A stretch of DNA of 64,000 bases. It comes from an uncultured Pseudomonadota bacterium. Lineage in GTDB: Bacteria > Oederibacteriota > Muellerivitia > Muellerivitales > Muellerivitaceae. Positions 1-64,000 of the stretch are shown one piece after another. The stretch covers positions 96,001 through 160,000 of the forward strand of contig CAWIIP010000001.1 of NCBI GenBank assembly GCA_963836235.1. Direction: 5' to 3'. Both the position numbers and the translations under genes were made by a program. Under the pieces are notes generated by a model. That model did no database searches and was not told the origin of the DNA. It worked only from the letters and a program-made list of their open reading frames with translations. Every line of letters begins with the position of its first letter. The first letter of the stretch is position 1.

Positions 1-1
1 G

Positions 2-286
2 AATGTACCTGCACTTGAAATGGGAAAGATCAAAGGTATGGTTTTAACGCATCAAGGTCAGTTTCGCCATGTTGAAGATTTAGAACATCATGAAAAACTA
101 GAAGGTCATTTCAATTACATTTTAAATAGCCCCAGCGAACCATCCCTGGAACATCCTAATTCGGATGTCGCTACCGTAAAAGAAGGTTTTGTTTCGGTGA
201 CACCGCTTCATTTAGATTTGACCGCAAAACATTATTTTTCTCATTTTTCCGATTGGTCCTGGGAGGATAAGTTTTGGATGGAATAA
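2..286 (+). CDS. surE: 5'/3'-nucleotidase SurE, C-terminal part (begins before window)
   Basis: Frame open from position 2: NVPALEMGKIKG...SDVATVKEGFVSVTPLHLDLT, matching the SurE C-terminus (NVP; D..A...G.VSVTPL..DLT). Confidence 0.85.
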   Translation, partial: NVPALEMGKIKGMVLTHQGQFRHVEDLEHHEKLEGHFNYILNSPSEPSLEHPNSDVATVKEGFVSVTPLHLDLTAKHYFSHFSDWSWEDKFWME

Positions 287-447
287 TGGAGGATAATTCT
301 CTTTTGCCCTCGAAAGATTCAATGGTCGGTTTAAGAACATAATTACTGATACGGTCTCGGTGACACGCTCGACAGTTCTCAAAAGGGAAAAAACAAAAAT
401 CCAATGGATGACCCTGTTGCGAGATTGCCTAATACTGGAGGTCTTTG

Positions 448-669
448 ATGAAGGAACGCATTGAAAAAGTTTTGGATGAAATTCGTCACATCCTTCAAGC
501 TGATGGTGGTGATGTGCAGTTTATTCACGTCACGGATGATGGCATTGTCCAAATTCATATCAAAGGAACCTGCGACACTTGTACGAGTTCGATGATGACC
601 TTGAAGTGGGGGATTGAACAGTTGGTTATGGAACAGATTCCTGAAGTCAAAAAAGTGATCACAGTATAA
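448..669 (+). CDS. NifU C-terminal/NfuA-type Fe-S carrier protein
   Basis: EIRHILQADGGDV...GTCDTC (CxxC)...TLKWGIE; GGAGG RBS upstream. Confidence 0.9.
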   Translation: MKERIEKVLDEIRHILQADGGDVQFIHVTDDGIVQIHIKGTCDTCTSSMMTLKWGIEQLVMEQIPEVKKVITV

Positions 670-688
670 TTTTTGTTGAACTGCTTCG

Positions 689-720
689 GCTCATCCATAG
701 GTTTAAGGGATGGGTTTTTT
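689..720 (+). terminator. Probable intrinsic terminator after the nifU-like gene
   Basis: CTCATCC...GGATGGG stem followed by a T run. Confidence 0.5.
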
Positions 721-900
721 GTTGGTGGAAGCCTCAAAGTTTCCTATACTGTCTTCGTTTTCCTCGGCTGTTTTCCTTTCTTCGCTCATCTGTTGCGGCA
801 GGTTTGAATTTTAAATCAAGGTTCTTTTTCACCCGCAAAGGTGGAAAGTTTTTCCGATTCAAAATTCAAGATCATCAATTTGGGATTTAAGGGAGTTTTT

Positions 901-2196
901 TTGATACCGCGTTACACTTTGTCGGAAATGGGCGCCCTCTGGTCCGAGCAGTCTAAATACGATTCCTGGCTGAAGGTTGAGATTGCCGCCTGCGAGGCTT
1001 GGGCTCGGATTGGCCAGATTCCCAAAAAAGACCTGAAAATTATAAAGAAAAAAGCCAAGTTTTCGGTCAAGCGTATTGATGCCATCGAACGTAAAACAAA
1101 CCATGATTTAATTTCCTTTTTGACTTCAGTTGCAGAAAACGTAGGCCCTTCCTCTCGATTTATCCATCTGGGTCTTACTTCCACCGATGTGGTGGACACA
1201 GCCCAGGCGCTTCAATTAGTCCCGGCTGCTGACCTGATATTAGGTCAGTTGAGAAAACTCCGTGAGATTCTGAAACGTCTGGCTAAAGAACATCGTTATT
1301 CCATGATGATAGGTCGCACCCATGGAGTGCATGCTGAGCCAGTCACTTTCGGTCTCAAAATGGCCCTTTGGTACGATGAAATCGGCCGCCAAATTGATCG
1401 ATTGAGTTTAGCTAGGGAGCAGGTGGCGGTGGGCATGATTTCCGGGGCCGTTGGAACTTTCGCCAATATCGATCCGCGGGTTGAAAAGCATGTCTGCAAA
1501 TTACTGGGGTTGAAACCCGCCACGGTTTCCACCCAAACTCTCCAACGTGACCGACACGCTTATTTCCTCTCGGTCCTGGCCGTGATCGCTTCCTCGTTGG
1601 AAAAATTCGCCACTGAAATTCGAAATCTCCAGCGTACTGAAATTCTGGAAGTGGAGGAATATTTTGCCGAGGGCCAAAAGGGTTCTTCTGCCATGCCCCA
1701 CAAGCGCAATCCTTTAACTGCTGAGAGGGTGGCGGGGTTGGCCCGGGTGATGCGGGGCTATGCCTTGGCTGCCCAGGAAAATGTCGCTCTTTGGCATGAG
1801 CGGGATATCACCCATTCATCGGCCGAGCGCATTATTTTGCCGGACGCGACGATTCTACTTCATTACATGTTGGCCAAGTTCATTGGGGTGATGGAAAAAC
1901 TGAACATTTATCCCGATCGCATGAAGCGCAATATTCAACTCACCCGGGGATTGGTTTCCTCCCAACAGGTGCTTTTGGCTCTGGTGAAGAGGGGCATTAC
2001 CCGTGAAAAGGCCTATGCCATCGTTCAAAGAAATGCCTTGAATGCCTGGAAAAATGAGGAGAATTTTCGGCGTTTAATCGAGGTCGATCCTGAAGTCGTT
2101 AAAATGTTGACCCCGTCGGAGATTGAAGAATGCTTTAATCTTTCTTATCACATGAAGAATGTGGATTATATTTTGAAACGGGCCGGAATACTTTAA
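901..2196 (+). CDS. purB: Adenylosuccinate lyase
   Basis: MIPRY start (TTG after GGGAG); GRTHGVHAEP, GSSAMPHKRNP, ERDITHSSAER. Confidence 0.97.
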   Translation: MIPRYTLSEMGALWSEQSKYDSWLKVEIAACEAWARIGQIPKKDLKIIKKKAKFSVKRIDAIERKTNHDLISFLTSVAENVGPSSRFIHLGLTSTDVVDTAQALQLVPAADLILGQLRKLREILKRLAKEHRYSMMIGRTHGVHAEPVTFGLKMALWYDEIGRQIDRLSLAREQVAVGMISGAVGTFANIDPRVEKHVCKLLGLKPATVSTQTLQRDRHAYFLSVLAVIASSLEKFATEIRNLQRTEILEVEEYFAEGQKGSSAMPHKRNPLTAERVAGLARVMRGYALAAQENVALWHERDITHSSAERIILPDATILLHYMLAKFIGVMEKLNIYPDRMKRNIQLTRGLVSSQQVLLALVKRGITREKAYAIVQRNALNAWKNEENFRRLIEVDPEVVKMLTPSEIEECFNLSYHMKNVDYILKRAGIL

Positions 2197-2208
2197 GGAG
2201 TGGCGTCT

Positions 2209-2463
2209 ATGGGCTGGCATGTGAATGTTTATGTGACCTTAAAACCCTCGGTTCAAGATCCCCAAGGAGCCACGGTTCAACGGGCTTTGAACCAGATGGG
2301 CTATAACGGTGTTTTGGGTGTTCGTATGGGAAAGTTCACGGAATTGGAATTTGACGGGTCTCTTTCCGAATCCGACGTAAAAAAACAGTCGGATGAAATC
2401 TGCGACAAGCTTTTGGCCAACCCCAATATTGAGTCCTATCATTTCACTGTGGAGAAGAAATGA
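2209..2463 (+). CDS. purS: FGAM synthase subunit PurS
   Basis: [12 protein letters not shown]...[10 protein letters not shown]; precedes purQ. Confidence 0.95.
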
Positions 2464-3158
2464 AGTTTTCCGTCACGGTTTTTCCGGGTTCCAATTGCGA
2501 TCATGATTGCGAATACGTGATCCGGGATGTCATGGGCCAGAAAGTCGAGATGATCTGGCACAAGGAAACCGACTTAAGGAATCCCGATTGTGTGGTCGTG
2601 CCGGGTGGGTTTTCCTATGGAGATTACCTGCGAACCGGGGCCATCGCCCGGTTTTCCCCGGTGATGAAATCCGTAGCCGATTTCGCCGCCAAAGGCGGGC
2701 TTGTGATCGGTATCTGCAACGGCTTCCAGATACTCTGCGAAGCAGGGCTTTTACCAGGAGCCCTTATCCGTAATAAGACCCTTCAATTTATCTGCAAAAA
2801 TCTCTATATCAAGGTCGAACAGACCGACACGCCTTTCACGAATGCCTGCAAACCGGGGCAGGTCTTGAAAATTCCTATCGCCCATGGCGAAGGAAACTAC
2901 TTTATTGATTCGGAAGGTCTTAAGAAGCTTGAGATGAATCGCCAGATCGTTGTTCGCTATTGTGACGCGCAAGGGAAGTTGACCGCCGAAGCTAATCCCA
3001 ATGGCTCATTGGAGAATATCGCCGGGATTTGTAACATTGAACGCAATGTTTTTGGGCTAATGCCCCATCCTGATCGTTCCGGCGAGGATATTTTGGGCAG
3101 CCATGACGGGCAATTTATCTGGAAATCTATTTTGGCCGCCAAGGTAGGCGCATTATGA
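2460..3158 (+). CDS. purQ: FGAM synthase glutaminase subunit PurQ
   Basis: [31 protein letters not shown]. Confidence 0.97.
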
Positions 3159-5385
3159 GTTCCTCGATCATGGAAGTCGAAATCACCCCCCAAATTATCA
3201 AGGAACATGGCCTCAAACCTGATGAATACGACCGGATTTGCAAGATTCTGAGCCGCAAGCCTAATATCACCGAATTGGGGCTTTATTCGGTCATGTGGAG
3301 CGAGCATTGCGGTTACAAGCATTCCAGGGCCCTTTTGAAAACCCTGCCGACTAAGGGGCCTAAGGTTCTACAGGGGCCCGGCGAAAATGCCGGCATCGTG
3401 GATATTGGCGAAGGTTGGGCGGTTGCTTTTAAGGTGGAATCCCACAACCACCCCTCGGCGATTGAACCTTATCAAGGGGCCGCCACGGGAGTGGGCGGCA
3501 TTCTTCGGGATATCTTTACCATGGGCGCCCGGCCCATCGCTTCCTTGAATTCATTGCGGTTTGGTTCTCTCGCGGACCCCAAGGTTAAGAGGCTTTTTAC
3601 GGGCGTTGTCAGGGGAATCGCGGACTATGGCAATTGCATGGGTATTCCGACAGTGGCCGGAGAAGTGGTTTTCGATGAAAGCTACTCAGAGAATTGTCTG
3701 GTCAACGCCATGTCGGTCGGATTGGTAAGGCACGAACATATCATCAAAGGGAAAGCCACCGGGGTGGGGAATCCGGTCATCTATATCGGGGCGACCACGG
3801 GGCGGGATGGAATTCATGGCGCAACTTTCGCCTCTACCGAAATAAGCGACGAATCCACCGAAAAGCGGAGCGCAGTCCAGGTCGCTGATCCCTTTATGGA
3901 AAAGCTACTGATGGAAGCCACGTTGGAACTCATCCATAGCGATCTTTTGGTGGGAATTCAGGACATGGGGGCGGCCGGTCTCACCTGTTCCACCTGTGAA
4001 ATGGCGAGCCGAGGTGGGGCCGGAATCGAAATCGACGTGGCTAAGGTTCCCAAGCGTGAAAAGGGAATGACGCCTTATGAAATCCTGCTTTCCGAATCCC
4101 AGGAGCGCATGTTGCTCGTGGCAAAGCCGGGTTGTGAACAAAAAGTCCATGATATCTTGGCCAAGTGGGACTTACACGCGGCCACAATTGGGGTTGTGAC
4201 GGATACGGGCCGCATGGTGGTGAAGGAAAACGGCAAGGTCGTGGCGGACGTTCCTGCTGATTCCTTGACCGAAGCGCCCGTCTATCATCCGGCCAAGAGC
4301 GAACCGGCGATCTTGAAAAAGCATCGTGAATTCGACGAGTCAAGCGTCCCCACTTCAAAGAATCTGCAGGATGTCCTTGAAAAATTACTTTCGGATCCAA
4401 CCATCGCCAGCAAAAGATGGGTTTACCAGCAATACGACCATATGGTCCGTTCCAATTCGCTAGTGCGGCCCGGGTCGGACGCGGCGGTTATCCGGGTGAA
4501 AGGGACATCATTGGGATTGGCGATGACTATTGACGGATTGGGTTCCTATTGCGCTCTGGACCCTTATGAAGGGGCGAAGATCGTAGTGGCGGAAGCCGCC
4601 CGTAATATCGCCTGTTCCGGGGCCGAACCAATTGGCATGACCGACTGTCTGAATTTTGGAAGCCCTGAAAAACCTGAAGTTTACTACTATTTTGACCGTG
4701 TCATCGCGGGGTTAGGCGACGCCTGCAGGGCATTTAATATTCCCATCACTGGTGGAAATGTCTCTCTTTACAACGAAAATCCATCGGGTGCCATTGATCC
4801 AACTCCCATCGTTGGGATGATGGGACTTTTTTCCAATGTCGGATAAAGCCGTGACCCAATGGTTTAAAGAAGAGGGTGATTTTGTTTATTTGTTAGGAAA
4901 TATTGGGGATTCCATTGGTGGAAGCCGCTATTTACAGCTCATCCATGGAAAAAAGACTGGGGCTTGTCCTAAATTAGATTTAGAGGTCGAGTTGAAATTG
5001 CATCAAGCCCTGAAGGTTATGGCCGATGAAAAGCTTCTTCAAAGCGCCCACGATTGCTCCGATGGGGGTTTTGCTGTGGCTTTAGCTGAATGCTGTGTGA
5101 CGGGCTTAACCCATGAGGCGAAAACCCAGGGGGCCAAAGCTACTTTGCCGGGTACGGGACGGTTGGATGGCCGCCTTTTTGGGGAAGCTCAATCGAGAGC
5201 GATTGTTTCTTGTAAACCCGACTCTGGGGCCTCAAGTTGAAGCTCAGGCCCGGAAATTAGGCGTACCTTGCGTCAAAATCGGTCAAGTCGGCGGGGATTC
5301 TTTGGTGATTGAAAATGTAATCAAGGCACCCGTCAACCTATTGGCGGATTTGTTTTTCACTAGCATTGAAAAGATGATGGCCTAG
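3155..5385 (+). CDS. purL: FGAM synthase subunit PurL; two single-base frameshifts (about 4841 and 5226), probably sequence errors
   Basis: [44 protein letters not shown] spread over ORFs 3155-4846, 4836-5240 and 5113-5385; removing one G at each junction restores one frame. Confidence 0.93.
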
Positions 5386-5404
5386 CCATTTAAAGGAGCC
5401 ACCT

Positions 5405-6822
5405 GTGTCTCAGATGTTAGAGGATGATAAGCCCCACGATCAGTGCGGTGTTTTCGGCGTCTTCGGTCATCCCGAGGCGGCTAAGATCACCTATTTAGGT
5501 TTGCATTCACTCCAGCATCGGGGCCAAGAATCCGCGGGTATTTGCACGATGGATGAGGGACGCCTTTATAACCACAAGCGGATGGGTTTGGTCGCGGACA
5601 TTTTTGACGAGACTGCGTTTAAAGAATTACCTGGGAAGACGGCTATCGGCCATGTGCGATATTCCACCACTGGGTCCAGCCAATTGAGAAACGCCCAGCC
5701 CATCGCCGTTGAGTACGCACGGGGCAGTATCGCCATCGCCCACAACGGAAACCTGGTCAACGCTCGCCGCATCCGAGACGAATTGGAAGCCCGAGGTTCC
5801 ATTTTTGTTTCCACCGTTGATTCAGAAGTCATCGTGCATCTTTTGGCCCGTTCTACCAACCACACCTTGATCGAGGGAGTCATCGAGTCCTTAAAGCAAG
5901 TGAGGGGAGCCTATTCGCTTCTCATCTTGTCCGATGACGGCATGTTGGGTATGCGGGATCCCCATGGTTTCCGGCCTCTTTGTCTGGGCAAGCTGGGGGA
6001 TTCCTATGTTTTGGCCAGCGAGACCTGTGCATTTGATATTGTCGACGCCAAATACATCCGTGATGTGGAACCGGGGGAAATCGTTCTTATCAATGAGAAT
6101 GGCTTGGTTTCCATTAAGCCATTCGAGAAAATCCAGTCGGCCATGTGTATTTTCGAATTTATCTATTTTGCTAGACCTGATTCCCGTATTTACGATACCA
6201 GCGTGCAAAAAGTAAGAAAGCGGCTGGGAGCCATTTTGGCGCAGGAAGCTTATGTCGAAGCTGACGTGGTTGTTCCGGTCCCCGATTCTTCCAACATGGC
6301 GGCTACAGGTTACGCGGAAGAAGCCAAAATTCCCTATGAAATGGGGCTCATCCGCAACCATTACATCGGACGAACCTTCATCGAGCCGGATCAAGCCATC
6401 CGTGACTTCGGTGCCCGTTTAAAATACAACCCGGTTCGGGAGGCCATGGAAGGAAAGCGAGTCATCCTCATCGACGATTCCATCGTCCGGGGAACAACAA
6501 TGCGTAAGATCGTCAAAATGATCCGAAATGTTGGGGCCAAAGAGGTGCATCTTGCGCATCACCTCGCCGCCCATTATTTCACCTTGTTTTTACGGAATGG
6601 ACTTTCCAAGCCGGAAGGAGCTTATCGCGGCCACCCACAGCCTGGAAGAGATCAAAACCTATCTTACGGGTCGACAGTCTTTCTTATTTATCAGTGGATG
6701 GAATGATGAAAGCCGTTGAAGGAACCCCTCAGGGTCATTGTGCGGCCTGCTTTACGGCTAAGTATCCGGTTCCTTTTGATGAGGAGACAGAAAAGTACAG
6801 TCTCGAAGTCTCCAAGTGTTGA
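5405..6822 (+). CDS. purF: Amidophosphoribosyltransferase (propeptide, Fe-S type); two single-base frameshifts (about 6552 and 6664)
   Basis: CGVFG, LQHRGQESAG, DDSIVRGTT; continues in shifted frames as RITSPPIISPCFYGMD and VDSLSYLS...HCAACF to TGA at 6820-6822. Confidence 0.93.
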
Positions 6823-8109
6823 AGAACGGTAGTTTTTAACAATAGTTTTCCGGAAGAAACTACCCGGTTACGGCCTTTTTCCTTGGCTTCATATAGTGAA
6901 TGGTCGGCTCGTTTGATAACCTCTTCCGGAGTTTTCCGGGCCTTTTCCGGCAAAAGCTACTCCCGCGCTAAAGGTGATGTTTACCTTTTTGCCCCTATGC
7001 TTTTCCTTTTTAAACGGCAGGCTCATTCCTTCGTAGTTCGAGCTTCGTTTGCTGCGCAAGGTAAACTTCCGTTTTTCCATCGTTGCACGGGCCTTTTCCA
7101 TCATCTCGACGGCTGATTCCTGGGTGGGGCCTTCGAAAATCACGCAAAATTCTTCACCTCCATAGCGATAAACCCGATCACCGAGGTGTTCTTGCAGATG
7201 TTGGGCAACCATTCTGAGCACATTATCACCCTCGGCATGTCCATAGGTATCATTGAACTTCTTAAAATGGTCGATATCGACCATGGCGAGGGCGTAATGG
7301 CCTGAAAGGGTATGAAGGCGCTCATCCATGGCCTGCCGGTTGGAAACAGCGGTAAGGGGGTCCAAATAAACCTTCTGCACGTACATCCGAAACAGGGCAA
7401 AAAGCAGGATACCGTCATGGTGGCAAAGGCGATAATGATGTGGGAAACCAGGGATATCCTGGTGGTCGAGTTGCCATTGATGAGGTTGGCCTGGATACAA
7501 AAGAGGAAGGGAACAAAAGTGGTCATAAGAGCAATCAGGAAGGGTTTGATTTTGAGATCCGGTAGATAAGTAACGACCAAAAGGAATAAGCCGGTAGCGA
7601 CCCAGGAAAACTTAGGAAGGGATGTTAATTGGGTAGGAACGGCCTGTCCCCAGAAGAAAAGCTTCTGGTAGATATCCGGGGCCCAACTGAAAAGGCAGAT
7701 GAAAAGCAGAAGGGGGAAGAGAGCCAAGAGGAACCGGGCCAGGCTGAGATCGCTCCAAAGACGGCTTTCCTTTAAGAGGTAGATGACGCAGAGCGCCAGG
7801 GGATAGGCCACACTGACAATCTGAAGGGTTTGAGGCCCAGCCCGTGGCCGTGACGGTAAAGGTATCAGGATGAAGGAGATAATAGTAAAAAGCCAAGAGA
7901 AGTATGGTGGACCAAAAGATACGGGTTTGGTTGATTTGCCAGCCCAGGATAGCAATCACGGTGAGGCCCACATAGGGAGCGAAAATGAGGAAGTCGGTAA
8001 TGGCCCGATGTGAAACTATTTCAGGACTTAGTGGGGGAAGAAAATAGAAAAAAAGGGGAATGAAACAAACTAAAAGATAGATACCGGCCCATTTGGCTTT
8101 TTCGGACAC
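6735..8109 (-). CDS. Multi-TM diguanylate cyclase (GGEEF), split by three single-base frameshifts; true 3' end uncertain
   Basis: Hydrophobic N-terminal ORFs, then DPLT..NR, DIDHFKKFNDTYGHAEGD, RYGGEEF, then RADHSLYEAKEKGRNRV in a fourth ORF. Confidence 0.85.
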
Positions 8110-8271
8110 GTTTGATCCTTAAAGGGAATTGAAAGAAGAATGGCTTAATTTAATGGTCCTTGGGTTATTTGTAAATGAAAGTCGGTCGAACGAAAGAGGG
8201 TGTTGGGAAGCTTTTCGAGGGTATATTGGACGGATGTAATCCTAATCATTTTGTAATGGATGGTTTTCTCG

Positions 8272-8748
8272 ATGGGGTTGTTTAATTTTTTCTCTAAGCG
8301 AAAAATTTATGAAAATGCCAATCTTGAAAAAGTAATGATGGAAATGTCGCTTCGTCCGGTCATGAAAACAAGGCGAGTTTTATACGCGGAATTATTGAAA
8401 AGCACTCTACTTCTTCCCACTCCCAGTCCATTGGAATCTTCTACATTCGAAACATCTTTAAAAGAGATTCAACTGGTGACCCAGCCTGGGCCCAAGAATG
8501 AGTTGGTTTGGATTGCCTTTACCAGTAAGGAGGCCCTTCGACAGTGGCGGCCTCAATTTGAGGATGCTTATGTAGCCATCCAAGGAACCCTTTTATTCGC
8601 GTTGGCGGTCCAAAACCGAGTGGAAAATATCTTGATCAATCTTGCGGGACCAGTGAGTGGGAAAATCACTGGAATGGAATTGCAAATGCTTGCGGAAGGG
8701 ATTTTGCCGAGGGATGAGGACGGCAATACCAAAAACACTAAAGCCTAG
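8272..8748 (+). CDS. SseB family protein
   Basis: LLKSTLLLP...IAFTSKEALRQW...ILINLAGP...ELQMLAEG, the SseB N-terminal pattern. Confidence 0.7.
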   Translation: MGLFNFFSKRKIYENANLEKVMMEMSLRPVMKTRRVLYAELLKSTLLLPTPSPLESSTFETSLKEIQLVTQPGPKNELVWIAFTSKEALRQWRPQFEDAYVAIQGTLLFALAVQNRVENILINLAGPVSGKITGMELQMLAEGILPRDEDGNTKNTKA

Positions 8749-8779
8749 GTTTTGTTGACTGGAAGCCGGTGGTTAAGGC

Positions 8780-9229
8780 TTAAGGAATGTAGACGACACC
8801 CGTCATGCCCGTGCAAGCGGCACTACAAACGCTGGTCCCGCAAGTTGGAGAATGAATACTACAGTGATAATGGTAGGTGCCGGCAGTTCCAAAAGGAACG
8901 GTTACGACAATTGAGCTGGACGCTGGAACCGTAATGCCTCCAGGAATACAAGTTCCCGTTCCGGCACCATTGTCGACATAAATTATATGCGAACTAAAAC
9001 CAGTCGTATCCACGAAGGTAATGGAGCCGCCAGGCGCAATAGTAACGGCAGCGGGGTTAAAAGTATAAGTAGTGGTTCCGATCAGAGTGACGCTTGTTGT
9101 TAGGGATGGAGTGGGTGTAGCAGGCCCGTATTGAACAGGATATTGAGGGCCGACCGTCGGGCAACCTAAAGAAAAAAGCGACATCATCGCGCATCCCGTG
9201 CAAAAAGCTAAAATAGATAGGCGTTTCAT
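8780..9229 (-). CDS. Cupredoxin (plastocyanin/azurin-like) lipoprotein
   Basis: Signal peptide ending SLGC; FNPAAVTIAPG; SH; GTYHYHCSIH...GMTGVV (type-1 Cu ligands H, C, H, M); GAGGTG RBS. Confidence 0.8.
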   Translation of the reverse strand: MKRLSILAFCTGCAMMSLFSLGCPTVGPQYPVQYGPATPTPSLTTSVTLIGTTTYTFNPAAVTIAPGGSITFVDTTGFSSHIIYVDNGAGTGTCIPGGITVPASSSIVVTVPFGTAGTYHYHCSIHSPTCGTSVCSAACTGMTGVVYIP

Positions 9230-9718
9230 AATCACCTCACTCAAGATAATGAATAATGGATTATCTTACTAAACCCTGGAAGGTTCAAGGAAGCCGTGAA
9301 AAAACTCACACATACGGCTGTTTTTATTTAATGTCTTAACTCAGTGCATTTTAACACCTTTGAAAATATCCAAACTTAGTTCTCGTGGTTCATTTGCGGT
9401 TGTTTTTATGGATGGAGAATGGTTTTAAAATCCCCTTAATTGAGTTGTCCTGTCAAAAGGAGGGGGCGTGTTGAAGTTTTTCCAAGTGTCTAATATGGGA
9501 TAATTATTTTGGAAAATAGTATTAGATAAAAAAGTTTCAAAATTCCCGTTTTAAACATACAAAAAAATTCCTCGCAATTTGACCGCTTTGTTTGACCTGG
9601 CTTTGGTTTTACCGCTTGTTCTCCGATAACGTAGCCCTTACGATAGGGCCGAAATCGGTTATTTTCCCGCTTTGAATTTGAAATTGATTCACTAAGTCTG
9701 CGCTATAAGGAGATTTTC

Positions 9719-10759
9719 TTGAAATCCACTAAATCCGTTACTTATAAATCCGCCGGTGTGAATATTGACGCGGGCAATGAAACTGTCAACCGCATCAAAA
9801 AACAAGTCGCTTCAACATTCAATGAAAATGTCCTTTCCGATATCGGCCTTTTTGGCGGGTTGTTCGAATTCAAAGCCAAAAAGTACAAAAAACCGGTGTT
9901 TGTTTCTTCTACTGACGGGGTGGGAACCAAAATTCAAATCGGCGTTGCCATGAGGAGATACAAGGGTCTGGGGCGGGACATCGTGGGCCATTCCATCAAT
10001 GACATACTCGTGCAGGGAGCTAAACCCCTCTTTTTTCTTGATTACCTTGCGGCTGGAAAATTGGATCCAGCGGTGGTCGAAGAGATTGTTTCTGGAATGG
10101 CGGAAGAATGCCGGAAAGCAGGAGTTGCCCTTATTGGAGGGGAAACCGCTGAAATGCCCTCAGTTTACCGGGAAGGGGATTATGACATTGCGGGAACCAT
10201 TGTTGGGGTGGTGGAAAAGAAAAAAATTATTCGGGGGGAAGAGGTGGAACCGGGAGACGTTTGCATCGGATTGCCATCTGTTTCCCTTCACACCAACGGT
10301 TATTCCCTAGCCCGCAAAATTGTCTTGGACGTGGCGGGATTGAAGTACACCGACCGCGTACCTGAATTGAACGGAGTGATTGGAGACATCCTACTAACGC
10401 CCCATAAATCATATTTCCATGAAATCTACCCGATATTAGATGAAGTGAATATTAAGGCGATGGCCCACATTACGGGTGGAGGATTGATTGATAACCCGCC
10501 GCGCGTGCTTCCGGAAGGTTGCCGTATCCGGTTTAAAGAAGGGTCCTGGAAGGTTTTGCCAATCATGGACTGGCTTGTTAAAAACGGAAATGTTCCCAAG
10601 GAAGATGCCTACAGAACTTTCAATATGGGGTTAGGTATGGTGTTAATTGTGAGCCCAAAGAAGGTGGAAAAGGCTTTGAAAAAGCTCCGTAAGAATGGCG
10701 CTAATCCCGTGGTTGTCGGAGAGGTCATTGAGGGGAAAAAAGGCGTGGAATTCGTCTGA
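9719..10759 (+). CDS. purM: AIR synthetase
   Basis: TYKSAGVNID, STDGVGTK, GGETAEMP, HTNGYSL, AHITGGG, TFNMG. Confidence 0.97.
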   Translation: MKSTKSVTYKSAGVNIDAGNETVNRIKKQVASTFNENVLSDIGLFGGLFEFKAKKYKKPVFVSSTDGVGTKIQIGVAMRRYKGLGRDIVGHSINDILVQGAKPLFFLDYLAAGKLDPAVVEEIVSGMAEECRKAGVALIGGETAEMPSVYREGDYDIAGTIVGVVEKKKIIRGEEVEPGDVCIGLPSVSLHTNGYSLARKIVLDVAGLKYTDRVPELNGVIGDILLTPHKSYFHEIYPILDEVNIKAMAHITGGGLIDNPPRVLPEGCRIRFKEGSWKVLPIMDWLVKNGNVPKEDAYRTFNMGLGMVLIVSPKKVEKALKKLRKNGANPVVVGEVIEGKKGVEFV

Positions 10760-10837
10760 CTTCTATTCAATTTGGTGTGCCACAAGTCTTTAGCCTTTTT
10801 GAAAAGTCCGTGATCCGGTTCTCACCTGTGGAACTTT

Positions 10838-12877
10838 ATGGATGAAATAAAAAAAAGTTCGAATGGAATGCATGGGTGGATTTTGGCCTTGGAGCGGGCA
10901 CCTCAGTTCCTTGCGGTTCTGCTAATTTTTATCCTGCCTTTCTTGACTCAATGGCAAGGTACCGACAAGCTTTTTCCAAAGTGGGCTATTACCCAACTCC
11001 TGATATTACTCATGCTCAGCACCTGGGTCATCAAGGTGGCTATAACCGGGAAATTAACTTGGGTCTATTCCCGGGCTCATCTGATTTTGTTGATTCTGAT
11101 GATTTGGATTGTCCTGACTTGTTTTCTTTCCCCCTATCCCCAAGCCGGTCTTTTAGCCATGCGGGACGATGTGGTTTATCCCCTTTGGTACCTGCTATTG
11201 ACCTTTACCTGTATCGAGCTTTGGCAGGCTGAAAACCTTTTAATCGTGTTACTTATTTCAGGGCTTGCGACGTGTCTTTGGGCTATAAGCCAGGCTCTGG
11301 GTCTGGGGACCGGGCCTTGGGAAACGCTAGTTAAAACTCAGTTTAGCGGAAGAGTCATCGCGGGGATGGGGAATCCGGACTTTCTGGCCGGCTATTTACT
11401 CATGATTTGGCCCCCGGTCCTTGCCCTCTTATTTCGGGCTGGGATGAAGTTTTCCAGGATTTTTTGGAGTTTTTTATTAATGGTCTGTCTTTTTGCCCTT
11501 TTATTCACGGGCAGTCAAACAGGATATTTGGGTTTTTTTGCGGGTGTATTGGTTTTTTCTTTTTTTAGTTTTAAAGACCAGGTGAAGGGTGCCTTCCCTT
11601 GGTTATTGGTCCTTTTGGGTTTTCTGACACTTTCTTTTTTCCTACCGCCTATGTCGGGACGGCTTCAGGAACTACTGAGTAAGAAAAGCGAAGTTTTCCC
11701 ATTTCAAGAACAAGTTTGGTCGGGAACTTTGGACATGGTGAAGAAAAGTCCTATTTTCGGCGTTGGATACGGAGCCTTTGCGTCGGTTTTTCCCGCGCAC
11801 CGGCCTGCTTGGCTGGGGCTTCACCAGGTTGAGAAAACGGATGGCGGAAATCATGCCTACAATTGGGTCTTGGAATGGACTGCCGAGACGGGTGTGGTTG
11901 GGTTATTGCTGTTGCTAGCTTTCTGGTTTTATGTTCTTGCCCAATGGTGGAGACTTTACAACGCCAATGCCATTCCCAAGGTTTTGGCGATAGGTTTCTT
12001 CGCGGTAGTTTCGGGAGTGGCTGTTGATAACCTTTTTGAAGCGAACAGTTCTGAACCTTTCATCCTGATGCCGTTACTTTTCCTGGCGGCTTTCCCGGTT
12101 GCGCTTTCCCAAAGGTTTTATCGAATAGAAGGTTTCCCGGTCCGACTCAAAGAATTGAACCTTTCGAAATTCAAAGCCTTTCTTTTACCATTGGCGGTTG
12201 TAATTATCTTTTTGGCGTTTTTTCAAATTGTGGATGTTTTTAAGCGCCAGGAAGCGGATATCCTTTGTGAAAAGGCGGCAGTTTCAACCCAATTAGGAAA
12301 ATGGGATGAAGCTCTTGAGCTCTATACCCAGGCTTTAAAATTGGATCCATCGAACTTTGAAACCCGCTATTTACAGGGTTCGGTCTATCTGGACCGGGAC
12401 AAAGAAGGAGACTTGGAGGCCGCATTGGCGGATTTTAACACCTTAGATCCGGTGGCTCCGGACTACCAGCTTATTCATTTCAAAAAATATGAGGTTTTGA
12501 ATTCCTTGAAACGAGAGGAAGAAGCCAAAACCGAATTAAAACGCGCCGTTCGTTTGGACTCGACGCTGATTTATCTCTTGGATGATTTCAAAAAGGCGAG
12601 ACAACTCACCGCGAGCGACCATCTTTCCGAAGCATTAGTCGTTTATCAAGGGTTGATTTTAGATTATCCTACCTGCGTTCCGATGTTGATTGACTACGCC
12701 AACTGCCTCGCCTTATCCCAAGATTACGAGTCGGCTATCAATCTTTATCGAAGCGTATTAGTCTTGGATCCTGGAAACGTTAAAGCCTCCGACGACCTTC
12801 AGAAGGTGCAAGAGATTACGCTGAGAGCCCAAGAGTTGAATCGTCCCAAAGCAAATGTTCTGGGAAGCGAATTGTAA
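10838..12877 (+). CDS. O-antigen ligase/Wzy_C-like polytopic membrane protein with C-terminal TPRs
   Basis: About 12 hydrophobic segments, GNPDFLAGYL, PIFGVGYGAF, HAYN..LE..AETG; TPR-like repeats at the C-terminus. Confidence 0.8.
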   Translation: MDEIKKSSNGMHGWILALERAPQFLAVLLIFILPFLTQWQGTDKLFPKWAITQLLILLMLSTWVIKVAITGKLTWVYSRAHLILLILMIWIVLTCFLSPYPQAGLLAMRDDVVYPLWYLLLTFTCIELWQAENLLIVLLISGLATCLWAISQALGLGTGPWETLVKTQFSGRVIAGMGNPDFLAGYLLMIWPPVLALLFRAGMKFSRIFWSFLLMVCLFALLFTGSQTGYLGFFAGVLVFSFFSFKDQVKGAFPWLLVLLGFLTLSFFLPPMSGRLQELLSKKSEVFPFQEQVWSGTLDMVKKSPIFGVGYGAFASVFPAHRPAWLGLHQVEKTDGGNHAYNWVLEWTAETGVVGLLLLLAFWFYVLAQWWRLYNANAIPKVLAIGFFAVVSGVAVDNLFEANSSEPFILMPLLFLAAFPVALSQRFYRIEGFPVRLKELNLSKFKAFLLPLAVVIIFLAFFQIVDVFKRQEADILCEKAAVSTQLGKWDEALELYTQALKLDPSNFETRYLQGSVYLDRDKEGDLEAALADFNTLDPVAPDYQLIHFKKYEVLNSLKREEEAKTELKRAVRLDSTLIYLLDDFKKARQLTASDHLSEALVVYQGLILDYPTCVPMLIDYANCLALSQDYESAINLYRSVLVLDPGNVKASDDLQKVQEITLRAQELNRPKANVLGSEL

Positions 12878-12900
12878 GGTAAAAGTTCAGGAGCTTTTTT

Positions 12901-13524
12901 TTGATTAAAATAGCTATATTTGCTTCAGGGGGCGGCTCAAACCTTCAGGCACTGATCGATGGGCAAGATACGGGGCTTTTTAAGGGTAAAATCGGTCTGG
13001 TTTTCTCCAATGTGCCGGAATCGGGGGCCATGGAACGGGCCGAGAACCAGCGTATCGAATCCGTCGCCATTGCCAGCAAAGGATATCCGGGGAGTCGGGA
13101 AGAGTACGACCGGGAAGTTTTGGAACTTTGCCAACACAAGAAAATTGACCTGATTTGCCTTGCCGGGTATATGCGAATCCTGACGCCGGTTTTGATCAAA
13201 CCCTATTTGTATAAGGTGATGAATATCCACCCAGCCCTCCTGCCGAAATTTGGTGGGGAAGGTATGTATGGTCACCATGTGCATGAGGCGGTGATTAAAG
13301 CGAAAGAAAAAGAATCGGGCGCCACAGTGCATTTTGTGACCGAGGGGGTGGATGCGGGCCCTATTATCCTACAAGGAAATGTAAGGGTTTTGCCCAATGA
13401 CACGACTCAAACCCTGGCTGAAAAGGTTTTAAAAGTGGAGCATCATCTTTACCCGGAAGCGGTTCGGTTGTTTTGTGCGGGGAAAATTAAAGTAAGTGAC
13501 GGACGAGTGAAAATATTGCCTTAA
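12901..13524 (+). CDS. purN: GAR formyltransferase
   Basis: ASGGGSNLQA, LAGYMRIL, NIHPALLPKFGG, GATVHFV..GVDAGPII. Confidence 0.97.
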   Translation: MIKIAIFASGGGSNLQALIDGQDTGLFKGKIGLVFSNVPESGAMERAENQRIESVAIASKGYPGSREEYDREVLELCQHKKIDLICLAGYMRILTPVLIKPYLYKVMNIHPALLPKFGGEGMYGHHVHEAVIKAKEKESGATVHFVTEGVDAGPIILQGNVRVLPNDTTQTLAEKVLKVEHHLYPEAVRLFCAGKIKVSDGRVKILP

Positions 13525-13534
13525 AAGGTGTCCT

Positions 13535-14086
13535 GTGAAAGAAACCCCGTTGTTACCGCAGATTATTAAAACTTCTAAATCTGCAAGGTTATTTGGTGGA
13601 ATTGGGTCTGCGATTTTGATTTTCTTTATATTCCTTATCCCTTTGTTTGCATTGAAACCGCTTGGTTTAAATGACCTTTTGATGGTCGCTTTTGGCCTTT
13701 GTTCTTTGGCTTTATTACTTTTGCTGAAATGTTTTCAAAGTGTTCATTGTTCAGAAGAAGGGCTGGAGTTTTTTAAACTTATTTTTAAAACAAAGAAAAT
13801 ATTATGGGATGAAATAGAGAAAGCGGAATTTGTTCGAAAAACAGGTTCTTATCAACTGACCTTTTATCCATATTCCATTATAAAATTTACTGTTAAAGAT
13901 GGTGGAAGTTTTGAATTGGTAAACAGCATTTTTTTTAACTTGAAGGATGTTTTGATCATTTGCGATTTGTTGAAAATGAAAGCGTTTAATGCTGATGTGA
14001 ATATCGATTCAAAGATGGTGGCGAAAGAGTTTGTTGTTGAAAAAAATTATGGAAATGGTGAGAGAAAATGTCTGAAGACAAAGTGA
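13535..14086 (+). CDS. Hypothetical membrane protein (two TM helices plus soluble, possibly PH-like, domain); AT-rich
   Basis: Fills the purN-purH gap; two hydrophobic segments then I.WDEI motif. Confidence 0.6.
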   Translation: MKETPLLPQIIKTSKSARLFGGIGSAILIFFIFLIPLFALKPLGLNDLLMVAFGLCSLALLLLLKCFQSVHCSEEGLEFFKLIFKTKKILWDEIEKAEFVRKTGSYQLTFYPYSIIKFTVKDGGSFELVNSIFFNLKDVLIICDLLKMKAFNADVNIDSKMVAKEFVVEKNYGNGERKCLKTK

Positions 14087-15642
14087 AAATTAAAAGAGCG
14101 TTATTGAGCGTTTCGGACAAAACGGGATTGATTGATTTTGCCAAGCAATTGGTTGGACACGGGGCGGAGCTCATTTCAACAGGGGGAACCGCCAAAGCTA
14201 TTAAGAACGCTGGTTTGGCCGTGAAGGATATTTCTGAAGTCACTGGTTTTCCCGAAATGTTGGACGGCCGGGTGAAGACCCTGCATCCAGTGGTACATGG
14301 CGGCCTCCTGTCTCTTCGCGACAATAAAGAACACATGGAAACCATCGCCAAACACAATATAAAGCCTATCGACTTGGTTTGTGTGAACCTCTATCCTTTC
14401 GAAGCTACGATTTCTAAACCCAACGTCGAACTCCACGAGGCCATTGAGAACATAGATATTGGCGGCCCGTCCATGATCCGCTCAGCGTCTAAAAACTACC
14501 GAAGTGTCACCGTGGTGACTTCGGCCTCCCAATACGCGGCGGTGGTCCGGGAAATGACTGAAAATAATGGGGCGACCACGTTTAAACTGCGGCAGGAACT
14601 GGCCATTGAGGCTTTTGGTAACACGGCCCGTTATGACGGAACCATTCATGAATACCTGCACCGCCGCCTTTCCGAAAAGAAATGGCCGGATATCTTCACG
14701 ATATCGGGGTTGAAAGTCCAAGAAATGCGTTACGGAGAGAATCCCCATCAGCCGGCAGCCTTTTATAAAGACCGCAATAATGCTTTGCCGACTATCGCCA
14801 ATGGCAAACAGTTGCAGGGCAAGGAACTTTCCTACAACAACATCATGGATGCGGACGCGGCCCTAGCCTTGGTGAAAGAATTTGACGATCCAGCCGCTAC
14901 AATCATCAAACACACGAATCCATGTGGAACAGCCATTGGTACGGATGTTGCGGAAGCCTTTGCCAAGGCCTTCGCTTCGGATTCCTTATCCGCTTTTGGG
15001 GGCATCGTGGCGGTCAACCGTCCGGTCACCGAAAATACAGCCAAGATGATTTTAGAGAAGCTGAGCTTTTTCGAGATTATGCTGGCACCGTCCTACGACG
15101 AAGGGGTTTTGAAGGCTTTCGAAGCACGGAAAAACTTGAGGGTCATGTCGGTGGAAGGTTTGGGCAGATCGAAAGAAATCATCCCCGGTTACCATGTGCG
15201 CCGGGTGGAAGGCGGCTTCCTGGTACAAGATTTCGACCAGGCGGTGGAGGATAAGGCCCAATTTAAGGTCGTGACCCAGGCACATCCTGATCCGAAACTG
15301 GCTAAAGACATGGATTTCGGTTGGAAACTGGTGAAGCATGTGAAGTCTAACGGTATCGTTCTGGTCAAGAATGGGGTTTCCATTGGAGTTGGCGCCGGCC
15401 AGATGAACCGGGTCGGATCTTTGGAAATTGCCATCAAACAGGCGGGAGATATGGCCAAGGGAAGTGTGATGGCGTCCGACGCCTTATTACCCTTCCGGGA
15501 TAGCGTGGATGCCTGTGCCAAGGCGGGAGTGGCGGCGATTATTCAAACCGGGGGAAGCGTGAGAGATGGGGAAGTCATCGAGGCCGCCAACCAGCATGGG
15601 ATTCCAATGATTTTTACAACTTATCGGCATTTCAAGCATTAA
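14068..15642 (+). CDS. purH: Bifunctional AICAR formyltransferase/IMP cyclohydrolase
   Basis: RALLSVSDKTG, GRVKTLHP, IDIGGP, RYGENPHQ, KHVKSN, RHFKH. Confidence 0.98.
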   Translation: MSEDKVKIKRALLSVSDKTGLIDFAKQLVGHGAELISTGGTAKAIKNAGLAVKDISEVTGFPEMLDGRVKTLHPVVHGGLLSLRDNKEHMETIAKHNIKPIDLVCVNLYPFEATISKPNVELHEAIENIDIGGPSMIRSASKNYRSVTVVTSASQYAAVVREMTENNGATTFKLRQELAIEAFGNTARYDGTIHEYLHRRLSEKKWPDIFTISGLKVQEMRYGENPHQPAAFYKDRNNALPTIANGKQLQGKELSYNNIMDADAALALVKEFDDPAATIIKHTNPCGTAIGTDVAEAFAKAFASDSLSAFGGIVAVNRPVTENTAKMILEKLSFFEIMLAPSYDEGVLKAFEARKNLRVMSVEGLGRSKEIIPGYHVRRVEGGFLVQDFDQAVEDKAQFKVVTQAHPDPKLAKDMDFGWKLVKHVKSNGIVLVKNGVSIGVGAGQMNRVGSLEIAIKQAGDMAKGSVMASDALLPFRDSVDACAKAGVAAIIQTGGSVRDGEVIEAANQHGIPMIFTTYRHFKH

Positions 15643-15672
15643 CAATAGAACCTAACTTGTTTGGAGGTTGGC

Positions 15673-16950
15673 TTGGATATTTTGGTTGTTGGTTCGGGTG
15701 GCCGGGAGCATGCCATGTGCTGGGCGCTTTCCAAATCCATTAGAAAACCCAAACTCTATTGCGCCCCGGGAAACGCCGGAATCGCCCAATTGGCCGAATG
15801 CCTGGATATCTTGGCAGATGACATTCCCTCACTAGTGAAATGGGTAAAAGATCACGATCCCCATTTAGTTGTGATCGGCCCAGAAGTTCCCCTTTGCATG
15901 GGTTTGGCGGATGAGCTTTTAAAGGAAGGTTTCCAGGTTTTCGGACCCACCAAAGATGGAGCCCAAATGGAGGGAAGTAAGGATTTCGCCAAGAGGATTC
16001 TCCTGGATAACCATATTCCCACCGCAAAAGCCCAGACCTTTACCGACTATAAAAAAGCCTTAACCTATTTGCGAGCCCAAGGGGCGCCGATTGTCATCAA
16101 GGCAGACGGATTGGCCGCCGGCAAAGGGGTGACGGTTTGCGAAACGCTTCCACAAGCCGAGGCGGCTTTAGAAGAATCCATGAAGAAGAAAGTTTTCGGC
16201 GATGCGGGTTCAAAAGTCGTCATTGAAGAATTTTTAGAAGGCGAAGAGGCCTCGATTCTCGCTTTTGTTGACGGAGAAACGATAGTGCCCATGGTGAGCG
16301 CCCAGGACCATAAACGTGTCTTTGACGGCGACCAGGGGCCTAATACGGGCGGTATGGGGTCCTATTCACCCGCTCCAGTTGTTACGGAGAAACTAAATGA
16401 GGAGATACTAGAGAAAATTCTGAAGCCCACCGTAGCCGCGTTGAAACGCTTGGGAATCATCTATAAGGGCGTTTTGTACGCCGGGCTAATGATCACAAAA
16501 GAGGGGCCCAAAGTGATCGAGTACAACTGTCGTTTTGGCGATCCCGAAACCCAAGTGGTTTTACCCCGTTTGAAAACCGATTTTGTGAATATATGCATGG
16601 CGGTAGCCCAAGGTAAACTCTCCCACCTGAAAGTTGAGTGGAACGAAGAGCAAGCGGCTTGCGTAGTGATGGCCTCGCAGGGATATCCAAGTTCTTACCC
16701 CAAAGGAAAAGTCATTGAAGGCCTTGAAAAAGCAGCCCAAAACCCTGATACCTATGTTTTCCATGCTGGAACCGCGTTGGAAGGCGGCAAAGTGGTGACA
16801 TCGGGTGGTCGGGTACTATGTGTGACGGGTGTGGGAAAGACCCTCCAGAAGGCCATCGAAAAGGCTTATGGGGCGGTAAAGGAAATTCGGTTTGACGGAG
16901 CCCATTACCGTAAAGACATCGCTTGGCGTGCCTTGAAAAGCAATCGTTAG
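15673..16950 (+). CDS. purD: GAR synthetase
   Basis: VGSGGREHA, KADGLAAGKGV, QDHKR, GPNTGGMG, RFGDPETQ. Confidence 0.98.
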   Translation: MDILVVGSGGREHAMCWALSKSIRKPKLYCAPGNAGIAQLAECLDILADDIPSLVKWVKDHDPHLVVIGPEVPLCMGLADELLKEGFQVFGPTKDGAQMEGSKDFAKRILLDNHIPTAKAQTFTDYKKALTYLRAQGAPIVIKADGLAAGKGVTVCETLPQAEAALEESMKKKVFGDAGSKVVIEEFLEGEEASILAFVDGETIVPMVSAQDHKRVFDGDQGPNTGGMGSYSPAPVVTEKLNEEILEKILKPTVAALKRLGIIYKGVLYAGLMITKEGPKVIEYNCRFGDPETQVVLPRLKTDFVNICMAVAQGKLSHLKVEWNEEQAACVVMASQGYPSSYPKGKVIEGLEKAAQNPDTYVFHAGTALEGGKVVTSGGRVLCVTGVGKTLQKAIEKAYGAVKEIRFDGAHYRKDIAWRALKSNR

Positions 16951-17116
16951 TCATCACATCTAAAATACATTAAATAGTTTTAGGATTTGGCAGAAGCTTT
17001 GCTTTATCGCGCTTGAACCATGAAAATTTTCAGTTTTTGTGCTGAAAAATCCATATTTCTTTGAGAAGATTAAACCAAGGCTAGATATGTTGATCGAGAA
17101 AGCGTACTTTTGACGA

Positions 17117-17782
17117 ATGGAAAAAAACATGAGTGAACAAACCAATCTCAAATCATTGCCTTATTCCCCGGCCAACTTGTCGCAAGTTGCGAAAGTCATT
17201 AAGGACGGCGGGATAGCCGTTTTCCCGACTGATACCGTTTACGATATTGGCTGTTCGGTTAAAAAGCTTGAGGCTCTCAAGCGCATCTTCAAACTTAAAG
17301 ATCGTCCCCTCAGCCAGTCCTTGTCCATACTCATTTCCAGGCCCGAAGTCGCCCTTGAAATCGCTGACTTTAAGGATAAAGACCTGGATGTTCTGAAGAA
17401 AATCTGGCCTGGTCCCTGGACGCTGATTACGAAAGCCAAAGCCCAACTAGCCCAAGGCGGAGTAGGGCCGGATGGAACGGTCGCGCTTCGATGTCCCGAC
17501 CATGGGATCGCCCTTGAGCTTTTACGAACTGCGGGGGACACCCTGGCTGTTTCCAGCGCGAACTATTCGGGCGATAAAAGCCCGGTGCGTTTCGACGAGG
17601 TTGATCCAGAAATTCTTGAGAAAGTCGACGTTGCGCTGGACGCGGGGGTTTGCCCCTTGGCGGGTGAAACGGCTATCGCCAAATTCGATAAAAAACGTGT
17701 GACCATTATTCGAACCGGTTGTGTTTCCAAGGAAGAAGTCGCCAGAGTGGAGGCTCTTTTAACCCAGCTGATACAAGAATAA
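17117..17782 (+). CDS. tsaC: Threonylcarbamoyl-AMP synthase (YrdC/Sua5 N-domain)
   Basis: FPTDTVY, K.RP, WPGP.T, ALRCPDH, SSANYSG. Confidence 0.85.
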   Translation: MEKNMSEQTNLKSLPYSPANLSQVAKVIKDGGIAVFPTDTVYDIGCSVKKLEALKRIFKLKDRPLSQSLSILISRPEVALEIADFKDKDLDVLKKIWPGPWTLITKAKAQLAQGGVGPDGTVALRCPDHGIALELLRTAGDTLAVSSANYSGDKSPVRFDEVDPEILEKVDVALDAGVCPLAGETAIAKFDKKRVTIIRTGCVSKEEVARVEALLTQLIQE

Positions 17783-17800
17783 ACACTAGGGGAAAAAGAG

Positions 17801-18253
17801 TTGCCTAAAAAGGTATTGTTCGTTTGTACTGGAAACACTTGCCGGAGTCCCATGGCTGAGGGCTTGTTGAATAAAATGGCCAGCGAAAACCACATTCCGT
17901 TGGAGGTCCAATCCGCCGGTTTGGCGGCTTTTGTTGGTGTTCCGGCGGCGCCCGAAGCGGTTGAGGCTTGCCGGGAAAAGGGAATCGACATCTCCGGTCA
18001 TCAAAGCCAGCCTTTGAGCAAAACCCTGGTCATGGAAAGCGACTTGATTTTGACCATGACGGAAAAACATAAAGAAATGATCGTTAAGAAGATGCCCGCC
18101 TTGGAAAACAAGGTTTCTCTTTTATCTGAGTTTGCCGGTTCGGGCAGTGAAGATGTGGAAGATCCAGTCGGGATGCCGTTGGAATCCTATCGAAAAACGT
18201 TGGCCCAGATGGAAAGATATCTTGATAAAGCTTTCGAACAGTTTAGAAATTAA
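17801..18253 (+). CDS. Low-molecular-weight protein phosphatase, YwlE-like (arginine phosphatase)
   Basis: VLFVCTGNTCRSPMAE P-loop, DVEDP; sits between tsaC and rpiB as in the Bacillus ywlC..ywlE-ywlF cluster. Confidence 0.88.
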   Translation: MPKKVLFVCTGNTCRSPMAEGLLNKMASENHIPLEVQSAGLAAFVGVPAAPEAVEACREKGIDISGHQSQPLSKTLVMESDLILTMTEKHKEMIVKKMPALENKVSLLSEFAGSGSEDVEDPVGMPLESYRKTLAQMERYLDKAFEQFRN

Positions 18254-18304
18254 GGCGCGTCGAAGAGCCTTTTAGCGGTTTAAATTGACTCACTTGGGGA
18301 AAAA

Positions 18305-18760
18305 ATGAAAATTGCCATTGGCTCCGATCACGCCGGTTTTGATCTCAAGCAGGTCCTTGTCCAGCATTTGAAACAAGAGGGGTACCAAGTTGAGGACGTG
18401 GGAGCTTATAACGCTGAGTCGAGCGATTATCCGGTTTTCGGGGAAAAGGTCGCCAAGGCCGTAGCGTCCAAAGCGGTAGATCGGGGCATTGTCGTTTGCG
18501 GAAACGGTATCGGTATGTCGATTGTGGCCAACAAGGTACCGGGGGTCCGTGCCGCCTTGGTTTTTACCGAAAAAATGGCTGAACAAACCCGGACTCACAA
18601 TGATTCCAACGTCCTTTCTCTGGCGGGGCGGGATTTGCCCCAGGAAACAAACCTGAAGCTGGCTGATATTTGGCTTAAGACGCCTTTCAGCAACGTGGAT
18701 CGCCACGTCCGTCGGGTGGGTGAAATCAAAGAAATCGAAAAGACGAACCTCAAATCCTAA
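18305..18760 (+). CDS. rpiB: Ribose-5-phosphate isomerase B
   Basis: GSDHAG, CGNGIGMSIVANK, HNDSNVL, RHVRRV. Confidence 0.95.
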   Translation: MKIAIGSDHAGFDLKQVLVQHLKQEGYQVEDVGAYNAESSDYPVFGEKVAKAVASKAVDRGIVVCGNGIGMSIVANKVPGVRAALVFTEKMAEQTRTHNDSNVLSLAGRDLPQETNLKLADIWLKTPFSNVDRHVRRVGEIKEIEKTNLKS

Positions 18761-18773
18761 CTAAGGCTTGGGT

Positions 18774-19181
18774 ATGAAACGGCTGATGTATGGAATCCTT
18801 CTCCTAACGATATCCATTCTTTTAGGTGGATGCTCTCTTTCGCCGGATGAGAAGGTATCACGGGAACAAGCACTAAAACAAACGGTCGAAACATTCGTCG
18901 CCGATGTGATTCAGTCCAATTGGATGGAGGCCTACCGCCTCACGGACGGAAGTTTTCCGAACGCGGATCGTTTGAAAACACAGATCACCCAAAGCTGGGT
19001 TACGGACTCCACGATTACGGATGGGAATATCTCTTCCATGGCCTGGGTTTCCGATGAAATCGCAAAGGTCAAGTTGACGTGGACTTTCCAATCTGGAAGC
19101 GTGCAAAGCTTTTCAAATGAAACTTTTGTTTGGGGTTGGAAAGGGAATGGTTGGAAGTACCGGGGGCGGGCGATTCGCTAA
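18774..19181 (+). CDS. Hypothetical lipoprotein (possibly NTF2-like)
   Basis: MKR, hydrophobic core, LGGC lipobox. Confidence 0.7.
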   Translation: MKRLMYGILLLTISILLGGCSLSPDEKVSREQALKQTVETFVADVIQSNWMEAYRLTDGSFPNADRLKTQITQSWVTDSTITDGNISSMAWVSDEIAKVKLTWTFQSGSVQSFSNETFVWGWKGNGWKYRGRAIR

Positions 19182-19210
19182 AGTCGTTATTTGTATTTTG
19201 GGTTCAAATG

Positions 19211-19245
19211 AAAAAAGCCACTTTCCCAAAGGGAAAGTGGCTTTT
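19211..19245. terminator. Bidirectional intrinsic terminator
   Basis: AAAAGCCACTTTCCC-AAA-GGGAAAGTGGCTTTT perfect hairpin between convergent genes. Confidence 0.9.
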
Positions 19246-19256
19246 AGTTTTAAAAC

Positions 19257-19523
19257 CTAAGGTTTTGCGGCAGTTTGCGGGGCCTTGCGGATAGCCTGGC
19301 GTTTTTGGACCTTGCCGGAACGAAGGCAACGGGTACAAACCAAAAGGCGTTTGGGGCTTCCATTGACGACGGCACGGATGACTTGAAGGTTTGGCATTTG
19401 GCGGCGCAGATGCACGCCGGTGATGTTCAATCCGATACCACCCTCTTTTTTCGATTTACCACGGCGGGTAATCTTGCGGGCCTTGATTGGGCCTTTGGAA
19501 CAGATGTCACAAACTTGAGCCAT
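19257..19523 (-). CDS. rpmB: 50S ribosomal protein L28
   Basis: MAQVCDICSK...RRGKSKKEGGIG...RRQMPNLQ...CTRCLRSG; GAGGAG RBS. Confidence 0.93.
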   Translation of the reverse strand: MAQVCDICSKGPIKARKITRRGKSKKEGGIGLNITGVHLRRQMPNLQVIRAVVNGSPKRLLVCTRCLRSGKVQKRQAIRKAPQTAAKP

Positions 19524-19557
19524 TGCGTTACTCCTCGTTTTAGAGACTAGGGGCGGT

Positions 19558-19587
19558 ATTATACGCAAAGGGTTTTGGAATAAACAA
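19558..19587 (-). promoter_or_regulatory. Sigma70-type promoter for rpmB
   Basis: Minus strand TTGTTT-18-TATAAT followed by GC-rich ACCGCCC discriminator. Confidence 0.6.
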
Positions 19588-19657
19588 GCGTTTTTACGGC
19601 CATATAGCCCTCATTTCCCGGTGCTATGATGGGCCATCTTAATCCAGGCGGTTCGCG

Positions 19658-22051
19658 ATGCTTTCGCTGTCCAAACAACTTGAAAACTGGCTGAAGCCCC
19701 TTCGACTCGAGGAAAAACAAGACTTCGCCAACAAATCGGTAATGAAGGGTTTGGACGGTTTTTTGATGGCCCAGTGCGACAAAATTCTGAAGTCCGCCCC
19801 ATTGTATTTCGCCGAAGCCAAGGAATTCTCCGTTTTTTTAAAAGAGCTTCGCGGTTCCTTTTCACAATACATGACCTATAGCCCCCAAGAACGCCGTCAA
19901 TTAGTTGCAGAGACCCAAAAGAGCATTAAAGATTGGGTGGGTAAGCTTCCCAAGGAACCTTTATCTGGCAAACTCGCGTCTGAAAAGCGGAATTTATCCG
20001 ATTCGATCCTTCCGCTTGTCCCTAAAGAAAAACAACGGGCCTTTCATTTAACGGGGCTCAAAACGGTGGACGACTTGCTTCACTATTCGCCCAAATGGGC
20101 CGTCCAGGGGGGTTCTTTTACACCGATCGCCCAATGTGTTACTCGGGAAGAGCCTTACTTCATCCTGGCCCGAATCAACGGCCTATCCGAAATGCGGCGG
20201 GGCCCCCGGGTTTTGGTCAAAGTCGTCTTGCAGGATGCCTCTGGGCATCTGAATTGGGTATGGTTCAATCGGCCCTATCTCAAGAAAGAACTGACCAACG
20301 GCCGTTGGGTTTTATTGCATGAGACGCCCCAAGTTTCCAAGTGGGGAAAGCAGGTTATCGGTAAGGCGGAAACTTTCGAGTTTCTTTCCCCCGAGGAAGA
20401 ACAAGCCTTAAGGGAGGGGAAGGTGATTGTTTTTTATCCCTCGACGAACACCCTCACCCAATCTTTTTGGCGAAATATTATCGGGTTGGCTTTAGAAAAA
20501 TACCGGGATTTGATCCCCTCCAGTCAAAACACGCATTCTTTATTTGGTAAGACCCCATTGTCGGATGCGGTTCAGGAAATCCACCATCCAACCACATTGG
20601 AATCCTTTGAGGGGGCTCGAAAGAGACTGGCCTTTGAGGAACTTTTGGCCTTGCAAACCTTTCTCATCGTTAAACGGCGAGCGATTGAGAAAAGAGAAAA
20701 AGGCAGAGCCTATAACTTTGAGGGCGAACGAATCCTAAAATTTCGAAAAAGTATTCCGTACCAGCCCACCCAGGCCCAAAAAAGGGTTGTAAAGGAGATT
20801 AGGGAAGATTTAGCCAAGCCCCATCCCATGAACCGGCTTTTACAAGGGGATGTGGGAAGCGGTAAAACCCTGGTGGCAGCCATCTCTTTTCTCTATGCCG
20901 CCGATTCAAACCTTCAAAGCGCTTTTATGGCGCCTACCGAAATCTTGGCCCAACAGCACTATGCCAGCTTGGTGAAGCTGCTGGAGCCCGTTGGATTGAA
21001 AACCCTTTTGCTGACCAGCGATATGAAGGCAAAATCTAAAAGGGAATCCTTGGAGAAATTGGCACTGGGTCAGGTGGACGTGGCTATCGGGACCCATGCG
21101 CTTTTGGAAGAAAGCGTGGGGTTCAAGAACCTGGGCTTCTTGGTGATTGACGAGCGGCATAAGTTTGGTGTCATGCAAAGGGCCGCCCTTGAAGCGAAGG
21201 GTAAATGGCCCGATTGCCTGATGATGACAGCCACCCCTTTTCCCCGTGCCTTGGTCCTAACTGAATACGGGGATACGGATTTGTCCCTGCTGGATGAGTT
21301 TCCCAAAGGGCGCAAGGTCATTAAGACCTTTTGGAAAAATGAATCTCAAAAGAACGAAGTTTACACTTTTGCCAAAGAAAGAATTTTAAAAGGCGAGCAG
21401 ATTTTTTGGGTTTTTCCCGTGGTGGAAGAATCCAAAACCTTCCTAAAGTCGGCCATTCAAATGCACCAGCATTTCCAAAAGGAAGTTTTTCACGGGTTTA
21501 AAGTTGGCCTTTTACATGGAAAGATGAAGAAAGAAGAAAAAGAAGCGGTTATGGCAACCTTTTCCAAAAATGAAATTCAGTTATTGGTTGCGACGACTGT
21601 CATTGAAGTGGGGATTGATATCCCCAATGCCACGGTAGTGGTGGTGGAACATGCCGAGCGGTTTGGCCTGGCGCAATTGCACCAATTACGAGGCCGTGTG
21701 GGACGGGGTGGTAACCAGTCCTTTTGTTTCCTTTTAACCTCGCCGGTCATATCGAGCGACGCCATTAAACGCATGAAGATCATGGTAGATACTCTGGATG
21801 GATTCAAACTTTCCGAACTCGACCTTAAAATGCGGGGACCGGGGGAGATTTTTGGTGTGGCTCAATCCGGACGCCGCGAGGGCGGGATTGTGGATTTAAA
21901 AAGGGATGTGGATGTGGTGGATGAAGCCAGGAAAGCAGCGTTAACTATTATTGAAGGTGATCCCAAGCTTATATCGGACGATAACAAAGGTCTGCGCCAA
22001 AACTTAGAATCGAAGTATCGGGATTTGCTCGATTTGGCCCAGATTTCATAA
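19658..22051 (+). CDS. recG: ATP-dependent DNA helicase RecG
   Basis: RLAFEEL, MNRLLQGDVGSGKT, DERHKFG, MTATP, QLHQLRGRVGRG, DLKMRGPGE. Confidence 0.96.
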   Translation: MLSLSKQLENWLKPLRLEEKQDFANKSVMKGLDGFLMAQCDKILKSAPLYFAEAKEFSVFLKELRGSFSQYMTYSPQERRQLVAETQKSIKDWVGKLPKEPLSGKLASEKRNLSDSILPLVPKEKQRAFHLTGLKTVDDLLHYSPKWAVQGGSFTPIAQCVTREEPYFILARINGLSEMRRGPRVLVKVVLQDASGHLNWVWFNRPYLKKELTNGRWVLLHETPQVSKWGKQVIGKAETFEFLSPEEEQALREGKVIVFYPSTNTLTQSFWRNIIGLALEKYRDLIPSSQNTHSLFGKTPLSDAVQEIHHPTTLESFEGARKRLAFEELLALQTFLIVKRRAIEKREKGRAYNFEGERILKFRKSIPYQPTQAQKRVVKEIREDLAKPHPMNRLLQGDVGSGKTLVAAISFLYAADSNLQSAFMAPTEILAQQHYASLVKLLEPVGLKTLLLTSDMKAKSKRESLEKLALGQVDVAIGTHALLEESVGFKNLGFLVIDERHKFGVMQRAALEAKGKWPDCLMMTATPFPRALVLTEYGDTDLSLLDEFPKGRKVIKTFWKNESQKNEVYTFAKERILKGEQIFWVFPVVEESKTFLKSAIQMHQHFQKEVFHGFKVGLLHGKMKKEEKEAVMATFSKNEIQLLVATTVIEVGIDIPNATVVVVEHAERFGLAQLHQLRGRVGRGGNQSFCFLLTSPVISSDAIKRMKIMVDTLDGFKLSELDLKMRGPGEIFGVAQSGRREGGIVDLKRDVDVVDEARKAALTIIEGDPKLISDDNKGLRQNLESKYRDLLDLAQIS

Positions 22052-22166
22052 AACACCGCCCTGATGATTCTGTTTATTAACGGAGCAAGCTTTGAAATAA
22101 CCTAAAAATGGTGAAATTCGAAGATTAAAATGGATTGATTCGAGTTAAACACGGGGAGGATTAAAA

Positions 22167-22519
22167 TTGAGGAGAAAAATAATAACCTCGGTTCTTATTA
22201 TCACCTTATCACCATTTTTTCTGGATTTCTAGCTGGCTGTAAAAAATCTGTTCCTATTGGTCAAAAAGAGCAGGAAATTTCAAAAAAATTAAAAGAGGCT
22301 TTGCCTTATGGATCGAGTGTTAAAAATCTGATTTCTTACTTGGATACAAATAAGATTGAGCACGGTGAATACGATTCAACAAGCCATACATTAGGCGCAA
22401 TAATTAGGGATGTAGATAGAAGCCCCGTTGTGATCACCCATGTTCAAATCACCTTTCTATTTGATAAAAAAGATAAGTTGATGACTTTTACATGGAAAGA
22501 GGCTTATACAGGTCTTTGA
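22167..22519 (+). pseudogene. Small lipoprotein gene frameshifted by an 8-bp tandem duplication in the signal peptide
   Basis: GGGGAGG RBS, TTG start, TTATCACC x2 at 22198-22213; deleting one copy gives MRRKIITSVLIITIFSGFLAGC in frame with ORF 22301-22519. Confidence 0.65.
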
Positions 22520-22590
22520 CGTACCTAACTTATCGAATTGCCTCGAATTTAGGGGTTCGCAAATCGTACGGGATGGGGAGTCGTTAACTC

Positions 22591-23166
22591 ATGAGAGTCA
22601 TCGCAGGAAAATTTAAAAGCCGCCCTATCAAGGCACCCAAAAACATGCGTATTCGCCCCACTTCCGACAAGGTCAAAGGGGCGCTTTTCAACATGTTGGA
22701 ACCCTTGCAAGATTGTAGTGTTGTTGATTTTTACGCTGGAACAGGGAATCTAGGAATCGAAGCTATAAGCCGTGGGGCCAATGAAGTTGTCTTCGTCGAA
22801 AAAGAACCTGAAAGTCTTAAACTGGTTAACGAGAATCTGCAAAGTTTCGGGATAAATCCAAGGGATTCAAAAGAAAATATTCGGGTCATTCCTTCGGAAG
22901 TGGCCAAGGCTTTTTATTTGCTTCGTCAGGAGGGCAAAAAGTTTGATATTCTACTGGCCGATCCGCCTTATGAAACCGGGGTTTTAAAAAGGCTTCAGCA
23001 TCTATTGATGGAGTATCCGATTCTCAAGGACGGTGGTATTTTCGCCATTGAGCACGGCCTGAAGGATACGGAATTGGCCGCCGAGTTTCCTTATCCCTTG
23101 ATCCGGCAAAAGAAGTATGGGGATACTTACTTAAGTTTATTTAAGAATTCCGTTAAGGACGAATAA
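22591..23166 (+). CDS. rsmD: 16S rRNA m2G966 methyltransferase
   Basis: MRVIAG, RPTSDKVKGALFN, DFYAGTG, EAISRGA, DPPY. Confidence 0.95.
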   Translation: MRVIAGKFKSRPIKAPKNMRIRPTSDKVKGALFNMLEPLQDCSVVDFYAGTGNLGIEAISRGANEVVFVEKEPESLKLVNENLQSFGINPRDSKENIRVIPSEVAKAFYLLRQEGKKFDILLADPPYETGVLKRLQHLLMEYPILKDGGIFAIEHGLKDTELAAEFPYPLIRQKKYGDTYLSLFKNSVKDE

Positions 23167-23654
23167 TGAGTAAGAAGAAAAAAATGATCGGGCTGTACCC
23201 CGGATCCTTCGACCCGGTTACCAATGGCCACTTGGACATTGCTGAGCGCGCATTCCAGCTTTGTGATGAGCTTTATGTTTCGGTTGTGGCGAATCCCTCA
23301 AAAGACACTCTTTTTTCCATCGAAGAAAGGGTGGCGCTGCTTCGTCAGACGACAAAACACCTTCCCAATATTATTATTTCGTCTTTTAACGGCTTATTGG
23401 TCAATTATGCCCGGGAAATCAAAGCCAGCCTTATCTTTCGAGGATTGCGTGCGGTTTCGGATTTTGAGTATGAATTCCAAATGGCACTGATCAACAGGGC
23501 GTTGCACCAACAGATCGAAGTGGTGTTTTTGGTTCCAAATGAAAAATTTATCTTCTTGTCCTCCAGTTCAATCAAAGAAGTGGCTAAATTAGGCGGCGAC
23601 GTCAGTGGTTTTGTCCCATCGGTAGTTGAAAAAGCACTTCGCAAACGATATTGA
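23166..23654 (+). CDS. coaD: Phosphopantetheine adenylyltransferase
   Basis: YPGSFDPVTNGHLDI, RGLRAVSDFEYE, SSSSIKE. Confidence 0.97.
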   Translation: MSKKKKMIGLYPGSFDPVTNGHLDIAERAFQLCDELYVSVVANPSKDTLFSIEERVALLRQTTKHLPNIIISSFNGLLVNYAREIKASLIFRGLRAVSDFEYEFQMALINRALHQQIEVVFLVPNEKFIFLSSSSIKEVAKLGGDVSGFVPSVVEKALRKRY

Positions 23655-23709
23655 TCGAATCTATCGAATAAAACTCTCCGCAAAATGGCCTGGAAATAAG
23701 GGTATTTCC

Positions 23710-23739
23710 TTGACACTGAAAGTAAGGGATTCCTATAAT
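23710..23739 (+). promoter_or_regulatory. Consensus sigma70 promoter of the yceD-rpmF-plsX-fab operon
   Basis: TTGACA-18-TATAAT. Confidence 0.75.
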
Positions 23740-23861
23740 CCGACTGCTTTTTAGGCCTTAGCAGTTGCCAGCCCATAGCTTTCAGCCTTAAATTGTAAAT
23801 GGAATTTATTACTGACAGCTGACGGTTGAAAGCTGGTTCATGGAAGGGAGGCGACGCAACG

Positions 23862-24383
23862 ATGTTGAAGGTGGAATTGCGTTCGCTGGAACAAGAAGAC
23901 CTGGTTTTAGAAGAGACGAGCTGGCCACATTCTTTGGGCATGGATTTGGCCCCGGAATTAAGCCGGGAACCGCTGGCGATTTTTTGCCAAATTTCCAAAA
24001 GCGGGGATTTGATTTCAGTAAAGGGCTGGGTTCAAAGCAAGATGCTTTTGACCTGCGGCCGTTGCCTGAAAGAGTTCGAGACCCCTTACAAGTCGTTCTT
24101 TGAGGTTCATTACCGGCCCCAATGCGAGGGCAGCCCCGACGAAAGGGACAGCATTCCCGAGGGGGAAGTCGAGATCGTTTATTTCGAGGGAGATGTGCTG
24201 GATATTGGCGACCAAATCCGCCAGACCATCATTCTCTCGGTGCCCATGCGGGCCCTTTGCCGGGAGGATTGCCGGGGGCTTTGTAGTGGCTGTGGTTATG
24301 ATTTGAACCTGGAAGCCTGCCGTTGCACGGAGCCGCCCTCCGATTCGCGGTGGGAAGCCTTAAGAAAATGGAAATCAGGATAA
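23862..24383 (+). CDS. YceD/DUF177 family protein
   Basis: CGRCL, LCREDCRGLCSGCG.DLN..C.C, DSRWEAL; upstream of rpmF. Confidence 0.93.
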   Translation: MLKVELRSLEQEDLVLEETSWPHSLGMDLAPELSREPLAIFCQISKSGDLISVKGWVQSKMLLTCGRCLKEFETPYKSFFEVHYRPQCEGSPDERDSIPEGEVEIVYFEGDVLDIGDQIRQTIILSVPMRALCREDCRGLCSGCGYDLNLEACRCTEPPSDSRWEALRKWKSG

Positions 24384-24467
24384 GACAGTTCGCGGTTGGC
24401 GGCTGGTATTTGACAGCTTCGACAAACGGCTTGTTTTAGATAGTTTTTAAAAATTTTGGAGGTTGTC

Positions 24468-24650
24468 ATGGCAAATCCGAAACGGCGGCATTCCCGTCAG
24501 CGCCGCGATAAGCGCCGCACCAATTGGAAAATCAAGACCAAGTCTCTGTCGGTCTGCCCCCAGTGCAAAAGCGCGAAGATGCCCCACCGTGTCTGTCCTA
24601 CCTGCGGATATTACAAGGGCAAAGAAGTCGTCAGCGTTGACATCGCTTAA
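24468..24650 (+). CDS. rpmF: 50S ribosomal protein L32
   Basis: MANPKRRHSRQRRDKRR, CPQC, PHRVCPTCGYYKG. Confidence 0.97.
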   Translation: MANPKRRHSRQRRDKRRTNWKIKTKSLSVCPQCKSAKMPHRVCPTCGYYKGKEVVSVDIA

Positions 24651-24659
24651 ACATTCCAA

Positions 24660-25715
24660 ATGAGAATAGCCCTTGATGCAATGGGTGGTGACGCTGCTCC
24701 CCGGGAAATCGTCCAGGGAGCTGTCCTCGCCGTTCGTGATTCCGAAGTCCTCGGCATGGCCAACCACGACCTGGAATTGGTTCTGGTAGGCCGTAAAGAG
24801 GATATCGAAAAAGAGCTTTCCCATATCGGAAGCTATCCCCGGAAATCCATTTCCATTGTGGATGCTAGGGAAGTGGTGGGTATGGGTGAGAGTCCCGCCC
24901 AAGCTTGTAAGCAAAAACGAGATTCCTCGGTGGTCCGTTGCGCCGGAATGGTTAAAAAAGGAGAAGTGGTCGCCACCGTTTCCGCGGGGAATTCTGGTGC
25001 CACCATGGCTGCAGCCCTGATGATGTGCGGTCGAATTGACGGTGTTCTACGCCCCGCCATTACAACCATGGTTCCCAGTATCCAAGGCGTTTCGGTCCTA
25101 GTGGACGCTGGTGCAAACGTCGATTGCAAGGCTAAGCATTTGCTTCAATTCGCCCTCATGGGCGAGGTTTTTGCCCGGACGGTTTTGAATTTTAAAAACC
25201 CAAGGGTCGGCCTTCTTTCCATTGGCGAAGAGGAAACCAAGGGCAATGAACTGGTCTTTGAAACCCAGGCCCTTTTAAAAAAAGTTCCTATTAATTACAT
25301 AGGAAATGTCGAGGGTCGTGACATTGTAAATGGCAATACGGACGTGACCGTTTGCGACGGATTTACCGGCAATGTGACCCTCAAAGCTATCGAAGGTGTT
25401 GGCGAACTGGTTTACAACCTCCTTAAGAAAGAAATGAGCTCGAATCTTTTTACACTGCTCGGCGGGCTTTTGGCTGCTCCAGCTTTTAGGCGTTTCAAAA
25501 GAGCTATTGATTATAAAGAATACGGCGGAGCTCCTTTGCTGGGGATTGATGGGCTAAGCCTCATTTCTCACGGAAAATCGAACGCTGTTGCGATTAAAAA
25601 TGCCGTTCGGGCGACCTTACGGTGTGTCAACCGTGATATGAATGGCATATTGAAAGAACAAATTTTGAAACACGGGCAAGTCATTGATAAGCCCGAAACG
25701 AAGCCGGGGAGTTAA
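24660..25715 (+). CDS. plsX: Phosphate acyltransferase PlsX
   Basis: IALDAMGGD, SAGNSGA, DAGAN, GEEETKG, CDGFTGN, YGGAPLLG. Confidence 0.97.
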   Translation: MRIALDAMGGDAAPREIVQGAVLAVRDSEVLGMANHDLELVLVGRKEDIEKELSHIGSYPRKSISIVDAREVVGMGESPAQACKQKRDSSVVRCAGMVKKGEVVATVSAGNSGATMAAALMMCGRIDGVLRPAITTMVPSIQGVSVLVDAGANVDCKAKHLLQFALMGEVFARTVLNFKNPRVGLLSIGEEETKGNELVFETQALLKKVPINYIGNVEGRDIVNGNTDVTVCDGFTGNVTLKAIEGVGELVYNLLKKEMSSNLFTLLGGLLAAPAFRRFKRAIDYKEYGGAPLLGIDGLSLISHGKSNAVAIKNAVRATLRCVNRDMNGILKEQILKHGQVIDKPETKPGS

Positions 25716-25716
25716 T

Positions 25717-26709
25717 GTGAGCGAGAAAATCCGCGCAGGGTTCCTCGGAACTGGTTCTTATTTACCTGAAAAAATCCTAACCAACCAAGAGATGGAAAAA
25801 ATCATTGATACCTCCGATGAATGGATAGTCACTCGTACCGGGATTAAAGAGAGGCACGTTGCCGCGCCCGATCAAACCACGTCCGATATGGCAACGGAAG
25901 CTGCCAAACGGGCACTTGCAGCGGCGGGGTTAAAAGCCACCGACTTGGATTTGATTATTGTCGCTACCATCACGCCGGATATGCCGACCCCCGCCACCGC
26001 TTGCTGGGTGCAAAGTAAGTTGGGAGCTCCACAAGCCGCGGCTTTTGACCTTTCCGCCGCCTGCTCGGGTTTTGTTTATGGAATATCTTTAGCCAGAGCT
26101 TTCGTGGAAAGCGGGACTTACCAAAAGATTCTCCTGATTGGTGCCGAAAAATTGACTGCATTCATCGACTGGAAGGACAGGGCTACCTGCGTGCTTTTTG
26201 GAGATGGGGCTGGTGCGGCAATTATTGGACCCGTGGTCGAGGGCCAGCATGAAATCCTTTCGTCTTATATGGCCGCTAACGGTAAAGAAGCTGAACTATT
26301 AAAAATACCGGGCGGTGGATGCCGTTTTCCATCATCCCTGCAGACTGTGGAACAACGGTTACATACTTTGAAAATGGAAGGTAAAGAAATTTTCAAAACG
26401 GCCGTGAAAGTTATGACCGAAGCCACGCTTGAGGCAATAAAACGGGCTCACCTGAAGCCCGAGGATATTTCGTTGGTTATTCCACATCAAGCCAATATCC
26501 GTATTATTAACGCCATCGGAGAAAGGCTGAATTTCCCACCGGAAAAACTATTCATGAATTTGGATAAAGTTGGCAACACTTCGGCAGCTTCAGTCATCAT
26601 CGCTTTGGACGAAGTGGTAAAAACCGGGAAAATCCATAAGGGGCAGGCCCTTGTTTTTGTGGCTTTTGGCGCGGGAACTACATTGGCTTCCTGTGCGGTG
26701 AGGTGGTAA
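25717..26709 (+). CDS. fabH: Beta-ketoacyl-ACP synthase III
   Basis: DTSDEWI..RTGI, AACSGF, LFGDGAGA, PHQANIRI, GNTSAAS. Confidence 0.97.
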   Translation: MSEKIRAGFLGTGSYLPEKILTNQEMEKIIDTSDEWIVTRTGIKERHVAAPDQTTSDMATEAAKRALAAAGLKATDLDLIIVATITPDMPTPATACWVQSKLGAPQAAAFDLSAACSGFVYGISLARAFVESGTYQKILLIGAEKLTAFIDWKDRATCVLFGDGAGAAIIGPVVEGQHEILSSYMAANGKEAELLKIPGGGCRFPSSLQTVEQRLHTLKMEGKEIFKTAVKVMTEATLEAIKRAHLKPEDISLVIPHQANIRIINAIGERLNFPPEKLFMNLDKVGNTSAASVIIALDEVVKTGKIHKGQALVFVAFGAGTTLASCAVRW

Positions 26710-26712
26710 TCC

Positions 26713-27636
26713 ATGAAACGAGCTTTTGTTTTTCCGGGACAGGGATCCCAATCGATGGGAATGGGGATGGACCTCTTCAAGTCCTACCCCGAATGCCGAG
26801 ATCTTTTTGAACGAGCGGATCAAGCGCTTGGTTTTTCACTCTCTAAAGTTTGTTTTGAGGGGCCCGAGGAAGAACTGAAAAAAACAACCGTAACTCAGCC
26901 TGCCCTTTTGGTTTGTTCCATGGCGGCTTTAGCTGTTTTGAAAAAGGCGGAGATTGGGTTTGAAGCTGTAGCGGGACATAGTTTGGGAGCCTATAGTGCT
27001 CTTGCGGCTGCGAATGTCATTGCCTTCGAGGACGCGATCAAATTGGTACGCCGCCGGGGCGAGTTGATGGAAGAAGCTGGGAAGGGTAAGGGGACCATGG
27101 CGGTCATTCTCATGTTGGACGAGGAAAAAGTAATCCAAGCCTGCAAGGAAGCGTCGTCTCAAGGTGTCGTAGAGCCGGCTAATGTCAATTGTCCTGGGCA
27201 AATTGTGATTTCGGGTGAAAAGGCCGCAGTGACGGCCGCCTGCGAGAGAGCAAAGGCCTTAGGCGCCAAAAGAGCTATGGAACTTCCGGTAAGCGGCCCT
27301 TTCCATAGTTCTCTCATGAAGCAAGCCGCAGATGGCTTGGGTCAGGTTTTGGAAAAAATGAATTTTTCGACGCCGCAGGTTACTTATTATTCCGACATTG
27401 ATGCCGTCATTATGAGTGACGTTACCCTGATTAAGGAAAGCTTGGTTCGGCAGCTCATGGCTCCCGTTCAATGGATTAAGACCATTGAAAAAATGACCGA
27501 AGATGGTTTCACCTCTTATGTGGAAGTTGGACCGGGTAAGGTTTTGAACGGACTCATTAAAAAAATTTCAAAGGATTCCATCACTTCGAATGCCGGGGAC
27601 ATGGAGTCGATTCAATCGGTAATAGAGGCGAAATGA
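26713..27636 (+). CDS. fabD: Malonyl-CoA:ACP transacylase
   Basis: FPGQGSQ, GHSLG, VSGPFHS, EVGPGKVL. Confidence 0.97.
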   Translation: MKRAFVFPGQGSQSMGMGMDLFKSYPECRDLFERADQALGFSLSKVCFEGPEEELKKTTVTQPALLVCSMAALAVLKKAEIGFEAVAGHSLGAYSALAAANVIAFEDAIKLVRRRGELMEEAGKGKGTMAVILMLDEEKVIQACKEASSQGVVEPANVNCPGQIVISGEKAAVTAACERAKALGAKRAMELPVSGPFHSSLMKQAADGLGQVLEKMNFSTPQVTYYSDIDAVIMSDVTLIKESLVRQLMAPVQWIKTIEKMTEDGFTSYVEVGPGKVLNGLIKKISKDSITSNAGDMESIQSVIEAK

Positions 27637-28373
27637 GCTTGAAAGACAAAGTCGCCGTGGTGACAGGTGGTAACCGAGGCATTGGCAAGTCGATAGCCCT
27701 TACTTTGGCCCAAAATGGGGCTTCTTTGGCTATTTGTGGCACCAATGAGACCACCTTAAAGGAAACGGCGGCGGAGATTGAAAAAACCGGCGTGAAATGC
27801 CTCGCCCAAAAGGCGGACGTTTCCAAGGCCCAAGAGGTCGATTCTTTTTCAAAAGCGGTTTTGGATACCTTTGGGAAGGTTGACGTGCTCGTAAACAACG
27901 CGGGCATCACGAAGGACAATCTTTTAATTCGCATGAGCGAACAAGAATGGGATGATGTCATCGATATTAATTTGAAGAGTGCTTTCCTGATGACGAAGGC
28001 TTTTGTCCGATCGATGATGAAGGCTCGGCAAGGGCGCATTATCAACATCACTTCCATCATCGGAATTAGGGGTAACGCTGGTCAGGCCAATTATGCCGCA
28101 AGTAAAGCAGGAATTATTGGTTTGACAAAAACTACAGCGCGAGAATTCGCTAGCCGAAACATCACTTGCAATGCGATCGCTCCAGGATTCATCCAAACCG
28201 ATATGACGAATGCTTTAGGCGAAAAAGCGAAGGAAGAATTGTTACAACAAATTCCTTTGGGATTCTTGGGCGAAACGGCGGATATTGCCGGTACGGTTTT
28301 GTTTTTTGCCTCTAATGAGGCGAGATATATTACAGGACAAGTTATTTGCGTTGATGGTGGAATGGTGATATAA
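27633..28373 (+). CDS. fabG: 3-oxoacyl-ACP reductase
   Basis: TGGNRGIG, NNAGITKD, GQANYAASK, PGFIQTDMT. Confidence 0.97.
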   Translation: MSLKDKVAVVTGGNRGIGKSIALTLAQNGASLAICGTNETTLKETAAEIEKTGVKCLAQKADVSKAQEVDSFSKAVLDTFGKVDVLVNNAGITKDNLLIRMSEQEWDDVIDINLKSAFLMTKAFVRSMMKARQGRIINITSIIGIRGNAGQANYAASKAGIIGLTKTTAREFASRNITCNAIAPGFIQTDMTNALGEKAKEELLQQIPLGFLGETADIAGTVLFFASNEARYITGQVICVDGGMVI

Positions 28374-28453
28374 GAGTCTGCTTTTGGAAGTCGCAGTTGA
28401 AAAGGGTTATTTTTTGCCTATGATGAATCACACTTTTAACGGAGGTGAAGACG

Positions 28454-28690
28454 ATGGCCATTGAAGATAAGGTGAAGGAAATTATCGTTGATCAATTGGG
28501 AGTCGAACCCGATCAAGTGAAGCCCGAGGCTTCCTTTATTGACGATTTAGGCGCCGATTCCTTGGATACAGTTGAATTGGTGATGGCGTTTGAGGAAGAG
28601 TTTGATCTGGAAATTCCCGATGATGATGCCGCGAAGATTAAAAGTGTTGGAGATGCAATTACTTATATTAAGTCTAAAGCTTCAGAATAA
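28454..28690 (+). CDS. acpP: Acyl carrier protein
   Basis: [20 protein letters not shown]. Confidence 0.98.
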
Positions 28691-28713
28691 TTTTCCCTTT
28701 TCAGGAGGGTTTC

Positions 28714-29958
28714 TTGAAACGCGTTGTCATCACCGGTCTGGGGGCCATCACTCCCAACGGCAATAATCCAAATGATTTCTTTAAGAATATCTGTGACGGA
28801 AAGAGCGGTATCGCAACTTTGACCCGCTTTGATCCTTCACGTTTGGCTAGCCGGATTGGGGGAGAAGTTAAAGATTTTGACCCGGTCAAATTTGGGATCG
28901 AAAAAAAAGACGTCAAAAAGATGGATTATTTTGTTCAGTACGGTGTGGCCGCCAGTCTCCAAGCGGTTGCTGACGCTAAACTGGACATGACCAGGGAAGA
29001 TAAGACCCGTGTGGGTGTTTTGATCGGTTCGGGAATCGGGGGACTTCCGGTTTTGGTGGAACAACACGCTCGGTTGATTGAAAAGGGTCCGGATCGTGTT
29101 TCTCCTTTTCTTATACCGATGATGATCATCAACATGGCTTCTGGCATGACCTCTATCTATCTGGAGGCTCAAGGACCTAATACCGCAACCGTTTCGGCTT
29201 GCGCTTCGGGCGCTCATGCTATTGGGGAAGCCGTTCGCTGGATTCAAAAAGGTGATGCCGATGTGGTCATTGCTGGTGGAGCCGAGGCCTGCATCACAGA
29301 ACTAGGCTATGCCGGCTTCTGCAATATGCATGCTCTTTGTATGGATTTCAACGATGACCCAACCAGGGGCAGCAGGCCTTTCGATAAAAACCGCTGTGGA
29401 TTTGTAATGGGCGAAGGCGCGGGAATTGTCGTATTGGAGTCACTTGAACACGCCCAAGCCCGAGGAGCTAGAATTTATGCTGAGGCTATCGGTTATGGTA
29501 TGACCTCCGATGCCTATCACATGACTACTCCTGCGGAAAACGGGGAAGGTGCCGCACGAGCGATGCAGTTGGCCCTGAAGGACGCCAAAATAAACCCCGA
29601 AGCGGTGGGTTATGTTAATGCCCATGGGACTTCCACTCCTTATAACGACAAATTTGAGACCATGGCGATTAAGACAGTTTTCAAAGAACATGCGAAAAAA
29701 GTAGCGATTTCTTCGACTAAGTCGACAACCGGCCATTTATTGGGCGCCGCAGGCGGAATAGAATACGTGGCCTGTATTCTCGCCATGCAGGAGGGTATTC
29801 TTCCACCAACCATCAACCAAGAAGTGGCAGATCCCGAATGCGATTTGGATTATATCCCCAACCAAAAACGGGTTTTGCCCGTAAATATTTGTCTTTCCAA
29901 TTCTTTGGGGTTTGGCGGCCATAATGTCTCTCTCATTGTTCAAAAATTTAATTCCTAA
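28714..29958 (+). CDS. fabF: Beta-ketoacyl-ACP synthase II
   Basis: RVVITGLG, SACASG, SRPFD, NAHGTST, GHLLGAAG, GFGGHN. Confidence 0.97.
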   Translation: MKRVVITGLGAITPNGNNPNDFFKNICDGKSGIATLTRFDPSRLASRIGGEVKDFDPVKFGIEKKDVKKMDYFVQYGVAASLQAVADAKLDMTREDKTRVGVLIGSGIGGLPVLVEQHARLIEKGPDRVSPFLIPMMIINMASGMTSIYLEAQGPNTATVSACASGAHAIGEAVRWIQKGDADVVIAGGAEACITELGYAGFCNMHALCMDFNDDPTRGSRPFDKNRCGFVMGEGAGIVVLESLEHAQARGARIYAEAIGYGMTSDAYHMTTPAENGEGAARAMQLALKDAKINPEAVGYVNAHGTSTPYNDKFETMAIKTVFKEHAKKVAISSTKSTTGHLLGAAGGIEYVACILAMQEGILPPTINQEVADPECDLDYIPNQKRVLPVNICLSNSLGFGGHNVSLIVQKFNS

Positions 29959-30727
29959 AAAAAAGCAGGGCTCTTCCAAGGCCCTCATTGACCTAGATAA
30001 ATCCCGCATGAGCAAACTGAAGCAGTTTACGAAATTGCTTCAGATACCTATGGGAGATGGGCAATTTCTAAACGAGGCCCTAACTCACAAATCCTATGCG
30101 CACGAACGGAAAATGACTCCCAGTTATAACAATGAAAAATTGGAATTCCTTGGGGATTCAGTTTTGGGACTTGTCATTAGCCAGCATGTTTTTGAGACCT
30201 ATCCAGGAGTTACGGAAGGCGGGCTTTCCAAGGTCAAAAGCGTTGTAGTTAGCGCGCAGGTCTTAAGTGAAAAAGCCAAAAACCTGAATCTGGGGGATTA
30301 TATTTTGCTAGGGAAGGGGGAGGAAAAATCCGGCGGCCGTACCCGTCCGGCCCTCCTTGCGGACGCATTAGAGGCGGTCATTGGAGCTGTTTATTTGGTT
30401 GGCGGGCTTTTGGCCGCCCAGAAATTGATTTTAAGTTTCTTGCAGGAAGATGTCGATAAGGTTTTTTCGGGAAGGATTGAAAAGGATTATAAAACATTGC
30501 TTCAAGAATATTTTCAAAAAACGCATAAACTCGCTCCACGATACGATATCGTTCGGGAATGGGGACCAGATCACAATCGTAATTTCGAGGCCGCTTGCCA
30601 GATTCAAGGAAAGGTTCTCTCGACTGGGGTGGGGAAGAATAAAAAAGAAGCGGAACAACTTGCGGCCCAAGAGGCCATTCAAAAACTCCATATTCATGTT
30701 TCGACACCCAGCGACCATAAAATTTAA
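29924..30727 (+). CDS. rnc: Ribonuclease III (start uncertain, 29924 or 30008)
   Basis: ALTHKS, NEKLEFLGDSVL, ADALEAVIGA, dsRBD DYKTLLQE...KKEAEQLAA. Confidence 0.95.
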   Translation: MSLSLFKNLIPKKKQGSSKALIDLDKSRMSKLKQFTKLLQIPMGDGQFLNEALTHKSYAHERKMTPSYNNEKLEFLGDSVLGLVISQHVFETYPGVTEGGLSKVKSVVVSAQVLSEKAKNLNLGDYILLGKGEEKSGGRTRPALLADALEAVIGAVYLVGGLLAAQKLILSFLQEDVDKVFSGRIEKDYKTLLQEYFQKTHKLAPRYDIVREWGPDHNRNFEAACQIQGKVLSTGVGKNKKEAEQLAAQEAIQKLHIHVSTPSDHKI

Positions 30728-30741
30728 ATCAGGAGAACTAC

Positions 30742-30999
30742 ATGTCCAAGGGAGCGGGAGCTACTCTTTTGATGATCCTATTAGGAGAGATTTTGGGGGG
30801 GTATTTAGGCGAATTATTAGGCCTTTTAATTCCCACTGGTTTTGTTCATGACATCTTCATTAAGGGTTTTACTTTAGGCTTTGATTCCCCCCTGATTTTA
30901 AACCTACGGATTATTGTTCTTACATTCGGTGTGAAGGTTTTTATTAATTTGTTAGGCGTAGTTGGAATGATCACTGGTCTTTATTACTCTTCGAAATAA
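30742..30999 (+). CDS. DUF4321-like small membrane protein
   Basis: G..LG..LGELLG...P..LNL.II.LTFG pattern; precedes maf as usual for this family. Confidence 0.75.
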   Translation: MSKGAGATLLMILLGEILGGYLGELLGLLIPTGFVHDIFIKGFTLGFDSPLILNLRIIVLTFGVKVFINLLGVVGMITGLYYSSK

Positions 31000-31008
31000 T
31001 TTCAACCA

Positions 31009-31581
31009 ATGGAATCTATTCTTTTAGCTTCCCGGTCTCCCCGCCGCCGAAGAATTCTTAGTTTTGTAGGCATTCCTTTTAAAGTCGTAAAACCATTAAA
31101 TGTTGTCGAAAAAAGAAAAAGCGGGGAGAGACCTCGGCATTTGGTCTGCCGTCTTGCATTTGAAAAAGCCTTGGAAGTTTCAAAACGATTTCCAAAGGCA
31201 TGGGTTTTAGGGGCGGATACGATGGTTGTTTGCGGAAAAGATATTTTTGGAAAGCCACGAAATCGGCGCGAAGCGGGCAAAATGCTTCGGCACCTTCAAG
31301 GACGATCCCATACCGTTTGGACGGGTACTGCACTTGTCGGAAAGGGTGGCCGTTGGTCCAAAAGTTATGTTGAAAAAACAAAAGTATTTTTCAGAAAATT
31401 AAAAACAATTGAGTTAAAAAACTATTTGAACTCAAAAGAGCCGTACGACAAGGCTGGCGCTTATGATATCCAGGGAACAGCAAGGGCTTGGGTTCATAAA
31501 TGGGAAGGGGATTATTTCAATGTCATGGGACTACCGCTACAGTGGATAGTCCGAGAAATAAACGCGCTTAAAGAAAATTAA
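31009..31581 (+). CDS. maf: Maf nucleoside triphosphate pyrophosphatase
   Basis: LASRSPRR, EKA, GADTMV, GKP, DKAGAY.IQG, NVMGLP. Confidence 0.93.
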   Translation: MESILLASRSPRRRRILSFVGIPFKVVKPLNVVEKRKSGERPRHLVCRLAFEKALEVSKRFPKAWVLGADTMVVCGKDIFGKPRNRREAGKMLRHLQGRSHTVWTGTALVGKGGRWSKSYVEKTKVFFRKLKTIELKNYLNSKEPYDKAGAYDIQGTARAWVHKWEGDYFNVMGLPLQWIVREINALKEN

Positions 31582-33051
31582 TTAACTATTTAAAAAAGTT
31601 TTAACATTCAAGGTTTTCCGTTGCGCGCTTAAAAAGTCTTGAAGCCAATCTTGTTGTCGTTGATTTATTAAACGCTGTTGCAATTCGGCTCTTTGTTGAT
31701 CGGTTAGCGTTGAGGTGGACTTATCAGTCTTTGCGTCAATGATTTGGAAGAAATATTCTTTTTGTTCGATAGGAATAGGGCCTTTCCAGTCCTGTAGGTA
31801 AAGACCAGCCAGTTCTTCCGCCGTTGCTTTTGAGTTTTTAAGGCCTTTTATATCTGATTGGCGGTTGAACCAAGTAGTTATTGATGTTTTTAAACCCAAG
31901 TCAGCCGCGGCTTTTTCTAATGGTTCCTTCGCTTTCAACTTTTCGACTAATTCCGACGAGAGAGTGAGCATTTTTTGGGAGGCCTTTTCCTTTTGATATT
32001 GAGTTAAAACTTTCGAACGCACTTCCTCAAAAGTACTTTTGTTGGCTTTTTCGGTATCTTCAACCTGGGCAATGTCATAACCGTTTCCCAATTTAACGGG
32101 TTTGCTAATTTCCCCTTTTTTTAAACTAAAAAAAACATCCTCTAATTCTTTCGCGTCTTTCAAAGTTCCCCGTTCAATCCAGCCGAACTCGCCACCCTTG
32201 CTTTTAGTGCTCTCATCTTGAGAATATTTCTTGGCTAAATCCTCAAACTTTGCTTTCCCCGAAAGAACTTGTTGACGATAACCTTCCAAGATCTTTTGAG
32301 AGCCATCCAATTCTTGAGTCGCATTGGTTTGCGATGAAATAAAAATATGGCGGATTTTTACACGTTCGGGATGATCGAATTGGCTTCGGATTTTTTCGTA
32401 ATAATCTTTTAAGTCATCTTCTTTTATCGTTACGTTTTTTTCATAAACGGTTTCGTCCATCGATAAGTAAGCGGCTTTAAGGTCCCTGTTCATCAATTCC
32501 ATGTAATGATTGGTTTCATCATTGGTGTATAAGACGCCATCCAATAGCGTGGATCGGACTCGTTGCAACAAAATCTGCTTCCGTTCAGAATCTTCGTATT
32601 CCGCGACCGTTAATTGGTGGTCCTGCAGAATTTTGTAATATTCATTCTTGTCAAAATTTCCGTTTTTGTCGGCAAAATAGCTTTGATGGCGAATGGTTCC
32701 AGCCAACTCCTCATCCGAGACAGTAATACCCAATTTTTGGGCGGTTTGCTCCAATACCACGTCATCGATTAAATTATCCAAAACCTCTTCTTGAAGATGC
32801 TTTGTTTCTTCCGGCGTAGGACCCTCGTCTTTTGCGGCGTAAAGCTTATCCAATACTGGCTGATAAGCTTTGTTGAAATCGGCCCGGGTAACTCCGCCAT
32901 CACCGACTTGCGCGGCATAAAGATTGGAATCGACCTTTCCCGACATGCTAAATTTCATCCCGAATACAAAAAAGATGCTGCTGACAAATACAACGACTAG
33001 CATCCAAAGGACAACATGCATGGTTCTTTTGTCCCGAAGGGCACGCATCAT
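31582..33051 (-). CDS. PpiD/SurA-like periplasmic chaperone with parvulin PPIase domain
   Basis: N-terminal TM anchor, SurA-N helices, RHIFI...FEDLAKKYSQD..TK.KGGEFGW. Confidence 0.88.
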   Translation of the reverse strand: MMRALRDKRTMHVVLWMLVVVFVSSIFFVFGMKFSMSGKVDSNLYAAQVGDGGVTRADFNKAYQPVLDKLYAAKDEGPTPEETKHLQEEVLDNLIDDVVLEQTAQKLGITVSDEELAGTIRHQSYFADKNGNFDKNEYYKILQDHQLTVAEYEDSERKQILLQRVRSTLLDGVLYTNDETNHYMELMNRDLKAAYLSMDETVYEKNVTIKEDDLKDYYEKIRSQFDHPERVKIRHIFISSQTNATQELDGSQKILEGYRQQVLSGKAKFEDLAKKYSQDESTKSKGGEFGWIERGTLKDAKELEDVFFSLKKGEISKPVKLGNGYDIAQVEDTEKANKSTFEEVRSKVLTQYQKEKASQKMLTLSSELVEKLKAKEPLEKAAADLGLKTSITTWFNRQSDIKGLKNSKATAEELAGLYLQDWKGPIPIEQKEYFFQIIDAKTDKSTSTLTDQQRAELQQRLINQRQQDWLQDFLSAQRKTLNVKTFLNS

Positions 33052-33460
33052 GAGGAGGCCTCCAAAGCAATTTTATGAATCACAGAAACCTATTAGGTCC
33101 GAATTAAAACGGGCGCATTATATCAATAACTTTCAATGGAACAATGGAATCTCAACACTACTTAACGCGCATGAAAAAATTAGACTTCAAAGACAACCAC
33201 CTAAACCTCTTAAAATATAGTGGTTTAGTGTAGACGCGCTATTATCGCATCCGAGTTTGTGTCTGTGTTAGCTGCGATCCACTCGAAAAAAGCTTTGTTG
33301 AAAATAAGTTGGGAGCTTGTCTATACTGCCGATTAAGCAGCTTAAGGTTGAAAGAATTGTCCAATAGGGCTGGTTTCGTAATAAGGGTAATTTGATGGAT
33401 GGACTGCTGGTTTTAGATATGCTGTTCCCACCGAGTCATAAGTTGAAAGCCAAGGATACA

Positions 33461-35245
33461 ATGAATAGACCGAAATTCTTTGTAAGCATACTTTTTCTAT
33501 CGATCTGGCCCGCATTTTTATTGGCCCAGGATTCAGAAAAAGAGTCGATTTATATCCAGGCTATTCAAGCCAATCCAAATGATGAGAACGCCCATTACAA
33601 TCTAGGCGTTTCTTATCTTAACGAACAAAAGTTTGAACTTGCCATTTCAGAGTTTCAAAAATCTGTTCAATTGAATTCTTCAGATAATTCGGCAAAGGCG
33701 CTTCTTGAGATTTGCGAAGGTAAGGTGGCCCAGTCGAATGAAAACTATCCTTCCGCAATTGAACACTTTCAAAACACCCTAAAATTCGATCCGGGAAACG
33801 CCGACGCGAAACGTTTTTTGAATGTTTGCAACGCAAAAGTTTTTATCGCTGAAAAAAAATATCTGGAAGCCATAACGGTTTTAAAGCAAATGATAGAGGA
33901 AAACCCTCGAGACTTTTGGGCTTATCAGACGCTAGGCGTTATTTATTTCCAATTAAAGGATTATCAAAATGTTGTTGAGTGCTTTAATCAATTAAAAAAC
34001 CACCGGGAAGATCCCCAGATTTATAAACTTCTTGGAATTTCCTATTATCAATTGGGGGATTTTACCAACGCGATTGACCACTACAAAAAATCTATTGCTC
34101 TTGAAGTGTCAAAAGACCCGAAGGATCGAGACGAGAATTCTTTAGGAGACACTTACAATAATTTGGGTCTTGCTTATTACGATAATGCTTCCTATGACGA
34201 TGCCGCAGCCGAATTTGCGGAAGCCTTTAAAATTAATCCCAAGGACTCAAATGCGGCGGTTGCTCAGGGCTCTGCGATTGATTCGGCGGTTAATGCCCAC
34301 ATGCAAAAGGCCAGTAACTTTCTTTTGAACAACCAGTACTCTGCCGCGATTGCTGAATGGCAGAAAGTTTTGAAGTATCAGCCGGACAATAGGCAAGCTC
34401 TAGGTTTTATCGCCGACGCCCAAGGTAAATTGGATACGGAGGTTGAAAGGCATTATATGGCAGGAGAATCATCATATAAAGCTGGGAATTCCGTTGCGGC
34501 TCTCAATGAATGGAATGAAGCGTTGAAAATGGATCCGAACAACGAAAAGGTCTTAAATGCAGTTAATAACATAAAAGTCAAAAATACGGAACGTGTCAAA
34601 GTCCTTTTGGCGGAGGGCGATGAATTTTATCAAGCGAAAAATTATTCAGACGCATACAGCAGTTACTCGAAGGCCAGTAAGATCGCCCCGCATAGTTCTG
34701 CGGTGAAATCTCGTTTGATGAAACTGAAAAAGAACCAAACGAAGGATACGGACGCAGCTTTTATAAAAGCAAAAGAGTACTATTCAAAAAAAGATTTATT
34801 AAATGCTAAAAAATATCTTTTAGAAGCCCAAGAACTTGATCCTAAGGACTATCGAATTGGAGAAAATCTTTTTAAAGTTCAAAAAGATATTAGTAATAAG
34901 GTTAAAGATTTGGACGCGGAGGGTGTTTCGCTTTTTGAGGGTGGGGATAAGGGAAGCGCGGAATCGAAATTCATGGAAGTTCTTCGATTCACGCCGGACG
35001 ACAACACGGCGAACGATTATGTTAAGCGAATGACGGGACAACAAGCACAGGCGAAAGTAGATGCCGAAAAAGTAAAGGAATTGTACTATGATGGTGTTAA
35101 TCTCTACATTAACGGGAAAATCCATGAGGCTATCGCCCAATGGCAAGAGTGCCTTAAAGAAGATTCCAATAATGTTAATGCGCAAAGCAATATTAACAAG
35201 GCAATGGTTAAGCTTCAGTCCATCGAGAAACTTAGCCAAAATTGA
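33461..35245 (+). CDS. Exported tetratricopeptide-repeat protein
   Basis: Signal peptide then many TPRs (AHYNLGVSY, TYNNLGLAYY, AIAEWQKVL). Confidence 0.88.
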   Translation: MNRPKFFVSILFLSIWPAFLLAQDSEKESIYIQAIQANPNDENAHYNLGVSYLNEQKFELAISEFQKSVQLNSSDNSAKALLEICEGKVAQSNENYPSAIEHFQNTLKFDPGNADAKRFLNVCNAKVFIAEKKYLEAITVLKQMIEENPRDFWAYQTLGVIYFQLKDYQNVVECFNQLKNHREDPQIYKLLGISYYQLGDFTNAIDHYKKSIALEVSKDPKDRDENSLGDTYNNLGLAYYDNASYDDAAAEFAEAFKINPKDSNAAVAQGSAIDSAVNAHMQKASNFLLNNQYSAAIAEWQKVLKYQPDNRQALGFIADAQGKLDTEVERHYMAGESSYKAGNSVAALNEWNEALKMDPNNEKVLNAVNNIKVKNTERVKVLLAEGDEFYQAKNYSDAYSSYSKASKIAPHSSAVKSRLMKLKKNQTKDTDAAFIKAKEYYSKKDLLNAKKYLLEAQELDPKDYRIGENLFKVQKDISNKVKDLDAEGVSLFEGGDKGSAESKFMEVLRFTPDDNTANDYVKRMTGQQAQAKVDAEKVKELYYDGVNLYINGKIHEAIAQWQECLKEDSNNVNAQSNINKAMVKLQSIEKLSQN

Positions 35246-35287
35246 GGATGCTATTTCCGTCAAGTGGATTTTGCCGATCAAGTAAAC

Positions 35288-35364
<77 letters not shown>

Positions 35365-35378
35365 TTTAATCAAAATCC

Positions 35379-36913
35379 ATGAAAAATTTTTCGATTATTA
35401 GCGGATTAACCATTTTTTTAATTTTGTATTTTTTTATTAAGACGGATTTGTTATTCGCGCAAGTAACCGCCGATGATTCCAGGCCTTTTGGCCAGGGACA
35501 AGTGATTGATTTACCCGGCACCACCGATTATCTAGGTGACATACCACATGAAATCACAGCCATTACCGACCCTCTCCCATATCACACGATTGCCGGACTG
35601 TCCGCGGCACAAGTGGGTTGGGTGTATCCAAACGCCATGAATAACCAGGAAGTTGGTGTCTTTTTTGATGATCTTCCTTATCCATTTCCATCAGCGACTA
35701 TTTTAAATTGGATGCCGGCAACAGGATCATTTGAATTATTAGATTTTCCCGCGGGAGCCTGGTGGGGTCCGGGCGCATCAAAGGGCGCGGTTCAATTACA
35801 ACTCCCCGCATTGCCTGAGAAATCCGAAACTTTTGGCTCCATGTGGGGCGGTAGTGAGGGGGGGGAGGCGGAGCGGGGCAGTATCAGAATGAAATTTTAT
35901 CCGTCAACGGCAATTATCAACATGAAGCTTTGACGGGCGGTAATTCTTCTGACACTTTTAACACGATGTCAAAAATAAATTGGGTAAAAAACGATTCGCT
36001 AAAACTAGAAAGTGGATTTTTAGGTTCCCAATGGCTTTCCAATGACTCTTGGTATTCTTTTTTTACTTCAATCAAGTTAGACGGTTCAAATTTCCAATCC
36101 TTTCAAATCAAACCCTTTTTTCAATCAGCCCAATTAGGTGGGCAAAACGTGAAGGAAATAGGCGGCCATATTCAATATCAATTCAACATGGCTGGATTGT
36201 TTGAAAGCCATTTAATCGGGGGGTGGAGTCGGGATTATTTTGATTCATCTCCGGGTTCAGGCGATGTGAATAAGGAATTTATCCAGAATACGGAAATATT
36301 TGATGCGTTAGGTTTTATCAGCGGTGACCTGGCTTTTCGATGGGATTTTTCAAACGATTCTGAAACTATTTTCAGCACCTTATTAGGGATGCAGGGGAGT
36401 TTGGGTGATTGGTTACTTTTGGGGGACTATTCGAAAGGGACCGACGCGACACTGTTGGAGAATGTCCAACAAGCAGATTTTGGCGTCCGATATCAACCGG
36501 ACGATATTTTGAATTTTAGCTGCAAATATATCCATGAACAGATCGGGACGGCTGTATTAAATGGGGGCAGGATAAAATTTCAATTTGACGATCATTCGCC
36601 ACTATTGATGGTATTCAAAAAAGCGAGGCTTGAATTAACCGAACAACTCCTTCAAGAGCAAGGGGAGGCGTTGATAAATGATGTGGGTGGAAAATTACAA
36701 TTCAGCCTTTTTCAACGGGATAACTTTTGGTTTGAGGGAAGAGACGTATCGAATCAACCGTTTTATAGCGAACTTGGGGCGGATTATTTCCTTAATGATT
36801 ACTTGAAAATTTTCATCACCGTTGCGAATTTGAACAATCTTCCTGTATCGTGGCCTGACCCTAATTCGCTGGAAGGCCGTATATTTTGGTTCGGGATCGA
36901 AATTAAAAGTTGA
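35379..36913 (+). CDS. Outer-membrane protein resembling a TonB-dependent receptor (plug plus barrel), split by a frameshift in a G8 tract
   Basis: Signal peptide; GAWWGPGASKGAVQL resembles the plug-end motif; amphipathic strands; NLNN and GRIFWFGIEIK C-terminus; the two ORFs join if G8 at 35858-35865 becomes G9 or G6. Confidence 0.6.
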
Positions 36914-36963
36914 GAAACCACGGCGTTCTTAGCGCTCAGTGGTAGAAGGTGCTAACTTAAGAA

Positions 36964-37890
36964 ATGAAAAAAAAATTATTTATTTTTTTTCTGCTGGTTA
37001 TCTTGCCGATTTCCTGTGCTTGGGCCCAAAACCAGGGAATAACTGGCGCGGATATTTTAAAGGTTCCTATTGGAGTCAGGCCTGCCGCTTTAGGCGGGAC
37101 TTACTCCGCTTTTGGCGATGATGTTTATGTGATTGGATATAATCCCGCCGGGCTTGCCCGAGTGTCAAAATATAGTTTGGGAATCGACCATATCCAAGGT
37201 TTTTCGGACGTTCAAATCGAATCCCTGAGTGTCGCTATCCCGACAAAAAATTACGGCAATTTCGGCGCGCAGGTTATTTTTCAACATATGCCAAATATCA
37301 ACAACAGCCTCGCGTCCGACCCCGTTGTTACCGCCGATGATTTTGTGGTGACCTTTGCCGATGCCCAACAATTCGGTAAGGTGGCCATAGGAGGGGCGTT
37401 TAAAACAATTGTTTCGACTTTGGGTAATAAACAGGCTTTTACCCAAGCGATCGACCTTGGATTTAAGATTCAACTTTTGGAAACTGATTTTGCCGCGGTA
37501 GTTCAAAACGTGGGGCCGGCCGTTCAATTTCAACCTGACCCCCAGGGACAGGATCCACTGCCTTTGACTTTTCGCTTGGCGGTTGCCCACCCGCTCATTG
37601 TTTCGCCATCTTCAACACTTCTTGCCAGCGCGGAAGCTTTTAATATCCGGGACGAGGGAAATCAAGCATCGGTGGGAGCTGAATATTGGCACCGGAGTAT
37701 CCTCGCGATTCGCGCTGGTTACCGTTTTAGCGATCAGGACAATTTGAATGGCGGTTTTTCGGCGGGCGCCGCTATTCGTTATAATCTGGGGAAACTCGAG
37801 TATGAGATTGGATATGCTTGGCGCCCAGCCCAAGTTAGCTCTAGTTTTATTGCCGCTTCCAATATATTTGGCCTTCTTTTGTGGTACTGA
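36964..37890 (+). CDS. PorV/PorQ-family (FadL-like) outer-membrane barrel
   Basis: Signal peptide; LKVPIGVRPAALGG.YSAF.DD....YNPAGLA; GAEYW...LAIRAGY. Confidence 0.8.
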   Translation: MKKKLFIFFLLVILPISCAWAQNQGITGADILKVPIGVRPAALGGTYSAFGDDVYVIGYNPAGLARVSKYSLGIDHIQGFSDVQIESLSVAIPTKNYGNFGAQVIFQHMPNINNSLASDPVVTADDFVVTFADAQQFGKVAIGGAFKTIVSTLGNKQAFTQAIDLGFKIQLLETDFAAVVQNVGPAVQFQPDPQGQDPLPLTFRLAVAHPLIVSPSSTLLASAEAFNIRDEGNQASVGAEYWHRSILAIRAGYRFSDQDNLNGGFSAGAAIRYNLGKLEYEIGYAWRPAQVSSSFIAASNIFGLLLWY

Positions 37891-37904
37891 TGATTAGACA
37901 AAAC

Positions 37905-37933
37905 TTGACAACCCCATAATCGCTGAATAAACT
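37905..37933 (+). promoter_or_regulatory. Sigma70 promoter for rplU-rpmA
   Basis: TTGACA-17-TAAACT. Confidence 0.65.
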
Positions 37934-37979
37934 CTCTCTTCCTCAAATGTGGGGGTTTGTACTTTTAGGGAGGCTTTTC

Positions 37980-38294
37980 ATGTACGCAGTCATTAAAACC
38001 GGTGGGAAACAATACCGGGTTACAGAGGGTGATGTCATCACGGTTGACCGGCTCGAGGGTAATCCTGGAGATGCCGTTGAATTTGATAAAGTTGTCATGC
38101 TGGAAAATAACGGGCAATTCAAACTTAAGCAAAGCGAAATCAAAAGCACAAAGGTTACTGGAAAGATCGTTGAAAAAACCCAGGGCAAGAAAATCAGGGT
38201 TTTTCGTTACCGCCGCCGCAAAAACACCATGCGGACTAAAGGTTCCAGGCCTAAATATACGACTGTTTCAATCGAGAAGATTTTAATAGCCTAA
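37980..38294 (+). CDS. rplU: 50S ribosomal protein L21
   Basis: [16 protein letters not shown]. Confidence 0.97.
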
Positions 38295-38319
38295 ATTAGT
38301 TACTAGAGAGGAAAATTTT

Positions 38320-38580
38320 ATGGGTCAGCATAAAGCCGGGGGGTCAACCCGAAATGGCCGTGATAGCAATAGTCAAAGGCTTGGTATCAAAGCTTTTGGG
38401 GGAAACTTCGTCACGGCGGGAAGCATCTTGATCCGTCAAAGAGGAATGCGGTATAAGCCCGGCCAAAACGTGGGTGTGGGCAAAGACGATACCCTTTTCG
38501 CGAAAATTTCCGGTTTGGTCAGTTTCAGGGAATTTAAAAAGGGATCAAAAATGGTCAATGTGGAACCCAAACAAGCTTGA
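38320..38580 (+). CDS. rpmA: 50S ribosomal protein L27
   Basis: [40 protein letters not shown]. Confidence 0.97.
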
Positions 38581-38592
38581 GAGTGAGTCGCG

Positions 38593-38623
38593 AAAAAACC
38601 TCGCCCTTGGGCGGGGTTTTTTT
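38593..38623 (+). terminator. Intrinsic terminator after rpmA
   Basis: AAAAAACCTCGCCC-TT-GGGCGGGGTTTTTTT. Confidence 0.85.
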
Positions 38624-38655
38624 GTTTATGGGCCTTTTTCTGAAAGTAAAAATCA

Positions 38656-39951
38656 ATGATCATCGATGAAGTGACAATTACCGTTGAGGCGGGAACCGGG
38701 GGAAATGGTTGCCTTAGTTTTCGACGGGAAAAATATGTCCCGCGCGGCGGACCCGATGGGGGCAATGGCGGGAAAGGCGGGGATGTTTTTCTGGAAGCCC
38801 GGACGGATGTTAATACCCTCGTTGATTTTATCTATCGCCCCCTGTTCAAAGCGGACCACGGAGGGCACGGCAAGGGAAAGAACCAGCACGGAAAAGATAC
38901 TCCTGAAATCACCATCCGTGTTCCCGTGGGCACGTTAGTTTGGAATGAAAACCGGGAACTGGTTGTGGATATGAACGAAGATGGCATGAAATATTTAATC
39001 GCCAAAGGCGGGCGCGGGGGAAGGGGCAACACCACTTTCGCGACCTCGACCCAACAAGCCCCCAAGCTGGCCGAGAGAGGGGAGCCGGGAGAAGTCAAAA
39101 CCCTTCGCTTGGAACTTAAGTTATTGGCGGATGTCGGCATCGTCGGTTTTCCCAACGCCGGAAAATCAACCCTGCTTTCCAGGGTCACTCACGCGCACCC
39201 CAAAATCGCGGATTATCCTTTTACGACATTGGAGCCACAATTAGGAGTGGTGAAATTGTCGGAAGGCCGAAGTTTTGTTTTGGCGGATGTTCCGGGGCTT
39301 ATCGAGGGGGCCAGCCAGGGGAAAGGGCTTGGGATCCGCTTTTTACGTCATCTCGAAAGGACCAAGCTCCTATTACATTTGGTCGATCTATCGAATTTGC
39401 AAAGTTATTCTGAACTCAAAAAAGGCATCAAAACCATTCAAAAAGAATTGAAACAACATAGCCCGAAATTTTTAAAAATACCCCAGCTCATCGTTTTGAC
39501 GAAAATGGATTCGGCCGCTAATAAGGAATTTTCGAATTGGATTCAAAAATTTAAAATTGAAAAAATAAAAGTTATGGCGATTTCCGCGGTCACTGGCGCG
39601 GGATTAAATCCATTATTAGAGGAAACCTGGTCTTTGTTATCGGCCATCAAAAAAGAAATGGCTGAGAAAGATTCCGGTCCGGCAAAAACACTCTATCAAG
39701 CAAAGGTCAGGTTCCAGGTCAAGAAAGACGACAAGGCTTTTTATGTGACTGGAACCGAGATAAAAAAATGGGTGGCGATGACCAATTTCGAGAACCGGGA
39801 CGCCCTGGAACGGTTTCAAAAAATATTGCAAAGGATGGGCGTTGTCCAGGCCTTGAAGAAGCAGGGTGTTCGTGATGGGGCTACGGTTTTTTGCGATAGT
39901 CAGGAATTGATTTTTGGATCAGAGGAATTGAGCCCTTATGATGACCTTTGA
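38656..39951 (+). CDS. obgE: GTPase ObgE/CgtA with C-terminal OCT domain
   Basis: FRREKYVPRGGPDGGNGG, GFPNAGKST, YPFTT, DVPG, TKMD. Confidence 0.97.
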   Translation: MIIDEVTITVEAGTGGNGCLSFRREKYVPRGGPDGGNGGKGGDVFLEARTDVNTLVDFIYRPLFKADHGGHGKGKNQHGKDTPEITIRVPVGTLVWNENRELVVDMNEDGMKYLIAKGGRGGRGNTTFATSTQQAPKLAERGEPGEVKTLRLELKLLADVGIVGFPNAGKSTLLSRVTHAHPKIADYPFTTLEPQLGVVKLSEGRSFVLADVPGLIEGASQGKGLGIRFLRHLERTKLLLHLVDLSNLQSYSELKKGIKTIQKELKQHSPKFLKIPQLIVLTKMDSAANKEFSNWIQKFKIEKIKVMAISAVTGAGLNPLLEETWSLLSAIKKEMAEKDSGPAKTLYQAKVRFQVKKDDKAFYVTGTEIKKWVAMTNFENRDALERFQKILQRMGVVQALKKQGVRDGATVFCDSQELIFGSEELSPYDDL

Positions 39952-41074
39952 CCGTAAAAGTTACATCTCAAAATCCAAACGAGTGGTCATAAAAATCGGC
40001 AGTAGTTTGTTGACCGATTTGAAAAAAAGGGGAATTCGAACCAGGTTTTTGAACCATTTAGCCGCGCAGGTTGAACAGTTAAATAAATCCAAGATCCAAT
40101 GCGTGATCGTCACCTCGGGAGCCATTGCCGCCGGAATGTTTGAGTTGGGTTGGGGAAAAAGACCCAAGGAAATGGCTAAACTGCAGGCGTTAGCGGCGGT
40201 CGGCCAAAGTAGTTTAATGCACCAATATGAATTGGCTTTTAAACGGCGTGGCTTAAAAGTGGCCCAAATTCTTTTGACCAGTGATGATTTATCCCATCGC
40301 GACCGGTATTCAAACGCCCATAACACTTTTATGGAATTGATTTCCCACGGAATTATTCCCGTGGTGAACGAGAATGATTCTGTCGCCGTTGAGGAAATTA
40401 AGTTTGGCGATAACGATACCTTGGGTGTGCTGGTTACCCATTTGTGTGAATCCGATCTGCTTATTTTATTGACCGACACAGATGGATTTTTCAGCGAGGA
40501 CCCGCGTTTGAATCCCAAGGCGCAATTGATTTCGGAAGTCCTAAAACTTGATTCTAAAATGGAAAAAAACGCCAGCCGATCCGTATCCGTTGTTGGAACC
40601 GGCGGTATGCAAACAAAAATTAAAGCGGCAAAAAACATGATGAAGTCCGGCATTCCCATGGTGATCGCGAATGGCAATAAATCGTTTATTTTAAATAAAG
40701 TAATGAAATCCGAAAAAGTGGGGACATTCTTTATACCCTCTAATAAAAAAATGGCGAGCCGGAAACGTTGGCTTGCTTGGAGTGTGAAACCGAAGGGCTC
40801 TATCGTGGTCGATGAAGGCGCCCAAAACGCTTTGGTGAATAAGGATAAAAGTCTTCTGCCGACAGGAATAAAAGATATTCATGGAATTTGGGAAAAGGGA
40901 GAAGTGGTCAGTATTGTCACTTCTGACGGTGTTGAAATCGCGAAAGGGATCGCGAGTTACTCGTCGAAGGACGCGGTGTTGATTAAAGGGCTGAAAACTT
41001 CCGAGATCGAAAAGAAATTGGGCCGTTTCACCACCGAAGAAGTCGTCCATCGGGACAATATGGTTGTGGTTTAA
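39938..41074 (+). CDS. proB: Glutamate 5-kinase with PUA domain
   Basis: VVIKIGSS, TSGAIAAG, NENDSV, FGDND, GTGGMQTK, HRDNMV. Confidence 0.97.
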   Translation: MMTFDRKSYISKSKRVVIKIGSSLLTDLKKRGIRTRFLNHLAAQVEQLNKSKIQCVIVTSGAIAAGMFELGWGKRPKEMAKLQALAAVGQSSLMHQYELAFKRRGLKVAQILLTSDDLSHRDRYSNAHNTFMELISHGIIPVVNENDSVAVEEIKFGDNDTLGVLVTHLCESDLLILLTDTDGFFSEDPRLNPKAQLISEVLKLDSKMEKNASRSVSVVGTGGMQTKIKAAKNMMKSGIPMVIANGNKSFILNKVMKSEKVGTFFIPSNKKMASRKRWLAWSVKPKGSIVVDEGAQNALVNKDKSLLPTGIKDIHGIWEKGEVVSIVTSDGVEIAKGIASYSSKDAVLIKGLKTSEIEKKLGRFTTEEVVHRDNMVVV

Positions 41075-41223
41075 TTTGAGATATTGTTGGAATAGTCAGA
41101 CATGGAAACGAGCAAAGACGACTAAGGAATATGAGTTTTATTTAAGATTGAAAAACATTAAAATGAATTTGTCGTGCCGATTTTACTGTTAACATATTTG
41201 GATTTTGAGAAGCTCGGTGAGGC

Positions 41224-41796
41224 TTGAAAGTGCAAAAAAAGAACTACTACGAAATCTTCAAGTTATATCCACCCCTTGACTTAAACCAACTTCAAGACAC
41301 CTATAAACAACTGATTTTCGAGCATCATCCGGATAGGAACCCCACCCGTCAGGAATCCGCCATTGAAGAAACCATGGAAATTGTCGAGGCTTACAATATA
41401 TTGAGTGATCCGACAAAACGCGAAATTTACAATTTTCAGATTAGGAATGATATTCGAAAAGAAATAGGGGAACTATTTGGTTTTAAAAAAAGTCTCCTGA
41501 AAATGATGAAATCCAAGGAAGAAATCGAGGCGGAAGAAAACTTCAAGAAGGGAATCGCTTTTTTTGAGGACAAGGAAAACTGGAACCAAGCCCAGCATGA
41601 ATGGGTAAAATGCACAAAACTAATCCCGGGTTTCGTGAACGCTCATTATAATCTTGGTATTGTCTTTGGTTATCAGGGGAATTTTAAAGATTCGGTGGTT
41701 TGCTTTGAGCGGGCCATCAAATACAATCCTGGTGATTATGACGCGAAGAAAACGCTTAGCACGGCCATGGGATATGTCTACGGTAAAAAAGTTTAA
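41224..41796 (+). CDS. J-domain co-chaperone with C-terminal TPRs
   Basis: NYYEI...HHPDRNP...EAYNILSDP.KR..Y; AHYNLG TPR. Confidence 0.88.
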   Translation: MKVQKKNYYEIFKLYPPLDLNQLQDTYKQLIFEHHPDRNPTRQESAIEETMEIVEAYNILSDPTKREIYNFQIRNDIRKEIGELFGFKKSLLKMMKSKEEIEAEENFKKGIAFFEDKENWNQAQHEWVKCTKLIPGFVNAHYNLGIVFGYQGNFKDSVVCFERAIKYNPGDYDAKKTLSTAMGYVYGKKV

Positions 41797-41811
41797 GTCA
41801 CTGAGGAGATT

Positions 41812-43560
41812 ATGGCAGATAAGGCTTTAGCCGTCGGCATTGATTTAGGAACCACGAATTCCTGCGTCGCCTATTTGAACGGGGGCGAACCTCAAGTTCT
41901 TCCGAATTCAGATGGTTATCACACCACGCCTTCCGTGGTCGCTTTTACCTCGCAAAAAAATTGGCTGGTGGGCCTTGACGCCAAACATCAAGCCATCACG
42001 AATCCCAAAGGAACCGTCGCTTCCATTAAGCGTTTTATAGGCCGAAAGATCACGGATGAGGATGTGCAAAAGGATAAAAACCTTGTTCCGTATACTATCG
42101 AAGGTTCCGAAAACAGCGACATCCGGGTCCATTTGGATGATCAATTAAAATCCCCCGAAGAAATTTCCGCCATCATCCTGCAAAAAATAAAACAAGACGT
42201 GGAAACGCGGTTGGGAGAAAAAGTCACCAACGCCGTTATTACCGTTCCCGCGTACTTTAATGATTCGCAAAGGCAAGCGACAAAAGACGCTGGGAAAATA
42301 GCGGGATTTGAAGTATTGCGCATTATTAATGAGCCTACCGCGGCGGCGCTTTCTTATGATTTTGACACGAAAAAGAACCAGAAAATCGCCGTGTATGATC
42401 TCGGCGGCGGTACTTTGGATGTCACCGTTTTGGAGTTATTAAACGGCCTGTACCGGGTTTTGGCCACTTGCGGGGATACCCATCTCGGCGGTGATGATTT
42501 TGATCAAACCATCATGCAATGGGTGCTTGAAAAGTTTTCCTCCGAACATGGCGTGGACTTGCGGCAAGATCCGGTTGCCCTTCAACGATTACGCGAAGCG
42601 GCTGAAAAGGCAAAATGCGACTTGTCGGCAACGGCGAGTGTTGATATCAATTTGCCTTTCATCACTAAAAAAGAGGGGACACCCTTAAATCTATCCTATA
42701 CCTTAAGCCGAAGTGATTTTGAGGGGTTAGTTGCCCAATTGGTTGAAAGAACCCTTGAGCCTTGCAAGAAAGCCCTTCGGGACGCCAATTTAACTCCCAA
42801 TGACTTGAGCGACATTATTTTGGTTGGCGGCATGACCCGCATGCCGAAAGTCAGGGAAACCGTCAAACGGTTTTTCAATAAAGAACCCAACACCAAAGTG
42901 AACCCGGATGAATCGGTCGCGTTGGGCGCGTCGATTCAAGCGGGCATCATCAACGGCAATATTCGAAACGCTCTTTTGTTGGATGTCACCCCGCTTTCAC
43001 TGGGTGTGGAAACACTGGGAGGAACTTTCAGCGTTATTATTCCGAGGAACACAACGGTTCCGACCAAAATGAGCAAGTTGTATTCCACGGTTAAAGACAT
43101 GCAAACATCGGTCAACGTTAAAGTCCTTCAGGGTGAGTCCAAGGTGGCCAATAATAACAAGACTTTAGGTTTCTTTTCATTTATCGGGCTACCTCCCGCA
43201 CCCGCCGGGACGGTTCAAATTGAGGTAACTTTCGCGATTGATTCAAATGGGATTGTGAACGTCACGGCCAAAAATGTCGCGACAGGCCAAATGCAACAAA
43301 TGAAAGTTTCCGCCACCAGCGGTTTGACCAGGGATGAATTGGATAAACTGGTTCAAGTCGCCAAAGGCAGGGTTATTTCCGCAACTCCAAAGGAAGAAAT
43401 CCGTCCTAAAGAAGAGGAGCGGAAAAAGACCGCTTCGCCCATGCCGGCGAAAACATCCGCCGCCTCCGACACTCCTGCTGGAGAGGGCGACACCGAGTTT
43501 TTAACGGGCGACATGATCAATTCCTTCCTCAAAGAACCCGACGAGCCGATGGGCGAATGA
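41812..43560 (+). CDS. DnaK/Hsp70 paralog with truncated lid
   Basis: [52 protein letters not shown]; similarity ends soon after SGLT.DE. Confidence 0.92.
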
Positions 43561-44180
43561 AATCGATAGCTCTGTTCGGAGGATCCTTCAATCCGATTCA
43601 CTTTGGGCATTTAGCCATCGCGGAGGAAGTCCGAAATAAGCACAACATCGATAAGGTTATTTTTTTACCGACGAACCTTCCGCCTCACAAAGATCCCACC
43701 GATTTGGCCGACGCTAAAAAAAGATTAATCATGACCCACTTGGCGACCGTCAGCAATCCTTGCTTCGATACTTCCTCTTTTGAAATTGACCGGGGCGGGA
43801 AATCCTATTCCATTGACACGGTTAAATATTTTTACCAGCTTTTTAAGGGGAAAACCGAATTGTATTTTATTATTGGGGCCGACATGTTGTCGGAGATTTT
43901 GACCTGGAAGAGTATTGAGGAAATTTTAAAAATGTGCCGCTTTATCGCGGTTTCCCGTCCCGGCTATGACGTCCAAAAAATTTTCAACCGCCATTTTTTG
44001 ACCTCGGAAAATTATAATATCGCTTCCGGGCTGTTGGATAATATCATGATTGAGGAAATGCCCATGCTGGATATCAGCGCGACCGACATTCGCCGGAGGG
44101 TCGCGGAGTGGAAAAGCATTAAATACTTGGTCCCTGAATCCGTTGAGCAATTTATTCACAACCAACAACTTTATCTTTAA
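43557..44180 (+). CDS. nadD: Nicotinate-nucleotide adenylyltransferase
   Basis: GGSFNPIHFGH, PPHK, SYSIDT, IIGAD, ISATDIR. Confidence 0.96.
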   Translation: MKSIALFGGSFNPIHFGHLAIAEEVRNKHNIDKVIFLPTNLPPHKDPTDLADAKKRLIMTHLATVSNPCFDTSSFEIDRGGKSYSIDTVKYFYQLFKGKTELYFIIGADMLSEILTWKSIEEILKMCRFIAVSRPGYDVQKIFNRHFLTSENYNIASGLLDNIMIEEMPMLDISATDIRRRVAEWKSIKYLVPESVEQFIHNQQLYL

Positions 44181-44194
44181 GCGAAGAGGAACCG

Positions 44195-44461
44195 ATGCAA
44201 CTGGTTAATTATATGGAAGAAGCGGTGAAGCGGGTTTTCGAGGAACTCCTGAAAGAGCCGATCTATCAATCCGTTCCATTTGATGAAAAGACAAAATTGG
44301 ATATCATCGCCTTCACCCTCAACCATTTGCCGCCCCGGTATGTCGTGACTGAAAAGGGCCATCTTTATACGAGGGTTAATGAATTGCACCAGCAATTTAA
44401 AACGGATATTATCATTGAATTAACCACGGCCATAAACCAAGTTAAAGCAAATCCACGCTAG
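44195..44461 (+). CDS. ComFB family protein
   Basis: NYMEEAV...LDIIAFTLNHLPPRYVVT..G...V.ANPR. Confidence 0.88.
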   Translation: MQLVNYMEEAVKRVFEELLKEPIYQSVPFDEKTKLDIIAFTLNHLPPRYVVTEKGHLYTRVNELHQQFKTDIIIELTTAINQVKANPR

Positions 44462-44469
44462 GAATTTTA

Positions 44470-44802
44470 GTGAAAAATGTTTTCCCGGAAACCGTAAAAA
44501 ATATTATTAAAGCCCTTGAGGACAAGAAGGCGATTGATATTCAAGTATTGGATATTCGCGACATCGCCTCTTACACGGATTTCTTGGTGATTTGTACCGG
44601 GACATCCTCAACGCACGTGAACGCCCTGGTGGAGAATGTGGTGGACGAATTTTCAAAAGAAGACGGTCCGGTTTATATGAATCCCTCCAAAGACAACAGC
44701 TGGTGGATACTGGATTTTGTGGATACGGTCGTTCATGTCTTTAATGAGACCACAAGGCAGTATTACGATCTCGAGCGTTTGTGGCTGGACGCCAAAAAGT
44801 AA
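44470..44802 (+). CDS. rsfS: Ribosome silencing factor
   Basis: DKKAIDI.VLD, TDFLVICTG, WWILDF.D.VVHVF, YYDLERLW. Confidence 0.95.
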   Translation: MKNVFPETVKNIIKALEDKKAIDIQVLDIRDIASYTDFLVICTGTSSTHVNALVENVVDEFSKEDGPVYMNPSKDNSWWILDFVDTVVHVFNETTRQYYDLERLWLDAKK

Positions 44803-44962
44803 AAGTTTCCTACCGAGTCCCCGCCCCTTCTGGTAATCAAAAATTGTACAAAAGTTGACTGGTTAAACCCTTCACCTGGCTTTCCCTTCTGAAATTTCTG
44901 GAAATCCGAAAAAAATTCGCTAGGCTTTTTCCTAAAATTTGTTCACACCCAAGGAGAAAGCT

Positions 44963-46834
44963 ATGGATGAACGCTTGAAGGCCGTTGAGACGATCGTCGA
45001 AATCCCCATCGAACTGATCCGGGAAAACCCGGACAATCCAAGAGGGCCGGTATCCCTGGAGGACGGCCGTACCATGGCCGAATCCCTGGAGGCCGTGGGC
45101 CAGTGTAAGCCGGTCTTGGTACGGCCCCAAAGCGAAGCGGAGAAGGCGCAGTTTCCCCCCACTGAATACCTCATGCTGGGGGGCCACCGGCGGTTAGCCG
45201 GGGCCAAGCTGGCAGGGTGGAAGACCCTGAAGGCCACCATCGTGACCCCCAAGACCCCCCACGAGGAGTTGCTGGAGGTGGTCCTGGATAACCGCCATAA
45301 GCCTATAGGCTGGTGGAAGGAGGACCTGGCCATTGAAAGGTTCTTGAAACCGACCAACGGGGACGGTCAAAGGAAGCTGGCCGCGGAATTGGACATTTCT
45401 CCCTCGAACGTGAACAAAGCTTGGAAGCTCACTCAGGCCCTAAACCCCGTCTCCCGGGGTCTGGTAACCCAGAACCTGGCTTCTCAACCCCCTGACGAGA
45501 CCGAAAGTGTTTCCTCAGGAAACACTAAAAGTAAGGTTATTCCCATTACCCGAAGTATCCTGCTGGTTTTGGCCGATCTGAGGGACCCCCAGGAGGTCGA
45601 AAAGGCTCTTCGCCGGGTGCTGGACGACCAGATGAACGAGCCCCAGGCGCGGCAGCTGGTAGCGGGACTCAAAGGGGGAACGGACCCGGCAGCCCAACCC
45701 AAAAAGGCTCACAGGGCGGTAGTTGCTGGGGATTCAGTAAAGGCACCTGCTATGGCACAAGCTGGAAGCTCGTCGTATGCCAATTCCCATTCGGAATTGG
45801 CACAACCAAGGCAAGGGCCTCAGCCTGTGGCTTCAGCCCAGGTGCCAACGAATCCGGCGGGTACGGCAACCGGCCTTAAGGGCTGGCTGGGCGATCTGTT
45901 GCCCCAACACCAGCAAGCCAAGAGCCTGGTGGTAGGTGGGATGGCCGGTTGGGTGGGGGGCTTTCTGGCCGCCAACTTCAAACGGGCCATGGGCACCATC
46001 ACCCGCCGTTGGATGCTTCACGGTATGTTGGGTTTGGGGGTGGCGGGCTTTTTGGTGACCCATGGTTTTAGTTCTCGTTCCAAGCCCGCTCCGCAATCCG
46101 GTCCTCAAGCCGGGGGGCAAGCGCAAGTTGTGCCAAGCCAAAGCGCCGTGGGTAGCCAAGGCACCCTAATGGGCTCGGTGGTTAATGTTCCGCCCGAATG
46201 GCAGGGAAGGGTTGTGTCGGGCCAAAACCTGGCCACGCAACTGGCCATGGATTTTTACGGGTTCGGTTATTACGACAATACCACCTGGCTTAATTCGATG
46301 AATGGCGACTTGTCCAGCGCTTATTCCCCCGTCTTTTTCCAGACCTTTTTCCCTCCATCCAAAATGGAAGCCATCCAGAATTTGAAGCTGAAGGGGTTTT
46401 TCAATTTCAACCAACCCATCCAGCTTTTGGCCATCGACGCGCAAAACGAAACCTTTTGGGTGGGGGGCGGGGCGAAGATCAAAAGTGACCATTCGCAAGT
46501 GGACCAGCTAGTAGCCCAGGGCGACGTGGCCTTGGAAGTCCATTTGGCCCAAACGCCCGGAGGAAAAAACCAGGTCGTTTTGGTGAAGGAATTGACGGCT
46601 TTACCCTTCGACTTTGCCCAGGGCGGGCCCAACCAAAGCTCGTCCCACGACTCGAAGGCCGGAGGGCAGGTGGGGGATGGGGCAAAAGCCGCTCAGAAAA
46701 CGCAAAAGGTGGCGTCTTCGGAAACAAGTTCTTCAAAAGTCCCTTCGGCCCCGGCCTCCCAAAAGACGGACCCTGCGGCAAAGTTCGTGGGGGATGCGGC
46801 CGGTGAAGCGGCCAAGAAGTTCTTGGGGTTTTAA
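44963..46834 (+). CDS. ParB/Srx N-terminal CTPase plus HTH protein with predicted membrane segments and a C-terminal extracytoplasmic domain
   Basis: AGGAG RBS; IPIELI..NPDNPR, GQCKPVLVRP, GGHRRL arginine patch; QRKLAAELDISPSNVNK HTH; hydrophobic WMLHGMLGLGVAGFLV. Confidence 0.8.
   Translation: MDERLKAVETIVEIPIELIRENPDNPRGPVSLEDGRTMAESLEAVGQCKPVLVRPQSEAEKAQFPPTEYLMLGGHRRLAGAKLAGWKTLKATIVTPKTPHEELLEVVLDNRHKPIGWWKEDLAIERFLKPTNGDGQRKLAAELDISPSNVNKAWKLTQALNPVSRGLVTQNLASQPPDETESVSSGNTKSKVIPITRSILLVLADLRDPQEVEKALRRVLDDQMNEPQARQLVAGLKGGTDPAAQPKKAHRAVVAGDSVKAPAMAQAGSSSYANSHSELAQPRQGPQPVASAQVPTNPAGTATGLKGWLGDLLPQHQQAKSLVVGGMAGWVGGFLAANFKRAMGTITRRWMLHGMLGLGVAGFLVTHGFSSRSKPAPQSGPQAGGQAQVVPSQSAVGSQGTLMGSVVNVPPEWQGRVVSGQNLATQLAMDFYGFGYYDNTTWLNSMNGDLSSAYSPVFFQTFFPPSKMEAIQNLKLKGFFNFNQPIQLLAIDAQNETFWVGGGAKIKSDHSQVDQLVAQGDVALEVHLAQTPGGKNQVVLVKELTALPFDFAQGGPNQSSSHDSKAGGQVGDGAKAAQKTQKVASSETSSSKVPSAPASQKTDPAAKFVGDAAGEAAKKFLGF
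45506..45526. promoter_or_regulatory. Perfect palindrome, candidate parS/NBS-like site inside the parB-like gene
   Basis: AGTGTTTCCT-C-AGGAAACACT; function is inferred. Confidence 0.6.
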
Positions 46835-46845
46835 ATCATTCAAAA

Positions 46846-47010
46846 GCCTAAAATGGCCAGGCGTAAAGCGGTGAAATGGCCAAAGCTTTAGGCATCCCCG
46901 TGCGAAGCATAAGCCGGCTTCCGCAAAACCGGATGGATGAAGGCCAGGTGGTCAGTTCGGGTGAGGGAAGGTGGACTATTTATCGGCTCAAAGAGCAGGC
47001 GAACGGCGGG
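46846..47010 (+). pseudogene. Degraded winged-helix fragment resembling the C-terminal HTH of Fic-type proteins
   Basis: A*NGQA*SGEMAKALGIPVRSISR...DEGQVVSSGEGRWTIYRL with in-frame stops upstream of the ATG. Confidence 0.5.
46942..47010 (+). repeat. Imperfect direct repeat, copy 1 (69 bp)
   Basis: 56/69 identical to 47689-47757 by manual alignment. Confidence 0.85.
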
Positions 47011-47120
47011 GGTGCGAGCCAGAAGCCTCAAGCGCGAGCGACGAGAGAAAATGAATTTGTTTCCAGGGGTGTTGAAAGCCTAATAATATTGGGGAACGCG
47101 AGTGGAAAAAGAGGAAGGTT

Positions 47121-47687
47121 ATGAGCGAGATTGTTTCGCAAGGTTATGTTGAGCAAAAAATATATTTCCTTCGGGGCAAGAAGATAATGCTTTCCCATGA
47201 TTTGGCGGAGCTTTATGGAGTGACGACTTTTAACCTGAATAAGGCCGTCAAACGCAATCACGAACGTTTCCCTCGGGATTTCATGTTCCAATTGACACGG
47301 AAAGAAGCCGAAAACTTGAAATTCCAATTTGGAATTTCAAACTTGAAGTCACAATCTGTGACTTCAAGTTGGGGCGGAGCTAGGCGGGCCGCGCCTTACG
47401 CCTTCACGGAGCAAGGCGTGGCCATGCTTTCCAGTGTTTTGAGGAGCAAGAAAGCCATCCGGGTGAACATTGAGATTATGCGGGCTTTCGCCCGGTTAAG
47501 GGAAATTTTGGCGGTCAATAAGGATTTCGCGCGAAGGCTTGAGGAATTGGAAAGGAAGTTCAACGCCCATGACCATCAATTCCAGGCGGTATTTGACGCC
47601 ATAAAGGAACTGATGAAGTTGCCGGAAAAGCAGAAAAGGCGTATTGGATTTCTTGAAGAACCCAGGGCGGAGTATCGAGTGCATTAA
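47121..47687 (+). CDS. ORF6N domain DNA-binding protein (phage antirepressor-like)
   Basis: IYFLRGKKIML.HDLAELYGV....LNKAVKRN.ERFP.DFMFQLT, PYAFTEQGVAMLSSVLRS, RRIGF. Confidence 0.93.
   Translation: MSEIVSQGYVEQKIYFLRGKKIMLSHDLAELYGVTTFNLNKAVKRNHERFPRDFMFQLTRKEAENLKFQFGISNLKSQSVTSSWGGARRAAPYAFTEQGVAMLSSVLRSKKAIRVNIEIMRAFARLREILAVNKDFARRLEELERKFNAHDHQFQAVFDAIKELMKLPEKQKRRIGFLEEPRAEYRVH
47313..47370. repeat. Two tandem 27-bp palindromic units inside the ORF6N gene
   Basis: AACTTGAAATTCCAATTTGGAATTTCA and AACTTGAAGTCACAATCTGTGACTTCA. Confidence 0.85.
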
Positions 47688-47688
47688 T

Positions 47689-47757
47689 GGCCAGGTGGTC
47701 AGTGAGGGCAAGGGAAGGTGGACTATATACCGGATTAAAGAAGAGGCGGACGGTAGG
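47689..47757 (+). repeat. Imperfect direct repeat, copy 2 (encodes GQVVSEGKGRWTIYRIKEEADGR)
   Basis: Matches 46942-47010; starts 2 nt after the ORF6N stop. Confidence 0.85.
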
Positions 47758-48342
47758 GGATAGTATTAGAATCTGAATACTTTTAAGAGGGCTTGGTGTG
47801 AAATGGAAAATGGAGGCCAGGCACCTTTTTCTGAGTTATGACCGTTAGTGAACTCTGTCCTAAAAGTTATCAGTTAAGCATCATTTCGTCCTAAAAATGG
47901 TCAAGTTCTCCCAGTTCTTATCTTGCTATAAGAGGATAAAAGGCAGAATTCTTCATTGATTTCCTTTAATTTTGAGAACCGGTAAAATTGGCCTTTAATT
48001 TGCTTTAATTGGGGAATGGGTATATATTACACAGCAGGAAATATAAGGTTAACTGTTTTACCTACGTATCTGCAAGTACTTCCTGGTAAAGCCAAATATT
48101 CAAGTGACCTTACCCCCAAAACTGGTCCACCCTTTTATCGGCCACATAACTGCCCTACTTGGCCAATTGCAAATCTTTACTTCAACCCGATCAACTATCG
48201 TGGGATAGGTATATGCCCACAACAATAATGGGCTTTCTGAAAGGGCATTTTTCAACTTTTATGGGCCCAGGACGATTCCTGGCACATTTCACTGGAACTG
48301 AGCTGGAAAATTTTAGATGAATTTTAACTTTGGAAAAAATCA

Positions 48343-51300
48343 TTGATTAACAATCTTGAGAAAATTATTTTCTTTTACCGGCTCTTTTCGAGACGCTGGA
48401 TACCGGCGTTTGCGCTGTTGATCATTTTTGGATGGGGTAGCCAGGCCCATTCGCAGGTCAGCGCCACTTGGAGGGTTGCCTGTAACGGGACGGCCCACAC
48501 CGATTGCCTGGGAAATGTTTGGGCGGCGGATGAAAACTTCCTTAACGGCAGTCTTTACAACACGGCTTCGGCGATTACGGGAGCCCTGCCTTGTGGGACC
48601 GACCAGGTGCTTTACCAGAAAGAGAGATATGGTAATGGCGCTGTTGCTGTTACCTATGTTTTCGATGTGCCGGCTGGAACCTATCAAGTTACCTTAAAGT
48701 TCGCGGAAATTTATTTTACGGCGGCGGGTGACAGAGTATTTAACGTTTCGATCGCTGGAACACAAGTTTTAACCAACTTTGATATCTTTGCCGCGGCAGG
48801 CGGTGAAAACATTGCCATCGACGAAGTGTTCAGCAATATCGCTCCTTCCGGCGGAGCGATTACCATTCTTCTGGGCCCCGCGAGCGTGAACAACGGTAAG
48901 TGTGACGCTATTCAGATTGTTGCCCAACCGACCAATACCCCCACGGCTACGGCAACGAATACCGCTACGAAAACCCCGACCAGCACCATTACTGAAACGC
49001 CGACTAAAACCGCCACAAATACAGCCACCAACACCGCGACGGCCACAGCAACGAATACCCCCACCAATACGACGACGAACACAACCACGAATACTACGAC
49101 CAATACCGCCACGAACACAGCCACCAAGACCGCGACGGCTACAACCACGAACACAGGCACCAACACCGCGACGGCTACCGCCACAAATACTCCGACTGCC
49201 ACCACGACGAATACGCCGACCAAAACGACCACCAACACACCGACCAATACAGCCACGAATACCGGGACTAGCACTGCCACGAGCACCACAACCAACACAC
49301 CGACCAATACGGCCACGAACACAGCCACCAATACCGCAACGGCCACCACTACAAATACGCCGACTAATACAGCTACAAATACCGCGACTAACACCGCTAC
49401 GAACACGCCAACTAAAACGACCACCAACACACCGACCAATACGGCCACGAACACAGCCACCAATACTGCAACGGCCACCACTACAAATACGCCGACTAAT
49501 ACAGCTACGAATACCGGGACTAACACGGCAACTAATACAGCTACAAATACCGCGACTAACACCGCTACGAACACGCAAACTAAAACGACCACCAACACGC
49601 CGACCAATACAGCCACAAACACAGCCACCAACACCGCAACGGCCACTACTACGAATACGCCAACCAAAACGACTACGAACACACCGACTAATACAGCGAC
49701 GAATACCGCGACTAACACGGCCACCAATACAGCTACAAACACCACAACGAACACACCGACTAACACGGCCACCAACACCGCGACGGCCACCACAACGAAT
49801 ACTCCGACTAATACAGCCACGAATACCGCGACCAACACGGCCACCAATACAGCTACGAACACTACAACGAACACGCCGACCAATACGGCCACAAACACAG
49901 CCACTAATACTGCGACGTCCACAACAACGAATACTCCGACCAACACGACGACCGCTACCCCGACGAACACGACCACCGACACGCCAACGAATACCACGAC
50001 GAATACGCCGACAAACACGAATACCGCGACCAACACGACCACGAACACCCCGACTAACACCACGACAGACACGCCAACCAATACGACAACTGACACGCCA
50101 ACGAACACCACCACGAACACGACGACCAACACACCAACCAATACGACGACCGCTACCCCGACGAACACGACCACCGATACGCCAACGAAGACCGCTACCA
50201 ACACGACCACGAATACCCCGACTAACACCACGACGGACACGCCAACCAATACGACGACGGCTACACCGACTAATACGGCGACGGCCACCACAACGAATAC
50301 ACCGACTAACACCACGACAGACACGCCAACCAACACGACGACCGCTACCCCGACAAACACGACGACCGACACACCGACGAATACGCCGACAAACACGAAT
50401 ACCGCGACCAACACGACCACTAACACCCTGACTAACACCACGACGGACACGCCAACCAATACGACGACTGACACTCCGACGAATACAACGACAGCTACAC
50501 CGACTAATACGGCGACCAACACGACCACTAATACACCGACCAACACCACGACGGACACGCCAACCAATACGACGACCGCCACCCCGACTAGCACCACGAC
50601 AGACACACCAACCAATACGACGACTGACACTCCGACGAATACAACGACGGCTACACCGACTAATACCGCGACGGCCACCACAACGAATACACCGACTAAC
50701 ACCACGACAGACACGCCAACCAATACGACGACTGACACTCCGACGAATACAACGACAGCTACACCGACTAATACGGCGACCAACACAACCACTAATACAC
50801 CGACTAACACCACGACAGACACGCCAACGAATACCACTACGAACACCACCACTAATACGCCAACAAATACACCCACTAACACGACCACTAATACGCCGAC
50901 TAATACCACGACGGACACGCCAACCAACACGACGACCGCTACCCCGACGAACACGACCACCGACACACCAACGAACACCACCACGAATACGCCGACCAAT
51001 ACGAACACGGCGACCAACACGACCACAAACACCCCGACTAACACCACGACGGACACGCCGACCAATACGACAACCGACACTCCGACGAATACGACGACAG
51101 CTACACCGACTAATACGGCGACTAACACGACCACGAATACCCCGACTAACACCACGACGGACACGCCAACCAACACGACGACTGACACTCCGACGAATAC
51201 AACGACGGCTACACCGACTAATACGGCGACCAACACGACCACGAACACCCCGACTAACACCACGACGGACACGCCAACCAACACGACGACTAATACTCCG

Positions 51301-52890
51301 ACGAATACAACGACAGCTACACCGACTAATACCGCGACCAACACGACCACAAATACACAGACCAACACCACGACGGACACGCCAACCAATACGACGACCG
51401 CTACCCCGACGAACACAACCACGAATACGCCAACCAATACCACGACGAATACGCCGACAAACACGAATACCGCGACCAACACGACAACTGACACTCCAAC
51501 GAATACGACTACTGCTACACCGACCAATACGCCGACAGATACAGCGACGAATACAGCCACCAACACCACTACCGCCACCCCGACGGATACCGCGACCAAC
51601 ACAGCTACCAATACGACTACGGCCACATCGACCAACACAACGACAGATACACCGACGAATACGGCCACCAACACCGCGACGAATACAGAGACCAACACCC
51701 CAACTAACACCATGACGAACACACCAACCAATACGATTACCGACACGCCGACAAATACCACCACGAATACGCCAACGAATAGCCCGACCAACACGACCAC
51801 ATACACCCCGACGAATTCCACAACGAGCACACCAACCAATACGACTACGGAAACTCCGACGAACACCACCACGGATACGCCAACCAACACGATCACCAAC
51901 ACTCCGACTAACACTCCGACGAACACGCCAACGAACACACCGACTAATACGGCCACGAACACAGCCACCAGCACCATAACGGATACTCCGACAACCACGC
52001 CAACGGCCACACCCTCAAATACGGGAACCCTAACGCCAACAAGTACAGCGACTAATACCATCACCAACACTGCTTCCAACACGCAAACAAATACGCCTAC
52101 ATCAACCGCCACTACTACGAACACGACCACACCGACAGGAACCTCTACTTACACGTTGACCAACTCGCCCACAATGACTTCCAGCAACACCCCTACCGCA
52201 ACCTTCAGCAGTACCATTACCAACACACCGACTTTAACCGCCACGGCAACCATAACCTCGACGCCGAACCCGGCCATTACACCCACTTGCGGCCAGCAAT
52301 TAATTACGATTTATGATGAAAGGGGAGAAAAGGTTGCTTCTCTCTGTGGATCGGCGGTTTTCCCCAATGGAACCAACTTCTCCATGACGCTTTCTAATTT
52401 TGTCCCCAATCCCAATGGCCCCGGTGGAACCATCTCGATTGATTTGAATGGGCAGGTAATCGCTACTTGGAATGTGACGGACACGGCGGGTAATTTGGTG
52501 CCTACCGGCTTTTACCAATTCGTGGTGGTGGAAACGACGAATGATGGAACCATTACCCAATTGGAGCGGGACGCCTTTATCCCCACCAACCATGGGGAAG
52601 AGGTCTCGTTGCTGGTGTTGCCCAACATTGGGCACCCGGGGGATATCCTCAAATTCATCGCTTCTTTCGCTGGAATACCCGCGGATAATCAAAGTAAAAT
52701 AAAGCTATACACGGTGGAAGGCGAACTGGTTAAGACTTTAGCAATATCCTCCGGGACCGCCTCTTGGGACTTGAAGAACGGAAACGGCTTTACCGTCGCG
52801 TCGGGGATTTATATCGCGGTTCTTGACGGAATTGATCCAGCCAGCGGACAAAAGCTTTCGCAAATTAAAAAACTATTAGTCGCTCATTGA
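48343..52890 (+). CDS. Large secreted surface protein: malectin domain, about 1100-aa Thr-rich stalk, C-terminal FlgD-Ig/T9SS-CTD-like domains
   Basis: Signal peptide; [38 protein letters not shown] (malectin); TNTx repeats; [14 protein letters not shown]...[17 protein letters not shown]. Confidence 0.9.
48928..52290 (+). repeat. Coding low-complexity repeat with 12-nt period (T-N/D/A-T-P/A/T)
   Basis: Continuous ACN-AAY-ACN-NCN units with shuffled synonymous codons. Confidence 0.95.
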
Positions 52891-52905
52891 AAGGAGTGAC
52901 GGGAT

Positions 52906-54354
52906 TTGTTTAACCCGTTATCTATGACTGATTTATTTCGACGCCGGATCAAAACCACCTGTTTTTTCATAATGGTTGCGGCCTTTTTTCAATTTCCGAT
53001 TCCCCGAGCGGATGCCTTGTTTGACCGGGGTGGCGGCATTGGCGTTGGCGCTAGGGCAATGGGACTGAGTGGGGCTTTTGTCGCCGTCGCGGACGACTCA
53101 AGCGCGGCCTATTGGAATCCAGCGGGCCTTGGTCAGTTGAATCAACCCGAATTGGAAGGAATGTACGGTTCCTATTTCAACAATTCGGAGACGAATTTAT
53201 TTTTTTCATTCCATTATCCGCTGCCGGACGACATTCATCTGGCGATTAGCGCCAACGATTTATTTTATACCGATATTTCCGGGTCCGACGAAGAACAGTA
53301 CACAGGTTCAGTCGCTATCCCGCTTGATTTTGTTCCCGATAAACGGTTTTTGTTAGGGGCTAATTTTAGATATCTCGTTTCTAATTTGGGAAGCGGATAT
53401 GGAACCGCCCAAGGCGTGGGAGTGGATTTGGGTTTGCTCTATCGGCAACCTTTCAAGGACGCCTCAGAATTCAAAGCCGGACTTGTTTTGACTGATATCT
53501 CCACTTCCATCAAGTTCGGGGATACCGGCGTAGAACAAACAATTCCGGCTCTATTGACAGCGGGGTTAGCTTATCAATTTGACCCTTATACCCTGATAGC
53601 CGCCGATGTTCCCTGGACCTTATCGAATGATATTTTATTGGGCAATCAGGATGTGCGGATTCGAAGCGGTTTAGAGCATTGGTTTTTTGACGGGAAAGTG
53701 GGATTAAGAGCCGGGTTTGTCAGCTTTGTAACGCTTCCTGGAGAATTTAGCGTGGGCGCTAGTTATAAAACCACGGATTGGTCTTTGGATTACGCTTTCA
53801 TGAATCATTCGGACGCCCTTGGCAATAGTCATCGCATCGACATGAATTATTATTTCAACGCGGGAACCGGAAAACCCGAACCTCGGCCTTACCTGGAGAA
53901 GTCCCTTGTGGGCGACCAAAAAATATATTTGAAATGGGATATACCGGCTGGAAGCGAAGCGGATGGTTACTTGGTTTATGTTAAGAGTGATACGGATATG
54001 GATTTTCATCGGGCGAAACAGGAGCTTTTGCAAACAAAATACTGCCTCCTGCGGGGAGCTCAAAATGGTTTGCGCTACCATGTTTATATTCGGTCCGTGG
54101 TGGGGGGCCAAGAAAAGTATTCTTGCAGTGAATTGGTGATCATCCCGCAACCCATGTCGGAAGAGGCAAAGAAATATTACGACCAGGGGATGGAAGCCTT
54201 TGACAAAAACAACCTTTCGGCGGCCCTCTATGCCGCCCGCAAAGCGGAAGAACTCGATCCCAATAACTATGATATTAAGGATCTCATTCAAAAATTAGAA
54301 ACCACCCATCATGAAGGTCTGGTTCCTGAAGATGAACCACCGTTGACTCCGTAA
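52906..54354 (+). CDS. PorV/PorQ-family barrel fused to an FN3-like domain and a TPR
   Basis: GVGARAMGLSGAFVAVADDSSAAYWNPAGL; GLEHWF; VGDQKIYLKW...DGYLVY...NGLRYHVY.RSV (FN3); KAEELDPNN. Confidence 0.8.
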   Translation: MFNPLSMTDLFRRRIKTTCFFIMVAAFFQFPIPRADALFDRGGGIGVGARAMGLSGAFVAVADDSSAAYWNPAGLGQLNQPELEGMYGSYFNNSETNLFFSFHYPLPDDIHLAISANDLFYTDISGSDEEQYTGSVAIPLDFVPDKRFLLGANFRYLVSNLGSGYGTAQGVGVDLGLLYRQPFKDASEFKAGLVLTDISTSIKFGDTGVEQTIPALLTAGLAYQFDPYTLIAADVPWTLSNDILLGNQDVRIRSGLEHWFFDGKVGLRAGFVSFVTLPGEFSVGASYKTTDWSLDYAFMNHSDALGNSHRIDMNYYFNAGTGKPEPRPYLEKSLVGDQKIYLKWDIPAGSEADGYLVYVKSDTDMDFHRAKQELLQTKYCLLRGAQNGLRYHVYIRSVVGGQEKYSCSELVIIPQPMSEEAKKYYDQGMEAFDKNNLSAALYAARKAEELDPNNYDIKDLIQKLETTHHEGLVPEDEPPLTP

Positions 54355-54386
54355 TCCTCCCGGTTCGAGACCACCGCATTCACGGC

Positions 54387-54415
54387 TTGTTTTAGGCGCT
54401 TACTTCCCCTAGAAT
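54387..54415 (+). promoter_or_regulatory. Candidate sigma70 promoter upstream of purA
   Basis: TTGTTT-17-TAGAAT. Confidence 0.5.
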
Positions 54416-54440
54416 GCCTCGTCGAAGCGAAGATTCATGA

Positions 54441-55817
<1,377 letters not shown>

Positions 55818-55891
55818 TTATTTCCTAAATCTTTTACTTTGCAATTTTAGACTAAAAAGTATATTTTCTCAGCTTTCCCAGGTTTTTGGGT

Positions 55892-55964
55892 GAGTCGTTA
55901 GCTCAGTTGGTAGAGCACCACACTTTTAATGTGGGTGTCCCGGGTTCGAGCCCCGGACGACTCA
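55892..55964 (+). tRNA. tRNA-Lys(TTT)
   Basis: GAGTCGT/ACGACTC acceptor, AGCTCAGTTGGTAGAGC D-arm, CCACA-CTTTTAA-TGTGG anticodon arm, GGTTCGAGCCC. Confidence 0.96.
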
Positions 55965-55985
55965 CCCAAGGACCTTGGGTTTTTT
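55964..55985 (+). terminator. Terminator abutting the tRNA-Lys 3' end
   Basis: ACCCAAG-GAC-CTTGGGT then a T run. Confidence 0.7.
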
Positions 55986-56128
55986 ATGGCTGATCAAACC
56001 ATTTCATCCACTTTTTTTATTTTTAAATTTTCATTAGAACGATTAAAACAAAGGGACTATCGGGAATTCTCGGCCCCTCATTCTAACCTTGTTATTGTTG
56101 ATAACGCGCTCCGAAAACGAAGTGGAAT

Positions 56129-56455
56129 ATGAATAGACCCCCAAAACGAAACTTAATCATTTTTGCCATAACTCTGTTGCTTGGTTTCACTTTGGCTGGA
56201 ATCAAAAAGGTTATAGCCACGGAGTTGGACAGCCAAAAAGGAGGCGGAAATTATTACGATTCTGGAATTCTAGAAAATAATTCAACTTCTTCCCGAAAGA
56301 ACAGTAATAAAAAGAAAAAACATTATCACGGAAGAAAGGGAAGCGCGAAACAAAGCAAGAATTCAATGGATCAAAATCCTGGAGGTCCCCAGGAAGATGT
56401 AACGGATCAAAAAGAAGTTTCGGAACAGGCAGATCAAAAGAAATCAAAAAAATAA
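56129..56455 (+). CDS. Hypothetical exported or membrane-anchored Lys-rich protein
   Basis: N-terminal hydrophobic segment then a low-complexity basic/polar tail. Confidence 0.5.
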   Translation: MNRPPKRNLIIFAITLLLGFTLAGIKKVIATELDSQKGGGNYYDSGILENNSTSSRKNSNKKKKHYHGRKGSAKQSKNSMDQNPGGPQEDVTDQKEVSEQADQKKSKK

Positions 56456-56470
56456 TTGCTGGGAGATGTT

Positions 56471-57055
56471 ATGTCGGCCACTTCCTCAACCATGTTGCCC
56501 TTGGGATCCAAAATCCCCGATTTCCATGTGCTGGATGTTGTCACTGAAAAATGGCTGACACCGCATGATTTTTCTAATCACCAACTATTGCTGGTGATGT
56601 TTATTTGCAGACATTGTCCTTATGTCAAGCATGTGCAGGATCAATTAGCTCGTTTGGGCGCGGATTACGTTCCTAAGAATGTCGGAATCCTCGCTATCAG
56701 TTCCAATGACGCGGAGCATTATCCAGATGACTCCCGGGCAAGTTTGAGGGAAATGGCATTAAGCCTCAAATTTAATTTTTCATTGGGCTATGATGAAACC
56801 CAAGTGGCCGGGAAGAACTTTCGGGCCGCTTGTACCCCGGAGTTCTATTTATTTGATAATACCCATGGGCTAATTTATCGGGGTCAATTGGACGGCAGCC
56901 GTCCCAAAAATGACATCCCCGTGACGGGCGGCGATTTAAGGGCCGCATTAGAAGCGGCCTTGTTAGGGAATTTGATTACAGGCGATCAAAAACCAGGGAT
57001 CGGGTGCAATATCAAATGGAAACCCGGTAACGAACCGGATTACTTTTCCCGTTAA
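56471..57055 (+). CDS. Thioredoxin-like/AhpC-TSA family protein
   Basis: MFICRHCPYV, ISSND...YPDDS, AACTPEF, YRGQLD, GCNIKW. Confidence 0.92.
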   Translation: MSATSSTMLPLGSKIPDFHVLDVVTEKWLTPHDFSNHQLLLVMFICRHCPYVKHVQDQLARLGADYVPKNVGILAISSNDAEHYPDDSRASLREMALSLKFNFSLGYDETQVAGKNFRAACTPEFYLFDNTHGLIYRGQLDGSRPKNDIPVTGGDLRAALEAALLGNLITGDQKPGIGCNIKWKPGNEPDYFSR

Positions 57056-57150
57056 AACTTCCTGGTATACTTGAACTTCCTCGTTTTTCTATCTTTTCCG
57101 TAGTATGATACAAATCCGTTAGTTTTTACCTTCACCCGAAGGGGCTTGGC

Positions 57151-59610
57151 TTGAACGTTCCCCACCAACTTAAAACTTTTTTGGATGATGTCCTCCTGAA
57201 AGCTGTTAGCGATATCGGGGAAGGCATCATTGTTTTAGATTTTCCCAGAATCATTTATGCCAATGAAGCTTTTTGCAAAATGGCTGGATTTGAGGAAGAT
57301 GAGCTCATTTCCTGTCCGTCTTTTTTTGATTTAATTCCTGGAGAGTGTAGAGATTCGATCCGGGAAAGTGTTCGCTTTTTCATTGAAGATAAGAAAACAT
57401 CAGGACGTTTTGAAACAACGATTCATGGGAAAACTGGAAAATCATTACAGATTGAATTGACCCTAAATGCGATTGATGACGGAGAGCAGAACCGGATATT
57501 CTCCATTGTCCGCGACATCACTGAGCAGAAAAACTTAAAAGACTTGCTCGAGACGCAAGGAGTTCAGTACAAACTCCTTTTTCAAAATAACCCCCATCCC
57601 ATGTGGATTTACGATTTGGATACACTCTCCATTTTGACCGTCAACGACGCCGCGGTTCAGAAATATGGATTTTCCCTTCATGAGTTTTTGACCTTGTCCG
57701 TCAAGGATGTCCGGCCTCCTCAAGATATCCCCGATCTTTTAAAACGAGTCAGTCAATTTAAGGAAAGCTCGGCTGTTCTCAGGGAAATGGTTCGGCACCG
57801 AACCAAAAACGGAACGGTTATCGATGTTGAAGTGATGTCCCATCCGATAGATTTTGGCGGTAAAAAAGCGCGGGTAGTGATGGTTTCGGATCTCACCGAC
57901 CACAAAAAAGCCGAACTAGCGCTTCAAGAAAGCGAAGAAAAGTTTCGAATGCTATTCAATAACGCGATTGATCCGATACTTTTATTTGAAGTGTCAGATG
58001 ATGGAATGCCTGGAAAGTTCCTTGAAGTGAACGATATCGCCTGTTCGAAGCTTGGGTATAGCCGGGAAGAATTGTTGGGAATGAATCTTTTTGATGTTTC
58101 AACGCCGGAAGATATAAACGATCTTCCGAAGATATTTAAAAAGCTTCTGCAACAAGAACACGCTACTTTTGAAAAAATTCATATCGCAAAGAATGGATTG
58201 AAAATCCCCGTAGAAATTAATTCTCACGTCTTTCACTGGAATGGGCGGCGATTTGTCCAGGCCATTGCCCGTGATATTACGGATCGAAAAAGGGCTGAAG
58301 AAACAATACGCCGGCAGGCCTATTACGATATTTTAACAAACCTTCCCAATCGAAATCTTTTTAAGGACCGGTTGGAGCAGGCCATGAAACAGGCTCATCG
58401 AAACAAACAAATACTTGGAGTGATCGTCCTTGATTTGGATCGTTTCAAAAACATTAACGAAACTCTTGGTCATATTTTGGGAGATAAATTACTCGTCGCG
58501 GTGGCCGAAAGACTTTTGGGTGTTCTAAATGAAAGCGAGACGATCGCGCGATTTGGGGGCGATGAATTCACGCTTTTACTGCCTCAAGTGACCAGCATTG
58601 AGGAAGCCACGCAACACGCTCAAAAAATCATAGAACTTCTCGCAGCGCCTTTTAAGCTCAGTAATCATGAACTTCATGTTACGACGAGTATTGGAATGGC
58701 TTTTTATCCCGATGACGGAGAAAATTCCGAAATTCTTTTGAAGAACGCTGAAACAGCCATGTATCGCGCAAAAGAACAAGGCCGTAACAACTACCAACTT
58801 TACGCATCCGTTATGAATGTCAGCGCTTTTAAGCAATTGTTGATGGAAAATAGCCTTCGCCGTGCTTTGGGAAAAGAAGAGTTTGTTGTTTATTACCAAC
58901 CGCAGATTGATATTAAAACACAAAAACTTGTGGGGGCCGAAGCCCTTGTGCGCTGGCAGCATCCGGACCTTGGCTTGGTTTTTCCAACCGAATTCATTGG
59001 ATTGGCCGAGGAAACAGGTTTGATTGTTCCGATCGGTGAATGGGTTATCCGGAAAGTTTGCGCCCAAAACAAAAAATGGCAGGATGCCGGATTTGAAAAA
59101 GTCTGCATCTCCGTCAATCTTTCCGCCAGGCAATTTCAACAAAGAAATTTGGTCGCCACTATTTCCCATATTCTCCAGGAAACGGCTTTGGACCCGCAGT
59201 GTTTGGGGATGGAAATCACGGAATCTATCGCGATGAAAAACGCGGATTTCACCATTTCGGCCTTGAACGAACTAAAAAAAATGGGAATTCATTTGTCACT
59301 GGATGATTTTGGGACTGGGTATTCCTCTCTCAGCTACTTGAAAAGATTTCCATTGGAAACCCTGAAAATTGACCGCTCATTCGTCCGCGACATCACAACA
59401 GACCCTAATGACGCGGCTATCGTAACTGCCGTGATTGCCCTGGCCCACAGCCTTAAGTTGAGTGTTGTCGCTGAGGGGGTCGAGACGGAGGGTCAATTGA
59501 ATTTCTTGAAAAACCACGATTGCAATTACGTTCAGGGATATATTTTCAGTCACCCCTTGTCGGAAGAGAACTTTTTGAAAACTTTAAAGAATTATTCTTC
59601 GAAACCCTAA
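57151..59610 (+). CDS. Three-PAS GGDEF-EAL c-di-GMP signalling protein
   Basis: Three PAS/PAC units, [40 protein letters not shown]. Confidence 0.95.
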
Positions 59611-60071
59611 GAAGAGTGCCGCCTATTTTTGAGGGCACGTTCAATATCACGATGGGCCTCTTTTTCCTTCAGCTTGTCGCGCTTGTCCTTGACATTTTTT
59701 CCCTTTGCCAAAGCCAATTGTATTTTTACCTTTCCGCCTTTGAAATAAAGTTTTATTGGAACCATGCTGAGACCTTTTTCGTGGACCCGGGCCGCCAGTT
59801 TGGTGATTTCACTGCGGTTCAATAAAAGCTTGCGAATTCGCGTGGGATCAGGATTATACCGGTTGCCCTGTTCATAAGGAGAAATGTGCATTCCATAAAG
59901 GAATATCTCCTCGTTTTCAACGCGGGCAAAACTATCCTGGAGATTGGCTTTTCCGTTGCGAATCGATTTTACCTCGCATCCAGCCAAAGCAATCCCAGCT
60001 TCCACGCTCTCTAAAATAAAGTAATCATGATGTGCTTTTCGGTTTTGAAGAGAGGGGGCGCGTTCAGGCAT
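59607..60071 (-). CDS. smpB: SsrA-binding protein
   Basis: [30 protein letters not shown]...DKR. Confidence 0.97.
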
Positions 60072-62106
60072 AAATCCTTCCAAGAGTTAATCGTTGAAAG
60101 ACCATGTCGACGGTTAAAACCTGGACTTTTAATATATCCCCCAGTTGAATCTTGGCCCCTCTTTTACCCCTTAAAACTAAGGATGGCGCGTCTAACTGGT
60201 AATCATCATCCGTCAGGTTTTCCAGAGGGATAAAACCCTCAATGCCATAGGGGTTCAATTCCACATAGGCGCCATAAGCGGTCAAGTGGCGGACGGGACC
60301 TTCAAATTTTTGATTTACTTTATTTTCCATGAAACGCAGTTGAAGGATTTTTTGACTTTCACGTTCGGCTTTTTCCGCCGTTCTTTCTTGTTCGCTGCTA
60401 TGAAGGGCAATTTTCTCCAAAGGCTTGGCTTGGCCTAATGTCTTTTCAGAGGTAATTGCTTTCTTCAGGGCGCGATGAACCATCAAATCCGGAAAGCGAC
60501 GAATGGGGGAGGTGAAGTGGCAGTAGGATTTTAAAGCTAGCCCAAAATGGCCGGCATTGCGCGTGGAGTAAACGGCCAATTTAAGCGACCGCAGAGCCAA
60601 GTTGGAGACGACCGCCTCATAAGGGCCTCCCTTCACCGATTTTAAGAGGGTTTGAAGTCCCATAGGAGTCGTTAGGTCCAATCCCTTGAAAGGGATGTGA
60701 TAAGCGGCAAGAAAAGTAACCAGCTCCTCCACATCGCTGTCATTGGGCGGTTCGTGAATCCGGTAGACGGCCGGTATTTTCAATTTTTCCAAATGGGTGG
60801 CCACTGCCTCATTGGCCGCCACCATAAAGTCCTCAATAAGTTTGTGGGTTTCCAGCCGATCTTTTTTGCGGACGTCGACCACTTTTCCATTTTGGATAAC
60901 GGCCCGAACTTCCGGAAAATCAAAGTCCAGAGAACCGCTGGCTTCGCGCTGTTTTCGGATCCAGCGGGACAGCTTGATCATATCCGCCAGCACTTGCTTA
61001 AAGGGCGAGTATTTGGCAATGACAGCCTCAGAACCGGTTCCGTTCAAAAACTGTTGAACTTCCTCGTAAATGCCGCGGCAACGACTTTGGATGACAGATT
61101 GGGCGAAACCCGCCTTAATGAATTGTCCGGTAGGACTGTAGGTCAAAAAAGCACTAAGCGTTAGACGCGGAACTCCTTCCCGGAGGGAACAGAGGCCGTC
61201 GGAAAGGGAATAGGGAAGCATTGGCAAGACCCTATCGGCCAGGTAAAGGCTGGTTCCCCTATCCTGGGCTTCTTCATTTAACGGGGTACCCTCACGCACA
61301 TAATGAGACACATCAGCGATATGGACACCCAACTGGTAATTCCCAATAGAGTTGATCTCCAATGAAATGGCATCATCGAAATCCTTGGCATCGGCCCCGT
61401 CGATGGTCATGACGAGCATTTTTCGGAGGTCCAGTCTTCCTTGCCAATCGCTTTCGCTTGGGTTTTCAGGCAACCCGGCCACTTGGGATTCCACTGGTTT
61501 TGGGAAGGAATCAGGCCATTGATATTTACGGATGACAGATATGATATCGACACCTGGATCGCCGGGAAAACCGAGGATTTCTACCAATTGTCCTTCCATT
61601 GGGCCATCCCCCGGCCATTTGGTGATTTTAACTACTGCTTTTTGGCCTACCTGGCCCTTGAGTGCTCCCCGACTGAGAAGAATGGGTTGAGTTACCCTGA
61701 AATCATCGGGTTTTAGGAGAAAATTACTCTGCTCCTTTATGAGGGTGCCGACCAATTCCTCGTGGGCCCTTTTGACAATGGAAACAATGGACGCTGAAAA
61801 CTTTCCTTCTTTGAACGAATCCTTACCCACCCTGGCCTTGACGGTATCTCCATTCAAAATTCCCCGCATTTCTCGCGGGGGGACGAAAGCATCGGGCGAA
61901 CCGTCTTCGGGGACAAAGAAGCCAAAACCTTTCTCGTTGGCCTGGACCTTACCGATTAGTTCCCGGGCGCCGGGATCCGGATGAGGACGACTTTTCCCCG
62001 CTTTGGAGAATGAGCCGTGACGATTGCTGGAGGCTGAACCACCAGAAAATTGAGCTTTCGTATGTTTTTCTTTTTTTGGTTTTCTCGAATGATGTTTTTT
62101 CGGCAA
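60064..62106 (-). CDS. rnr: Ribonuclease R
   Basis: [49 protein letters not shown]1 domain; adjacent to smpB. Confidence 0.95.
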
Positions 62107-62234
62107 GAGAGATCCTTTAAATAATTGTTAATGGAAGGGTATGGGATTGGACCACCAGTTTTCATGGATCAAAATCATGCGGTTGGGTGACCGGGAAGGC
62201 GGGACTGTTCCAAAAACCCTCAAAAGTGCGTTGC

Positions 62235-62263
62235 TTGACAGCGAATAAACCCTACTTTATACT
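62235..62263 (+). promoter_or_regulatory. Sigma70 promoter for tRNA-Leu
   Basis: TTGACA-17-TATACT. Confidence 0.75.
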
Positions 62264-62313
62264 ACGGCCTCCCCTGAAACAAGCCCCTCTACCTTTGTGT
62301 GTGAGTGTTGTAA

Positions 62314-62400
62314 GCGGAAGTGGCGAAATTGGCAGACGCACTAGATTCAGGTTCTAGCGGGGGCAACCTCATGGGGGTTCAACTCCCCCCTTCCGCACCA
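62314..62400 (+). tRNA. tRNA-Leu(CAG)
   Basis: GCGGAAG/CTTCCGC acceptor, CTAGA-TTCAGGT-TCTAG anticodon arm, long variable arm, encoded CCA. Confidence 0.97.
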
Positions 62401-62514
62401 TCCTTTTTGAAGTGATTGAAATTTCCCGGGTTTCTATTTCCATTAAAGGCCTGGCGCTGATTCAAAATTCCGTTCGAATATGGGTGACTTCTATTCTTAC
62501 CTTAGGTTTCCAGC

Positions 62515-64000
62515 ATGACTCCCGATAAAAAAACAGACACCATCGAGGCGGTGAGCCGTTTTCGCCTCAAAAATGGGGCCACTCTTTTGGTAAAAGAGGA
62601 CCCCTCCACTCCCGTTGTGTCCCTCAATATTTGGATTGAAGCCGGCTCCATTGATGAACGCCCCGACGAAAGGGGAATGGCCCATTTGATCGAACACATG
62701 ATCTTTAAGGGCACTTCCGACCGGGGGGTGGGTGAAATTTCGCGCCAAGTCGAGGCCGCGGGTGGTTATTTAAATGCTTTTACCAGTTTCGAACATACTT
62801 GTTTTTATGTCGTGCTGCCGAGCGCTCAGATTCAAAAAGCCCTTGAAATCGAATTCGACGCCTATCTAAATTCAACTTTTGACGCGAAGGAACTCGCCAA
62901 GGAAAAGGAGGTTGTTTTCGAGGAAATGAGGATGCGCCAAGACGACCCTTGGAGCTGGTCCTGGGAAATTCTATTCAGGGTTCTTTTTAAACGCAATCCT
63001 TACCACTGGCCGGTCATCGGCGACATGAAAATCCTGAAAGCGGTCCCGCGAGAAAGACTTTTGAACTATTACAAAAGACATTATGTTCCATCCAATACGG
63101 TAATCGCGGTTGTCGGAAATGTCACAGCGCCAAAAATCCTTGACTGGGTGAAGAAAAATTTCGAAAGGCACAGTTTTCCTAAGGCTCCCCCCAGAAAATT
63201 TCTAGCTGATCCCGAGCCCCAGGGACTTCAACTTCATGTCCAAGGCGGCGAAGTTCAACAAACTTACATGTCCCTAGGCTTTCCTTCGGTCCCATTGAGC
63301 GACCCAGACGCGGCATCTTTGGAGATTCTGGCGGCATTATTGGGGGATGGTCCCGCGAGCCGTCTCAACTTGTCGCTTCGGGAAAAGAGTCAATCGGTCG
63401 ACGACGCCGCCGCGGAATATTTTTCAGGAAAGTACGGGGGAGCGTTTGTTTTTCAAGGCTTGACGGATATCAGGCGCCTTGAGGCCTGCGTGAAAGAAAT
63501 GATGGCGGTGGCGAAAGAGACCTTTACCCTGGGTATTCCTGGCGCCGAGCTTCAGAAGGTCAAAAACAAAGTCAAAGCCTCCAAAATTTTTGAAAAACAA
63601 AACATGGATGGGCAAGCGAAAAATTTGGGTTTTTGGGAACTGCAGGGGGGCTATGAGCTCGAGGAAAAATTTTTAAAGGAACTCGACCTTGTTCAGCCGG
63701 AAGACCTAAAAAGGGTCGGTGAAAAGTTCCTCCAACCCCACCGGGCCACCATGATTATCTATCATCCAAAATCACAAAAAGTAAACGAAAAGGCTTTTTA
63801 TTGGGAATCCATTCTTAAGGAGGGCATGGATTCCGTCCAGGCCCCGGTCCGCACCAAAATTATTTCTCAGAAGAAAATCAAAAAAATCATACTTAAGGAT
63901 GGGTCTTCGCTTTGGATAAAGGAAAGAAAAAATCTTCCGTTGGTTTCCATCGGAGTATTCCTTCCGGGTGGCTTCTCGGACGAACCCAAGAACCAATATG
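62515..64000 (+). CDS. M16 (pitrilysin/insulinase) zinc peptidase, runs off the window end; absent from the supplied ORF track
   Basis: Manual translation from ATG 62515: AGSIDE..DERGMAHLIEHMIFKG (HxxEH), GGYLNAFTS, EKEVVFEEM. Confidence 0.92.
   Translation, partial: MTPDKKTDTIEAVSRFRLKNGATLLVKEDPSTPVVSLNIWIEAGSIDERPDERGMAHLIEHMIFKGTSDRGVGEISRQVEAAGGYLNAFTSFEHTCFYVVLPSAQIQKALEIEFDAYLNSTFDAKELAKEKEVVFEEMRMRQDDPWSWSWEILFRVLFKRNPYHWPVIGDMKILKAVPRERLLNYYKRHYVPSNTVIAVVGNVTAPKILDWVKKNFERHSFPKAPPRKFLADPEPQGLQLHVQGGEVQQTYMSLGFPSVPLSDPDAASLEILAALLGDGPASRLNLSLREKSQSVDDAAAEYFSGKYGGAFVFQGLTDIRRLEACVKEMMAVAKETFTLGIPGAELQKVKNKVKASKIFEKQNMDGQAKNLGFWELQGGYELEEKFLKELDLVQPEDLKRVGEKFLQPHRATMIIYHPKSQKVNEKAFYWESILKEGMDSVQAPVRTKIISQKKIKKIILKDGSSLWIKERKNLPLVSIGVFLPGGFSDEPKNQY

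Follow-up and report, generated by a model that had tools for sequence, protein, structure and literature searches.

A candidate membrane-anchored ParB-like protein with a VirB8/DotI-like C-terminal domain and an in-gene palindrome in an uncultured bacterium of the candidate phylum FCPU426

To our knowledge, contact with the membrane is either peripheral in ParB-fold proteins, as in Noc of Bacillus/Geobacillus, or made via partners such as PopZ. VirB8-type proteins carry their domain behind one N-terminal transmembrane (TM) helix, and regulators of the ToxR/CadC type are composed of a cytoplasmic DNA-binding domain, one TM helix and a periplasmic domain. The operator of KorB from plasmid RK2 is an odd-length palindrome, and in B. 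subtilis one parS is said to lie inside spo0J. For Noc, peripheral membrane binding via an N-terminal amphipathic helix under the control of CTP was reported (PMC8429893), and KorB is listed in the literature as a ParB-fold CTP-dependent clamp working outside segregation. The tethering of DNA to the membrane was moreover described for RicO of S. aureus (10.64898/2026.03.06.710092) and for RocS of S. pneumoniae (PMC7022226). A survey of ParB-fold fusions is based on Pfam-A domains, and the words transmembrane, VirB8, NTF2 and periplasm are absent from its main text (10.1101/2025.10.10.680097). A preprint on a membrane-bound nuclease was dismissed as a precedent, as ParB serves in it, by its available description, just as an imaging tool. 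In the literature, neither a transmembrane ParB nor a ParB-VirB8 fusion nor the family presented here was found described. Here we analyse a gene located in a 64,000-nucleotide stretch of DNA (the window) from an uncultured bacterium of the candidate phylum FCPU426, a soil and peat phylum for which we know of no cell biology on record.

The gene encodes a protein of 623 aa:

44963..46834, plus strand: whole gene (open reading frame and translation), comprising a ParB/Noc-like module, a linker, a membrane segment, a VirB8/DotI-like domain and a tail

The ATG at 44963 has an AAGGAG motif 8 nt 5' of it and the stop lies at 46834, with TTG at 44939 as another possible start codon. The reading frame is intact, and the full-length homologs that the earlier note proposed to search for exist, as seven relatives of 424–710 aa were found in other assemblies. 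As these assemblies are independent, the gene is real, and an artefact of assembly or frameshift was ruled out. The layout that had been read from the letters alone, a ParB-type module, then a membrane segment, then a C-terminal domain, is borne out by profile matches, folds and relatives, and the Ala/Pro/Gln linker and the low-complexity tail are both present in the translation. The gene is also more GC-rich than its surroundings, as was noticed before (0.583 vs 0.479 in the 10 kb flanks). This value is not extreme, because 14% of the ORFs of at least 300 aa in the genome attain a GC content of 0.575, and an island of foreign GC content was dismissed, given that the value is just moderately high and that the paralogs range likewise from 0.535 to 0.603. 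The PADLOC defence models gave no match for the protein nor for five of six paralogs, and the MTase_II match of the remaining paralog (E 0.0026) was disregarded as weak. In a protein atlas the best feature score was 0.83 and all matches stayed below 0.9, including a cluster of ARC6-like intermembrane-space type at 0.81; these are leads only. Five sequencing runs were listed that share at most 0.09 of the sampled words each, with no RNA run among them, and they say nothing about expression or habitat.

The N-terminal part contains three features:

44990..45241, plus strand: ParB N-terminal (CTPase-fold) domain, residues 10–93, by PF02195 and by alignment to 6t1f, 1vz0, 7bnk and 7o0n
45356..45481, plus strand: helix-turn-helix (HTH) DNA-binding region, residues ~132–173, by the parB_part match up to residue 158, the model helices and the fold match
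45530..45682, plus strand: family-specific helical segment, residues ~190–240 (ITRSILLVLADLRDPQEVEKALRRVLDDQMNEPQARQLV), the best-conserved block in alignments A1 and A3

The N-terminus MDERLKAVETIVEIP leads directly into the ParB_N domain, which had been recognised earlier by its GGHRR motif and is confirmed by the Pfam match (PF02195) on residues 10–93 with an E-value of 7e-8 and 32.8 bits (cut-off 26.3). Next to this box II-like motif, the protein contains a box I-like NPDNPR and a box III-like LDNR, the latter at residues 108–111 downstream of the PF02195 match. The NCBIfam model parB_part covers residues 10–158 with 58.2 bits at a cut-off of 58.45, and nucleoid_noc (TIGR04285) is below threshold with 34 bits at a cut-off of 315. 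The AlphaFold2 (AF2) model of residues 1–261 has a mean pLDDT of 88.9, places helices at residues 136–143, 147–159 and 162–173 in the HTH region and finds its best PDB match in Noc (7nfu; TM-score 0.68–0.69, target-normalised), followed by ParB and KorB, the fold match to these proteins spanning 224–240 alignment columns. In the model, residues 1–240 form an N-domain and an HTH of the ParB/Noc type, and the HTH and helical region seen before are confirmed thereby. ParB_N is the sole Pfam match of the protein; the C-terminal dimerisation domain ParB_C (PF23552) is absent, and the canonical ParB encoded by the same genome does match it. Less secure is the former designation as a CTPase. Residues Q52 and E93 of Myxococcus ParB, which we take to have a role in hydrolysis and for which structures of the Q52A and E93A mutants were identified by their PDB titles, align with N25 and H75, and both Arg residues of GxxRR are retained. 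CTPase activity is therefore uncertain, and given these two residues a CTP cycle like that of ParB may be inoperative.

The central part contains the linker and two hydrophobic segments:

45683..45922, plus strand: Ala/Pro/Gln-rich linker, predicted to be cytoplasmic, residues 241–320, by translation; unconserved in alignment A1
45782..45844, plus strand: 64-nt double-hairpin repeat (REP-like), an in-frame copy encoding NSHSELAQPRQGPQPVASAQV, by nhmmer
45923..45979, plus strand: hydrophobic segment 1, residues 321–339, Gly-rich, with a Kyte-Doolittle 19-residue mean (KD19) of 1.36
46013..46069, plus strand: hydrophobic segment 2, residues 351–369, KD19 1.35, aligned with the single TM segment of relatives

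The REP-like repeat occurs in at least 24 genomic copies, of which eight lie in frame within the linkers of paralogs, and copies also flank a Y1_Tnp gene. Both hydrophobic segments that the earlier note had listed are found, and RR precedes the second, but they are weaker than the single strong segment that aligns with residues 351–369 in six of the seven relatives (KD19 2.15–2.49); the segment of paralog P0038 reaches 2.94. The TM assignment was made by hydropathy and by comparison with these relatives. Segment 1 aligns with a non-hydrophobic FPRFxRxF stretch of relatives in alignment A1 and probably has an interfacial or juxtamembrane position instead of crossing the membrane. Segment 2 is preceded by KRAMGTITRR, with four K/R residues before and two after it, which follows the positive-inside pattern, and it is likely the single TM helix with the N-terminus in and the C-terminus out. 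Both segments are weak (1.35–1.36), and a hairpin of two helices, which would place the C-terminal domain in the cytoplasm, is conceivable.

The C-terminal part is composed of a folded domain and a tail:

46175..46624, plus strand: VirB8/DotI-like NTF2 domain, residues ~405–554, predicted extracytoplasmic, by AF2, Foldseek and VIA-align
46625..46831, plus strand: low-complexity tail with the family motif ...KFVGDAAGEAAKKFLGF at its end, by ORF scan and alignment A1

The C-terminal 229 aa have zero matches to Pfam families at E-values up to 1, and only one of 44 family members (P0020) matches T4BSS_DotI_IcmL (PF11393), with an E-value of 1e-5 and a score of 25.5 bits, which falls short of the 27.7 required. 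The AF2 model has a pLDDT above 90 over residues ~405–554 and shows four helices and five strands, as expected from the alpha-then-beta pattern noted before. Foldseek gave matches with E-values of 2e-6 to 1e-3, including the IcmL-like 5cnl (E 2e-6) and DotI (3wz4; target-normalised TM-score 0.71–0.75), and VIA-align superposed the domain on DotI 3wz4 with a Z of 15.5 and an rmsd of 2.5 Å over 129 of 137 residues. Among 48,161 PDB representatives, ranks 1–11 are all type IV secretion system (T4SS) proteins of the VirB8/DotI/TraM/IcmL type (Z 15.5 to 11.6); the top ten have a Z of at least 12.3, and generic NTF2 proteins reach at most 11.6, so that ranks 11–13 tie. Structures of the ARC6 type match less well (5gtb with Z 9.7; also 5had and 6jzf). 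According to their PDB titles, the matched DotI and TraM structures represent periplasmic domains, and the identity to VirB8/DotI-type structures is 6–12%. The likeness to VirB8/TraE that had been suggested by eye was thus correct, and in the model residues 405–554 fold as an NTF2 domain of the VirB8/DotI type. A prediction of a complex of two C-domain copies scored 0.00 and is uninformative in either direction. The tail ends in the family-specific pattern ...AAKKxLGF, which is conserved in five of the eight sequences of alignment A1 and is carried by five proteins of the genome (15,832 ORFs), all of them family members; six further ORFs fitting a loose form of the pattern are unrelated or spurious. 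A general sorting signal was rejected, since the carriers are family members only. The hydrophobic moment of the tail is 0.42 (~90th percentile). A tail-like motif, KD..SA(V/I)NTV, is found in TM-less paralogs as well, with which a purely periplasmic role of the tail is hard to square, and two TM-less paralogs end in an amphipathic helix of charge +5 with a moment at the ~99th percentile, in keeping with a link to the membrane throughout the paralogs.

Within the coding sequence lies a palindrome:

45506..45526, no strand: perfect 21-bp palindrome AGTGTTTCCTCAGGAAACACT with arms AGTGTTTCCT and AGGAAACACT (10 nt each) and a 1-nt centre, C

It sits 540 nt within the coding region, just after the HTH, in a stretch encoding the disordered loop SVSSGNT (pLDDT <50 at residues 180–184). 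The outer TGTTTC/GAAACA equals that of the parS consensus of B. subtilis, TGTTNCACGTGAAACA, as given in Table 1 of PMC7022226. The complementarity reaches the 1-nt centre, as expected of a dyad site for a dimer. One exact copy exists elsewhere in the genome, at C2:2047127, in a repeat-rich intergenic stretch beside a Y1 transposase gene and within a longer hairpin followed by T's; for this copy, a terminator or a repeat is conceivable in place of a binding site. Most genes of the family hold their own perfect, odd-length palindrome just after the HTH, unique or nearly so in the genome. Taking two scans together (12 of 23 and 12 of 12 loci, one locus being in both), a perfect palindrome with arms of at least 8 nt was found in the post-HTH loop region in 23 of 34 distinct family loci; in the first scan it was absent from this place in 11 of 23 genes. 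At loci anchored by tblastn it lay inside the loop of 94–214 nt in 11 of 11 cases. The background in the coding DNA of the genome is 0.023 per 240 nt, and six of 56 ParB-like loci of other phyla have a palindrome in the corresponding 500-nt stretch. Among the 68 odd palindromes with arms of at least 9 nt in 3.97 Mb, seven lie in paralog genes, although these together account for just 0.46% of the genome. Each paralog's palindrome is confined to its own gene, apart from the one extra copy mentioned above. Related genes show symmetric, compensated changes in their palindromes (GTGTTGCGC/GTGTTACGC, ...TTCCGA/...TTCGGA, TTGCCCCGA/TTGCCCAGA). We regard the palindrome at 45506–45526 as a candidate for the parS-like site of the protein. 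This in-gene palindrome, the multi-copy family and the insertion described below were unnoticed in the first reading.

The genome holds ~10 ParB-like paralogs and a canonical parA-parB pair (parB at C5:295180). The family is multi-copy and patchy and is almost restricted to one family-level clade of FCPU426: the C-domain occurs in seven of the 99 FCPU426 genomes, a single genome having as many as 10 matches, and the helical segment in 17 of 99. The earlier name of orphan is misleading, given the canonical pair and the paralogs of the genome; just as had been stated, no parA, rep or integrase gene is among the 14 ORFs scanned (38656–55817). No parA lies beside the nine non-canonical paralog and C-domain loci scanned either. 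A comparison with a genome of the same genus (G054), to which homology stops at 44804 and restarts at 48045, reveals an insertion:

44805..48044, no strand: 3.2-kb insertion relative to the same-genus genome, containing the gene together with an ORF6N gene and an ORF of 82 aa

The ORF6N gene matches the defence candidate PDC-S05. A backbone of rsfS, a variable position, a PorV-like gene and purA was found in five relatives, and a tblastn search with 13 window proteins against the loci of 37 relatives showed no member of the rsfS/nadD/ORF6N set near homologs. No T4SS genes lie near any of the ten paralogs of this genome, and VirB4 (PF03135) and TrbI/VirB10 (PF03743) have zero matches in the genome, which is 99.4% complete. 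Two TraG/VirD4-like genes are present in a 4.7-kb duplicated module of their own, which is over 20 kb away from the nearest paralog. The suggestion of DNA transfer made in the earlier note is not backed, with VirB4 and TrbI/VirB10 unmatched and no conserved neighbour across 18 loci.

Our preferred reading, held at about even odds, is that the gene encodes a membrane-anchored ParB-like protein that binds its own in-gene parS-like site and tethers the locus to the envelope. The product would be a bitopic inner-membrane protein whose N-terminal 240 residues, a domain of nucleotide-binding type and an HTH, stay in the cytoplasm, followed by a flexible linker of 80 residues, one TM helix and, outside the cytoplasm, the NTF2 domain of VirB8/DotI type with the conserved tail. 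A dimer would bind the palindrome and its exact copy at C2:2047127, and the bound DNA would thereby be kept at the membrane, with the TM and periplasmic parts taking over the dimerisation or anchoring for which an ordinary ParB has its ParB_C. The gene, the family, the two folds, the insertion and the palindromes with their place, uniqueness and enrichment are observed; the topology, the recognition of the palindrome, the tethering and any clamping or sliding dependent on CTP are inferred. A more far-reaching form of this proposal can only be put forward tentatively and is rather doubtful: an integral-membrane ParB clamp that loads at the in-gene site and whose ring is closed via the membrane and the VirB8-like domain in place of ParB_C. 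Proteins and sites would have co-diversified into orthogonal pairs among the paralogs, with which a cell could pin several loci of its choice to the envelope. As a one-gene DNA-to-envelope tether, such a cassette would function wherever it is inserted, and the periplasmic domain and tail may link loci to the wall or the outer membrane.

The anchored ParB-like protein has to be weighed against other readings. A membrane regulator like ToxR, in which the periplasmic domain responds to a signal or a partner in the envelope, the ParB/HTH part regulates transcription (its own via an in-gene operator, or that of neighbours) and tethering is incidental, is in our judgement unlikely; regulated proteolysis might in addition free the DNA-binding part. 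The protein has the layout of ToxR/CadC-type regulators, a palindrome confined to its own gene suits autoregulation, and several paralogs have large surface proteins (DUF11, FlgD_ig, Malectin, S8) encoded next to them. Regulators with a ParB fold are on record as well, namely VirB, KorB and BisD, in the survey cited above (10.1101/2025.10.10.680097). However, the palindrome lies within the coding region and not at a promoter, a promoter-like excess of sites was not seen, all-against-all clustering of 326 ORFs gave no shared neighbour gene among 18 loci, and just three of the ten paralogs of the genome have an adjacent ORF of at least 700 aa, a figure that has no control count beside it.

A cassette of a mobile element now dispersed in the chromosome, either a one-gene partition or maintenance module, in which a single ORF combines the centromere with its membrane-anchored binding protein, or a relic of conjugation with a VirB8-like protein fused to the ParB of the element, appears quite improbable to us. 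It would fit the multi-copy and patchy distribution, the position of the gene in a strain-specific insertion next to the ORF6N gene, IS transposases near several paralogs, some C-domain matches within ~2 kb of a contig start, the exclusively T4SS-type top fold matches and the two TraG/VirD4-like genes, and the same survey ties orphan ParBs to mobile elements (10.1101/2025.10.10.680097). Against it, integrase, relaxase and rep genes are not seen near the gene nor near the ten paralogs scanned in its genome, VirB4 and TrbI are unmatched despite the near-complete genome, the TraG/VirD4-like genes stand far from the paralogs in their own module, and no direct repeats or element ends were identified at the borders of the insertion. 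The least probable reading is that the palindromes serve as nucleic-acid structures (hairpins of the mRNA, repeats, recombination elements) or as sites of the canonical ParB, for which the canonical parS (TGTTNCACGTGNAACA) has no match in the genome so that the palindrome could belong to it, and that the protein is an anchored DNA binder of no or other specificity: structured repeats do enter the linkers of the family, as the in-frame REP-like double hairpin tells, and the second copy is part of a terminator-like hairpin in surroundings rich in REPs. Unlike the multi-copy REPs, however, every palindrome is confined to a single gene, divergent paralogs agree in its place and reading frame (SV...D/N-T), complementarity up to a 1-nt centre is more than an RNA loop requires, one palindrome consists of A+T alone (ATTTATAAAACTTTTATAAAT), and tandem copies stand 42 bp apart.

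If the anchored ParB-like protein is confirmed, a ParB that spans the inner membrane and is folded on its far side as well would physically link a specific DNA site to the envelope and represent a new kind of DNA-to-envelope tether. The family is a natural series of paralogs whose coding sequences each contain a palindrome of their own, and could serve as a study system for the evolution of ParB-site specificity, for the question whether a CTP-type clamp can operate without the C-terminal dimer domain, and for selection at the DNA level on a protein loop.

Compared with known systems, the resemblance to ARC6/PARC6 of plastid division is one of layout only: these proteins have a domain on the cytoplasmic side, one TM helix and, on the intermembrane-space side, an NTF2-like domain that binds the C-terminal tail of a partner in the outer membrane, but they are without a DNA-binding module. 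RicO and RocS share an N-terminal sequence-specific or HTH DNA-binding domain combined with a membrane-binding element into a DNA-membrane bridge; unlike the protein described here, they are peripheral, use C-terminal amphipathic helices and have, by their descriptions, neither a ParB fold nor an extracytoplasmic domain. KorB shares the ParB fold (8qa9, target-normalised TM-score 0.60), but it is soluble and plasmid-encoded, works together with KorA and possesses a dimerisation domain. The VirB8/DotI/TraM/IcmL proteins have the succession of a TM helix and an NTF2-like periplasmic domain that is predicted here; VirB8 has a short cytoplasmic N-tail in place of the 320-residue ParB module, and the low identity, the missing Pfam match and the unmatched VirB4 and VirB10 set the protein further apart. 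With ParB/Spo0J and parS it has in common the ParB_N and HTH folds, the NPxxPR, GxxRR and (E/D)N motifs and the outer TGTTTC half-site; it differs in the lack of an adjacent parA and of ParB_C, in the exchange of Q and E in the pocket for N and H, in a candidate site that is odd-length and private to each paralog, and in the presence of a separate canonical parAB in the genome. Like Noc, finally, it combines a ParB-type N-domain with an HTH, has no ParA partner and would bind a palindromic site and bring DNA to the membrane, but whereas Noc keeps the ParB C-terminal domain, the protein described here lacks it, appears to be integral and would carry an extracytoplasmic domain instead.

The open reading frame reported in the earlier note is a genuine gene whose translation is intact, and its product begins with a ParB/Noc-like module.

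44963-46834, + strand: ParB-TM gene, 623 residues, ATG start with AAGGAG 8 nt upstream

The sole Pfam match in the protein is ParB_N at residues 10-93 (E 7e-8, 32.8 bits vs a cut-off of 26.3), and the NCBIfam model parB_part, at 58.2 bits vs a cut-off of 58.45, aligned to residues 10-158 and thereby takes in the HTH as well. For residues 1-261, AF2 modelling on a 31-row alignment gave a mean pLDDT of 88.9, and the top Foldseek match of the model was Noc (7nfu; TM-score normalised to target 0.68-0.69), followed by the ParB proteins of Myxococcus, Caulobacter and Thermus and then by KorB. Sequence alignment to Myxococcus ParB chains revealed the motifs NPDNPR and GGHRR, with H75 opposite GERR in the wild-type chain and GARR in the E93A chain; as Myxococcus Q52 sits 41 residues ahead of the E93 position, its equivalent is N25. 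Both arginines of GGHRR are retained, and ENLQR is replaced by LDNR. Judged from these residues, the retained motifs and arginines together with the changes at N25 and H75 make nucleotide binding plausible and leave ParB-like hydrolysis uncertain. A Pfam search found no ParB_C domain in the protein.

The fusion is no artefact of assembly or frameshift, since seven relatives of 424-710 aa turned up among 5.8 billion protein clusters (28-56% identity over the best local alignment), and they have in common the N-terminal module and a hydrophobic segment. The C-terminal domain (C-domain) is present in all of them save the shortest, P0003 (424 aa), and a tail ending K-x-LLGF in 5 of the 8 aligned family sequences. 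Searching 1.84 billion representatives with the C-terminal 283 residues gave 42 proteins at E <=1e-3, 17 of them at E <=1e-10, and 12 of the 40 scanned proteins found by this query matched ParB_N at E <=1e-3. Reference genomes contain 12 clear relatives, all in MAGs, labelled as candidate division FCPU426 (n=6) or proteobacterial (n=6), five of the latter coming from one MAG.

Two weak hydrophobic stretches occur in the ParB-TM protein, at residues 321-339 and 351-369 (19-residue Kyte-Doolittle means 1.36 and 1.35). Six of the seven relatives carry a single strong stretch (2.15-2.49) aligned to residues 351-369, residues 321-339 align with their non-hydrophobic FPRFxRxF stretch, and the paralog P0038 of the same genome reaches 2.94. 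Segment 351-369 has four basic residues before it and two after. The protein is most consistently read as spanning the membrane once, N-terminus inside.

For the C-domain, a VirB8/TraE-like fold had been guessed by eye, and structural comparison bears this out. The model of the last 229 residues (44-row alignment) has pLDDT >90 over about residues 405-554 and consists of four helices and a five-stranded sheet; its top Foldseek matches are an IcmL-like protein, DotI, TraM, TcpC, CagV and TrwG/VirB8 (E 2e-6 to 1e-3). In an independent structural alignment against 48,161 chains DotI was best (Z 15.5, rmsd 2.5 Å, 129/137 residues), T4SS domains of the VirB8 type filled ranks 2-11, and generic NTF2 proteins stayed at Z <=11.6. 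No Pfam family was matched by the sequence of this domain, and T4BSS_DotI_IcmL was matched in 1/44 relatives, just below its cut-off. VirB8-type proteins have a single N-terminal TM, and the ParB-TM protein follows the same order, probable TM then domain. The solved DotI and TraM structures among the matches are titled in the PDB as periplasmic domains.

The gene interrupts a partly conserved chromosomal backbone, laid out as follows.

Upstream: obg, proB, DnaJ-TPR gene, Hsp70, nadD, ComFB, rsfS
Downstream: 82-aa ORF, ORF6N gene, 1515-aa Malectin repeat protein, PorV-like gene, purA
41224-43560: DnaJ-TPR and Hsp70 genes, between proB and nadD
46876-47124: 82-aa ORF, its stop overlapped by the start of the ORF6N gene
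47121-47687, + strand: ORF6N/Rha-like gene matching the PADLOC candidate defence family PDC-S05 (E 9e-56)
48343-52890, + strand: protein of 1515 aa with a Malectin domain at its N-terminus and long repeats inside it; extreme strand composition (GC skew about -0.45, AT skew about +0.7)
52906-54354: PorV-like gene

Across five relatives the order is obg, proB, (DnaJ-TPR, Hsp70), nadD, (ComFB), rsfS, a variable region, (PorV-like), purA, where DnaJ-TPR, Hsp70 and ComFB are present in the same 4/5 relatives, PorV-like was detected in 3/5, and the fifth relative (G046) carries obg-proB-nadD-rsfS-purA only. In the same-genus genome a 1713-aa ORF takes the place of the Malectin protein. Homology to that genome ends at 44804 and restarts at 48045, which places the ParB-TM gene in a 3.2-kb insertion together with the 82-aa ORF and the ORF6N gene. 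A scan of 14 neighbouring ORFs agrees with the earlier note that parA, rep and integrase are absent from the neighbourhood. The higher GC content also stands (0.583 vs 0.479 in the flanks), but it does not set the gene apart, as 14% of the genome's long ORFs are equally GC-rich, and the bias is common to its paralogs. No shared neighbour gene was found across 18 family loci, nor synteny of the relatives' loci with the window. A cassette of mobile-element origin is a rival explanation for the gene.

The label "orphan" is misleading, for the genome (3.97 Mb, 99.4% complete) holds a canonical parA-parB pair and about ten further ParB-like genes, which fall with associated proteins into several classes.

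C5:295180: canonical parA-parB pair, ParB with ParB_N, HTH_ParB and ParB_C
TM, C-domain and tail: two genes, the ParB-TM gene and P0038
TM and tail without C-domain: two genes
C4:607479-609103 (L091): TM/tail type in two ORFs, one of 96 aa with the ParB N-terminal part and one of 445 aa with the family tail at its end, probably through a frameshift or an interruption; a DDE transposase gene adjoins it
C2:814165-815625 and C4:488571-489992 (L086, L087): nearly identical, no TM, coiled coil and +5 amphipathic C-terminal helix
Two related genes of 559 and 580 aa
One paralog with two N-terminal TM segments
One stand-alone C-domain protein

Among the genome's 15,832 ORFs the tail motif is confined to these family proteins. 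Within the phylum, the C-domain was found in 7/99 genomes, every one of them in the family-level clade to which the window belongs (as many as 10 matches in one genome), and a family-specific helical segment in 17/99 (15 of the 30 clade genomes, 1 elsewhere and the own genome); neither was found in the same-genus genome (80% complete).

A further property of most family genes is a palindrome carried within the gene.

45506-45526: perfect palindrome AGTGTTTCCT-C-AGGAAACACT, 10-nt arms, 1-nt centre

It encodes SVSSGNT within the sole low-confidence loop of the N-terminal model (pLDDT <50 at residues 180-184), a loop that separates the HTH from the conserved ITESILL helix and differs in length across relatives. 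A first scan found perfect palindromes (arms 8-12) at about amino acids 174-241 in 12/23 family genes, vs 0.05-0.45 per whole gene in shuffled sequences. All 12 reference-genome loci have one at gene nt 510-600, four of them (L005, L006, L010, L012) in two or three copies, and it lies inside the tblastn-delimited loop in 11/11 loci, a count that leaves aside 24 others whose short tblastn anchors were unmatched or unpaired, a limit of the method. The background is 0.023 such palindromes per 240 nt of own-genome coding DNA, and ParB-like loci of other phyla have one in the equivalent 500-nt stretch in 6/56 cases. The paralog genes, 0.46% of the DNA, contain 7 of the 68 odd palindromes with arms >=9 found genome-wide. 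Every paralog has its own, different palindrome, absent elsewhere in the genome, except that of the ParB-TM gene, which has one extra exact copy at C2:2047127. L086 and L087 have three each at 42 bp spacing, symmetric, compensated changes separate the palindromes of related genes, and an outer GTGT...ACAC is common to many. TGTTTC/GAAACA of the ParB-TM palindrome matches the B. subtilis parS consensus as listed in Table 1 of PMC7022226. A rival view is that the palindromes are not binding sites. Complementarity up to one central base, an example made of A and T only and a constant reading frame together favour dyad sites in duplex DNA over hairpins in RNA, and we infer that the palindromes are candidate paralog-specific parS-like sites carried in genes.

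The extra copy, its arms extended to 13 nt and followed by T's, precedes a Y1_Tnp (IS200-like) gene by 550 bp in an intergenic stretch rich in palindromes and REP-like repeats, with the odd palindrome GAGTTTCGC-C-GCGAAACTC 43 bp away; this stretch could be a genuine second array of targets, a terminator or a repeat. That locus (C2:2047024-2048630), with its RAYT-type gene, also has a 44-bp perfect palindrome and REP-like copies ahead of the gene. The canonical parS pattern TGTTNCACGTGNAACA has no match anywhere in the genome despite the canonical parA-parB, and TGTTTCC-N3-GGAAACA occurs only three times (C1:141508, C2:404891, C2:2047128). Because canonical parS was not found, the canonical ParB might use sites of the in-gene kind; as a general explanation this is made less likely by the private palindromes found in the other paralogs. 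A second repeat lies in the linker.

45782-45844: 64-nt double-hairpin repeat, in frame here and present at least 24 times across the genome

Its hairpin 1 has compensatory changes and UUCG-like loops; eight copies stand in one common frame in linkers of ParB-like or C-domain paralogs, and others are intergenic, some adjoining a Y1_Tnp gene. The element looks like a REP-type repeat tolerated in coding linkers and explains part of the GC-rich, low-complexity linker of the ParB-TM protein.

The gene combines a ParB/Noc-like DNA-binding module, a hydrophobic anchor, a VirB8/DotI-like domain and the family tail with a private in-gene palindrome. With the N-terminal module presumably in the cytoplasm and the C-domain outside, a dimer on the palindrome would hold the locus at the membrane, and the TM, the periplasmic part or juxtamembrane helices would replace ParB_C as the second closure point of a clamp. 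Should a nucleotide-driven N-gate still be functional, clamps could spread outwards from the palindrome, held by a leash of 80 residues. The outside domain, with the tail, may either anchor the complex to a partner in the envelope or sense that partner. The strongly basic amphipathic helices ending the two paralogs without TM fit membrane association as a common theme of the family; a tail-like motif shared by TM and non-TM forms fits poorly with an exclusively periplasmic function of the tail. A rival to such tethering is a ToxR-like regulator.

In the literature searched, neither a transmembrane ParB nor a fusion of ParB with VirB8 was described, and the main text of a ParB-fold survey (10.1101/2025.10.10.680097) mentions no such fusion. 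Canonical ParABS does not accommodate the protein, which lacks ParB_C and an adjacent ParA, and tests for Noc membership were negative. It is likewise no T4SS VirB8 by sequence or by apparatus: VirB4 and TrbI have no match in the 99.4% complete own genome, which holds two TraG/TraD/VirD4-like coupling-protein genes (C5:268992-270788 and C2:1182296-1184089) as part of a separate 4.7-kb module that occurs twice (79% identity) and is more than 20 kb away from every paralog. Among known systems, Noc, with a ParB fold and peripheral membrane binding, and the unrelated tethers RicO and RocS come closest in function to the ParB-TM protein, and VirB8/DotI is structurally closest to its outside part.
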